A DNA stretch of 64,000 nt from Mustelus asterias (taxonomy: Eukaryota). Shown piece by piece: positions 1 to 64,000 of this stretch. The notes beneath the pieces were generated by a model, which was given only the letters and a program-made list of their open reading frames with translations, was not told the DNA's origin and made no database searches. The position numbers and the translations under genes were made by a program. Position 1 is the first letter of the stretch. Each line of letters starts with the position of its first letter. The DNA lies in the NCBI RefSeq assembly GCF_964213995.1, contig NW_027590175.1, positions 806,001 to 870,000 of the forward strand, written 5' to 3'.

Positions 1-74
1 TCCTCAAGACATCACTATTCATTTCCCCAAGTTCCCTAACATCCATGCTTTTCTCAACAACGGATTTCTCAAAG

Positions 75-470
75 GATTGTGAATGAAGCCCAGTCCATTG
101 CGCAAACCTGCCTCCCATCCATTGACTCTGTGTACACATCCAGCTGCCTCGGAAAAGCAGCCAGCATAATCAACCCTCACACCCTGGACATTCACACTTC
201 CACCTTTTTCCATTGGGGAAATGAAACAGAAGTCTGAGCTCACGTACCAACCAACTCAAGAACAGCTTCTTCCCTGTTGCCGTCAGACTTTTGAATGGAC
301 CTACCTCGCACTAAGTTGATCTTTCTGTCCACCTGAGCTATGACTGTAACACTACATCCTGCACCCTCTCCTTTCCTTCTCTATGAACTGTATGCTTTGT
401 CTTGATAGTGTGCAAGAAACAATTCTTTTCACTGTATACTAGTACATATGATAATAATAAATCAAATCAA
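75..470 (+). mobile_element. Rex1/Babar-type LINE, degenerate 3' end
   Basis: Broken frames read LPSIDSVYTSSCLGKAASII..PHPGH..RSLSSRTNQLKNSFFPVAVRLLN, typical of the Rex-Babar ORF C-terminus. Ends in an AATAAATCAAATCAA tail. Confidence 0.6.
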
Positions 471-479
471 GTGCATCCT

Positions 480-692
480 TGGATCTTGTGGGAGTTTGGG
501 GAACTTGGGGATGAAATTGCAGAGGGCCTTGCAGAGGCATTTGCTTCATCCCTTTCCACTGGCAAAGTTCTGGAAGACTAGAGTGTGGCTAATGTTGTTC
601 CGTTGTTTAAGAAGGGCAGCAAAGAGAAGCCTGGTAATTACAGGCCGATGAGCCTGACAACAGTGGCGGGTAAGTTACTGGAGAGGATTCTG
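480..692 (+). mobile_element. CR1 LINE fragment
   Basis: Degenerate (P)ED*SVANVVPLFKKGSKEKPGNYRPMSL motif of CR1 ORF2. Confidence 0.7.
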
Positions 693-1333
693 GCCAACCT
701 TTGGATAATCAAGATCCGGTTAGGGAGAGTTGTCAGAGATCCTGGGTACCAGTACCTTTAGGCATTCTTAGTCGACTTGAGTACAAACAGCACTGGACAC
801 CACGCATAATCCAATGTGGGGCCTTTAATAACTTGTGCACAAGGAGAAACCCTGTGCAGCTGTCCCGCAAGTGGTTCTGATGTTACAGAAAAATAACTTG
901 GCAATAATAGTCAATTACAGCAAATCAGAAACCAGGAATGTTTCTAATCCTTCATTGATGGACACGTTCGCCAATTAAATCCTCGCTTTTCACCCTTTCG
1001 CATTCAAAATTGACTTCTGCTAATCTTTTATTTGCATAGCATATCCCCATATCTCACCTTTGGTATTTATTATGGAGAAATCTGGTCTTGCTCACCCTCT
1101 GGTGAAGGCCGAAAAGCAGAATGTTATGGGGCCTACGCAGGTGAAGATTAGCCTGTTCATGCTGAACTAGCAGACACTGACTCCTTTGAAGGTCTGCAAG
1201 CCGATAAACATTTTCACGAGCTGTTAAAGAGAAGGCAGGAAACTTTAATCTGAGCATTTCCACATAGTCAGCACTGCTCCGTGCATGTGTGAGAGTGGGC
1301 CAAGGCTGAGGCAGCTGTCCTATATATATTTAT

Positions 1334-1512
1334 AGAGAGAGAATAGACTAACATTTTGAGTCTGGATGACCCTTTGTCAGAACTCTGATGAAGGGTCATC
1401 CAGACTTTAAATGTTGGCTCTACTCTCTCTCCACAGATGCTGTCAGACCTGCTGACATTTTCCAGCACTTTCTGTTTTTGTTTCAGATTCCAGCATCCGC
1501 AATATTTTGCCT
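1334..1512. mobile_element. Penelope-like element terminal fragment, head-to-head inverted, with degenerate hammerhead motif
   Basis: GAGTCTGGATGACCCTTTGTCAG / CTGATGAAGGGTCATCCAGACT palindrome centred near 1382, followed by the CAGATGCTG..ACCTGCTGA..TTCCAGCA tail shared with 5190-5360, 13150-13625, 36805-36975 and 51283-51465. Confidence 0.6.
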
Positions 1513-2568
1513 TTATATGTATTTATAGATCCAAATGTGCTGTGTTAACAAAATGGACAGTTGCTAACCGTAATATAAAGCATCATGGGATTTAGCTGAC
1601 TTGACCATATTCCTATAGTTATTCAGTCATTAAAGACACAGTCATGGAGCATTAAACTTGCCTCGCAGGGCCCCTTGTATCAGCACACAGGCAGCTGCTT
1701 TGTGAGACTGCGAGCAGCACAGACAAGTCAGAGATAAGAGTGTCTTGAGAAAAGAGATTCATTGTGAAGGCTCAAAAACAGTTGATATGATGTAAGAATT
1801 CTATGATTCTAATGAACATTCTTTCCTCTCTCATTCCCCAAAAGCTGTAAATCTCCATCCCACACACTCTCCCTCCATTCTCACTCTGCTGTATCTAATA
1901 TTCACCCTCCCAATTCTCCTGAAGGTGCTGATTGAGGCTGATTGACAGATCCATGCTCACTGCTTCCTGTCCACCACACACAAATCATAAGAAACAGGAG
2001 CTGCAGTTGGCCATTCAGCCCATCGAACTGCCTCAACCATTCATTGAGAATTGGCTGATCTACCGCAGAATCATTTCCCACGCTATCCCCCAGATAGAGA
2101 GAGAATAGAGCCAATGTTTTGAGTCTGGAGAGAGGAAAGAATGTTCCATAGAAACTAGAATTGTGTGTTCTGAATTTCTATCCTGCACTGACACTGATGA
2201 TCTCTGTAAACTTGTTTTACAGGATATTGAAAGAGGAATCACAGGCCGAAATTTCAAACGTCACGTCTGGATCTGACAGAGTCATATTCCTTGGGAGCTG
2301 AATATCATCGGCCCTTGAATCTAGAAGGAGAAACAATTGTCCAGTCTGTTGAAAAGAGTTCAAATATCAGTGTGACTGGAAAAGCACCAACACACTGCCA
2401 CACTCGAGTGAGGGTGTTCCAATGCACTGACTGAAGAGCTTTAACCAGTTACACAGCCTGAATAAATATCACACCATTCACAGCGGGGAGAGACTGTACC
2501 CGTGTTCTGTGTGTGGACAAGGCTTCAACTGATTGTCCACCCAAGACAGAGGCAAGGACACCTGCACC

Positions 2569-3411
2569 ATGGAGAAACCATGGAAATGTGGGGACTGTGG
2601 GAAGAGATACAGATCCCCATCAGAACTGGAAGCTCATCGGCGCAGTCACACTGGGGAGAGACCATTCACCTGCTCTCAGTGTGGGAAGGGATTCACTCGG
2701 TTATTCCAGCTGCAGATACACCAGCGAGTTCACACTGGGGAGAGGCCATTCACCTGCTCTCAGTGTGGAAAGGGATTCACTCAGTCATGCACCCTGCAGA
2801 CACACCAGCGAGTTCACACTGGGGAGAGGCCCTTCATCTGCTCTCAGTGTGGGAAGGGATTCAGTCGGTTATCCAATCTTCAGACACACCGACGACTTCA
2901 CGCTGGTGAAAGGCCGTTCACCTGCTCTCAGTGTGGGAAGGGGTTCAGTCAGTTATGTCACCTGCAGACGCATCAGCGAGTTCACACAGGGGAGAGACCA
3001 TTCACCTGCTCTCAGTGTGGGAAGGGGTTCAGTCGGTTATCCAACCTTCAGACACACCAGCGACTTCACTCTGGTGAGAGGCCATTCACCTGCTCTCAGT
3101 GTGAGAAGGGATTCAGTCATTCATCCAATCTGCGCACACACCAGCGAGTTCACACTGGGATGAGGCCATTCACCTGCTCTCAGTGTGGGAAGGGATTCAC
3201 TCGGTCATCCAACCTGCGGGCACATAAGCGCGTTCACACTGGGGAGAGGCCGTTCACCTGCTCTGTGTGTGAGAAGAGGTTCACTTGGTCATCCGTCCTG
3301 CTGAGACACCAGCGAGTTCACACTGGGGACAGACCATTCACCTGCTCTCAGTGTGGGACGGGATTCACAGTTTCATCCCAGCTGCTGAGACACCAACAAG
3401 TTCACGAGTGA
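2569..3411 (+). CDS. C2H2 zinc-finger protein ZNF-1 (10 fingers, no effector domain seen)
   Basis: ATG in ACCATGG context (MEKPWKC), 280 aa of tandem CxxC-x12-HxxxH fingers with TGERPF linkers. Upstream acceptor TTTTACAG at about 2215-2222. Confidence 0.9.
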
Positions 3412-3771
3412 TTCCAGGCGTTGGATTCTGCTGTTATTGTTTCTGCTCTCAATTACATCCAGGACTGCATTTTGTTCGTTCTCACAGTTGGTGAATGGGG
3501 AGGGTCGGAGGGTTTCTTTCTGCTGGACTGGCCGGTCTCATGACTTTGTCTCCAGTGGGCTGATGCTCTTTGAGTCTTGTTGCGAATACCTGGTTTCACA
3601 TTTCACAAGGATCACAGAGTGACCGGGTGTGAGGAAGTTCAGAGATATTTAGTCAGCATTTCTGTTTGAAACCCCCCTAATACCCATCCAATTTCCTTTG
3701 TAATTGTTTATTGTCTCCACTTCCTCCACCCTCGTAGGCAGCGAGTTCCAGATCAGATCCAGATCCAGAAT

Positions 3772-4120
3772 GGGCGGCACGTTAGCACAGTGGTTAGCAC
3801 TGCTGCTTCACAGCCCCAGGGACCTGGATTCGATTCCTGCCTTGGGTCACTGTCTGTGCGGAGTTTGCACATACTCCTCGTGTCTGCGTGGGTTTCCTCT
3901 GGGTGCTCTGGTTTCCTCCCACAGTCCAAAGATGTGCAGGTTAGGTTGATTGGCCATGCTAAAATTGCCCCTTAGTGTCCTGGGATGGGTAGATTAGAGG
4001 GATTAGCGGGTAAAATATGTAGGGATATGGGGGTAGGGCCTGGGTGGGATTGTGGTCAGTGCAGACTCGATGGGCCGAATGGCCTCTTTCTGTCCTGTAT
4101 GGTTTCTATGATTTCTATGA
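3772..4120 (+). mobile_element. HE1-like tRNA-derived SINE
   Basis: GGCGGCACG..GCACAGTGGTTAGCACTGCTGC A-box head, GATTCGATTCC B-box, GTGTCTGCGTGGGTTTCCTC core, (TTTCTATGA)n tail. Confidence 0.85.
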
Positions 4121-5189
4121 TCATTACCATTCGCTGCACCAAAATATTCTTCCTCACGACCCCCCTGCATCTCTGACCCAAAACCTTAAATCTGCACCCC
4201 CCTCATCCTTGTCCCATCAGCTAATGGGAACAGCTTTTCTTTATCCACCTTATCTAAACCTGTCAGAATCTTGTCCACCTCTATCAAATCTCCCCTCAAC
4301 CTCCTTTGCTCCAAGGGGAACAACCCCAGCCTGACATCAACAATAAAGAACAAACTAACAGAATATGTTACTGCCTGAAATCAAATGGGAATGTTTAATT
4401 TCTGTTTTAAAGATATTGTGAATATATTGTCCTGGACAATAAAGGAATTGGAAAAACTCACCTTGGGTGTGGTTGAATGGAATATATCAATCTGGTATCC
4501 ACCTACAGTCTAGTGAAAGACTGGAACGTGTAGCTGGAAATCCCTCCCTAACAGCACTGTGGGTGTACTTACACCTCAGGCATTGTAGCAGTTCAGGAAG
4601 GCAGTGTTGGCGCTGATCGTGGCCGAGGCAGCTACAGACAGCCACATATTCTGTTATAATTGAAGGACAGCAGATTGAATGTGAGGCATTGTGGGACTGG
4701 ACTATCTTGACCACATTCCTGTGACTGCTCAGTTTCTGCAATCACGGACCATTAAAGCTGCTTAGCAGGGCCCCAACAGAGGACCTGGTGAGAATATTTA
4801 CTCAGAATGAGTTAGAATTAAACTTATTCCAGCAACAGCTGGTGTTCTGTGGCTGAGATACCCAAATCTGTAAAAATGGGGCCTGACAAATCTACAAACA
4901 GTGATAAGCAGTTGGTTAAGAAGCTAAGAAGTGTTCGCAGGCATTGTTTAAATTATTTTATCATAAATTTGTGATGAGAACTGTGAGGAACTTGTGATCC
5001 AATAGTCAGCGAAGTGATGGAATACTCCAAGTAGCACTGGACTGAAAAGCAGACATCAGAGTAGATACTAATGGTTATAATCTTACCCAAGCATGGCCAG
5101 TGAAAAATCAGAACTCAAGTGGGGACCGGACCGGTCTCTTACCTGCCATTTGGAAACTAAGAACAAGAAATTTATTGATAAAGTGATTA

Positions 5190-5360
5190 GGGAATAGAGC
5201 CAACATTTCAAGTCTGGATAATACTTCATCACAGCTCATATGAAGGGTCATCCAGTCTTGAAACATTGGCTCTATTCTCTCTCCACAGGTGCTGTCAGAT
5301 CTGCTGAGATTTCCCAGCATTTTGTGTTTTTGTTTCAGCGTCTGCAGTATTTAACTTTTA
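5190..5360. mobile_element. Penelope-like terminal fragment (inverted pair, degenerate hammerhead)
   Basis: ATGAAGGGTCATCCAGTCTTGAAACATTGGCT preceded by an inverted copy; same tail as 1334-1512. Confidence 0.55.
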
Positions 5361-6785
5361 TGATAAAATGATTCGGTCTGATTGGAATTCCCACAACCCT
5401 CCTGCAAAACAGAGGGAGTGGTGGCAAAAGGACTAAAATGTTCAGGATGATAAAGTCTGGGTTCTGATTCTCCGAGCCCATGTAGAATAAACAAAATGAG
5501 TGAACCAGTTTATAAAGAACAGAAGTTACCCATCCCTAACAAAAACTGATCATATTAAAATAATTAGGTTGAGGAAAATAACAAAAAATTAATAGATGAA
5601 GCTTAAAATCAAGTTTGTTTGGTTGATAGAGAAGTTTTTTAAACTTGTACAAAGTGACGTAATTGTGTGCCAAGTTTTTCCCGCTCACTCCCCACCCCTT
5701 TAGTTTCTGTAGAAAAGTTAACCCTTTCAGCAGACATTTGATTTGTTTTTAAATCACTCAGAAAGTCATCTGTCTATTTTAGTTTATAATTGAGGATTTA
5801 TGGGATCCAGTTAAATGTGGAAATTTACGCATAGCCTGGAGGAATTTGGAATAACTGAGAATTTTATCGTGTTGTCACCTCAACCCCAGGTAAAGAACAA
5901 AGATTTTTCCAGTGGTAACTTGTTTGCGATTTTGCCTATGAATCAGGTCTTGGAAGTTGGCTAAAAAAGGTTAGAATGAAGGATCTTGTATCTTATTCAA
6001 GGAGTTGTGAGCTTGTAGTGCTCTGTCGCTTTAAGAAGCTATAGCTGAGAGAGAGAGAATGCTGACGATTCATTGTTTGAAATTTACAAGCTGTGAGAAC
6101 CTGCATGTTTCATTTGTTTTATGGATGTTTGTAGATGCGTTTTATCATTGTTTTGGGCTACATTTGTTAAGGTTTATCTTTCTGGGAAATTAACTTTATC
6201 TTGAGTCTTTAATTAAAGGCATTTCTGGAAGTTTAAAAGCAGAACCACAAGAACGCTTAAGAAATTCATTCTGGTTATTGTTGTTGTAAAGCACATGCTA
6301 AGTTTCTCTGCTTGTGTATGGATGATATTTATGGATTCAATGCTTCAAGCTTTGAGGCTTTCTGTCTGTGATTTAAATCAAACAGATTTTAAAAAAGTAA
6401 GTGTGATTAATAAAGCTTTTTTTCATAAGTTATGAACCTGGAACCATATTTACTGGCCAGAGACAGGATTCCAGGATAGTTTACTAAACATGCAGGAATT
6501 TCAATCCAGATACAATTCACACGTGAGAATGAGAATTTTAATTTGTAATGGTTATTTAAAATTTGGGACATGTGAAATGATTCTGACCAATCCTGTGTTG
6601 GATTGATCTTGAGTTAAACTTCCTGTCGGATCCAAAGATTTATTCCTGACGCAATTAACACAATGAAAAGGAAAATTCTGGAATTGGATACTGAAGGAAA
6701 GTGTTGAAAAGGAGAAATTATGAAATAGAAATGATTCCCAGACCATGTGGTCATTAAATTAAAACAAAGAAAGGGCGCTGACATC

Positions 6786-7095
6786 CATGGTGGCACAGTG
6801 ACAGTGACGGCATGGTGGCACAGTTTTTAGCACTGCTGCGTCACAGCGCCAGGGACCCGGGTTCGATTCCCGGCTTGGGTCACTGTCTGTGTGGAGTTTG
6901 CATATTCTCCCCGTGTCTGCTTGGGTTTCCTTCGGCTGCTCTGGTTTCCTCTCTCAGTCTGAAAGACGTGCTGGTTAGGGTGCATTGACCTGAACAGGCA
7001 CCGGAGTGTGGCAACTGGGGGAATTTCACAGTAGCTTCATTGCAGTGTTAATGCAAGCCTTACTTGTGACAAATAAATAAACTTTAAAAAAAACT
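6786..7095 (+). mobile_element. tRNA-derived SINE (HE1/V-SINE-like, second subfamily)
   Basis: A/B boxes (GGTTCGATTCCC), the same core as HE1, a different 3' tail ending AATAAATAAACTTTAAAA. Absent from the paralogous site at about 43098. Confidence 0.8.
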
Positions 7096-7219
7096 AATTT
7101 TGAGAACTTTTAATCCACCCCTTTTCAAACGAAGGGAATCTCAGTACAAAGAAAGCCCAAGGATGGTAGGTAAGGAGTTTTGGAAAGCATCATGATGGGG
7201 GCAACTATCTGTACATGAG

Positions 7220-8925
7220 ATAGAACATAGAACAGTACAGCACAGAACAGGCCCTTCAGCCCACGATGTTGTGCCAAACCTTTTCCGAAACCAAAATCAA
7301 GCTATCCCACTCCCTATCATCCTGGTGTGCTCCATGTGCCTATCCAATAACCACTTAAATGTTCCTAAAGTGTCTGACTCCACTATCACAGCAGGCAGTC
7401 CATTCCACACCCCAACCACTCTCTGAGTAAAGAACCTACCTCATACATCCCTCCTATATCTCCCACCATGAACCTTATAGTTATGCCTCTTAGTAACAGC
7501 TACATCCACCCGAGGAAATAGTCTCTGAACATCCACTCTATCTCTCCCCCTCATCATCTTATAAAGCTCCATGAAGTCGCCTCTCAATCTCCTCCACTCT
7601 AAAGAGAAAAGCCCTAGCTCCCTCAACCTTTCCTCATAAGACCTACCCTCCAAACCAGGCAGCATCCTGGTAAATTTCCTTTGCACTCTTTCCAGTGCCA
7701 AATTTCCCTCTATCCCACACCTCCTTACTTTCTTCATGAGCTGACCATGGGGGACCTTATCAAACGCCTTACTAAAATCCATGTATATGACATCAACTGC
7801 TCCACCTTCATTGACACACTTAGTTACCTCCTCAAAAAATTCAATCAAATTTGTGAGGCAAGACTTACCCTTCACGAATCCGTGTTGACTATCCCGGATT
7901 AAGCTGCATCTTTCTAAATGGTCGTAAATCCTATCCCTCAGGACCTTTTCCATTAACTTACCAACCACCGAAGTAAGACAAACCGGTCTATAATTACCAG
8001 GGTCATTCCTATTTCCTTTCTTGAACATTCGCCACTCTCCAGTCCTCTGGCACTATCCCCGTGGACAGTGAGGACCCAAAGATCAAAGCCAAAGGCTCTG
8101 CAATCTCATCCCTTGCCTCCCAAAGAATCCTAGGAAATATCTCATCTGGCCCAGGGGATTTATCGACCTTCAGGTTTTTCAAAATTGCTAATACATCTTC
8201 CCTCAGAACATCTGCCTCCTCCAGCCTATCAGCCTGTCTCACACTCTCATCCTCAAAAACATGGCCCTTCTCCTTGGTGAACACTGAAGAAAAGTATTCA
8301 TTCATCGCCTCTCCTATCTCTTCTGACTCCATGCACAAGTTCCCACTACTGTCCTTGACCGGCCCTAACCTCACCCTGGTCATTCTTTTATTCCTCACAT
8401 AAGAGTAAAAAGCCTTGGGGTTTTCCTTGATCCGACCCACAAGGACTTCTCATGCTCCCTCCTAGCTCTCCTGAGCCCTTTTTTCAGCTCATTCCTTGCT
8501 AACTTGTAACCCTCAATGGACCCAACTGAACCTTGCTTTCTCATCCTTACATACGCTTCCTTCTTCCTCTTGACAAGACATTCAACCTCTTTTGTGAACC
8601 ATGGTTCCCTCACTCGGCCATTTCCTCCCTGCCTGACAGGGACATACCTATCAAGGACATGCAGTATTTGTTCCTTGAACAAGCTCCATTTTTCATTTGT
8701 GCCTTTCCCTGACAGTTTCTGTTCCCGTCTTATGCTCCCTAATTCTTGCCTAATCCCATCATAATTACCCCTCCCCCAATTATAAACCTTGCCCTGCCGT
8801 ACAGCCCTTTCCCTCTCCATTGCAATAAAGAAAGACACCAAATTGTGGTCGCTACCTCCAAAGTGCTCTCCCACAACCAAATCTAACACTTGGTCCGGTT
8901 CATTTCCCAGTACCAAATCCAATGT
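7220..8925 (-). mobile_element. CR1/HER1-like LINE, 5'-truncated, internally deleted and frameshifted
   Basis: ORFs 8395-9003, 8009-8440 and 7441-8028 carry GSDHN (endonuclease end), KSPGPD, GNYRPV, DFSKAFDKV. The RT core is deleted between GNL and ALERVQ. (GTTCTAT)n tail near 7220. Confidence 0.9.
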
Positions 8926-9954
8926 GGATGATATTGAACTGCGCTCGCAGGAAGTCTTACTCATGTTTGCAGCCAATCGTGAAACAAACAACAGCAACAG
9001 CACCGATCAGGCAGCCAAACCTCTCTCCATCTCCAGCTGGAGAAATTGGACTCTGAACAGTTGATCAGAATAAGGACTCACTGACGGAATTTATGATGGT
9101 AACCAATCCAACCCCGCACTTTGCATTGTCTTCGGGAGCTCCTGTCTGTCGCATTGTAAAATAGTAATTGCTTAACGTTGCAAAGCCAATGCGCAGAGTG
9201 GACTGGCCAAGCCAGAATCCATCTCCTAATTGCCCCCAAAACCAATTCAAATTGAATCTGATTCATGGTCCTCGCAAAAGATCCAAGCTGACATGAAAGA
9301 GCATCGCACCTGATCCTGGGCTCCATTTGATGCTTGATCCGAGTCCAAAGACCGATTTGCCGGCTTTTTGTTTTAGTTATATCCAATCAAAAACCGAATT
9401 GGTCCACTCAAAAGTCGCTGCAAGAGAGACGTTGCAGATCGAAGCCGACAACACAGGGTCCATTCCTCCAGTCTTGGACTTGATTAACAACATCCTAGCT
9501 GATTGGAGCAGGTATTATATTCCTTCCAGCGCTTGACCTGAGCTTCATCTTAGCAAAAGGCCCAGATGGCATTTTTCAAACATTGATTCAAAAGAAACCT
9601 CGATGTAACCTTATTGATTTCTATCAAGTGCAGGGTTAGTAAATTACACTTGATGTTAGACAAAGAATAGAATCTGGATAGATACAGCCACTGTGAGCAG
9701 TGCTGTTCTCAGCCGCATCAAAAAACACACACCCAGCGGAAACCACATTAACCTCGGACTAAACATTCACCCATTTGTTTTCCAGTCATGACCGAGAAAA
9801 TTAACTGCAGATTCCGATCAGACCGGCAGATCCGTCATCAAATCAGTTTACAGGTTAAACCAGTTTCTGATCAGTTGTAAATTCCCACAAACTCAGGGCT
9901 GGATATTCAGATCAGCTCCGGGAGAGATGTTTCTGTCCCTCAGACCAGACCCAC

Positions 9955-10075
9955 TGACGTCAAAGGGCTGCATGGTGACGCCTCACATGCCCGCATTCTG
10001 ACGTCACAGTGCCGGATACTCTGATGTCACAATGTCTGTTGCTCTGACGTCACAATGCGGGATGTTCTGACTCTT
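9955..10075 (+). promoter_or_regulatory. Periodic CRE (TGACGTCA) array upstream of TCR V1
   Basis: TGACGTCA at 9955, 9999 and 10045; variants TGACGCCT 9976, TGATGTCA 10022, TGACTCTT 10068. Spacings are 21, 23, 23, 23, 23 bp. Confidence 0.6.
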
Positions 10076-10282
10076 GCGCACGCTCCTCCCCCACACCCTA
10101 TCGATGCTGGAGCTCCCTCACTATTTCACTCCCTGATCAAAAGTCTCAGAGATCCAGCTCTGGTCGCGAGAGTATAACTGGTGTTGGGCTCAGATTCATG
10201 TCCAATAGCTTTGCTTTCCCAGGAGCTTTTCCTGTCCTGAGATCTTCCTACAACTGTTTTACAAGTGTCGATAGGTTCCGAC

Positions 10283-10801
10283 ATGAAGCTCAGCTTCGCT
10301 TCAGTGATCATCTCCCTGGATTTCTTACTCTTCCCTCAGTGTAAGTGTGGTCGCTATTTCTGACAGCTATATTTCACACATTAGCAATGCTACGTTCTGT
10401 TAAATAGTATTCTGTTTTGTTGTGTTATCTTGTATTATGCATTCAATTGTACTTCATTGTGCAACATTGTATTGCACTATGAGATTTTAATTTTATGATA
10501 TTATTGCGTATCTACATATCCTTCCCAGATGCCGCTGGTAGTGAAGAGGTATCACAGTCTCCAGAGTCTGTGGTGGTTACTGAGATAGACCTGGCATCGT
10601 TGAACTGTTCCACTACTGCAGCTGGACTGGTCCTACAATGGTACAGACAATACCCGGACCGAACCGTGCAGCACCTGGTGAGCGGTACCAGCGATCAGGG
10701 CAGGATCAGGGCTCGGAACATTGTTGCAGAGAAACGAAGCGTTCTGAATGTTGGTGGCACTCGGGTGACAGACACTGCTACCTATTTCTGTGCAGTCGAG
10801 G
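10283..10801 (+). CDS. T-cell receptor alpha/delta-type V gene segment V1 (leader exon 10283-10340, V exon 10529-10801), open frame
   Basis: Leader MKLSFASVIISLDFLLFPQ then T|GTAAGT (phase 1); acceptor TTCCCAG|AT; spliced frame YAAGSEEVSQSP..LNC..LQWYRQ..DTATYFCAVE directly followed by an RSS. Confidence 0.9.
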
Positions 10802-10840
10802 CACAGTGTTGTAAAGATCAATACGAGTCGTACAAAAACC
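10802..10840 (+). promoter_or_regulatory. 23-RSS of V1 (perfect consensus)
   Basis: CACAGTG (10802-10808) + 23 nt + ACAAAAACC (10832-10840). Confidence 0.95.
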
Positions 10841-11040
10841 TATAGAGGAGCAGTCCTGACAGTTTGTCGCCTGTGCTTCATCAAAGAGATAGACATTTTA
10901 TAAACTTTATTGTAGTAAATCCAGTGAACAACACAGCCCTCCAAATCTAAGCAAATCATTTCCTTCGCAAGCCGTACCGGGAGATATCAGCAGAAGTAGT
11001 CGTGTTTCATAAGTCATTTGCATCTGTTTGCGATTTTCTG

Positions 11041-11112
11041 GGTTCTGTGGTGTAATGGGTATTACTCTTGACTTTGAATCCAGCGATCTGAGTTCAAATC
11101 TCCGCAGCACCT
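11041..11112 (+). tRNA. tRNA-Gln(TTG)-like, probably a pseudogene
   Basis: GGTTCTGTGGTGTAATGG..GACTTTGAATCCAGCGATCTGAGTTCAAATCTC..ACCT follows the vertebrate tRNA-Gln body. Mismatches in the acceptor, anticodon and T stems; TTTT shortly downstream. Confidence 0.75.
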
Positions 11113-11415
11113 TGCTTTTCTTTGTCAATGCCGATGATTGCTTTGCTGAAGGACATTCCGCTTAAAGTTTTCACCAAGTGCGAATCGAGAGGACAATTTG
11201 CCAGCCTATTCCACTGCTATTGCAATGCACATTGCTGGGCCTCTGTCGACAGATGCCTGCAACATCAGTGTTTCTCTTTTTCATTTTCGCTCCTCTATAA
11301 CGCTCTGTCGATAGAAAGGAGCAGTTGGTGTCAAAGAGCAACAACCCTTATTGACCAAGAATGTGTATGTGTGAGATCTGAGTGAAAGACCTCCTGCCTT
11401 ATACCGGCGCCTGTT

Positions 11416-11487
11416 GGTTTCATGATGTAACGGTGAGCACGTTGGACTTTCAATCCAGCAGTCTGAGTCCGAATCTCGGTGGAACCA
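11416..11487 (+). pseudogene. tRNA-Gln-derived pseudogene with TTC (Glu) anticodon
   Basis: GGTTTCATG..AGCAC.TTGGA CTTTCAA TCCAG..GAGTCCGAATCTCGGTGGAACC: Gln body, anticodon TTC, B-box TTC changed to TCC. Confidence 0.7.
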
Positions 11488-11517
11488 TGATTCTCATCGT
11501 CCCAACTCCTGTTTATC

Positions 11518-11850
11518 TTCATAGAAATCATAGAAACCCTACAGTGCAGAAGGAGACCATTCGGCCCATCGAGTCTGCACCGACCACAATCCCACCCAGG
11601 CCCTACCCCCATATCCCTACATATTTACCCACTAATCCCTCTAACCTAGACATCTCAGGACACTAAGGGGCAATTTTTAGTATGGCCAATCAACCTAACC
11701 CGCACATCTTTGGACTGTGGGAGGAAACAGGAGCACCCGGAGGAAACCCACGCAGACACAGGGAGAATGTGCAAACTCCACACAGACATTGACCCAAGCC
11801 GGGAATCGAACCCAGGTCCCTGGAGCTGTGAAGCAGCAGTGCATCTTGTG
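11518..11850 (-). mobile_element. HE1-like SINE with 13-bp target-site duplication
   Basis: Reverse complement of the 3772 SINE; flanked by ACTCCTGTTTATC at 11505-11517 and 11851-11863. Confidence 0.9.
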
Positions 11851-11889
11851 ACTCCTGTTTATCCTGTTCATGTTGAGTGAGGTTTTGAG

Positions 11890-11928
11890 AGTTTTTGTAC
11901 AGGTTCAGCCCAGCTCTGTGTCTCTGTG
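11890..11928 (-). promoter_or_regulatory. 23-RSS of V2
   Basis: Minus strand CACAGAG (11928-11922) + 23 nt + ACAAAAACT (11898-11890). Confidence 0.9.
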
Positions 11929-12820
11929 GGTCTCCGTGCGCAGTAATACACCCCGAAGTCTGCCAGCTCTGTTTTAGACATTTTCAGCGGGACGGTACGG
12001 GTTGTATCATTGAGCTCTGCTGATAAACGGTCCCCTGGGAATCTCTCTTTGTTCCCGGTGTATTTGCTTCTCCTCAGCAGGTACTCCATGGATCCGCTGG
12101 GATACTGACGGTACCAGAATAGGTAATAATTGCCAGTGCTTGCAGTTGTATAATTACAGAAAAACTGAACATCATCTCCTTCACTCACTGTGACTGCAGC
12201 CGGCATCTGTGAAACTGAATCTCCTCTACATTGTCCTGTAAGAGCCAAGAGTCATGCTAAATTAAACGATGTCAGTTCACTTTGTTTAATGGCCGGATTC
12301 GGCCCGTCACCCTGGCCAGTAATCTGAAAAACGAATCACAGCATCTAAACAGGAATATAAATCCCGCAACACGCAGGTTGTAACGGGGACGTGTTTGTCG
12401 CGGTTAAATGACACTCCGTTAAATGAACACCTCCTGAGGAGATCAGATCCTCGCCTTCGTTTCACGTTATTTGATGGGGAAACTAAACTGTCCGTGGGTT
12501 TTAGATCTCGGGTTTGTCAACGCTTTCATCCAGATTTTATCAAGTTTGTCAAAGTCCCTCAGCGGCTCCGGCGGGGCCTGCAATCCCACCTTAATTCTTC
12601 ACTCTCATTCAGCTGAGGTATTTTGCCTCCTCCCTTGGTGAGACAAAGATGATTCTAATTGATATTAGAATCAATATATATTTTTACCAGTGCGTTAATC
12701 GAACTGCTCAATTGAATGCAGTGAATGGTAAATATGTGAAACGCAGAGTTTGTAACTTGTGAACCTACCGGTTAGTAGAGCTGCAGCTGTGAGGAATAAG
12801 CTCAGAGCCACAGGAGACAT
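11929..12820 (-). CDS. T-cell receptor alpha/delta-type V gene segment V2 (leader exon 12820-12769, V exon 12235-11929), open frame
   Basis: Leader MSPVALSLFLTAAALLT then G|GTAGG; acceptor CTTACAG|GA; GQCRGDSVSQ..FFCNY..YLFWYRQYP..DRLS..DFGVYYCARR, then the RSS. Confidence 0.9.
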
Positions 12821-13149
12821 GTTTGCAGAGAGGTCGAAGGGGATGTGAGCAGAGAGGGTTGAAGTTGAAATTGTAATTGTCAAGAGCTGGTGAGAAGTTG
12901 AGTTACATCCGGGCCGTTGTTGATTGGTTCATTCCTGACACCATCATTCATTGACATCCAACCTTAGAATTCCATTGTCTTCAAATGACCCAATCAGCGC
13001 ACGGCTCCCTTGGCTCTCAGCGTGGGGAGAAACAAACTAAGCAGTTTGTTCCCCCCTCGGGGACCTGGACAGGGATGAGACCCAAACTTGTCCATTTAAT
13101 CGCTTCAACCTGTAAAGCGGAGTGAGAACAGGAAATCGGTTAATTTTAT

Positions 13150-13625
13150 TAAATTTTTAACTGTTCTCTTCCTTTTATTCCTGTATTGTCTTTCTTATCC
13201 GCCTCCTACTCTTTCCCCTTTCCTTATCTTTTCTCCTCCTTTGCTTCCCTTTCTCCCCGTTTTCACCTCTCTCCCACCAATTTTACCTCTCTCCCACCAA
13301 TATCCCTCCTCCCCCCTTATCTTCATCTGTCACAGCTTACCCTCTGATTTCAGCTTCTCTGCCGTTTGGCCATTCACACCTACTATTTCCTCTATGGACT
13401 GCAATTAGCAGCCTTTCCCTTTGTTTTTGTGGCTATGACTCATATTTCATTCCCTCACCCTACAGTATAAATATCTCCCACTTTCTATGCATTTTAGCTT
13501 TGACAAAGGGTCATCCGGACTCGAAACGTCAGCTCTTTTCTCTCCTTATAGGTGCTGCCAAAGCAGCAGAGATATTCCAGCATTTTTCTTTTGGTTTCAG
13601 CATCCGCAGTAATTTGCTTTTATTT
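13150..13625 (+). mobile_element. Penelope-like element 3' terminal region
   Basis: Pyrimidine-rich stretch, TATAAATA, hammerhead-like motif at 13496-13534, and the shared TTCCAGCA..TTTCAG..GCAGTAATTTGC tail. Confidence 0.6.
13496..13534 (+). ncRNA. Minimal type-I hammerhead ribozyme motif (U3-A8 variant)
   Basis: AGCT-TTGACAA-A-GGGTC-ATCCG-GACTC-GAAA-CGTC-AGCT: stem I AGCT/AGCT, stem II GGGTC/GACTC, palindromic ACGT stem III, GUC cleavage triplet. Confidence 0.6.
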
Positions 13626-13949
13626 TAAATTAGTTAATGTTGTTCCTGAATCATAGCTGGAGCCCAAATTAAAAGAGCTGATCTCGAACTGTGAAAGCTC
13701 ACCATAGCTGATGCAAGAGGCCACTGAGTCCTGAGAGAATTGAATAGAACAATGTGGTAAATAGCCAAACAGCATCTTTTAAATGGGATGAATGGAGGGC
13801 TAGAATTGGCTATTTAATAGATTTACGCAGAATGAGAGTGGGTGGACTCCGCATGTAGACCCTGACCTTAGGATCTCGATCACTTGCAATATTCGCAGCA
13901 TACTTATACAAAAAAAATCGTGTTCACGGTAAAGGGGTGGTTCGTCCAA

Positions 13950-14843
13950 ACTATGTTTCTGCATTTGTTCCTTCAATCAAATTTTCTTCAGTAAAGACAC
14001 GCGCTCCGATAATGAACTTAATGCAATGTCCTTCTGTCCTCTCCTGGTGGCAAAAAAGGACTACAATATGCAACTTTAAAACAACCTGTTTCATTTCTGG
14101 AAGCAAGATTGATTCCAACAACTGCTGATCATTCTCCTCAGTATGAAGTATATTTTTAATTTCTCTTCTTTTTGATTGCGCCTGGTGGTATTCACATCTG
14201 AGAAAGTACCTGCACCAGTGTTCAACTGGTTTCCAACACTGTGAAATTTGGACGCAGGACTAAACGGCAGCTTTGCTTAGTTGCAGCCTAAAGTTGGTTA
14301 ACACAATGATTTTTTTAAAATGTCGGGTTGCGCAGAAATCGGTTTTGGCAAACTGCTTGATCATCACCATCAATTGGGTATTTTGTCAGAATTAACACTG
14401 GCTATGTTTCATGATGTTAGATCCAGTTTCCACTATTCCCCCCAACCCGCATCTTGTATTAGAAATAGATTTTATGTCATCCATTCTACTTCTACCTGAA
14501 CTCCTGAAGATAGAGGTGGAGTGACACAGTGATCCGCTCTAAAAGGATTGTTGGAACATCGGATGATCAATGAGTTGCAACAATGAAAATCGGATTTAAT
14601 ACCACCAGGCGCAATCAAAAAGAAGAGAAATTGAAAATATACTTCATACTGAGGAGAATGTATGATCAGCAGTTGTTGGAATCAATCTTGATTCCAAAAA
14701 TGAAACAGGTTGTTTTCAAGTTGTATATTGTAGTGCTTTTTTCCACCAGGAGAGGGCAGAAAGGCACTGCATTAAGTTCATTATCGGAGCGCGTGTTTTT
14801 ATTGAAGAAATTTTGATTGAAGGAACAAATCCAGAAACATAGT
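13950..14843. repeat. Inverted repeat, about 245-bp arms (13950-14192 and 14598-14843) with about 405-bp spacer
   Basis: The arms are reverse complements with scattered mismatches, e.g. TTTGATTGCGCCTGGTGGTATT / AATACCACCAGGCGCAATCAAA. Confidence 0.9.
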
Positions 14844-15414
14844 GTTAACACTGATAACAAACTTATTATTTTTTGAAATATTCTTATGAATTGTCAATGT
14901 TGCCACTCCTGTAGTTATGTAACATACATTCGATGGCTAGACCAGTTCCCATTGCACAAGTTCCCAAATTATCGAACGATATTTTAGGACTAACATCAGG
15001 ACCTTCTTCTTGTCAGACCGGGACTGGTCACAGTGTGGAATGAAACTTCAGAAAGAACGAGAGAGCAAAATGCACTACAATCGTTGGATCGTAGAACAAA
15101 AGGAAACTTGTAAGCTCTCCCGCAATAAAAGAGCTATAACACGAAGGAGGAAACAGCTGTTCTCATTTATAACTATCTTGTGAACTGCAACTTGTCGAAG
15201 ATCCAAGTGAAGAATTGCACCCTGGAATTACCAGTATTCACCAGTAGAGAGCAGTGTGTCGCGTGAGAAATATTTAATCTGAGCGTGTCAGGTGTGTACT
15301 CAGAGGCTGTGTGGGCCTGTGTCAGTGTGAAACACTCAGTATGGGTGGCTAAAGTAGAACCCGCCTAATGTTGTCAGTTCAACATAAACACGGCACTGAA
15401 CTGAACCCGAAGGT

Positions 15415-17460
15415 TCAGGTATGTCCCTGTCAGGCAAGGAGGAATTGGTAGGGCTAGGGAACCGTGGTGCACCAAAAAAGTTTCTTTGTTGGTTAAAAAG
15501 AAAAAGGAGGCTTATGTTCGGATGAGACGTGAGCACTCGGGTAGTGCACTAGAAAGCTTTAGATTGGCTAAGAGGGAGTTGAAGAGCGAGCTTAGAAGGG
15601 CTAAAAGGGGACATGAGAAGACTTTGGCGGATAGGGTTAAAGAGAATCCTAAGGCGTTCTATAGGTATGTCAAGAACAGAAGGTTGGTTAGGGCAAGTTA
15701 GGGCCAGTTATAGATGGCAGAGGGAAGTTATGTGTGGAACCGGAGGAGATTGGTGAAGCATTGAACCAATATTTCTCTTCGGTGTTCACGCAAGGGGACA
15801 TGAATATAGCTGAGGAGGACACTGGGTTGCAAGGGAGTAGAATAGACAGTATTACAGTTGATAAGGAGGATGTGCAGGATATTCTGGAGGGTCTGAAAAT
15901 AGATAAATCCCCTGGTCCGGATGGGATTTATCCAAGGATTCTCTGGGAGGCAAGAGAAGTGATTGCAGAGCCTCTGGCTCTGATCTTCAGGTCGTCGTTG
16001 GCCTCTGGTATAGTACCAGAAGATTGGAGGTTAGCGAATGTTGTCCCATTGTTTAAGAAGGGGAACAGAGACTTCCCCGGGAATTATAGACCGGTGAGTC
16101 TCACTTCTGTTGTCGGCAAGATGTTGGAAAAAATTATAAGGGATAGGATTTATAGTTATTTGGAGAGTAATGAATTGATAGGTGATAGTCAGCATGGTTT
16201 TGTGGCAGGTAGGTCGTGCCTTACTAACCTTATTGAGTTTTTTGAGAAAGTGACCAAGGAGGTGGATGGGGGCAAGGCAGTGGACGTGGTATATATGGAT
16301 TTTAGTAAGGCGTTTGATAAGGTTCACCATGGTAGGCTTCTGCAGAAAATGCAGATGTATGGGATTGGGGGTGATCTAGGAAATTGGATCAGGAATTGGC
16401 TAGCGGATAGGAAACAGAGGGTGGTGGTTGATAGTAAATATTCATCATGGAGTGCGGTTACAAGTGGTGTACCTCAGGGATCTGTTTTGGGGCCACTGCT
16501 GTTTGTAATATTTATTAATGATCTGGATGAGGGTATAGTTGGGTGGATTAGCAAATTTGCTGATGACACCAAAGTCGGTGGTGTGGTAGACAGTGAGGAA
16601 GGGTGTCGTAGTTTGCAGGAAGACTTAGACAGGTTGCAAAGTTGGGCCGAGAGGTGGCGGATGGAGTTTAATGCGGAGAAGTGTGAGGTAATTCACTTTG
16701 GTAGGAATAACAGATGTGTTGAGTATAGGGCTAACGGGAGGACTTTGAATAGTGTGGAGGAGCAGAGGGATCTAGGTGTATGTGTGCATAGATCCCTGAA
16801 AGTTGGGAATCAAGTAGATAAGGTTGTTAAGAAGGCATATGGTGTCTTGGCGTTTATTGGTAGGGGGATTGAATTTAGGAGTCGTAGCGTTATGTTGCAA
16901 CTGTACACAACTCTGGTGCGGCCGCACTTGGAGTACTGTGTGCAGTTCTGGTCCCCACATTACAGGAAGGATGTGGAGGCTTTGGAGAGGGTGCAGAGGA
17001 GGTTTACCAGGATGTTGCCTGGTATGGAGGGGAGATCCTATGAGGAGAGGCTGAGGGATTTGGGATTGTTTTCGCTGGAAAGGCGGCGGCTAAGAGGGGA
17101 TCTTATTGAAACATATAAGATGATTAGAGGTTTAGATAGGGTGGATAGTGATAGCCTTTTTCCTCTGATGGAGAAATCCAGCACGAGGGGGCATGGCTTT
17201 AAATTGAGGGGGGGTAGTTATAGAACCGATGTCAGGGGTAGGTTCTTTACCCAGAGGGTGGTGAGGGATTGGAATGCCCTGCCAGCATCAGTAGTAAATG
17301 CGCCTAGTTTGGGGGCGTTTAAGAGATCCGTAGATAGGTTCATGGACGAAAAGAAATTGGTTTAGGTTGGAGGGTCACAGTTTTTTTTTTAACTGGTCGG
17401 TGCAACATCGTGGGCCGAAGGGCCTGTTCTGCGCTGTAATGTTCTATGTTCTATGTTCTA
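15415..17460 (+). mobile_element. CR1/HER1-like LINE, 5'-truncated, with uninterrupted RT ORF (15734-17365)
   Basis: 543-aa ORF with [26 protein letters not shown] and FADD; 3' (ATGTTCT)n tail at about 17439-17460. Confidence 0.95.
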
Positions 17461-17531
17461 AAATACTTGGTTCCGGGTTAATTTTCATCTCCTGGTTCAA
17501 AGCTGACCTCGGTGTTGTGTGTGAACTGAGA

Positions 17532-17864
17532 ATGGTCAGGATTTGCATCGACGTTTTGTTGTTTTTCACTCTGATCTGCACGGGGATGACCGGAGAAGCT
17601 GAGTTGCTGCAGCTCCCTCCACGGATGGTTATCAGTGAAGCGAGAAAGATATCCATGAACTGCACTATTTCCATTACGTTTGACACCGTGCGTTGGTATA
17701 AACAGCTCCCGAATCAGTCGCCCCAGCATCTGGTGATGGCCACAAGCGGAACCGATCAACACGGGAGGATCACTGCTTCGATCGGAGAAGGCAACAAACT
17801 CAGCATCCTGACTGTGAGAGACGTACAGGTTTCAGACACTGCCACCTATTTCTGCACCATGAGG
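17532..17864 (+). CDS. T-cell receptor alpha/delta-type V gene segment V3, leader and V in one exon
   Basis: MVRICIDVLLFFTLICTGMTG-EAELLQLP..MNC..VRWYKQLP..SDTATYFCTMR is continuous with no intron; followed by an RSS; resembles V1. Confidence 0.85.
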
Positions 17865-17903
17865 CACACTGTAATCAACACAGGCAGGTCCCGTACCAAA
17901 ACC
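17865..17903 (+). promoter_or_regulatory. 23-RSS of V3
   Basis: CACACTG (17865-17871) + 23 nt + ACCAAAACC (17895-17903). Confidence 0.85.
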
Positions 17904-18524
17904 TGCACCGTTTTCAAAAACCGCTCCGCAGAAATATCAGTGTTTCAACAAGCGCGGTATTAAATTCCAATCGTAAGGGGGGTGAGAGCAAAACATTTCT
18001 TGAATCAGAAAATTTTAAAAAGCTTAAAATGAAGAGAGTTGGGAATGTATTCAAAGAAAATGGAAGAGGTTACATGCAAGTCAGAATGAAAGGAAGACAA
18101 AGCGAAAAAGTGCAGTAAGAATACGTAAAGAGCTCAAAAAATCCGGAAGCAATGCAAAGAAGAAAGTCAAAAATAGCGACTGTGATGTGATGCATTTTGG
18201 CAGGAAAGAAGCGTATTAAATAAAAGGTGCGAGATTGCAGAAGTCTGAGATGCAAAGGGATTTGCCTGTCCTCGTGCGTGAATCACAAATGTTCTCTTAC
18301 AGGTACAGCAAGAAATGAGAATATTGTCGTTCAGCTCAGTTGCTGGATATCTGGTTAGTGATGCAAAGCATCAATATCTGTACCCGGTGAGGTCATTCAT
18401 GAAGCTGCCGCCATCTCAACCTCGACCGCTCTCCTGAGGCGATGTGCGATCCTCAGGTTAAATCGCCTCCAGCCTCTGCGGCTATGGCGACTTTGCCTTT
18501 ATTGCCACCGTCTCACGGCGTGAG

Positions 18525-18539
18525 AGCGCCCTCTGCTGA
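18525..18539 (-). promoter_or_regulatory. CTCF-consensus site adjacent to the V4 RSS
   Basis: Minus strand TCAGCAGAGGGCGCT, close to the CCAGCAGAGGGCGCT core; 25 bp beyond the V4 nonamer. Confidence 0.55.
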
Positions 18540-18564
18540 GCACTAACTGGAACACTTACTCTGG

Positions 18565-19342
18565 GGCTTTTGTATCAGATCCGCTATCGCAGTGTGGGGT
18601 TTAAGTCACATAAATATACCTCACAGTCAGTCATCAGCGTGTTGCCGATCATTAACTCGGTAATCTTGACAGTTTTATTTAATGAAGCTGGAAGCGGTCG
18701 CTGATGTCGGTGTGTTTGTACAGTTTCCCTCCCATAATACGAAGCATGTCGTGTGGAGGCTGCTCGGGGCTCTGACTATAACCAGTACACATAAGGGTTA
18801 GAAGTGCTCGTCTTCATGTTGCAGGTAACTGTGACATTACTTTCCTCTTCAGTTGTTATTTTGGCATCCGACTGCTGCACCGTGTCTTGGTGACACCATT
18901 CTAACATAAAATAAGGGCAAACATAAAAGTAATGTTTAAATAAAAGTAATTTTATGCCTCGTCCCAGTGGGACTAGGCATAAAATGGTTCGGCACAGACA
19001 AGAAGGACCAAAAGGCCTGTTTCTGAGCTGTAATTTTCTATGGATCTAATCAGTACGAGCCGAATATTCCTCAACAAAATCGTCATCAGAACGATCATTA
19101 TTATTTGTCAGCAATAACATTTGGTTTTGCGGAAAGGAAATACATAAACACGTCGAAGATAGGAGCAGGAGTAGTCCATTCAGCCCTTGGATCCTGCCCA
19201 GCCATTCATTTTGATCAATGTTTGATCATACAACTCAATAACCGGATCCCATTTGCCCCATATCCTTTGATCCCCTTTGCGCCAAGAGCTACTTACTGAG
19301 CAGTGGGATAATGATGAGGATCGGAATGAGATAGTTTACCAT
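18565..19342 (-). pseudogene. TCR V pseudogene V4 (leader 19342-19297, V exon 18900-18597, defective RSS 18596-18565)
   Basis: Leader MVNYLIPILIIIPLL then A|GTAAGT; acceptor TGTTAG|AA; KWCHQDTVQQSD..VTVTCN..PYVYW [+1 nt] YSQSPEQPP..ISDRF [-1 nt] ASLNKTVK..TDCEVYLCDLN; CACACTG + 16 nt + ACAAAAGCC. Confidence 0.85.
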
Positions 19343-19916
19343 GATCCTTCCTGAGTCTGTAACTCTGCAGTGAAAGAAATCCTCTGTCAGAGACAGAAAT
19401 ACAGTTGCCCGTCCCACTGCATTGCTCATCCAACCAATGAGAGGAGTGCAGCAATCTGCCCAATCACACAATCGGGTCAGAGTGAGAGCAGCAAACGGGC
19501 GCGGATACGGAGTGAAGTGTGCGATGACTCTCAGCTGCACTCGGAGCGAATGGAGCGGAAATAGCGATGGTTAAATCTACAGAAGTCTCTGACCATTCTG
19601 CACCTGCTCACTGTTCAAGTCTCTAACAATAAATAGAGCGACTGGGACATGAAGCAACGAGAATCATAGAATTTTTGAGCAGCGAATGAAGCCATTCGTC
19701 CTATCTATGTCTCTTTGGAAGAGTTCTCCAAATCATCATTCATCCCTGCAATTGACAGGATTCTTTGTTCAAAGAACAAAGAACAAAGAACAGTACAGCA
19801 CAGGAAACAGGCCCTTCGGCCCTCCAAACCTGTGCCGCTCCTTGGTCCAACTAGACCAATCGTTTGTATCCCTCCATTCCCAGGCTGCTCATGTGACTAT
19901 CCAGGTAAGTCTTAAA

Positions 19917-21792
19917 CCATAAGACCATAAGACCATAAGACATAGGAGCGGAAGTAAGGCCATTCGGCCCATCGAGTCCACTCCACCATTCAATCATGGT
20001 TGATTTCAACTCCATTTACCCGCTCTCTCCCCATAGCCCTTAATTCCTCGAGAAATCAAGAATTTATCAATTTCTGTCTTGAAGACGCTCAACGTCTCGG
20101 CCTCCACAGCCCTCTGTGGCAATGAATTCCACAGACCCACCACTCTCTGGCTGAAGAAATTTCTCCTCATCTCTGTTCTAAAGTGACTCCCTTTTATTCT
20201 AAGGCTGTGCCCCCGCGTCCTAGTCTCCCCTGTTAATGGAAACAACTTCCCTACGTCCATCCTATCTAAGCCGTTCATTATCTTGTAAGTTTCTATCAGA
20301 TCTCCCCTCAACCTCCTAAACTCCAATGAATATAATCCCACGATCCTCAGACGTTCATCGTATGTCAGGCCTACCATTCCTGGGATCATCCGTGTGAATC
20401 TCCGCTGGACCCGCTCCAGTGCTAGTATGTCCTTCCTGAGGTGTGGGGCCCAAAATTGCTCACAGTACTCCAAATGGGGCCTAACCAGTGCTTTATAAAG
20501 CCTCAGAAGTACATCCCTGCTTTTGTATTCCAAGCCTCTTGAGATAAATGACAACATTACATTTGCTTTCTTAATTACGGACTCAACCTGCAAGTTTACC
20601 TTTAGAGAATCCTGGACTAGGACTCCCAAGTCCCTTTGCACTTTAGCATTATGAATTTTGTCACCGTTTAGAAAATAGTCCATGCCTCTATTCTTTTTTC
20701 CAAAGTGTACGACCTCGCACTTGCCCACGTTGAATTTCATCAGCCACTTCTTGGACCACTCTCCTAAACTGTCTAAATCTTTCTGCAGCCTCCCCACCTC
20801 CTCAATACTACCTGCCCCTCCACCTATCTTTGTATCATCGGCAAACTTGGCCAGAATGCTCCCAGTCCCGTCATCTAGATCGTTAATATATAAAGAGAAC
20901 AGCTGTGGCCCCAACACTGAACCCTGCGGGACACCACTTGTCACCGGTTGCCATTCTGAGAAAGAACCTTTTATCCCAACTCTCTGCCTTCTGTCTGACA
21001 GCCAATCGTCAATCCATGTTAGTACCTTGCCTCGAATACCATGGGCCCTTATTTTACTCAGCAGTCTCCCGTGAGGCACCTTGTCAAAGGCCTTTTGGAA
21101 GTCAAGATAGATAACATCCATTGGCTCTCCTTGGTCTAACCTATTTGTTATCTCTTCAAAGAACTCTAACAGGTTTGTCAGGCACGACCTCCCCTTACTA
21201 AATCCATGCTGACTTGTCTTAATCCGACCCTGCACTTCCAAGAATTTAGAAATCTCATCCTTAACGATGGATTCTAGAATTTTGCCAACAACTGAGGTTA
21301 GGCTAATTGGCCTATAATTTTCCATCTTTTTTCTTGTTCCCTTCTTGAACAGTGGGATTACAACAGCGATTTTCCAATCCTCTGGGACTTTCCCTGACTC
21401 CAGTGACTTTTGAAAGATCATAACTAACGCCTCCACTATTTCTTCAGCTATCTCCTTTAGAACTCTAGGATGTAGCCCATCTGGGCCCGGAGATTTATCA
21501 ATTTTCAGACCTTTTAGTTTCTCTAGCACTTTCTCCTTTGTGATGGCAACCATATTCAACTCTGCCCCCTGACTTTCCTGAATTGTTGGGATATTACTCA
21601 TGTCTTCTACTGTGAAGACTGACGCAAAGTACTTATTAAGTTCCTCAGCTATTTCCTTGTCTCCCATCACTAGATTACCAGCGTCATTTTGGAGCGGCCC
21701 AATGTCTACTTTTGCCTCCCGTTTGTTTTTAATGTATTTAAAGAAACTTTTACTATCATTCCTAATGTTACTGGCTAGCCTACCTTCATATT
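19917..21792 (-). mobile_element. CR1 LINE (second subfamily), 5'-truncated, uninterrupted RT ORF 21670-20006
   Basis: 554-aa ORF with [19 protein letters not shown] and FADD; (CTTATGGT)n tail. It abuts another CR1 3' end at about 19770-19916. Confidence 0.95.
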
Positions 21793-21854
21793 TCAGTTCA
21801 AGGGCAATGAGTTATGGGCAATGAGTTATGGGCAATAGATGCTGACGCAGCCAA

Positions 21855-23120
21855 CACATAGAGTCATAGAGCAATACAGCACGGAAACAGGCCCTTGGGC
21901 CCAACTGATCCATGCCAACCATGGTGCCCTCCCAGCTAGTCCCAATTCCCCATGTTTGGCTCATATCCCTCTCATCCTTTCCAATTCATGTACTTATCCA
22001 AATGCTTTTTAAATGTTTAAATCTGCTGTTTGAACCTGCCTCAACCACTTTCTCTGGCAGCTCATTCCATGTACACACCACCCTCTGCATGAAGAAGTTG
22101 CCCCTCCGGTCCCTTTTAATCTTTCCCCTCTCAACTTGAGGTCATTAATTAATTAATCAATCTTAAACCCATGTCCTCTAGTTTTCAATTCTCTTACCCT
22201 GGCAAAACGGCAATGTGGGTTCATCCTATCTATGCCCCCCATGATTTAATACACCTCAGTATAGTCACCCCACATTCTCCTACATTCGAAGGAATAAAGC
22301 CCTCGCCTGTCCAACCTCTGGCGATCACTCAGGCCCATTAGTCCCGGCAACATCCTCATAAATCTTCTTTGCACTCTTTCCAGTTTATCAATGTCTTTCC
22401 TATAACAGGGTGACAAAAACTGTACACAATGCTCCAAGTGCAGCCTCACCAACGACTCATACAATGATAACATAATGTCCCAACTCCTATACTCAGTGCC
22501 CTGACTGATGAAGGCCAGTGTACTAAATGCCTTCTTCACCACTCTGAGTACCTGTGCCGCCACTTTCAACAAACCATGTACTTGTACTCCTGGGTTCCTT
22601 TGTTCCTCAACACTCCCCAGGGCCTTACCATTCACTGTACAAGTCCTACCCTGGTTTGACTTTCCAAAATGCAACACTCACACTTAAGACCATAAGACAT
22701 AGGAGCAGAATTAGGCCACTCGGCCCATCGAGTCTGCTCCGCCATTCAATCATGGCTGATATTTTTCTCATCCCCATTCTCCTGCCTTTTTCCCATGACC
22801 CCTGATCCCTTATTAATCAAGAACCTATATATCTCTGTCTTAAAGACAGTCAATGACCCGGCCTCCACAGCCTTCTGCGGCAAAGAGTTCCACAAATTCA
22901 CCACTCTCTGGCTGAAGAAATTCCTCTTTATCTCTGTTTTAAAGGATCGTCCTTTAGCCTGAGGTTGTGCCTCTGTACTCTGTATTATCTGTACTGAAAT
23001 CCATTTGCCAATCATCGACCCACTTCCCCAACTGATCAAGATCCCCCTGTAATTTTTCATAACCCTCTTTGTTATCAGTGATACCTCCTAATTTAGTATC
23101 GTCTGCAAACTTGCTAACCA
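21855..23120 (-). mobile_element. Nested CR1 3' fragments
   Basis: ORFs 22246-22677 and 22746-23060 (LERVQRRF, FFSQRVVNLWNSLP); an inner element starts at about 22685 with a TAAGACCATAAGACATAGG tail. Confidence 0.85.
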
Positions 23121-24303
23121 TGTTTTTTATGGATTTTTAAACGGCCATCCATTTCTCTGTTTCACCTCTGCCCTCCCTGATCAGCTCTCTGCCATTGTCT
23201 ACCTTCCTCTGCCTCTAATAATGGGTGTATTTTAACTATTATTTCCGCAAGCTATGTCTTGATGAGGTTTTTACCACTTCACAACTCTGTTCACTGCTGA
23301 TTTACCAGCTTAGTCTTACAATGTTCAGGAATTGTTTCTCTTCCACTGGAGATCATTTCCCTTCCACTTCTGAGCTTATATTGACCAACAAAATCTGGTA
23401 CATTTTTATTCCCTGTAATTCATTCTGCCCACCCTGAAACGTTAATCTTCTTTCTGTCTAAAAGGATGGTCTCTTTCCTCATGTTCACAATTAAAGGGCA
23501 GGAGATGGCTGACATTTAAGGGGACAGTAAATTAATATAGGACAGAGATATGTCTAGTGTTATTATATGGTACCCAGATTAGATAATTATGTTTCTGTAA
23601 TAAAATACATTTATTATTTCTTGCATTGTAATCTAATATTGTAGCGATGTTATACATTTCCAGTCATAAAGTCATTACAGCACAGAAGGAATCCATTTGG
23701 TAACTCGAGTCCATGCTGACTCTCTGTATAACATTCTAGTCCCATCCCCACTCTATATCCCCATTCTCCTGAAAGTTTATTTCCTTCAAGTGCCCACCCA
23801 CTTTCATTTTTAAATAGAATCCATGGATATGGATGGAGAGTTACAGCTTTTTGGGACTGAAATAGGAAAGAATGTTCCATAGAAACTAGAATTGTCTGTT
23901 CTGAATTTCTATCCTGTTCTGACACTGATGACTTTTGTAAACTTGTTTTACAGGATATTGAAAGAGGAAACACAGGCCAAAATCTCAAACGTCACGTCAG
24001 ATCTGACAGAGTCATATTCCTTGGGAGCTGAATATCATCGGCCTTTGAATCTAGAAGGAGAAATTGTTGTCCAGTCTGTCAATTTGAAAAGATTGCAAGT
24101 GTCAGTGTGACTGGAAAAGCATCAACACACTGCCACACTCAAGTGAGAGTCTTCCAGTGCACTGACTAAAGAGCTTTAACCAGTTACACAGCCTGAATAA
24201 ATATCACATCATTCACAGCGGGGAGAGACTGTACCCGTGTTCTGTGTGTGGACGAGGCTTCAACTGATTGTCCACCCAAGACAGAGGCAAGGACACCTGC
24301 ACC

Positions 24304-25398
24304 ATGGAGAAACCATGGAAATGTGCAGACTGTGGGAAGAGATACAGATACCCATCAGTGCTGGAAGCTCATCGGCGCAACCACACTGGGGAGAGACCAT
24401 TCACGTGCTCTCAGTGTGGGAAGGGATTCACTCAGTCATTCAGCCTGCAGTCACACAAGCAAGTTCACGCTGGGGAGAGACCGTTCACCTGCTCTCAGTG
24501 TGGGAAGGGATTCACTCACTCATCCCACCTGCGGAGGCACCAGCGAGTTCACACGAGGGAGAGATCGTTCACGTGTTCTCAGTGTGGGGAGGGATTCACT
24601 CAGTCATCCAGCCTGCACACACACCGGCGAGTTCACACTGGGGAGAGGCTGTTCAGCTGCTCTCAGTGTGGGGAGGGATTCACTTGTTCATCCAACCTGT
24701 GGACACACCAGCGAGTTCACACTGGGGAGAGGCTGTTCAGCTGCACTCGGTGTGGGGAGGGATTCACTTGTTTATCCACCCTGCAGACACACCAGCGAGT
24801 TCACACTGGGGAGAGGCCATTCAACTGCTCTCAGTGTGGGAAGGGATTCACTTGTTCATCCAACCTGCGGAGGCACCAGCGAGTTCACACTGGGGAGAGG
24901 CCATTCACCTGTTGTCAGTGTGGGAAGGGATTCATTCAGTTATCCGATCTGCAGACACACCAGCGAGTGCACACTGGGGAGAGACCGTTCACCTGTTCTC
25001 AGTGTGGGAAGGGTTTCACTCGGTTTTCTGACCTGCGGGCACACCAGCGAGTTCATACTGGGGAGAGGCCATTTATCTGCTCCGAGTGTGGGATGGGATT
25101 TACTCAGTCATTCAACCTGCTAAAACACCAGCGAAGTCACACTGGAGAGAGGCCATTCACTTGCTCCAGTTGTGGGAAGGGATTTATTGATTCATCCAGC
25201 CTGCTGAGACACCAGCGAGTTCACACCGGGGAGAGACCATTCACCTGCTCTGATTGTGGCAAGGGATTCAGTCAATCATCCAACCTGGTAAAGCACCAGC
25301 GAATTCACACTGGGGACAGGCCATTCACCTGCTCCGTGTGTGGGAAGGGATTCACTCAGTCACCTCACCTGCTGAAACACCATCATGTTCACGAGTGA
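24304..25398 (+). CDS. C2H2 zinc-finger protein ZNF-2 (13 fingers)
   Basis: MEKPWKC start, 364 aa of tandem fingers; acceptor TTTTACAG near 23945-23952. Confidence 0.9.
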
Positions 25399-26419
25399 CT
25401 GCAAGGACTGAATTTTGCTGTTAATCACATCGAGGTCCCAACCATTTTCATTGGTGTCTGTTTCTGCTGATGTTAATAAACCCTGGCCCAGTTGTAAGAT
25501 TTGTATTGTGGATTGTCTTGTCTGAGTCCTGAACACATAAATAAAAACAAGAAGTGCTGTAAAAACTCAGCAGGTCTGACAGCATCTCTGGAGAGAGAAA
25601 CAGAGCTAATGTTTTGACACTGAAGAAGAGTCACATTCAACTGGAAACATTAACTGTTCCTGTCTTTACAGATTCTGTCAGACGTACTGAGATTTTGCAG
25701 CAACTTCTGCTTTTAGAATGACAGTGAATGCTGGATACATGAATCACAGATTGGTGTAAAACTGGGATCTGCTCCTAAATGAAAGTGAAACAGCAGGTTA
25801 AAGTTTCCAGTCTGAAAAGTACCATGGTTGTTATACTATATATACCATTTTAAGGCTGGTTTTAACTCATTTAAAATAAACCTATTTAAAATATATTTGT
25901 TAAAGTCAGTATTAAAATACGAGTTGGATGAGTTCACAGGAGCCTGTTAACCGCTGGGACAATTATTCAACAAACATTGGATTTCCAGATAGAGAAGAAG
26001 CTGCAGTTTGTTTGCAGGAATTCCCTGTTTTATTGATGTGTGTGTGTTAGACATCAGGATAACTAAAAATACACAAACCTGGACATCAATGGTGATCTGA
26101 TTGACAGTTACTCTGGGAATCACTCCCACTGTGAAACTTCAGCACTGACACTGCTGAATGTTGTCGGCTCAGGGAGTGGGGCCTCCAGGAGTGGACTGTA
26201 AAAAAGGCTGGGTTTCAGTATCCTGACTAATATATGGTGAGGAACCAGAAAAATCCTTACTGAGGAACTGCCTGGGGTTTTACCAGTGTAGGTTCAGGGG
26301 CGAATGATTCCTGACTCCCTGAAATATCTGATATTAAACCCAGTTTGGAACAAGATTCATTCAGTTTCCAGGAGAATAGAGACAAATATCACCCACAACT
26401 GAGAGAGAGAAAAACAGCC

Positions 26420-27180
26420 ACCTTGATCAATGACTTGGATGAAGCCAGAATTGATGATACAAAGATAGGTAGAAAAGCAAGTTGTGAGGTTATTACAAAA
26501 AATCTGTAAGGGACACAGATAAGTTACCTGAATGGACAGAAAAATGGCAGATGGAGGATAGTGCGGGAAAGTGGGAGCTTTTCCACTTTGGCAGGAAGAA
26601 TAGAGAAGCAAAAAATTGTTTAAATATACAGAAACTGAAGAATACTGCCGTAGAGAGGAATCTGGGTGTCCTTGTACATGAATCGTGAAAAAATAGGATG
26701 AAGGTACAGCAAGTAAAGAAGAAGGCAAATGGAGTGTTGGACTTTACTGCAAGGGGGTGGAGTTTGAAAAAGGGAACTTGCTGCACCTACACAGGACATT
26801 GCTGAGATAGCAGCTGGAATACTGTGTACGGTTCTGGTCTCCCTACTTATGGAATGACATGCTTTCATTGGAATGAGTTCAGAGAAAGTTCACCAGGCCC
26901 ATTCCTAAGATGAAGGTGTTGTCTTTTGAGGAAAGGTTGTGAAGGTGTAGGGGAGAATTCTCCCATCCCACCCACCACAGGAATCGTAGCAGGCCGGGGG
27001 GTGGACCACACAAAGGTCCTTTGACCTCGGGGGGGATTCTCCAGTTTTGGGGAAGTGATGCCACACAATCCAACTCGTTGTCTTTTGGGGAAGGGTTGCA
27101 CCTATACTCATTAGGTTTGGAAGAATGAGCAGTGAACATTCTGAAACATATAAGATTCTCATGGACAGTTGACAGGCGAG
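26420..27180 (+). mobile_element. Old degenerate CR1 fragment with an internal insertion (about 26950-27065)
   Basis: DDTKIG, RNLGVLVHES and LEYCVRFWSP remnants. Confidence 0.6.
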
Positions 27181-27314
27181 AGGCCAAGAGGATGATTCAT
27201 GAAGAGTTTTGAACTTGGTGCCACAGATCTCCAAGGAAGCCAAGGGTATTGTTTTAGCCCTTACAGACACCAATACTTTATCCTCAGTTTTAGGCAGGTT
27301 AGTCAGAGGTTTAG

Positions 27315-27410
27315 TCAGCTGTGGTGAAAGCTTCAACCAATCATCTGGCCTTTTGGAACATAATTTGCAGTCACAGGGAGATGCCATGGAAATGTGGGGA
27401 TTGTAGGAAG
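27315..27410 (+). pseudogene. C2H2 ZNF relic truncated by a CR1 insertion
   Basis: SCGESFNQSSGLLEH..MPWKCGDCRK remnant immediately before the CR1 tail at 27411. Confidence 0.55.
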
Positions 27411-28815
27411 AACATAAGAACTAGGAGCAGGAGTAGGCCATCTGGCCCCTCGAGCCCTCATGGCTGATCTTTTTGTGGATTCAGCTCCACTTACCTGCCC
27501 GCTCACCATAGCCCTTAATTCCTTTACTGTTTAATAATTTATCTATCCTTGCCTTAAAAACATTCAATGAGGTAGCCCCAACTGCTTCACTGGGCAGGGA
27601 ATTCCACAGATTCACAACTCTTTGTGTGAAGAAGTTCCTCCTCAACTCAGTCCTAAATCTGCTTCCCCTTATTTTGAGGCTATGCCCCCAAGTTCTAGTT
27701 TCACCCGCCAGTGGAAACAACTTCCCTGCTTCTATCTTATCTATTCCCTTCATAATCTTATATGTTTCTATAAGATCTCCCCTCATTCTTCTGAATTCCA
27801 ATGAGTATAGCCCCAGTCTATTCAGTTTCTCCTCATCAGCCAACCCTCTCAACTCCGGAATCAACCTCGTGAATCTCCTCTGCACCCCCTCCAGTGCCAG
27901 TATATCCTTTCTCAAGTAAGGAGACCAAAACTGTACACAATAACTCCAGGTGTGGCCTCACCAGCACCTTATACAGCTGCAACATAACCTCGCTGTTTTT
28001 AAACTCCATCCCTCTAGCAATGAAGGACAAAATTCCATTTGCCTTCTTAATTACCTGTTGCACCTGCAAACCAACTCTTTGAGATTCCTGCACAAGGACA
28101 CCCAGGTCCCTCTGCACAGCAGCATGCTGCAATTTTTTACCATTTAAATAATAGTCCATTTTGCTGTTATTCCTACCAAAATGGATGACCTCACATTTAC
28201 CAACATTGTACTCCATCTGCCAGACCCTCGCCCACTCACTTAGATTATCTATATCCCTTTGCAGACTTTCAGCGTCCTCTGCACACTTTGCTCTTAGTGC
28301 CATCTGCGAATTTTGACACACTACTCTTGGTCCCCACCTCCAAATCATCGATGTAAATCGTAAACAATTGCAGTCCCAACACTGATCCCTGAGGCACACA
28401 ACTCGTCACTGATCGCCAACCAGAAAAACACTCATTTACCCCCACTCTTTGCTTTCTGTTAGTTAACCAATCCTCTATCCATGCTAATACATTACCCGTA
28501 CAACTGTGCATGTTTATCTTATGCAGCAGTCTTTGGTGCGGCACCTTGTCAAATGCCTTCTGGAAATCCAGATACACCACATCCACAGGTTCCCCATTGT
28601 CCACTGCACATGTAATGTTCTCAAAGAATTCCACCAAATTAGTCAAACATGACCTGCCCTTCATGAACCCATGCTGCGTCTTACCAATGGGACAATTTAT
28701 ATCCAGATGTCTCGCTATTTTTTCCCTGATGATAGATCCAAGCATTTTCCCTCCGACAGAAATTAAGCTAACCAGCCTATAGTTACCTGCCTTTTGACTA
28801 CCTCCTTTTTTAAAT
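27411..28815 (-). mobile_element. CR1 LINE, truncated and frameshifted
   Basis: ORFs 28269-28745, 27836-28399 and 27481-27915 carry RT motifs. Confidence 0.9.
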
Positions 28816-29544
28816 GTTTGTGACTTTGTGAAACCTGTTTCTGTTGTCTGAGCTGACTGGAATTAGAGCCAGAGCAGGAGTAATCCAGGGGAATGATTTG
28901 GAGGTAAAGCAAAATCCAGCAGATGCTGGAGTTCTGAAAAGAACCAACCTGCTGAGTTTATCCAGCATTTTCTCTATTTATTATAATGAGTTGGGGACCT
29001 GGGTTTGAATCCCACCACGTTTCAATAAAAATATTGATGAGCATGAATTAATTGTTGTAAAAACACATTTGGTTCTCTAATGCCCTTTAAGGAAGGAAAT
29101 CTGCCGCCCTGATCCAGTCTAACCGACATGTGACTGGATTCACAAACAATTCAAGGGCTGACTGGGTAAACAGGGAATGTCACCATCAGAAAAACAGAGC
29201 CCCCTGGAGGGCAGAAGGGTTAGAACAGGTTATGGAGAAGGTTAAAACTGTCATCATTGAGAACAACACAGACTTTAACAGAACAACTTGTCCCAAACAC
29301 AATCTCTTATAGTTAGTGTGGCAGGGTGTGGTGAATCAGGTTTAAAAAGAGTCAAATTATATATGTTTTCTAGTTTGGACAACCACATTTAAATCTGGGA
29401 CTCAAATGAGGATATGAATTGGTGTTTGGTGGTAAGATCTAAATCTGTGTATTACGCCTGGAAGCCTTAAACCCAGACTGAGAATATTTCAAACCAGGGT
29501 TCAAAATGAACGGCTGTGGATGGTGAATTCACCCTCAAAAGAAA

Positions 29545-30122
29545 ACAAAGAAAATTACAGCACAGGAACATTCCTTCGACCCTCCAAGCCTGCACCAACC
29601 ACGCTGCCTAACTGAACAAAAACCCCCTACCCTTCTGGGGACCATATCCCTCCATTCCCATCCTATTCATGTATTTGTCAAGACGCCCCTTAAAACTCAC
29701 TATCGTATCTGCTTCCACTCCCTCCCCCGGCAGCGAATTCCAGGCACCCACCACCCTCTGGGTAAAAAACCTGCCTCCTTTAAACCTTGCCCCTCGCACC
29801 TTAAACCTATGCCCCCTAGTAATTGACTCTTCTACCCTGGGAAAAAGCTTCTATCCACTTTGCCCAAGCCCCTCACAATCTTGTAGACTTTGTTAGATCG
29901 CCCTCAACCTGCGTCGTTCCAGTGAGAACAAACCAAGTTTTTCCAACCTCTCCTCATAGCTAATGCCCTCCATGCCAGGCAACATTCTGGTAGATCTTTT
30001 CTGTACCCTCTCCGCCCTCTCCAAAGCCTCCACATCTTTCTGGTAGTGTGGCGACCAGAATTGAACACTATATTCCAAGTGCGGCCTAACTGAGGTTCTA
30101 TAAAACTGCAACATGACTTGCC
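29545..30122 (-). mobile_element. CR1 3' fragment
   Basis: VRPHLEYSVQFWSPHY and FFTQRVVGAWNSLP motifs; AACAAAGAAAATTACAGCACAGG tail. Confidence 0.85.
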
Positions 30123-31392
30123 AAAAGGCCCGCAGAAATTCTGTCTTGTGAGGAACTACTGGAAGAAAATAAATCATCCTGTACATGGGAGAGACAGAAA
30201 CTGTGAGGTCCATCTCCTCCAATCACAGATTCTGTCTCTCCCGATGTTGCTACAGCTGCAGAGACAGAATCTCAAATTGGAGGAACAGCTTTGCCACCTA
30301 TTTTGAGAAAAGAAGTTCACTGACTCAGCAGCCTATCGGTGATGTGTGGAGGAGTTGTGTCTTCCTGCTACAGAACTAGTTTCATAGCAGTGTGAGCCTC
30401 AAAAGGCATGAGCCAACCATCGGCAGAGCTTTCCCCATTCTGCTGAACAAGTCTCGATTATTTTTATATATCTCAGAAGGTGGGGGGTACAACTCAGGAA
30501 TTTGAGTAACCAGATATTGTGAACGTACTTACAATCACTTGGGTCGTCACATTAGAAATTGAGATCCATTCATCCAGGTTCATATTCTAAACTGCTTTTA
30601 TTTGCAGTTTAACGCTCACAGACAACATACAGAATCCCCGGTCAGAGCTGATCTCAGCTGTTGTAGTGAGGTTATTGATGGGTTATCAATGTAAATCCAC
30701 ACACAATGAAGATCAGAATCGGGAGAGATTTTTCCTGCTCCACTGTCTGAACCAGTAAACATCTGATTCAGTTACCTTGTGTCAAATAGTTAGAATTCTC
30801 ATTTTGGAAAGAGAGTATGGGAGTATTTTTAAAGTAAATTAACAAAAAACATCATTCATAGATTCCAATTTAAAAGATTTAATATATACACAGTCTTCAG
30901 TATTTGTGCTATCTTATCGAAAGAAGTAAACTAACAGAAACACAAAAGGTAATGTTACTACGTGACTACATCACTAATAAAGGAGTTACTGAGAATGGAA
31001 AACGATGCCCTGGAAACCAAAAAATAGCCCTTAAAAATCAAAGAGTAGCTTTCCAGAAAATCTCAATACAAGCATTGAAAATAAATACTTTGTGCCCTGC
31101 AGATGGATCTTTCAGAGAATGAATTGTAGATTTTGCCCAAAGATCAAATTAGAATTGAAGCAAAAGTTCTTAACTTTATTCTAAACAGGTTCCTGTTGAG
31201 AGTTCTTCAATTAAGGGGGAAGATCACTGGTGGTGCTTTTAAAAAGTGGCATTGCAGCCCTGAAAATCAGTGACACTTCCAGAATATTAAATTCCAGCTA
31301 GTTATAGGGTTTGTTAACATCAGCAGAAATAAAATATTGTCAGACTGTCAATACTGAACAGCAGCAAAAACAGCAAAATCCAACCCCTGCAG

Positions 31393-32316
31393 TCACTGGT
31401 GAACTTGTTGATGTCTCAGGAGCCATTGTGACTGAGTGAATCCCTTCCCACACACAGAGCAGTTGAATGGCCTCTTAGTGTGAGTGCGTTGGTGAGCCAG
31501 CAGGTTGAAAGACTTTGCGAATCCCTTCCCACACACGGAGCAAGTGAATGGCCTCTCCCCTGTGTGAACCCGCTGGTGAGCAGAGAGGTTGGATGGCCGA
31601 TTGAATCCCTTCCCGCACACGGAGCATGTGAATGGTCTTTCTGCAGTGTGAGTGCGTCGGTGAGCAGTGAGGTTGGATGACTGCCTGAAATTCTTTCCAC
31701 AGTCAGTGCAGCTGAATGGCTTCTCTTCAGTGTGAATTTTCTGGTGTCTCAGCAGGGTGGGTAAAACTGTGAATCCCTTTCCACACACAAAGCAAGTAAA
31801 CGGTCTCTCCCCAGTGTGAATTCGCTGGTGTGCAATGAGGGAGGATGCCTGTCTGAAACTCCATCCACAGTCAGGGCAGCTGAATGGCTTCTCCTCAATG
31901 TGAACTCGCTGGTGTGACAGTAAGTGGGATGACCCAGTGAATCCCTTCCCACAGTCGGAGCAGGTGAACGGCCTCTCCCCAGTATGAACTCGCTGGTGTG
32001 ACAGCAGGTGGAATGACTGACTGAATCCCTTCCCACACACGGAGCAGATGAATGGTTTCTCCCTGGTGTGACTGCGTTGGTGCACAGTGAGTGCTGAAGA
32101 ATGCCTGAACCTCTTCGCACAGGAGGTGCACATGAATGGCTTTTCCTCAGTGTGAATTCTCTGGTGAGACCAAAGGCCCGATGACTGAATGAATCCCTCC
32201 CCACAGACAGAACAGGTGAACGGTCTCTCACCAGTGTGACTGCGCCGATGATTTTCCAGCAGGGAAGGGTAACTGAATCCTTTCCCACAGTCCCCACATT
32301 TCCACGGTTTCTCCAT
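31393..32316 (-). CDS. C2H2 zinc-finger protein ZNF-3 (11 fingers)
   Basis: 307-aa ORF starting [14 protein letters not shown]. Confidence 0.9.
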   Translation of the reverse strand: MEKPWKCGDCGKGFSYPSLLENHRRSHTGERPFTCSVCGEGFIQSSGLWSHQRIHTEEKPFMCTSCAKRFRHSSALTVHQRSHTREKPFICSVCGKGFSQSFHLLSHQRVHTGERPFTCSDCGKGFTGSSHLLSHQRVHIEEKPFSCPDCGWSFRQASSLIAHQRIHTGERPFTCFVCGKGFTVLPTLLRHQKIHTEEKPFSCTDCGKNFRQSSNLTAHRRTHTAERPFTCSVCGKGFNRPSNLSAHQRVHTGERPFTCSVCGKGFAKSFNLLAHQRTHTKRPFNCSVCGKGFTQSQWLLRHQQVHQ

Positions 32317-32874
32317 GATACTGGTGTCCTTATGTTTCTCCAGCTTTAACGATCAGTTGAAGCCTCATCCACACACAGAACACGTGTATAGTTTCTCCTC
32401 GCTGTGAATGCTGTGATGTTATTTCAGGCTGTGTAACTGGATAAAGCTCTTTCCACAGTCAACTCACTGAAACACTCTCACTCGGGTGTGCATGTATCTT
32501 GGTGCTTTTTCAGTCACACTGATGTTTGAAATCTTCTCCTCCAGACAGAAGACAAACATTTCTCCTTCCACGTTCAAAGTCTGAGGATATTTAAGTCCAA
32601 GTGAATCGAGACTCTGTCTGATTTTGATGTGATGTTTCTTCACCTCACCTGTAAAAGGAGTTTACAAAATTAATCACTGTCAGTCCAGGATAGAAATTTT
32701 GAACAGGCAATTCTAATTCTCTGGAAAATTTCTTCCTCTCTTGTTCCCCAAATCAATAAATTCCTGTCCCACAAACTCTCCCTCCTCCCTGGGCTGAAAT
32801 CCAAACCCATCTCACCATTTCTTTTCTCCACTCCCAGTTTGCTCCCTCCCTCTCCTCTGTCTGGGTTCAGTTCT

Positions 32875-33044
32875 GATGTGGAGATGCCGGCGTTGGACTG
32901 GGGTGAACACAGTAAGAGTTTTAACAACACCAGGTTAAAGTCCAACAGGTTTATTTGGTAGCAAACACCTAATGGTAGCTAATGGTGTTTGCTACCAAAT
33001 AAACCTGTTGGACTTTAACCTGGTGTTGTTAAAACTCTTACTGT
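32875..33044. mobile_element. Palindromic short insertion of a Penelope-like terminal sequence
   Basis: 65-bp perfect inverted arms 32905-32969 and 32984-33048; flanked by GTTCAGTTCT (32865-32874, 33045-33054); the paralogous site near 53345 is empty. Confidence 0.75.
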
Positions 33045-33049
33045 GTTCA

Positions 33050-33980
33050 GTTCTCCAGCTGCTGTCTGCAGACTGACAATAAAACCAATGGGTCTTATTG
33101 GGGGTGTTGGGGCCTCCAGCGGGTGTTTGTGAATCCTCCCCGCCCACCTCCCAGGGTTTCCTTCCTTCCCAGAGATCAGAGTCCTCATTGATTTGAGGCC
33201 AAAGTGTAACCTCTTATTTATTGTCCCCCTCCCCCATCCTCTGATGTGAACCATCCTCCAGTGGCTGAGCCAGGATGGGGCCGTTAACCTGGGCCTGTTC
33301 CCGGGAGGGAGGGAGGGAGAAGCCCCGCAGCTGCAAACCAGGGAGCTGACAATGATTCTGAAGGGTTTGCGGATCCACAAAGTGTTTCCAAATCCTCCCA
33401 GCCACCGCCTAACGCTGACTCCGCTTCTCCGGGACAAACAAGCGCCAAGGCCAGCAATGACACTGCGCATGCTCCACATCACAATGCCTGGGCACTGATT
33501 GACGGCAGCTCCGGACCAATAGGAAGAGGGGGCGGGACTGGAGGACCGAGCTGGAGCAGCTGGTCCTCCAACCAATCGGTGTGAATGAGGGGCGGGACCT
33601 GAAGCATGCGCAGTGCGGGTGAACCAGATAAACCTGTTGGACTTTAACCTGGTGTTGTTTGACTTGTTGCTGTGTTTACCCCAGTCCAACGCCGGCATCT
33701 CCACATCAGTGCGGGTAATGGCGACGGACGGCCGGTTTTAGTTTGGAAGCGAGATCAATACAAGGTAGAGGGCGGCGTGAGGGAATGATAAATGTGGCGG
33801 GTGGGTGGAGAGACTTTGTAAACATGTTGTTCAAACTCAAACCCAATCCCCGGAAATGAACTTCCCGGTCCCCCTCTTTGTACCCAATGGAGCGGCAGCT
33901 TGTAGTGTTAGACCCGGGCTGACTGCCGCCATTGAGGCTGCATGTGGGAGGCCGGCAGGGATTGTGATCGGAGAGGGAAG
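33050..33980. promoter_or_regulatory. CpG-rich promoter / first-exon region of ZNF-3, possibly bidirectional
   Basis: TGCGCATGC (NRF1-like) twice, CCAAT boxes, GGGGCGGG GC boxes, CCGGAAAT (ETS-like), GCCGCCATT (YY1-like). Inverted paralogue at 52780-53395. Confidence 0.6.
33621..33706 (+). mobile_element. Short Penelope-like terminal insertion with 10-bp TSD
   Basis: Same sequence family as 41235-41320; flanked by CAGTGCGGGT (33611-33620, 33707-33716); empty site at about 52785-52800. Confidence 0.75.
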
Positions 33981-33982
33981 CC

Positions 33983-34264
33983 GTGACGTCACAATGGAAT
34001 GGGTGAGAGTGTGACGTCACAATGGAATGGGTGAGAGTGTGACGTCACAATGGAATGGGTGAGGGTGTGACGTCACAATGGAATGGGTGAGGGTGTGACG
34101 TCACAATGGAATGGGTGAGGGTGTGACGTCACAATGGAATGGGTGAGAGTGTGACATCACAATGGAATGGGTGAGGGTGTGACGTCACAATGGAATGGGT
34201 GAGGGTGTGACGTCACAATGGAACGGGAGGGAGAGAGTGACGTCACAATGGAATGGGTGAGGGT
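33983..34264 (+). repeat. 28-bp minisatellite, 10 copies, each with a CRE
   Basis: Unit GTGACGTCACAATGGAATGGGTGAG(A/G)GT; copy 7 has TGACATCA. Confidence 0.95.
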
Positions 34265-34312
34265 TCCAGATGAGCTGAGACTGGGCTGGAGTCAGGCGAT
34301 GGCACTGACATG

Positions 34313-34985
34313 TGGCCCGGTGGCACAGTGGTTAGTGCAGCTGCCTAACAGCGCCAGGGACCCGGGTTCAATTCCAGCCTCGGGTCACTGTCTGTGCAGA
34401 GTTTCTACATTCTCCCCGTGTCTGTGTGGGTTTCCTCCGGGTGTTCCGGTTTCCTTCCACAGTCCAAAGATGTGCCGGTTAGACGGATTCATAGAAATCA
34501 TAGAAACCCTACAGTACAGAAAGAGGCCATTCAGCCCATCGAGTCTGCACCGACCACAATCCCACCCAGGCCCTACCCCCATATCCCTACGTATTCTACC
34601 CGCTAATCCCTCTAATCTACGCATCCCAGGACACTAAGGGGCAATTTTAGCATGGCCAATCAACCGAATCTGCACATCTTTGGACTGTGGGAGGAAACCG
34701 GAGCACCCGGAGGAAACCCACGTAAACACGAGGAGAATGTGCAAACTCCACACAGACAGTGACCCAAGCGGGAATCGAACCCAGGTCCCTGGAGCTGTGA
34801 AGCAGCAGTGCTAACCACTGTGCTACCGCGCCGCCCCTGGCCATGATAATTGCCATGATAATTTGGCCATGATAAATTGCCACTTGGTATCAGGGAGATT
34901 AACAGGTAAATATGTGGATAGGGCCTGGATGGGATTGTTGTCAGTGCAGGCTCGATGGGCTGAATGGCCTCCTTCTACACTGTAT
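34313..34985. mobile_element. HE1-like SINE (+) interrupted by a full-length HE1-like SINE (-, about 34487-34837)
   Basis: SINE head at about 34313-34485, inverted complete copy, then remainder of the SINE tail at about 34865-34985. Confidence 0.8.
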
Positions 34986-35259
34986 TTTATTATTCATTAT
35001 TATTAATTAATTACTATCAATGCTTCTTTGAATGAAGGTGGTCTTGATGATGATGTGGACATGTGGCTGGAAGCTCATCTTGGGATGAACTATTTCACCC
35101 TGGTTGTGAACAGCCTGGTTCAGCCTCAGACAGTTGCCAGGAGGAGAGATAAAGTTGTTGGCGAGTTTGTAGTGGGGACGGAACACAATGGGTTCAGTCT
35201 TCCCAGTATTTATATGAAATAAATTTCTGTTCTTTCAGTACAAGTCAGAATAGTGTGCG

Positions 35260-35453
35260 GGGGAGAGGGGAAGCTGCGCATGTGCAGGGGAGAACCCACC
35301 CTCTGATCTTCATGCTGAGGTGTTGACCAATGGGAAGAGTTGGAGGACCGGAAGGACTCTGGTCTTCCAGCCAATCAGAGTGTGGGCTTTGTGTGAATGA
35401 AGATTGATCTTCAGACAGACTCAAACTTCCCCCTGTCGCCAACATCTGTGAGT
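35260..35453 (+). promoter_or_regulatory. Putative promoter / non-coding first exon of ZNF-4
   Basis: TGCGCATGTGC, two CCAAT boxes, donor GTGAGT at 35448. The following intron start is homologous to 48330-48408 upstream of ZNF-5. Confidence 0.45.
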
Positions 35454-37462
35454 AAAACACTTTCTTTTCTCCCCCTTTCCATTTATTTTCTCATTCTGGG
35501 GGAAATTGGGGACTTGCAGCAACTGAAGGGAAAGGAAGTGAATCCAGGGAGGCTGCAGACTCTGGAAAGGTTGGCCCAGGTTTCTCTCTCTCTCAAACCA
35601 GAAAATGATCCGTTTCTGCCCACTGTTTGCTGTTAGCCAACCTTCTATCCACGCCAATATGTCATCCCCACAGCATGAATTTTTATTTGCTGCAATAACC
35701 TTTGATGTGGCACCTCATCAAATGTCTTCTGGAAATCTAAGTACAGCGCATCCACCGGTTTCCCTTTATCCAATTCCCGATGGGGAATTTTAGAAAATTG
35801 AACAACACACCAACTATCTCACTCTGTTAAGACCCGAGAATGAAGCCCAGCAGGACCCGAGGACTCATCAGCCCACAGCTCCAACAGTTTGCTGAGGACC
35901 ACTTCCCTGGGAATTGTGCTTTTTCAGAGTTCATCCCACACTTCTGTTTTCTGATTTCCAGCTGTTTCTGAGTTTTAACTGTATCCTCTATTGTGAACAC
36001 CGAGGCAAAATACTTGTTCAATTCATCTCCCAGCTCCTTATTTTTCATTATCAATTCCTGGACTCACTTTCTATTAGACAGTTAAGAAATGAGGTGGAGC
36101 AAGTGACTGAAGTGTCAGTCAGGGAGCACTATTGGGAGCACCAATAGTTTCAAAATAGTTCTGGAAAAAGATAGGACAGGTCCACAGGTCAAGGCCCTAA
36201 ACTGGAGCAGGGCCACTTTTGTGGGCATTAGGCAGGATCTAGCAGATGTCGATTAGGTGAGTTCCTTTGAAGGGAAAGGAATGACTGGCAAATGGGAGGT
36301 TTTAAAAGTGTGATATCAAGAGTCCAGGGGCAGTATATTCCTGTTAAGATGAAGGGAAAGAATGGTAAATTTAGGGATCTCTGGCAGACAAGGGACATTG
36401 AGGCTCTGGTCAGGTAAAAGAAGGAAGCATACATTGGGTTTAGGCAATCGGGGACAAGTGAATCACTCTGACTATAAAAAGTGTAAGAAAATACTGAAGA
36501 GGGAAATCAGGAGGACAAAAAGAGGGTCTGATATGGATCTGGCAGGTAAGATTAAAGAAAATTCCAAGAGGTTCTATAGATATATTAAACGTAAACGGGT
36601 GGCTCGAGAGAGAATAGATCCCCTTAAAAATCAGTCTGGCCATCTGTGTGTGGAGCCACAGGAGATGGGTGAGATTTTTAATGAATACTTCTCCTCTGTG
36701 TTTACTGCGGAGAGCACCATGGGTGCTAAAGAAATAAGGGAAACAAGTGGTGATGTCTTGGGCACACGCATGTTACTTGGGAGGAGGTATCTGCAGCCTT
36801 ATAAAAGCAAATTACTGCGGATGCTGGAATCTGAAACCAAGAGAGAAAATGCTGGAAAATCTCAGCAGGTCTGGCAGCATCTGTAAGGAGAGAAAAGAGC
36901 TGATGTTTCTTGTCCAGATGACCCTTTGTCAAAGCTCTGAAACATCTCCATACAGATGCTGCCAGACCTGCTGAGAATGGGGAGAGAGTGTGTGGGATGG
37001 AGATTTACAGCTTTTGGGGAATGAGAGAGGAAAGAATGTTCCATAGAAATTGTCTGTTCTGAATTTCTACCCTGTACTGACACTGATGACTTTTGGAAAC
37101 ACATTTTACAGGATATTGAAAGAGGAATCACAGGCCGAAATCTCAAACATCACGTCTAGGCGTGACAGAATCATTTTCCTTGGGACCTCAATATCATCGG
37201 ACTTTGAATCCAGAAGGAGAAATGATTGTCCAGTCTGTCAATTTGAAAATATTTGAAATGTCAGTGTGAGTGAAAAAGCATCAACACACTGCTACACTCG
37301 AGTGAGTGTGTTCCACTGCACTGACTAAAGAGCTTTAACCAGTTACACAGTCTGAATAAATATCACACCATTCACAGCGGGTAGAGACTGTAATCTTGTT
37401 CTGTGTGTGGACGAAGTTTCAACTAATTGTTCACTCAAGAGAGCGGTAAGGACTCCTGCACC

Positions 37463-38053
37463 ATGGAGAAACCATGGAAATGTGTGGACTGTGGGAAGAG
37501 ATACAGAGCCCCATATAAGCTGGAAGCCCATCGGCGCAGCCACACTGGGGAGAGGCCGTTCACCTGCTCTCAATGTGGGAAAGGATTCAGTCAGTTATCC
37601 GACCTGCAGAGACACCAGCGAGTTCACACTGGGGAGAGGCCATTCACCTGCTCTCAATGTGGGAAGGGATTCAGTCAGTTATCCGACCTGCAGAGACACC
37701 AGCAAGTTCACACTGGGGAGAGGCCATTCACATGTTCCCAGTGTGGGAAGGGATTCGCTCAGTCATCCAACCTGCTGACACATGAACGAGTTCACACTGG
37801 GGAGAGACCATTCACCTGCTCTCAGTGTGGGAAGGGATTCACTCAGTTATCCCACCTGCAGTCACACCAGCGAGTTCACACTGGGGAGAAACCATTCACC
37901 TGTTCTCAGTGTGGGAAGGGGTTCACTCGGTCATCTGACCTGCGGACACACCAGCGAGTTCACACTGGGGAGAGGCCGTTCACCTGCTCTCAGTGTGGGA
38001 AGGGATTCAGAGTTTCATCCCGGCTGCTGAGACACCAGCAAGTTCACGAGTGA
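37463..38053 (+). CDS. C2H2 zinc-finger protein ZNF-4 (7 fingers)
   Basis: MEKPWKC start, 196 aa. Confidence 0.9.
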
Positions 38054-38291
38054 TTCCAGGGGTTGGATTCTGCTGTTATTGTTTCTGCTCTCAGTTGCAT
38101 CCAGGACTGCATTTTGTTCATTCTCACAGTTGGTCAATGGGGAGGGTCAGAGGGTTTCTTTGTGCTGGACTGGCTGGTCTCAGCCTCCAGTGGGCTGATG
38201 CTCTTTGAGTCTTTTTGCGAATACCTGGTTTCAAATGTCACAAGGATCACAGAGTGACAGGGTGTTCGGAAGTTTAGAGATATTTAGTCAG

Positions 38292-39345
38292 AAGAAAACA
38301 GAGGTTGGCAGTGCAAAGGTACATTTCTGAATGGAGGGCTGTGACAAGTGACGTTCCTCAGGGATCAGTGCTGGGACTTTTGCTGTTTGTAATATATATA
38401 AATGATTTGGAGGAAAATGTAACTGGTTTGATTGGTAAGTTTGTGGACGACACAAAGGTTAGTGGAATTGCGGATAACGATGGGGACCGGCAGAGGATAC
38501 AGCAGGATATAGATCAGTTGGAGACTTGGGCGGAGAGATGGTAGATGAAGTTTAATCCGGACAAATGTGAGGTAATGCATTTTGGAAGGTCTAATACAGA
38601 TGGGAAATATACAGTAAATGCAGAACCCTTAAGAGTATTCATAGGTAGAGGGATCTGGGTGTACAGGTGCACAGGTTATTGAAAGTGGCAATGAGGTGGA
38701 GAAGATAATCAAGAAGGCATATGGCATGCTTGCCTTCATCGGCCGGGGCATTGAGTTTAAAAATTGGCAAGTCATGTTGCAGCTTTATAGAACCTTAGAC
38801 CGCACTTGGAACCTCGTGTTCAATTCTGGTCACCACACTGCCAGAAGGATGTGGAGGCTTTGGAGAGGGTACGGAAAATATTTAACAGGATGTTGCCTGG
38901 TGTGGAGGGCATTAGCTATGTGGAGAGGTTGGAGAAACTTGGTTTGTTCTCACTGGAGCAATGGAGGTTGAGGGGCGACCTGATAGAAGTCTACAAGATT
39001 CTGAGGGTCATGGACAGAGTGGATAATCAGAAGCTTTTTCCCAGGGTGGAAGAGTCAATTACTAGGGAGACAGGTTTAAGGTGCGAGGGGCAAGGTTTAA
39101 AGGAGATGTACAAGGCAGGTTTTTTACACAGAGGGTGGTAGGTGCCTGGAACCCGTTGCCGGGGAAGGTAGTGGAAGCAGATACGATAGTGACTTTTAAG
39201 ATGTGTCTTGACAAATATATAAATAGCATAGGAATAGAGGGATATGGTCCCCGGAAAGGTAGGGGGTTTTAGTTCAGACGGGCAGCATGGTTGCTACAGG
39301 CTTGGAGGGCCAAAGGGCTTGTTTCTGTGCTGTAATATTCTTTGT
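38292..39345 (+). mobile_element. CR1 3' fragment inserted in the ZNF-4 3' flank
   Basis: VPQGSVLG and FVDDTKV motifs; absent from the homologous ZNF-1 flank near 3660. Confidence 0.85.
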
Positions 39346-40083
39346 TCTGTTTGGAACATCCCAAATGCTCATCCAATTTCCTTTTTAATTGTTTATTTTC
39401 TCCACTTCCTCCACCCTCGTAGGCAGCGGGTTTCAGGTCATTACCATTCACTGCATCAGAATATTCTTCCTAACATCCCCCCCCCCCCCTTGCATCTCTG
39501 ACCCAAAACAAGAAATCTGTGTCCCCCTCGTCCTTGTCCCTTCAGCTCATGGGAACAGCTTTTCTTTGTCCACCTTATCTAAACCTGTCAGAATCTTGTC
39601 CACCTCTATCAAATCTCACCTCAACCTCCTTTGCTCCAAGGAGAACAACCCCAGCCTGACATCGACAATAAAGAACAAACTAACAGAATATGTTAACACC
39701 TGAAATCAAATGGGAATGTTTAATTTCTGTTTTAAAGATATTGTGAATGTATTGTCCTGGACAATAAAGGAATTGGAATAACACACCTTGGGTGTGGTTG
39801 AATGGAATATGTCAATCTGATATCCACCTACAGTCCAGTGAAAGTCTGGAATATGTAGCTGGAAATCCCTCCCTAACAGCACTGTGGGTGTACGTACACC
39901 TCAGGCATTGCAGCAGTTCAAGAAGGCACCCTTGGGGTTGGGGTTGACCATGGCCAAGGCAGCTACATACAGCCACATATTCTGTTATAATTGAAGGACT
40001 GCAGATTGAATGTGAGGCATTGTGGGACTGGACTATCTTGACCATATTCATGTGACTGCCCGGAAACCCATGTGTCTATTTTA

Positions 40084-41844
40084 AAGAACAAAGAACAATA
40101 CAGCACAGGAACAGGCCCTTCAGCCCTCCAAGCCTGCACCGATCATGTGTTCCTAACTAGACCATCCGTTTGTATCCCTCTATTCCCAGTCTGTTCCTGT
40201 GGCTATCTAGATAAGTCTTAAATGATCCTAGCGTGTCTGCCTCAACCACCTTGCTTGGTAGTGCATTCCAGGCCCCCACCACCCTCTGTGTAAAGTACGT
40301 CCCCCACATATCTGTATTGAACCTTGCCCCCCTTACCTTGAACTTGTGACCCCTTGTGTTTGTCATTTCTGACCTGGGAAAAAGCTTCCAACTGTTCACC
40401 CTATCTGTGCCCTTCATAATTTTATAAACTTCTATTAGGTCGCCCCCTCAACCTCTGTCTTTCCAGGGAGAACAACCCTAGTTTACTCAATCTCTCCTCA
40501 TAGCGAATACCCTTCATACCAGGCAACATCCTGGTAAACCTTTTCTGCACTCTCTGCAAAGCCTCCACGTCCTTCTGGTAGTGTGGCGACCAGAACTGGA
40601 CGCAGTATTCCAAATGTGGCCTAACCAACATTCTATATAACTGCAACATCATATGCCAACTTTTATACTCTATGCCCCGTCCACTAAAGGCAAGCATGCC
40701 ATATGCCTTCTTCACCACCTTTTCCACCTGGGCTGCCACCTTTAAGGATCCGTGGACTTGCACACCCAGATCCCTCTGCGTGTCTATACTCCTGATGGTT
40801 CTGCCATTTATTGTATAGCTCCCCCCTGCATTAGATCTACAAAATGCATCACTTTGAATTTATCTGGATTAAATTCCATCTGCCATTTCTCGGCCCAATT
40901 TTCCAGCCTATCTATATCCTGCTGTATTCTCTGACAATGTTCATCACTACCCGCAACCCCAGCAATCTTTGTGTCGTCCACAAACTTACTAATCAGACCA
41001 GCTACATCGTCTTCCAAATCATTTATATATATCACAAACAGGAGAGGTCCCAGTACAGAGCCCTGCGGAACACCACTAATATCTGTCTGTATCTTTAAGA
41101 CCTGGCTGGTTGTAGAGATTCGCATTCTAATCAGTATTCTGTAATTTGATTTTGTGTCTCTGTGCACTGTTTGAGAACACATTTCCACTCCATCTGACAA
41201 AGGAGCAGCGCTCCGAAAGCTTATGGTATTTGCTACCAAATAAACCTGTTGGACTTTAACCTGGTGTTGTAAAACTCTTACTGTGTTCACCCCAGTCCAA
41301 CGCCGGCATCTCCACATCATGAACACCACTAGTCACAGACCTCCAATCAGAAAAAGACCCCTCCACTGCTACCCTCTCTTCTATGGCCAAGCCAGTTCTG
41401 TACCCATCTCGCGAGTTCACCTTTGATCCCGTGAGATTTAACCTTTTGCACCAGCCTGCCATGAGGGACCTTGTCAAACGCTTTACTAAAATCCATGTAG
41501 ACGACATCCACGGCCCTTCCCTCATCAATCATTTTTGGCACCTCCTCAAAAAACTCAACCAAATTTGCGAGGCATGACCTCCCTTGTACAAAACCATGTT
41601 GTCTATCGCTAATGAGATTATTCAGTTCTAAATGTATATAGATCCTATCTCTAAGAATCTTCTCCAACAATTTCCCTACCACAAACATCAAGCTCACTGG
41701 CCTATAATTACCCTTGCTACCTTTCTTAAATAACGGGACCACATTTGCTATCCTCCAATCCTCTGGGACCTCACCTGTGTCCAATGAAGAAACAAAGATT
41801 TCTGTTAGAGGCCCAGCAATTTCATCTCTTGTCTCTCTCAGTAA
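40084..41844 (-). mobile_element. CR1 LINE, truncated, containing a nested insertion
   Basis: ORFs 41347-41868, 40808-41329, 40422-40763 and 40157-40417 carry RT motifs. Confidence 0.9.
41079..41320 (+). mobile_element. 242-bp Penelope-like terminal insertion with hammerhead motif (41190-41226) and 11-bp TSD
   Basis: TSD GAACACCACTA at 41068-41078 and 41321-41331; CCAT-CTGACAA-A-GGAGC-AGC-GCTCC-GAAA-GCTT-ATGG. Confidence 0.75.
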
Positions 41845-43444
41845 CTGGAAGTCCCTTCCTAACAGCACTGTGGGTGTACATACACCTCAGGCATTGCAGC
41901 AGTTCAAGAATGCACCCTTGGGGTTGGGGTTGACCACGGCCGAGGCAGCTACATACAGCCACATATTCTGTTATAATTGAAGGACTGCAGATTGAATATG
42001 AGGCATTGTGGGACTGGACTATCTTGACCATATTCCTGTGACTGCCCGGAAACACGTGTCTATTTTAGTTTATAATTGAGGATTTCTGGGAATAAGTTAA
42101 ATGCGGAAATATTAACCATAGCCTGGAGGAATTTGGAATAACTGAGAATTTTATCCCCAGATAAAGAACAAAGATTTTGCCTGTGTTTGGGTGTAACGTG
42201 TTTGGGGTTTTAAATCAACAAAAGATGTTGCCTCTAAAATCAGTCCTTGTAAGTTGGCTTAAAAAAGATTAAGTTATAATGAAGGATCTTGTATCTTATT
42301 TTAATCAAGGAGTTGTGAGCTTGTCGTGCTCTGTCGCTTTAAGAAGCTATAGCTGCGAGAGAGAATGCTGAGGATTCATTGTTTGAAATTTATGAGCTGT
42401 GAGAATCTGTGTGTTTTGTTTGTTTTATGTGGATGTTTGTAGATGTGTTTTATCATTGTTTTGGGCTACATTTGTTACGGTTTATCTTTCTGGTGGATTA
42501 ACCTGATCTTGAATCTTTAATTAAAGGCATTTTTGGAAGTTTAAAAACAGGATCACGAGAACGCTTAAGTAATTAATTTTGGTTATTGTTGTTGTAAAGC
42601 ACATGCTAAGTTTCTCTGTTTGTGTATGGATGATATTTGTGGGTTGAACGCTTCAAGCTTTGAGGTTTTCTGTCTGTGATTTAAATCAAACAGATTTTTA
42701 ACAAAGAAAGTGTGATCAATAAAACTTTTTTTGTTCAGAAGTTATGAACCTGGAGCCATATTTACTGGCCAGAGACAGGATTCCAGGATATTTTACTAAA
42801 CATGTGGAAACTTTAATCCGGATACAATTCACCCATGTGAGAATGAGAGTTTTAATTTGTAATGGTTATTTAAAATTTGACACGTGAAATGATTCTGACC
42901 AATCCTGTGTTGGATTGATCTTGGGTTAAACTTCCTGTCAGGTCCAAAGATTTATTCCTGACGCAAGTAACACAAAGAAAAGGAAAATTCTGGAATTGGA
43001 TACTGAAGAAAAGAGTTTACAAAGAAAGAGTATTAAATAGAAATGTTCCCAGACCATGTGGTCATTAGATTAAAACAAAGGAAGGGTGCTGACGTCCATT
43101 TGAGAAATTTTAATCCACCCCATTTCTAACTAAGGGAGTCTATGGACAAAGAAAGCCCAAGAAAGACCCCCCCAAGGGGGGGTCTGGAAAACATCATGAT
43201 GAGGGCACCTGTCCATGAGATGATCACAAAGCCCCATAATGCCCAGATACTAATTTTATTGAACCTATAATGTATGTAATCTATCACCATTCTGATTGGA
43301 TTGTGTCCAGCCGGGATGGGCTGAGTAACTGGATAAGAATTGATGATATTCTTTGTTGGGTGGAGTTGCACATGGTCAGCCCCTGTGGCTTCTCCCCGCT
43401 GGCGTAACTCAATAAACTGTTTGTCGATTGAATCAGGCACAACA

Positions 43445-44509
43445 CACTGGGTACATTACCACTTCATCCTTGGGAGTGGCCTGATAGGCCGTGGTCCAGA
43501 CTAAATGTGGCCTTTGGGGGGCCTTTCATGAATCACGTGTGTTTGGTCGTTGTAAATGTGCATTCAAAATGGTTGGAAGCACAGATCATGAGTAATATTC
43601 CAGCTCCTGTGACAATAGAGAAGCTCTGTCAAATTTTCACAAGCCTGGGTTACCAGATTGGCTTGTTTCAGATAACGACACTCTGTTTACAAGTGAGGTG
43701 TTTCAGGAATTCCTGTAAAGGAATGGTCTATGCCATGTGCGTACTGCACCGTTTCATCTGGCTACAAATGGTCTCACAGAAAGAGCTGTTCAAACTCTGA
43801 AGGAGGGATTGAAGAGAATGGCAGGCGATACTTTAAGAACAAGCTCTCAAGATTTGTGTTCCAGTTTCGCATCACACCACAATCCACAACCGGACTCTCT
43901 CCTGTGGAATTTTTAGGGAGAATGTTGAAGTCTCATCTGGATCTGCTTCATCCAGATCTCAGAGCAAAAGTGAGCAGGAGACAAGAGAAGCAGAAGGAGG
44001 GACACGACTGCCACGCCAAAGAGAGGCAGTTCAAACCGGGTGATCAGGTTTACATCAGAAACTTTGGGAGTAACCAAAGGTGGTTACCGGGAATAATTTT
44101 AAACCAAAGTGGTCCAGTATCTTGGGTGGTGAGACTGTAAAACGGAAGAGTTGTTCGCAGACACCAAGACCATATTCGCTTGCGGTGTGACCCCGAGTCA
44201 GGAACAGTTTCAGAGTCACCAACCATTACTGAGAACATGGCAGAGGGTCATGCTGCTGTGGATGTTCACCAGGAAATGGTTCCAGCTTTGCCAGTTGACT
44301 CTGCTGTGGGAGTGGAAGAGGAATGTTCATGTACAGATTCTCAAACTACCTCTTCACCTCCCATTCCAGAAACACCATTACAAGATTTACCAGTGGTATT
44401 GTACAGGTCGCAATGCAACCACAAAGCTCCTGACAGACTTCCATATTGTTAAAGACATTACTTTGTTGTATTTTTGTCCTGATGGGGGATTGAAATTTAA
44501 GGGGAGAAG
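43445..44509 (+). mobile_element. Ty3/Gypsy LTR-retrotransposon integrase remnant
   Basis: PLHPWEWPDRPWSRL..GPF..LVVVNVHSKWLEA, NGLTERAVQTLK, FRITPQSTTGLSP, FKPGDQVYIRNF..GPVSW; polypurine tract AAGGGGAGAAG followed by TGT at 44510. Confidence 0.85.
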
Positions 44510-44937
44510 TGTTACAGAGTGTTCTTCTCAGCCTCTCTCCCTTCTGAGCACGTGCGGGCTTTGGGCGGGGTTTCAGTCTGCAAGTCCAGGCTGGTTCCAA
44601 TGCTCCTGTTTCCTTTTGTTTGCCACGGTTTTTTAAACTTTGTTATTTATTTATATAAAGAACATTCTGCTTTTAACAATGCATTCAACTACCTTATCTG
44701 TGGACTGAAGTTCCCACAATTGTAAAGCAGGAGATTAGTTAAATGGACAGCCTGAATTGAGAGATAATTAAAGAATAAATGATTCATTAATACAGATGTT
44801 AGGCTGGAAATGTAAATTTGAACACTAAAGTTCTTAACTTTTAGAATTATAAACATAAGAATGGTTAAAATGTGTGGGAATTATAAGATATTGCCTTCTG
44901 ATGCCAACAGAATAGAAAAAACATGACAAGACTTGTT

Positions 44938-45470
44938 AGGGTGGCCGGTGGTACACTGGTTAGCACTGCTGCCTCACAGTGTCAGAGACCTGGGTTTGAT
45001 TCCCGGCTTGGGAGACTCTGTGGAGTTTGCATGTTGTTCCCGTGTCCGCCTGGTTTTCTTCCGGGTGCTCTGGTTTTCTCCCACAGTCCGAAAGATGTGC
45101 TGGTTAGGTGCATTGACCATGCTAAATTCTCCCTCAGTGCACCCAAACAGATGCCAGAGTGCGGTGACTCGGGGATTTTCCCAGGAACTTCATTTATTAG
45201 TGTCACAAGTCGGCTTACATTGACACTGCAATGAAGTTACTCTGAAAATCCCAAGTTACCACACTCAGGCGCCTGTTCGGGTACACTGAGGGAGAATTTA
45301 GCACGGCCAGTGCACCTAACCAGCAGGTCTTTCGGGCTGTGGGAGGAAACCGGAGCACCCGGAGGAAACCCACGCAGATACAGGGACAATATGCAGACGC
45401 TGCAGACCCAAGCTGGGAGTCGAACCCGGGTCCCTGGTGCTGTGAGGCAGCAGTGCTAACCACTGTGCCC
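44938..45470. mobile_element. Two tRNA-derived SINEs tail-to-tail (+ about 44938-45190, - about 45193-45470)
   Basis: Both are of the 6786 subfamily, in opposite orientation. Confidence 0.8.
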
Positions 45471-46056
45471 TACAGAGAGGTGTTGGGAGCTGTTGATTTT
45501 ACAAGTTATCCATGTTTTCGGAGCCATCACTTCATGTCCTGGTCTGAGAAGGATAGAGAGAAGTCTGTTCATAACATATAGGAGCAGAATTAGACCATTC
45601 GGCCCATCGAGTCTGCTCCGTCATTCGATCATGGCTGATATGCTCCTCATCCCCATGTTCCTGCTTCTCCCCATAACATTTCATAAGTTCATATGTTCAA
45701 TTGTTAAAGCTAAAGTTTCTCCTTTTACTGTTAATCGATACTTTCCTTTTTTATCTTTGACTTGTTACATTTTTAATGGTTAATAAACTTACTGAATCAC
45801 CGTTTAAAGTATTCTTTCTTGCCACACGGTTAAGTCACTGGAACCTGGTGTGATTTACAGTTATGGAGTTATTGTAAACAAGAGAACCCCCATAAATCTT
45901 AGTTCAAATAAATCAAAGTTCTCACAAATGGAATGCTATCCTTTATTCTGAGAGAAATTGAACACAGAAGTAGATATTATGCTTCAGTTATACAGGGCGT
46001 TGCTGAGACTGCATCTTGAACACTGGGTGCAGTTTTTGTCTCCAATTAAACAAAGG

Positions 46057-46389
46057 ATCGTAGGATCCCTGCAGTACAGACGGAGGCCGTTCTGCCCATC
46101 GAGTCTGTACCAAACACCATCCCACCCAGACCCTATTCCCATAACCCCACACATTTACTCTGCTAATCCCCCTCACACAAGGGTCAATTTTAGCATAGCC
46201 AATCAACCTAACCCGCACACCTTTGGACCGTGGGAGGAAACAGGAGCACCCGCAGGAAACCCACGCAGACACCAGGAGAATGTCCAAACTCCACACAGAT
46301 AGTGAATCGGACCAGGGACCCAGGAATTGAACCTGGGTCCCTGGCGCTGTGAGGCAGCAGTGCTAACCACTGTGCTGCCGTGCTGCCCC
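46057..46389 (-). mobile_element. HE1-like SINE
   Basis: GGGGCAGCACGGCAGCACAGTGGTTAGCACTGCTGCC head on the minus strand. Confidence 0.85.
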
Positions 46390-46798
46390 ATTTTATAAAT
46401 ACCATGGAAGCAGTTCAGAGGAGGTTTACTAGATTGACTCCCAATCCAGTAGTGTGAAATGTTAACACTGTTTCTCTCTCTACAGATGCTGCCAGACCTG
46501 CTGCGTTTTTCCAGTCCTTTCTGTATTTATTTTAGATCTACCTGTAGTGCTAGGAAAAACACTATTTACTATCCAGGATTAAATAAATGTCCTTCATCAG
46601 CTTTTGTGGATCATTTCAGTGGCAATGTGCTCTCCCAGGCTCAAAGAGCATCAGCCCACTGGAAGCAAAGTTGTGAGACCGGCCCGTCCAGCAGAAAGAA
46701 TCTCTCCTACCCTTCCACTTCACCAACTATAAGAATAAACATGGTTCAGTCCTGGATGTGATTAATGGCAGGAATAACAGCAGAATCCAACCCTGTCA

Positions 46799-47641
46799 TC
46801 ACTTGTGAACTCGCTGGTGTCTCCGCAGGCTGGATGACTGAGTGAATCCCTTCCCACACACACAGCAGGTGAACGGCCTCCCCCCAGTGTGAACTCGCTG
46901 GTGTTCCTGCAGGTTGGATGATGATCTAAATCTCTTTGTGCAGTGAGAGCAGCTGAACGGTCTCTCCTCAGTGTGAATGCGCTGGTGGATCATCAGATCC
47001 CCAGAACGTTTGAAACTACTTCCACAGTCAGAGCATTTAAAGGGTCTCTCCTGGGTGTGAGTGAGATTGTGACTCAGCAGGCTGGATGAATGAGTGAATC
47101 CCTTCCCACACACAGAGCAGGTGAACGGTCTCTCCCTGGTGTGAATTCGCTGGTGCTCCCGCAGGTGAGATAACGTTCTAAATGTCTTTGTGCAGTGAGA
47201 GCAGCTGAACGGTCTCTCCCCAGTGTGAATCCGCTGGTGGATCGTCAGTTCCCGAGAGCTTTTGAAACCACTTCCACAGTCAGAGCATTTAAAGGGTCTC
47301 TCATTGCTGTGAGTGGCTTTGTGTTTTGACAGATTGGATAACTGCATAAATCCTTTCCCACACACCAAGCAGGTGAATGGTCTCTCCCCAGTGTGAACGC
47401 GCTGGTGTCTCTGCAGATCGGGTAAATGAGCGAATCCGTTCCCACACTCAAAGCAGATGAACGCTCTTTCTCCAGTGTGAACCAGTCGATGTCACTGCAG
47501 ATGATATAACCGAGTGAATCCCTTCCCACACACAGAACAGGTGTGCGGCTTCTCTCCAGTGTGAATACGTCGATGAATTTGCAGCTCAGAGGGGGTTTTG
47601 CAATCCTTCCCACAGTCCCCACATTTCCACGGTTTCTCCAT
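46799..47641 (-). pseudogene. C2H2 ZNF-5 (10 fingers) with a single in-frame TGA in finger 2
   Basis: ATG 47641 (MEKPWKC) is in frame with ORF 46799-47368; CTG CAG TGA CAT at 47494-47492. Confidence 0.75.
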
Positions 47642-47798
47642 GTTGCAGGTATCCTTGTGTTGCTCCAGGTTTGACCATCAGTTGAAGTCTCACACGGAAC
47701 AATATTATGGTGCCCTGCTGTGATGGTGCAATATTGTTTACGGCCGTGTAACTGGGAAGCTCTTTCCACAGTCAATCCACGGGAAAATCTCAGTTGAT

Positions 47799-47825
47799 TG
47801 TGTGTGTGTGTGTGTGTGTGTGTGT
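47799..47825 (+). repeat. (TG)n microsatellite
   Basis: Visible TG run, within the fossil-finger HTHT region upstream of ZNF-5. Confidence 0.9.
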
Positions 47826-50119
47826 CAGTCCTGTTCCAGTCACACTGATGTTTAAAGACTGCTAAAGCAGGCAGAACAGAGAAACATTTCTCCTTCTGGG
47901 TTCAAAGGCCGATAGCATTCAGGTCCCGATGAATTGAGTGAGTTTGTCAGATGTTGACGTGATGTTTGATTCGAGATTTCTGTCTGTAAAATCCTCACCT
48001 TCTGATATCCTGTAAAAGGAGTTAACAAAATTCATCATTTCAATACAGGATAGAAATTCAGAACAGACAATTCTAGCTTCTTTGGAACATTCTTTCCTCT
48101 CTGATTCCCCAAAAGCTGTAAATCTCCATCCCACACACTCTCCCTCCATTCTCCCTCTGCTGTATCTAATATTCACCCTCCCAATTCTCCTGAAGGTGCT
48201 GATTGAGGCTGATTGACAGATCCATGCTCACTGCTTCCTGTCCTGGACACAGAGAGCTGAAAATCTCAATGCAGGCGGCCAGACAGATAAATGTCCATAT
48301 GACTGGACTAAAACTGTGTGGAATATATGCACTGGATTCACTTCCTTTCCCTTCAGTTGCTGCAAGTCCCCAATTTCCAGCAGAATGAGAAAAGAAATGG
48401 AAAGGGGGAACATATTCTGTTAGTTTGTTCTTTATTGTCGATGTCAGGCTGGGGTTGTTTTCCTTGGAGCAAAGGAGGTTGAGGGGAGATTTGATAGAGG
48501 TGGACAAGATTCTGACAGGTTTAGATAAAGTGGACAAAGAAAAGCTGTTCCCATTAGCTGATGGGACAAGGACGAGGGGGGACACAGATTTCTTGTTTTG
48601 GGTCAGAGATGCAAGGGGAGGAGTGGGGGTGGGAGGGGGTGGGGGGGGGGGGGGGGGATAGATGTTAGGAAGAATATTTTGATGCAGCGAATGGTAATGA
48701 CCTGAAACTGGCTGCCTACGAGGGTGGAGGAAGTGGAGACAATAAACAATTAAAAAGGAAATTGGATGGGCATTTGGGATGTTCCAAACAGAACGAAGAA
48801 CAAAGAAAATTACAGCACAGAAACAAGCTCTTTGGCCCTCCAAGCCCATAGCAACCATTCTGCCCGTCTGAACTAAAACCCCTACCTTTCCGGGGACCAT
48901 ATCCCTCTATTCCTATGCTATTCATATATTTGTCAAGACACATCTTAAAAGTCACTATCGTATCTGCTTCCACTACCTTCCCCGGCAACGAGTTCCAGGC
49001 ACCCACCACCCTCTGTGTAAAAAAACCTGCCTTGTACATCTCCTTTAAACCTTGCCCCTCGCTCCTTAAACCTTGCCCCTCGCACCTTAAACCTATGCCC
49101 CTCATAATTGACTCTTCCACCCTGGGAAAAAGCTTCTGATTATCCACTCTGTCCATGCCCCTCATAATCTTGTAGACTTCTATCAGGTCGCCCCCCTCAA
49201 CCTCCGTCACTCCAGTGAGAACAAACCAAGTTTCTCCAACCTCTCCTCATAGCTAATGCCCTCCACACCAGGCAACATCCTGATAAATATTTTCCGTACC
49301 CTCTCCAAAGCCTCCACATCCTTCTGGTAGTGTGGTGACCGGAATTGAACACGAGATTCCAAGTGCGGCCTAACTAAGGTTCCATAAAGCTGCAACCTGA
49401 CTTGCCAATTTTTAAACTCAATGCCCCGGCCGATGAAGGCAAGCATGCCGTATGCCTTCTTGATTATCTTCTCCATCTTCATTGCCACTTTCAATGGACC
49501 TGTGTACCTGTACACCCAGATCCCTCTGCCTATGAATACTCTTAAGGGTTCTGCCGATAACTGTATATTTCCCATCTGTATTAGACCTTCCAAAATGCAT
49601 TACCTCACATTTGTCTGAATTAAACTCCATCTGCCATCTCTCCGCCCAAGTCTCCAACTGATCTATATCCTGCTGTATCCTCTGCCGGTCCCCATCGCTA
49701 TCCACAATTCCACCAATCTTTGTGTCGTCCACAAACTTACCAATCAAACCAGTTACATTTTCCTCCAAATCATTTATATATATGTTACAAACAGCAAAAG
49801 TCCCAGCACTGATCGCTGAGGAATGTCACTTGTCACAGCCCTCCATTCAGAAATGTACCTTTGCAATGCCAACCTCTGTTTTCCTCTAAATATCTCTAAA
49901 CTTCCTCACACCCTGTCACTCTGTGATCCTTGTCACATTTGAAACCAGGTATTCGCAAAAAGACTCAAAGAGCATCAGCCCACTGGAGGCTGAGACCAGC
50001 CAGTCCAGCACAAAGAAACCCTCTGACCCTCCCCATTGACCAACTGTGAGAATGAACAAAATGCAATCCTGGATGCAACTGAGAGCAGAAACAATAACAG
50101 CAGAATCCAACCCCTGGAA

Positions 50120-50794
50120 TCACTTGTGAACTTGCTGGTGTCTCAGCAGCCGGGATGAAACGCTGAAACCCTTCCCACACTGAGAGCAGGTGTATGGCCT
50201 CTCTCCAGTGTGAACTCGCTGGTGTGCCTGCAGCTCGGATGGCTGAGTGAATCCCTTCCCACACTGAGAGCAAGTGAACGGCCTCTCCCCAGTGTGAATT
50301 CGCTGGTGTGCCCGCAGGGTGGATAACTGAGTGAATCCCTTCCCACACTGAGGGCAGGTGTATGGCCTCTCCCCAGTGTAAACTCGCTGGTGTGTCTGCA
50401 GGCTGGATAACTGAGTGAATCCCTTCCCACACTGAGAGCAGGTGAACGGCCTCTCTCCAGTGTGAACTCGCTGGTGTGTCTGCAGGCTGGATGACCGAGT
50501 GAATCCCTTCCCACACTGAGAGCAGGTGAACGGCCTCTCCCCAGTGTGAACTCGCTGGTGTGACTGCAGGTGGGATGACTGAGTGAATCCCTTCCCACAT
50601 TGAGAGCAGGTGAATGGTCTCTCCCCAGTGTGAACTCGTTGGTGAATCCGTAAGCTGGAGAACTGATTAAATCCCTTCTCACACCGAGAGCAGATGAACA
50701 CCTTCTCCCCAGTGTGGCTGCGCCGATGAGCTTCCAGCAGACATGGGGCTCTGTATCCCTTCCCACAGTCCGCACATTTCCATGGTTTCTCCAT
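50120..50794 (-). CDS. C2H2 zinc-finger protein ZNF-6 (8 fingers)
   Basis: MEKPWKC start, 224 aa; paralogue of ZNF-4. Confidence 0.9.
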
Positions 50795-52399
50795 GGTGCA
50801 GGTGTCTTTGCCTCTCTCTTGGGTGGACAATTAGTTGAAACTTCGTCCACACACAGAACAAGATTACAGTCTCTACCCGCTGTGAATGTTGTGATATTTG
50901 TTCAGACTGTGTAACTGGTTAAAGCTCTTTAGTCAGTGCATTGGAACACTCTCACTCGAGTGTGGCAGTGTGTTGATGCTTTTTCACTCACACTGACATT
51001 TCAAATCTTTTCAAATTGACAGACTGGACAATCATTTCTCCTTCTGGATTCAAAGTCCGATGATATTGAAGTCCCAAGGAATATGACTCTGTCACGTCTA
51101 GACGTGACGTTTGAGATTTCGACCTGTGATTCCTCTTTCAATATCCTGTAAAATGAGTTTACAAAAGTCATCAGTGTCAGTACAGGATAGAAATTCAGAA
51201 CAGACAATTTCTATGGAACATTCTTTCCTCTCTCATTCCCCAAAAGCTGGAAATCTCCATCCCACACACTCTCTCCCCATTCTCAGCAGGTCTGGCAGCA
51301 TCTGTATGGAGAGAAAAGAACTGATGTTTCAGAGCTTTGACAAAGGGTAATCGAGACAAGAAACATCAGCTCTTTTCTCTCCTTACAGATGCTGCCAGAC
51401 CTGCTGAGATTTTCCAGCATTTTCTCTCTTGGTTTCAGATTCCAGCATCCGCAGTAATTTGATTTTATAAGGCTGCAGATACCTCCTCCCAAGTAACATG
51501 CGTGTGCCCAAGACATCACCACTTGTTTCCCTTATTTCTTTCGCACCCATGGTGCTCTCCTTGGTAAACACAGAGGAGAAGTATTCATTAAAAATCTCAC
51601 CCATCTCCTGTGGCTCCACACACAGATGGCCATACTGATTTTTAAGGGGATCTATTCTCTCTCTAGCCACCCTTTTACTCTTAATATAGCTATAGAAACT
51701 CTTGGAATTTTCTTTAATCTTACCTGCCAGATCCATATCAGACCCTCTTTTTGTCCTCCTGATTTCCCTCTTCAGTATTTTCTTACACTTTTTATAATCA
51801 GAGTGATTCACTTGTCCCTGATTGCCTAAACCCAATGTCTGCTTCCTTCTTTTACCTGACCAGAGCCTCAATGTCCCTTGTCTGCCAGAGATCCTTAAAT
51901 TTACCATTCTTTCCCTGCATCTTAACAGGAATATACTGCCCCTGGATTCTTGATATCACACTTTTAAAACCTCCCATTTGCCAGTCATTCCTTTCCCTTC
52001 AAACAAACTCACCTCATCGACATCTGCTCAATCCTGCCTCATGCCCACAAAAGTGGCCCTGCTCCAGTTTAGGGCCTGGACCTGTCCTATCTTTTTCCAG
52101 AACTATTTTGAAACTATTGGTGCTCCCAATAGTGCTCCCTGACTGACACTTCAGTCACTTGCTCGACCTAATTTCTTAACTGTCTAATAGAAAGTGAGTC
52201 CAGGAATTGATGATGAAAAATAAGGAGCTGGGAGATGAATTGAACAAGTATTTTGCCTCGGTGTTCACAATAGAGGATACAGTTAAAACTCAGAAACAGC
52301 TGGAAATCAGAAAACAGAAGTGTGGGATGAACTCTGAAAAAGCACAATTCCCAGGGAAGTGGTCCTCAGCAAACTGTTGGAGCTGTGGGCTGATGAGTC

Positions 52400-52731
52400 C
52401 TCGGGTCCTGCTGGGCTTCATTCTCGGGTCCTTGCTGGGCTTCATTCTCGGGTCCTGCTGGGCTTCATTCTCGGGTCCTGCTGGGCTTCATTCTCGGGTC
52501 CTGCTGGGCTTCATTCTCGGGTCCTGCTGGGCTTCATTCTCGGGTCCTGCTGGGCTTCATTCTCGGGTCCTGCTGGGCTTCATTCTCGGGTCCTGCTGGG
52601 CTTCATTCTCGGGTCCTGCTGGGCTTCATTCTCGGGTCCTTGCTGGGCTTCATTCTCGGGTCCTGCTGGGCTTCATTCTCGGGTCCTGCTGGGCTTCATT
52701 CTCGGGTCCTGCTGGGCTTCATTCCCGGGTC
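52400..52731 (+). repeat. 23-bp minisatellite, about 14 copies, derived from CR1 sequence
   Basis: Unit CTCGGGTCCTGCTGGGCTTCATT; single copy at the paralogous site 35831-35861. Confidence 0.95.
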
Positions 52732-52779
52732 TTAACAGAGGGAGATAGTTGGTGTTGATCAATTTTCGAAACCGTCCGT

Positions 52780-53395
52780 CGCCATTACCTGCACTGCGCA
52801 TGCTTCAGGTCCCGCTCCTCATTCACTCCGATTGGTTGGAGGACCAGCCGTTCCCGTTCGGTCCTCCAGCCCCGCCCCCTCTTCCTATTGGTCCGGACTT
52901 GCCATCAATCAGTACCCAAGTATTGTGATGTGGAGCATGCGCAGTGTCATTGCTGGCCTTGGCGCTTGTTTGTCCCGGAGAAGCGGAGTCAGCGTTCGGC
53001 GGTGGCTGGGAGGATTTGGAAACACTTTGTGGATCCGCAAACCCTTCAGAATCATTGTCAGCTCCCTGGTTTGCAGCTGCGGGGCTTCTCCCTCCCTCCC
53101 TCCCGGGAACAGGCCCAGGTTAACGGCCCCATCCTGGCTCAGCCACTGGAGGATGGTTCACATCAGAGGATGGGGCCAATAAATAAGAGGTTACACTTTG
53201 GCCTCAAATCAATGAGGACTCTGATCTCTGGGAAGGAAACCCTGGGAGGTGGGCGGGGAGGATTCACAAACACCCGCTGGAGGCCCCAACACCCCCAATA
53301 AGACCCATTGGTTTTATTGTCAGTCTGCAGACAGGAGCTGGAGAACTGAACCCAGACAAAGGAGAGGGAGGGAGAAAACTGGGAGTGGAGGAAAG
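52780..53395 (+). promoter_or_regulatory. CpG-rich promoter / first-exon region of ZNF-7 (inverted paralogue of about 32825-33730)
   Basis: Near-identical ORF-track translations (33015-33704 and 52832-53182); NRF1-like, CCAAT and GC-box motifs. Confidence 0.6.
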
Positions 53396-54485
53396 TGAAT
53401 TGTCTGTTCAGCATTTCTATTGTGGATTGACACTGAAAGATGTTTGAAAACTGCTTTTACACATTATTACAAATTGACGATTTGCACACAGAAAACTCAA
53501 CTCCAAGAGGAATGTTTGTCTCTCTGTGATTTCTATTCTGCATTGACTGATTATTTTTGTAAACAGAGATTACAGCTTTCAGGAAAGATTAAATGGATTG
53601 AAGTTTTTTCCTGTAGAGCAGTGACCTGATAAAAGTCTTTAAAATTATTCGTGGCTTGGACAGGGGAAAATGTGGAGAGAATGTTCCACTTGTGACAGAG
53701 TCTAAAAGAAGGAACGATCAATAAACAAAGAGTCATAAATACAAGATAGTTACTAATAAATCCAAGAAGGCAATAAGGACAAATTTCTTCACTCACAGGT
53801 TTAGAATCACCATCGAAATGAGTTGAGGAAAGTGCTGAGATTGTTTCAAAAGGAAATGAGAGAAGCACACGAGAGAAAAAGAAATAGAAAAATCAACTGA
53901 AAGGCTGAGATGAGGTCTATGGGACAGGAGAAGATGTGTCAAGTATAAAGAGTTAAACTGAATGGCTTGTTTATGTCTTGTGTATTCAAAGTAATTCAAT
54001 GTAAACTCCTTTTCCAGAATATCTGCAGACGGGCGATTCAAACCAAACATCTCGGGATCTGACAGTGTCACATGATTCTTCAGGATCTGAATATCAAAGG
54101 CCTAGGAATGTGGAAGGAGAAACGTTTGCCTATTTTGTTTTTGGGAAATTATTCAACATCAGTGTGTCTGGAAAAGCCCCGAGACACAGACATCTCAGTT
54201 ATTTTTCCACAGTCAGCTGGAACGGAGCTTTAACCAGTCACACAGCGTGAAAAGAAATAGCACATTTACATCAGGTAGACACCGTACTCGTGTTCTTTGT
54301 GTGGACCTGGTTTCAACTGATTATATAACCTGGAGAGACAGGAGGACACCTGCACCATGTGAACAAGGAGCAGCAATAGGCCATTCGGCCCCACGGGCCA
54401 GTTCCGCCATTTAATAACATCATGGCTGATCTGATAGTGAGCTCAAATCTGCATCCCGCCGACACCCGATAGCCTGTCAATAATC

Positions 54486-55621
54486 ATGGAGAAACCATGG
54501 AAATGTGGGACAGGATTCAATTACCCATCTGAATTGGAAACCCATCGACATATTCACACTGGGGAGAGACCATTCACCTGCTGTGTGTGTGGGAAGGGAT
54601 TCACTCAGTCATCCAGCCTGTACACACACCAGCATGTCCATACTGGTGAGAGGCCATTCATCTGTCTTCAATGTGGAAAGGGATTTAATGCTTTATCAAA
54701 CCTCCGGACTCACCACCAGGTTCACTCTGATCAGAGACCTTTTAATGTTGTGAGTGTGGGAAGAGCTTTAAAAGCAGAAAGGATTTGTTGATTCACCAAC
54801 GCACTCACACTGGGGAGAGGCCTTTCATCTGCTCCGTGTGTGGGAATGGATTCACTCAGTCATCCCACCTCCTGACACACCAAAGTGTTCACACTGATCA
54901 GAGACCATTTCAATGTTCTGACTGTGAGAAGAACTTTAAAAGTAAAAAGGATTTATTGATTCATCAGCACACTCACACTGGGGAGAGGCCGTTCATCTGC
55001 TCCGTGTGTGGGAAGGGATTCACTTGTTCATCCCAGCTCCTGAAACATCGATTTGTTCACACTGATCAGAGACCTATCAATTGTTCTGAATGTGATAAAA
55101 CATTTAAAAGCAAAAAGGATCTTCTGAAACACCAGCACACTCACACTGGGGAGAGACCATTCATCTGCTCTCTCTGTGGGAAGGGATTCACTCGATTAGC
55201 TCACCTTCTGAGACACCATCGAGTTCACACTGGGGAGAGGCCATTCACCTGCCCTGTGTGTTGTCAGGAATTCATTGATGCATCTGACCTTCTGATACAC
55301 CGGCGAGTTCACACTGGAGAGAGACCTTACACTTGCCTCCTGTGCGGCAAGAGATTCACTCAGTCATCCCACCTGACTACACACCAACTTGTTCACACTG
55401 ACCAGAGACCTTTTGAGTGTTCTGATTGTGAGAAGAGATTTAAAAGTAAACAGAATCTGCTGAAACACCAGCGAGTTCACACTGGGGAAAGGCCGTTCAA
55501 CTGCTCCATGTGTGGGAAGGGATTCGCTCAGTCAAACAACCTGCTGAAACAGCAAGTTCACAGGCAACAGCAAGGGTTGGATTCTGCTGTTATTGCTGCT
55601 GTTCATCACACCCAGGACTGA
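54486..55621 (+). pseudogene. C2H2 ZNF-7, disrupted
   Basis: First finger partly deleted (KCGTGF), frameshift near 54745, last finger lacks a His; a CR1 tail fragment (about 54359-54484) is inserted at the start codon. Confidence 0.75.
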
Positions 55622-55679
55622 ATGATGCCAAGATGCCTGTTTCCAGCGGTGTTCACAGTTTTCTGGTATGTGTCAATAA

Positions 55680-56115
55680 TTTTGGCTCAACTGTGTGGAA
55701 AATGATTGCTAAGTTTGCATCTGATACAAAAGTTGCTCCCATGGTTGACGATGAGGAATAAAGCTGTGGACAGCAGGAAGATATTAATGGACTGGGGGGT
55801 TCGTCAACACAAAAATAGCAAATAGAATTCAATCTGGATCAATGAGAGATTGAATTTGGGAGAGTAAATAAGACAAGGGGATGAACAATACATGGGATGA
55901 TGTTGAGAATTATAGAGGAACAGAGGGACTTTGGAGTGCATATCCACTGATCCCTGAAGATGGCTGCACATGTAGATCAGATGGTCAAGGAGGCATTTGG
56001 GACACTTTCCTGTCTGAGGCCTGGAATATAAGAGCAGGGAGATTACGTTAGAACTGATAAAAGACGAGTTAGAACACAGCTAGAATACTGAGCACAGTTC
56101 TGGTCACTGCATTAT
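55680..56115 (+). mobile_element. Old CR1 fragment
   Basis: KFASDTKV, EEQRDFGVHIH and LEY*AQFWS remnants. Confidence 0.6.
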
Positions 56116-57389
56116 CCAACTATAAAGTGATACATGATTCATTAATTTGTATAAAACTGATAATTTATCATATAATTGCAGATAATGTTTAATTCATCAA
56201 ATTTAGGAGATAAATAATTATAAGGTGACTTCAGGAAAATGGAAAAGGCTGATTAGTGACTAGCTGAAGAATCTTTATTTATTTTAATCTTGAGTTTACT
56301 TTTCATAGAATCCCTACAGTGCAGAAGGAGGCCATTCAGCCCATCGAGTCTGCACTGACTCTCAGACAGTGTCTCTAGAGGAGTTGGATTCTGCTTTTGT
56401 TGCTGCTGTTGATCATATTTAGGATTGAATCATATTAATTCTGGCTTTTATTTTGCTGATGTTAACTCCTGTAATGTGGCTGGAGTTTAATATTTTAATG
56501 CATCAAATAAATCAGCTTTGTTTCAAACAGACAGCGTTTCGTGTGGTTCATCTCTAAGATGTCATGAACATTTTCCCTTAAATCGGCTCTGGAAATGTAT
56601 TTAACAGAAGATCAACAATTAAATACATCGCATCAAATAATTGGGAAAAATCCACTGAGGGCATTCATTTCTCAATTAATTCTGTTCTGGAATGTTCTGC
56701 CTGAAAGGGGATGGAAGCAGATTCAGATGCATCTTTCTGAAGTGAATTGGATCTCCAGTTGAAGGTAAAGTTAGCAGGGCTCTGGGGAAAGGGGAGGGGA
56801 GTGGGGCGGATGGGCAGCTCTTTCAAATGTGACAGCCCCATGAGGCAGCTGTATATTGACAGGAGAAAGGCTGATGTCCAAATACCCGAGAATAACAAGG
56901 AAGTTGTGATGAACCAAAATAAAACATAGGTTCAGCTTCAACTGGAGCATTGTGGCCAACTCCGGATCGATCGCTATAGAAGGAGGTGAAGACATTGTAG
57001 AGGATGCAGGAAAAAATCATGAGACTGGTTCCAGGGATGAGAAACTTCAGTTATGAAGGTCGATTGGCAAAGCTGGGGCTGATCTCTCGAGAGAAGAGGA
57101 GGTTCGATAGAAATATTCAAAATCAAGAGGGATTTGGACAGAGTAGATCGGAAGAAACTATTCTGATTAACAAAAAGGTTAAGAAGCAGAGGACACAGAT
57201 TAAAGGTGATTTGTGAAATAAGCAATGGTGATTTGAGGAAATCCCGTTTCCAGAGTGAGTGGTTAGAACCCGGCGTGCACTGACCCAGTGTGGGGAGGAG
57301 GAAGGTTCAAACAAGATTTCAAAACACAACTCAATAATTATCTGAAGAGAAAAAAAAATGTTCAGGGTTACGAGAGAAAGACTGTGTAC

Positions 57390-57935
57390 TGACCGAGGGA
57401 GAGGCCGGGAGTGACCGAGGGAGAGGCCAGGGAGGGATGGAGGGAGAGGCCAGGAGGGATGGAGGGAGAGGCCAGGGAGGGATCGAGGGAGAGGCCAGGG
57501 AGGGATCGAGGGAGAGGCCAGGGAGGGATCGAGGGAGAGGCCAGGGAGGGATCGAGGGAGAGGCCAGGGAGGGATCGAGGGAGAGGCCGGGGAGGGAGCG
57601 AGGGAAAGGACGGGAGTGACCGAGGGAGAGGCCGGGAGTGACCGAGGGAGAGGCCGGGGAGTGACCGAAGGAGAGGCCGGGGAGTGACCGAGGGAGAGGC
57701 CAGGGAGGGATGGAGGGAGAGGCCAGGGAGGGATCGAGGGAGAGGCCAGGGAGGGATCGAGGGAGAGGCCAGGGAGGGATCGAGGGAGAGGCCGGGGAGG
57801 GAGCGAGGGAAAGGACGGGAGTGACCGAGGGTGAGGCCGGGAGTGACCGAGGGAGAAGCCGGGGAGTGACCGAGGGAGAGGCCGGGGAGTAACGAGGGAG
57901 AGGCCGGGGAGTAACGAGGGAGAGGCCGGGGAGTG
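57390..57935 (+). repeat. Purine-rich minisatellite (units of about 21-23 bp)
   Basis: Variants GAGGGAGAGGCCAGGGAGGGATC and GAGGGAGAGGCCGGGAGTGACC. Confidence 0.95.
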
Positions 57936-58284
57936 GGACTGGCTGTGTCACTCTCTCAGAAAGCTGGTGTGGGTGTGAACACGATGGGCTGAATGACCTC
58001 TTTGTTTGCTGTCATCGTTCTATAATTGTAGTGAAGGCTCTGAGGAAAAGGGACTAACTGGCAGCTCCTTCAGAGATGATCTTGACCCTGCAATGCAGCT
58101 GTACATTGACAGGACACAGTCACAGTGGCCATGCTGAGTATATCCCTCATCAAGGAGACCACTGTGGAATTCTGCAGCCTCTCTATTTAAATAAAATGCT
58201 GATTTTCTATTCTTCCCAACAATGCGGATAACCTTTTTCCACAAATTATACTTTATCATTCCCACATTCCCATTTACTTACCCT

Positions 58285-58475
58285 ATAGTGTGACGTATTT
58301 TCAGGCTGTGTAACTGGTTAAAGCGCTTTCCACACTCAGTTCACTGGAACACTCTCACTCGGGTGTGTGTGTATCTCGGTGCTTTTCCAGTCACAATTAT
58401 ATCTGAAATCTTTCCCCATGGACAGAATAGACGTAACGTTGCTCCTTCCACATTCAAAGGCCAGTGATGTTCAGG
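58285..58475 (-). pseudogene. Orphan fragment of the ZNF fossil-finger leader
   Basis: GACTGGAAAAGCACCGAGATACACACACCCGAGTGAGAGTGTTCCAG..TTTAACCAGTTACACAGCCTG on the minus strand, with no finger array downstream. Confidence 0.65.
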
Positions 58476-58599
58476 GCTGTTACGGGGTTTCTTCCAGAGA
58501 CGAAGTATTGCCAAAACTTTAGTTAATACAAAGACTTGCAATACAGCATCCTGGTGAAAGGCATTTTTATTGACCAATGTGAGACAAAACACCTGGAAA

Positions 58600-58755
58600 A
58601 TGTGTACAAGGAAGGCCCGAGGCAGGTGGATAATATCAGAATGTGGACCGGCCTCTCGATGGGACAGGCAGTGAGAGCAGCTGAGAAATCAGTGGAGAAA
58701 GATTGTTCAGAGTGCGGCCAATCCTCAGAATGAGGACGGATAAACGACAAGACAC
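58600..58755 (+). mobile_element. RTE-type LINE 3' end
   Basis: GRPR..DNIR.WTGLSM.QAVRAAE..WRKIVQSAANPQNEDG* remnant across frames. Confidence 0.5.
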
Positions 58756-59249
58756 CTGTAGTGGTAGGAAAAAGACTATTTACTATCCAGGATAAAGTTA
58801 ATGTACTCTATAGAAACTAGGAGCAGGCCATTCGAGTCTGCTCCACCATTCAATATGATCATGGCTGATCCTCGATCTCAATGCCATATTCTCCCCACAC
58901 CGCTTGAAGCCATTAAAATCTAAAACAAAATCTATCTCTTCCTCGAACATATTCAGTGACTTGGATTCCACAACCTTCTGTGGTGGAGAATTCCAGAAGT
59001 TCACTACCCTTTGAGTTCAGAATTTTTTCCTCATCTCAGTCTCATCTGACACCTGCTTTTGTGGATCATTTCAGTGGAAATGTGCCCTCGCTCAAAGAGA
59101 ATCAGCCACTGGAATGAAAATTGAGAGACCGGCCAGTCCAACAGCAAGAAACCCTCTGATCCTCCCACTTCACCATCTGTCAGAATGAACATGTTTCAGT
59201 CCTGGATATGATTTACAGCAGCAATAACAGCAGAATCCAACCACTGTAA

Positions 59250-60180
59250 TCACTTGTGAACCCGCTGATGTCTGAGCAGGTGGGATGACTGAGTGAATCC
59301 CTTCCCACACACAGAGCAGGTAAATGGTCTCTCCCCAGTGTGAACTCGCTGGTGTGTCAGCAGGTTGGATGACCGATTGAATCCCTTCCCACACTGAGAG
59401 CAGATAAATGGCTTCTCCCCAGTGTGAACCCGCTGGTGTTTCAGCAGGGTAGATAACTCACAGAATCCCATCTCACACTCTGAGCAGATGAAAGGCCTCT
59501 CCCTGTCCCTGCTGTGAATTTGCTGATGTCTCAGCAGGTTGGTTAACTGAGTGAATCCCTTCCCACAATTGGAGCAGGTGAACGGCCTCTCCCCAGTGTG
59601 AACTCGTTGGTGTGTCAGCAGGGTGGAGGAATCTCCGAATCTTCCCACACACGGAGCAGATGAACGGCCTCTCTCCAGTGTGAACTCGCTGATGTGCCAG
59701 CAGGTCAGATGAATCTCTGAATCCTTTCCCACACTCTGAGCAGGTGAATGGTCTCTCCCCAGTGTGAACTCGATGGTGCCTCTGCAGACTGGATGACCGA
59801 GTGAATCTCTTCCCACAGTCAGAGCAGATGAAGTGCCTCTCCTTGGTGTGAACTTGTTGGTGTACCAGTAGGGTGGATGAATCTCTGCATCTTTTCCCAC
59901 ACACTGAGCAGCTGAATGGTCTCATCCCTGTGTGAACTCGATGGTGTCTCACTAGGTTGGATGAAATACTGAATTTCTTCCCGCACACACAGCAGGTGAA
60001 TGGCCTCTCCCTGCTGTGAACTCGCTGGTGTGTAAGCAGGTCGGATGCATTAGTAAATCTCTTCCCACACTGAGAGCAGGTGAATGGTCTTTCCCCGGTG
60101 TGACTGCGTCGATGAATTTCCAACTCAGATGGGGATCTGAATCCCTTTCCACAATCCTCACATTTCCACGGTTTCCCCAT
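59250..60180 (-). pseudogene. C2H2 ZNF-8 (about 11 fingers), frameshifted near 59640
   Basis: ORF 59473-60180 gives six intact fingers and then leaves the finger frame; the fingers resume in ORF 59250-59900. Confidence 0.75.
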
Positions 60181-60999
60181 GGTGTTGGTGTCTGTGTCTC
60201 GGTGCTTTTCCAGTCACAGGAATGGTAAAATGGGCGATGGTTTACCTCATCCTATTAAATCGAGTGACTCTGTCAGATCTTGGTGTGAAGTTTGGTTTGA
60301 GATTTCTTATGGCAAGTTTTTCCCTTTTAATATCCTGTAAAAGAAGTTTGCAAATGTCATCACTGTCAGTTCAGCTCAGAAATTCAGAACAGACAACCAG
60401 TCACTGATGGGATACATTCTGCCACATGGATAATTATAGATTGTAACATTGTCATTAAAACATGTGATACCAAAGCCACAGCAATGTGGTTGAATCTTAA
60501 GTGCCCACCAAGGGCAACTAGAGATGGGCAAGAAATGCTGGCCAACCAGCGACGTCCATGTCCCACAAATGAATACAAAAGTGATTGAGTGTAAATAATT
60601 TACATTTAAAAATGTCTTCTGTCAACGGTGTAAATGCTCATTTATAAATTTATATATGTATATATTTACATATTTATAAATGCTCATTTTGTCATTGATT
60701 TCCTGAAGCTCCTGTTTTGAGTTTCAGACAGTTCTATGCCAAGTGTTTGAGGTGATTAAAAGTCTTTCATCTTACTCTTTGCATATTGATGTTCACTAAA
60801 GCTACACAGATTGATTTTCTTCTCATTATAAATATATTTTCAATACCGAAAAGGACAGTCTTTCAACAATCCCCATTTTCCTTCTTTCTGGTTGATAATT
60901 AAGGGTCTGTACACTTGGCTTTATTTATGATTTTGTTCCTAATTTTATCGGTTTCCCCACCCGCCACAATCTCCACAACACAGCAAAAATAATCACTAT

Positions 61000-61460
61000 T
61001 CACTCATTGGGATTGTCAATGGCGGGCTTTATACCCAGCATTCCCCGCGGTGCTGAAAGTCCCCTTTCTTCACTGCAGGAGAGTCGTGCGCAGGCCCAGT
61101 GCTCATCCAGTTGGAGCATGCGCAGTATGAGTGATGTCTCCTGAGGCAAAGACGTTTCTTTGGTTAACAGGCAGTCGGTAAGGATGCGGAAACCCGGAGT
61201 GAGTAACGGAGGCCATTCTGGTTGGGGTGAGTTTGTAAACATCGGGTGAATGCTCTAACCCCCTTTACGAACCTGAAGGTGCCGCGTTTGCAGCTCCAGG
61301 TCTTTTTCCCGAAACGAGGCCCCGGTTACTGGCCGCCATCTTGGTTCAAAGCCGAGGGGTGCGCATGCGTCTTTGTTCAGGTGACGTAACAGAGTGGACG
61401 GGGCTTCAGGGTCTCTGTTCCCAACTGGGTCCGAGTGCCCGGGGAACCATAACTGAGTAA
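61000..61460. promoter_or_regulatory. CpG-rich divergent promoter region between ZNF-8 and ZNF-9
   Basis: GCCGCCATCTTG (YY1 consensus), TGCGCATGCG and GCATGCGCA (NRF1-like), TGACGTAA. Confidence 0.55.
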
Positions 61461-61974
61461 ACAGATTTTAAACAGCTTCACCCACTCCCAGGCTGCAGCG
61501 AATGTTTGCAGCCTAAAGGAGTCCATGGGCCATGTTTACATTATATTAATATTATATTATAGCCCAAAGATGTGGATTGCCCATGTTAAATTGCCTCTTA
61601 GTGTCCCAAGATGTGCAGGTTAGATGGGAAATTGTGAGGTTACCAGGATAGGGTGAGGAAGAACACCTGGCTAAGATGCTCTGTCAGAGAGTCGGTGCAT
61701 ACTCAATGGGTCAAATGGCACATTCTGCACTGTAGGGATTCTATATTCAGTGTGAGATGTTGCAGCCCTGTATAGTTACCTGAAGGAGCTGCTCCTCAAC
61801 CTTTGTGAACACTTTAGCCCCAATCTCCTAATCTTTGGCTGTGAGGGGGGGAAGTTGGGGAGAACAAAGAAAAGTACAGCACAGGAACAGGCCCTTTGGT
61901 CCTCCAAGTCCATGCCAATCATGATACCCTAATTTTAAAAAAACCTTCTGCCCTTGCTTGGTCTGTATCCCTCT

Positions 61975-62235
61975 GGGCAGCATGGTGGCACAGTGGTTAG
62001 CACTGCTGCCTCAGAGCTCCAGAGTCCCAGGTTTAATTCTGGCCTTGGGTCACTTTCTGTGTGGAGTTTGCACATTCTCTCCGTGGCTGTGTGGGTTTCC
62101 TCCGGGTGCTCCAGTTTCCTCCCACAGTCCGAAGATGTGCGGGTTAGGTTGATTGGCTATGTTAAATTGACCCGAGTGTCAGGAGAATTAGTAAAGTAAA
62201 TGTGTGCGGTTGCGGGAATTGGCCCTGGGTGGGAT
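61975..62235 (+). mobile_element. HE1-like SINE
   Basis: GGGCAGCATGGTGGCACAGTGGTTAGCACTGCTGCC head and HE1 core. Confidence 0.85.
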
Positions 62236-62244
62236 TTTAAAAAA

Positions 62245-62580
62245 TTAATTTATGGGACATGGAAGTCGCTGGCTGGCCAGCATTTATTGCCCATCCCTAG
62301 TTGCCCTTGTTCAGAGGGCAGTTGAGAGTCAACCACATTGCTGTGGCTCTGGAGTCACATGTAGGCCTGACCAGAAAAGGATGGCAGGTTTCCTTCCCTA
62401 AAAGACATCAGTGAACCAGATGGATTTTTCCGATAGTCGACAATGGTTTCATGGTCATCAGTAGATTCTTAATTCCAGATATTTTTTGTTGAATTCAAAT
62501 TCCACCACCTGCCGTGGCAGGATTTGAACGCGGGTCCCCAGAACATTAGCTGAGTTTCTGGATTAATAGTCGAGCGATAA
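62245..62580 (-). mobile_element. tRNA-derived SINE with a Nin/AmnSINE2-like central domain (fragments also at about 28990-29175 and 60460-60580)
   Basis: Minus strand TAGGGAAGGAAACCTGCC..GGCCTACATGTGACTCCAGAGCCACAGCAATGTGGTTGACTCT; family name is from recollection. Confidence 0.5.
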
Positions 62581-62589
62581 TTTCTAATT

Positions 62590-63015
62590 CCTCCCTATTC
62601 AAGTACCCATCCAGATTCCTGTTAAATTTTACTCATGTGCCTGCTTCCACCACCTATTTGGCAGCATGTTCCAGGCACCTACCACTCTGTGTGAAAAACT
62701 TCCACTGCACATCTCCCTTAAACATTCCCCTTCTCATCTTGAACCTGTGCCCCTTGTAATTGATAATTACACCCGAAGAACAAAACCTCTGACTATCCAC
62801 CCTGTCTATGCCTCTCAGAATTTTGTAGACCTCTATCAGGTCTCCCGTTAGCCTCTGTCTTTCCCGCAAAAAATCCTATTCAACCTCTCCTCGCCAACAT
62901 CCTCGAGACCAGGCAACATCGTGGTGAACCTTCTTTGCACTCTCTCCAAAGCTTCCAGGTCCTTCTGGTAGTATGGTGGCCAGGAATGCATGCAATACTC
63001 CAAATGCAGCTTAAC
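62590..63015 (-). mobile_element. CR1 3' fragment
   Basis: HLEYC..LERVQRRFT..LIEVYKILRGIDRVD motifs. Confidence 0.8.
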
Positions 63016-63777
63016 CAAGATCAGAGTATCTTCTCCTGGACCTGCTCTTGGGCCAGATTCAAACAACAATTTGTTGAAGCTGAATGAGCAGTGTCCATAG
63101 CAATTGGGTGGATGTCGCATATCCTTGCAGTCTCTCCTGGAGAGGGAGCATGTGGTGTCCACTGATGCACTTGCTACCTTCCACAACTGATGAGCATCGC
63201 AGGGTACAAAGTAACTTCAAGACACTGGAAACAACATTCTGGTTTAGTTAGGAAGCTAACCTTTCTTCTTGTTGGTACTTTGTTGCTGATCTTTTTCTTT
63301 TTTTAGTTTGTTTGGACCACATATTTGAGGAAACAAACAAGGGAAAAGAATATTCAATAGAAAATTAAATATCTGTTCTGAATTTCTATCATGTTACAAT
63401 GATAATTTTTGTAAACTCCTTTTACAGGGTATTAGAAGAGGAAGTTTTGCAAATGTGAAACTCAAACACAACATCACACAAAAATACAGCAAAATTGTTC
63501 CATTCATCAGAACCTGATTATCATCGACCTTTGAATGGGGAAGCAGAAATGCTTGTTTGTTTTGCAAACATCAGTGTGACTGGAAAAGCACCGAGACACA
63601 CACACACCCAAGTGAGAGTGTTCCAGTGAACTGACTGTGGAAAGAGCTTTAACCAGTTACACAGCCTGAAAAAAAACATCACAACATTCACAGCCAGGAG
63701 AAATCATCACGTGTTCTGTGTGTGGATGAGGCTTTAACTGATCATCCAACCTGGAGATACACAAGGACACCAGCACC

Positions 63778-64000
63778 ATGGAGAAACCGTGGAAATGTGC
63801 GGATTGTGGTAAGGGGTTCAGTTACCCTTCCCAGCTTAAAAATCATCAACGCAGTCACACTGGGGAGAGAGCATTCACCTGCTCCATGTGTGGGAAGGGA
63901 TTCATTCAGTCATCCCACCTGCTTTCACACCAGCAAGTTCACCTTGATGAGAGGCTGTTAAACCGCTCGGACTGTGAAAGCAACTTGAAAAGCTCGGAGG
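63778..64000 (+). CDS. C2H2 zinc-finger gene ZNF-9, 5' part (runs off the window)
   Basis: [35 protein letters not shown]..; frame open to the window end, third finger degenerate. Confidence 0.7.

What the first reader, a model, noticed from the sequence alone, without database searches (positions are those of the whole stretch)
17532..17903. Intronless leader-V segment that still has its RSS
Seen: a hydrophobic signal-like peptide MVRICIDVLLFFTLICTGMTG runs directly into the V domain. There is no AG at the usual phase-1 acceptor position, and I saw no separate leader exon before the upstream CR1 (15240-15415). Its relative V1 has a normal 188-bp leader intron. A retrocopy of rearranged mRNA would have lost the RSS, so intron loss plus an intact 23-RSS points to reverse transcription of a spliced germline (sterile) V transcript, cDNA conversion, or an old single-exon V family. 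A CR1 3' end lies only about 70 bp upstream and may have displaced or replaced the promoter.
Basis: partly seen in the sequence, partly recalled or inferred. Interest (0 to 1): 0.7.

Follow-up and report, generated by a model that had tools for sequence, protein, structure and literature searches.

The report
Intronless shark T-cell receptor V copy
This T-cell receptor gene segment, likely from a shark, carries its predicted signal peptide and variable domain in one unbroken exon, as do dozens of relatives that likely descend from one old loss of the usual intron (a layout already known in chickens), and this copy alone has a jumping-gene insertion just before its start that likely impairs it.

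Summary
17532-17864 is one frame (leader plus V-set domain), with a 23-RSS at 17865-17903, no acceptor at the usual site and no upstream leader exon.

It is not a one-off retrocopy: 66 of 150 scored genome matches cover leader and V in one piece (59 without stops), including a 12-copy array about 1 Mb from a TCR-alpha-type J cluster. They form one clade, with a bamboo-shark protein, beside V1's spliced family.

The CR1-type element (15413-17459) is young and private to this copy: 29 paralogs show the empty site. It therefore came after intron loss. No J or TCR constant exon lies in the 117 kb downstream, so this copy is likely impaired.

The origin is unresolved. I favour precise loss through a cDNA (canonical register, A-rich tract behind the RSS), about 0.55, over acceptor death with the intron end recruited as leader, about 0.35 (the junction scores intron-like). 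Expression was not shown.

Chicken TRAV1 has the same layout. This scan has already noted the family on other DNA of this genome and in other genomes. Extra: one subfamily captured a dead V gene's promoter region.

The parts
17532..17594 (+). Predicted signal peptide, 21 codons. First 52 nt (17532-17583) sit where leader exon 1 would be; last 11 nt are the usual second leader part. No intron between them.
17595..17864 (+). TCR alpha/delta-type V region with Cys (17661), Trp (17694) and second Cys (17853), open frame
17865..17903 (+). 23-RSS: heptamer CACACTG (C at position 5 in 19 of 61 other RSSs), nonamer ACCAAAACC (C at position 3 in 1 of 61 other RSSs)
15413..17459 (+). 5'-truncated CR1-type LINE (family label recalled from the tail repeat; Pfam says RVT_1), 2047 nt, sense-oriented, no target-site duplication, 99.5-99.8% identical to copies elsewhere, private to this V copy; its tail adds an in-frame ATG at 17439 and out-of-frame ATGs at 17446 and 17453
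17460..17531 (+). 72 nt of the family's 5' flank left between the insertion and the ATG
14198..15412 (+). Family 5' flank (promoter presumed, not mapped) pushed 2047 nt upstream; block 15150-15412 lies 72 nt before the ATG position in 29 paralogs
17987..18186 (+). A-rich tract (A 0.48) shared by all three subfamilies and found only beside family members; possible decayed poly(A)
10283..10840 (+). Neighbour V1: exon 1 10283-10340, 188-nt intron, V exon, consensus 23-RSS 10802-10840; its family is the spliced sister group
11890..12820 (-). Neighbour V2: spliced V segment of another family (533-nt intron), 23-RSS from 11928 downward; ends computed from the exon and intron lengths

Best explanation
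This is one copy of a large family of T-cell receptor alpha/delta variable segments whose predicted signal peptide and variable domain lie in a single exon ahead of a recombination signal, a family that likely arose once, long ago, by precise loss of the leader intron, likely through a DNA copy of a spliced unrearranged transcript. Shown: the single-exon layout in every family copy inspected, one clade, the RSS, and the private young CR1-type insertion. Inferred: intact copies would join J or D segments through the 23-RSS and make a chain whose leader needs no splicing. This copy was carried, with V1 and V2, into a duplicated immunoglobulin/zinc-finger region. It then took the insertion, which separates the ATG from its conserved 5' flank and adds upstream ATGs. 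It is probably little used or silent.
For: Family: 66 of 150 scored matches span residue <=9 to >=108 in one piece at 55-100% identity, 59 without a stop (lower bound, may include assembly duplicates). Leader and V are in one frame in 30 of 30 fetched loci, 29 with ATG. In 17 of 17 further copies whose leader aligned, the distance from the ATG position to the junction is 52 nt with no intron; 4 of the 21 loci were fragments or V1-family. One clade of 25 copies plus 2 outside proteins, SH-aLRT 98 in a quick tree; sister set includes V1's family (99). The outside proteins are a Chiloscyllium punctatum model with the same leader type and an unnamed JGI/IMG protein that reads on through the RSS. 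For precise loss: the junction falls on the canonical codon; 52 nt is also the exon-1 length of a spliced family here, which likewise ends in Thr-Gly codons; no ATG-led relic exon in 0 of 30 loci. An A-rich tract 100-350 nt behind the RSS has A 0.48 in the window, 0.48 and 0.52 in two subfamilies; the highest of 11 spliced families is 0.42, and background is 30 of 2872 tiles. It matches only beside family members, 34 of 34 and 6 of 6 rows. CR1 late: empty site in 29 paralogs and in contigs of 3 of 4 public runs; 150 of 150 scored copies are 100% identical over 90 aa. No J or TCR C in C143:786001-941194, and none of 68 J-pattern hits is on C143.
Against: The last 8 nt before the junction score like an intron end (+7.5 bits for this subfamily; leave-one-family-out accuracy 8 of 10 introns, 9 of 10 exons). 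24 of 56 spliced V segments, including 8 of 8 of the sister family, already have an in-frame ATG in an open intron end. No DNA homology links the leader or its flank to any spliced family's exon 1. The A-rich tract is only half A, with runs of at most 7, and was already complex in the common ancestor; in the tandem array it is cut short (mean 0.39 for that group). Leader dN/dS is 0.56-1.40 between groups, so there is no clear purifying signal; V region 0.34-0.80. No transcript or rearranged chain was seen. The effect of the insertion is untested, and it could lie in a 5' UTR intron.
Confidence: 0.55

Rival explanations
1. The family is real, but its leader is the old intron's 3' end. The acceptor AG mutated, an in-frame ATG in the pyrimidine-rich intron end took over as start of a hydrophobic peptide, and the true exon 1 decayed. 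No reverse transcription is needed.
For: The junction reads ACGG, ACTG or ACCG in most copies, one change from ACAG, the intron end seen in 8 of 11 spliced families; it scores intron-like. 34 of 56 intron ends are open in frame for 17 codons and 11 of 56 are as hydrophobic as a leader. A donor-like GTGGG/GTAGA lies 196-232 nt before the junction in two subfamilies.
Against: No alignment to the sister family's intron: mean z -0.13 to 0.05; no nhmmer hit. The one exon-1 family ending in Thr-Gly also scores intron-like (+3.5), so the classifier can be fooled by this very ending. It does not explain the A-rich tract. The only real relic exon 1 found belongs to another V gene fused on later.
Confidence: 0.35
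2. The family is transcribed rarely or not at all, or uses an unseen upstream exon, and the leader-like frame is incidental. The copies multiply only by segmental duplication.
For: No expression data seen. Leader dN/dS is near 1. Several close paralogs have weakened RSSs or a lost ATG. Chicken TRAV1 makes up under 10% of splenic alpha chains despite 36 functional or open genes (PMC10972964, passages).
Against: 59 of 66 full-length matches have no stop. The leader keeps 52 nt in 17 of 17 copies while the flank just upstream has 12-20-nt indels. No acceptor exists for an upstream exon. The leader type is kept in two outside proteins.
Confidence: 0.08
3. This single gene is a recent retrocopy made or delivered by the adjacent CR1.
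For: The CR1 is young and adjacent.
Against: Paralogs 98.6% identical over 9 kb lack the CR1 yet are also intronless. Family members diverge down to 55% protein identity.
Confidence: 0.02

Closest known systems
Chicken TRAV1 (V-alpha-1) and most TRGV1 single-exon-leader V genes (PMC10972964; passages read; it credits Gobel 1994 and Parra and Miller 2012, not held)
   Same: Multi-member germline TCR V family with leader and V in one exon, RSS kept, rearranging; 45 of 48 TRAV1 genes are built so.
   Different: Cartilaginous-fish lineage; different leader and FR1 (no QVQQ motif). A bird QVQQ-type V falls elsewhere in the tree, but one clade is not rejected (AU p 0.46). No family copy inspected here keeps the intron.
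Marsupial TRMVj (PMC2275272 and PMC6170632; passages read)
   Same: TCR V lacking the leader intron; retrotransposition proposed.
   Different: TRMVj is pre-joined V-D-J. This segment is unrearranged, keeps a 23-RSS and has dozens of copies.
Scattered TCR alpha/delta V exons of the elasmobranch antigen-receptor complex (PMC12227049; abstract, section 6 and passages read)
   Same: TCR-type V exons lying between IgH clusters on the IgH/TCR alpha-delta linkage group; IgH constant exons lie 10-13 kb upstream of this window.
   Different: That paper calls the split leader canonical for all antigen-receptor genes and, in the parts read, mentions no single-exon V family.

Membership tests
TCR alpha/delta V segment | V-set domain with both Cys and the conserved Trp in one open frame | tested here: met
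   PF07686 over cut-off; TCR alpha chains among the top natural PDB sequence matches, with antibody constructs scoring similarly
TCR alpha/delta V segment | 3' RSS with 23-nt spacer | tested here: met
   17865-17903, one mismatch in each element
TCR alpha/delta V segment | Leader split by a phase-1 intron | tested here: not met
   0 of 21 family copies versus 56 of 57 others have the acceptor; chicken TRAV1 is a published exception, so this does not exclude membership
TCR alpha/delta V segment | Linked to alpha/delta J and C segments | tested here: inconclusive
   Family array lies about 0.95 Mb from 29 J segments and a C-like exon on C71; none found near this copy in C143:786001-941194; C143 is a short contig and may continue
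TCR alpha/delta V segment | Rearranged and expressed | not testable with these tools
   No RNA holder listed; no rearranged chain of this family among 150 protein hits
Chicken TRAV1 (as orthologue) | Leader and V in one exon with RSS | tested here: met
Chicken TRAV1 (as orthologue) | QVQQ motif at the V start and common clade | tested here: inconclusive
   Motif absent (ELLQ). One curlew QVQQ-type V used as stand-in groups apart; AU p 0.46
Processed retrocopy | Intron removed at its exact site | tested here: inconclusive
   Register fits, but acceptor death fits too; no exon-1 homologue found
Processed retrocopy | Poly(A) remnant 3' of the transcript end | tested here: inconclusive
   Family-specific A-rich tract, about 50% A
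Processed retrocopy | Target-site duplication around the V unit | not tested
   The ends of the ancestral unit are not defined
Germline-joined V(D)J (TRMVj type) | V fused to D/J with the RSS gone | tested here: not met
   RSS present, no J motif
CR1-type LINE | Reverse-transcriptase ORF, short tandem-repeat 3' tail, 5' truncation | tested here: met
   RVT_1; same repeat tail in 6 of 6 other copies; 557-aa frame versus up to 964-1005 aa elsewhere. The name CR1 is recalled, not from a repeat library

The most novel reading that the evidence does not exclude
An unrearranged, spliced V transcript was reverse-transcribed into the germ line of an early shark with its RSS and poly(A) tail and founded a working, rearranging TCR V family. 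Retroposition would then have created recombining gene segments. The unit has since also swapped promoters by fusing into the front half of a dead V gene.
Probability: 0.3. Interest if true: 0.6.

Novelty: new member of a known kind. Interest (0 to 1): 0.32.

Why it matters
The split leader is treated as near-universal in antigen-receptor genes, and V-finding tools that demand a splice acceptor would miss or mislabel this family. A second, probably independent, lineage with the chicken layout gives a natural test of what the leader intron does for V usage. If the cDNA origin holds, it shows lymphocyte-type germline transcripts entering the germ line and yielding recombining segments. This particular copy is ordinary: a dispersed duplicate hit by a young LINE.

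Tried and rejected
- Word-seeded protein searches found nothing; the HMMER search did.
- Run search: no RNA holder listed. The 4 runs laid are contigs of unrecorded kind. No listed piece bridges the filled insertion site; tables are cut, so this says nothing on polymorphism.
- Metagenome scan: one partial 27-residue match, not used.
- AlphaFold on a 10-row alignment: pLDDT 37, meaningless, no fold search.
- DNA search with the CR1 end returned nothing because common words are skipped.
- Homology of the leader or flank to exon 1 or intron of 9-11 spliced families: nothing above controls. A donor-like motif resembling V1's exon-1 end was followed up and not supported.
- Idea that all subfamilies sit in the same dead host gene: rejected, p 0.12-0.94 for 8 copies versus p<0.002 for the two chimeric ones.
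- CRE/TATA scan was uninformative: many spliced families also lack CRE.
- Supplements: PMC10322711 file 15 part 1 gives coordinates only; PMC5931798 file 1 part 1 gives junctions only. Neither could place this family. Files 12-14 and 16-19 of the first were not searched or read.
- Five papers were not held: Parra and Miller 2012, Deiss 2019, Ott 2021, Criscitiello 2010, Gobel 1994. They may bear on novelty.
- Ten literature searches listed no paper describing a single-exon V family in sharks.
- The careful tree did not finish; quick trees were used.

Full report
Observation. The frame from 17532 encodes a 21-residue hydrophobic leader and a V-set domain, and ends at a 23-RSS. The window holds three V segments and zinc-finger ORFs, but no J or constant exon. 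V1 and V2 are spliced, with introns of 188 and 533 nt. At the codon where 56 of 57 other V segments have a CAG/TAG acceptor, this gene reads ACGG. No leader exon lies upstream.

It is a family. The window is G000:C143:806001-870000. Of 150 scored matches (1329 candidates), 66 cover leader and V in one piece at 55-100% identity and 59 of these have no stop; some may be assembly duplicates. All 30 loci fetched have the one-frame layout. So do 17 of 17 further copies whose leader aligned, each with 52 nt to the junction. Twelve copies form a tandem array on C71, about 0.95 Mb from 29 J segments followed by a constant-type exon; others are mixed with spliced V segments in dense arrays on C232 and C1506. 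In quick trees the family is one clade (support 98-99), and the set around it includes V1's spliced family. The clade holds a Chiloscyllium punctatum gene model with the same kind of leader (exon structure not seen). It also holds an unnamed JGI/IMG protein that runs from leader through V into RSS sequence, which suggests the layout exists in another species. The organism is inferred to be a shark from these relatives and from the IgH clusters.

The CR1-type element. Paralogs read straight from window 15412 to 17460; the block upstream lies 72 nt before the ATG position in 29 of 36 matches. The other 7 are the window itself, one inverted piece and five partial, diverged matches. The C90 paralog is 98.6% identical over 9 kb and lacks the 2047 nt. 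The element is 99.5-99.8% identical to six copies on another contig, and 150 of 150 scored copies match its last 90 residues exactly. It is thus younger than the intron loss and not its cause. It moves the conserved flank 2 kb away and adds ATGs at 17439 (in frame, 31 extra residues), 17446 and 17453. The nonamer carries a change seen in 1 of 61 other RSSs. IgH constant exons lie just upstream of the window, and no J or TCR constant exon was found to the contig end, whereas the C90 copy faces a D-J-C cluster 70-90 kb away. The V1-V2 and V3 parts are 90-97% identical to pieces of the dense arrays. I infer a dispersed duplicate, probably impaired; this is untested.

How the intron was lost. Two routes fit. 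For precise loss: the junction is in the canonical register, the 52-nt length and Thr-Gly ending match one spliced family's exon 1, and no coding exon-1 relic is seen. All three subfamilies also share an A-rich tract 100-350 nt behind the RSS that none of 11 spliced families reaches and that matches only beside family members. That tract is weak evidence: half A, short runs. For acceptor death: the junction is one base from the commonest acceptor and scores intron-like in a small classifier, and 24 of 56 spliced V segments already hold an in-frame ATG in an open intron end. Direct homology tests favour neither. I put precise loss at about 0.55 and acceptor death at about 0.35. dN/dS gives mild constraint on the V region and none detectable on the leader.

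A chimeric subfamily. Six copies (three loci aligned, one of them a further, broken copy) carry upstream the CRE/CCAAT region, a leader exon with a dead ATG, a roughly 157-nt intron and the first 78 nt of the V exon of another, broken, spliced V family. These are fused 24 nt before the usual ATG position at a 16-nt near-match between the two genes. This is a later promoter swap; the other subfamilies show no such homology. It does not settle the origin, but it shows the single-exon unit can move under another V promoter with its frame open.

Comparison. Chicken TRAV1 has the same layout in 45 of 48 genes, rearranges, and is under-used in spleen (PMC10972964, passages; found, read). A bird V of that type does not group with this family, though the test has little power. 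Marsupial TRMVj lacks the intron but is pre-joined (PMC2275272, PMC6170632, passages). TCR-type V exons between IgH clusters are described for elasmobranchs (PMC12227049, section 6). PMC5278385, PMC5931798 and PMC10322711 (passages, abstract of the last, one supplement part each for the last two) added nothing on leader structure. Ten searches listed no paper on a shark single-exon V family, but five relevant papers were not held. Earlier notes of this scan report the same family elsewhere in this genome and in other genomes. They are leads, not support; their claim of expression in a related shark was not checked here.

Verdict. Real, but a member of a family whose layout is known from chicken: new member of a known kind, interest 0.32.

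Noticed in passing
L132, L134, L141 (G000:C124:606000-606950 +, C436:199650-200600 +, C123:876250-877200 -): Chimeric subfamily: promoter region, dead leader exon, intron and FR1 of a broken spliced V family fused 24 nt before the single-exon ORF at a 16-nt near-match; L132 and L134 keep open frames and RSSs.
   Followed up: yes
window 11040-11113 and 11415-11488: tRNA-Gln(TTG) and tRNA-Glu(TTC) genes sit between the facing 23-RSSs of V1 and V2; the same pair is in the paralogs on C232 and C90.
   Followed up: partly
window 9957-10053: V1's upstream region has four to five CRE-like TGACGTCA repeats about 23 nt apart, shared by its whole family.
   Followed up: partly
L123-L125 (G000:C90:1084700-1109600, - strand): Small V-D-J-J-J-C cluster of TCR delta type far from the main J cluster; like J motifs recur on about a dozen contigs.
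   Followed up: partly
L037-L040 (G000:C71:19363800-19397250): Twelve-copy tandem array of the single-exon V, about 2.46 kb per unit, differing mainly in CDR1; one copy has lost its heptamer.
   Followed up: partly
L075-L077, L094, L104 (family with EWSHQ leader end): A spliced V family whose intron end already encodes an in-frame ATG and a strongly hydrophobic stretch (hydropathy 3.89, 5 of 5 copies): a possible second, unspliced leader.
   Followed up: no
L118 (G000:C143:919098-919403): A second member of the single-exon family on the same contig, with a stop and a damaged RSS.
   Followed up: partly
L142 (G000:C14:97891531-97891692): A 3' fragment of this V family, with RSS-like end, on an unrelated large contig.
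   Followed up: no
L112-L113 (G000:C143:792900-796700): IgH-type constant exons 10-13 kb upstream of the window; isotype not determined.
   Followed up: no
window 2462-3408, 24197-25395, 31396-32352, 37427-38050, 46802-47491, 50123-50901, 54746-55618, 59476-60213: C2H2 zinc-finger-like ORFs on both strands surround the three V segments (label from the repeated motif).
   Followed up: no
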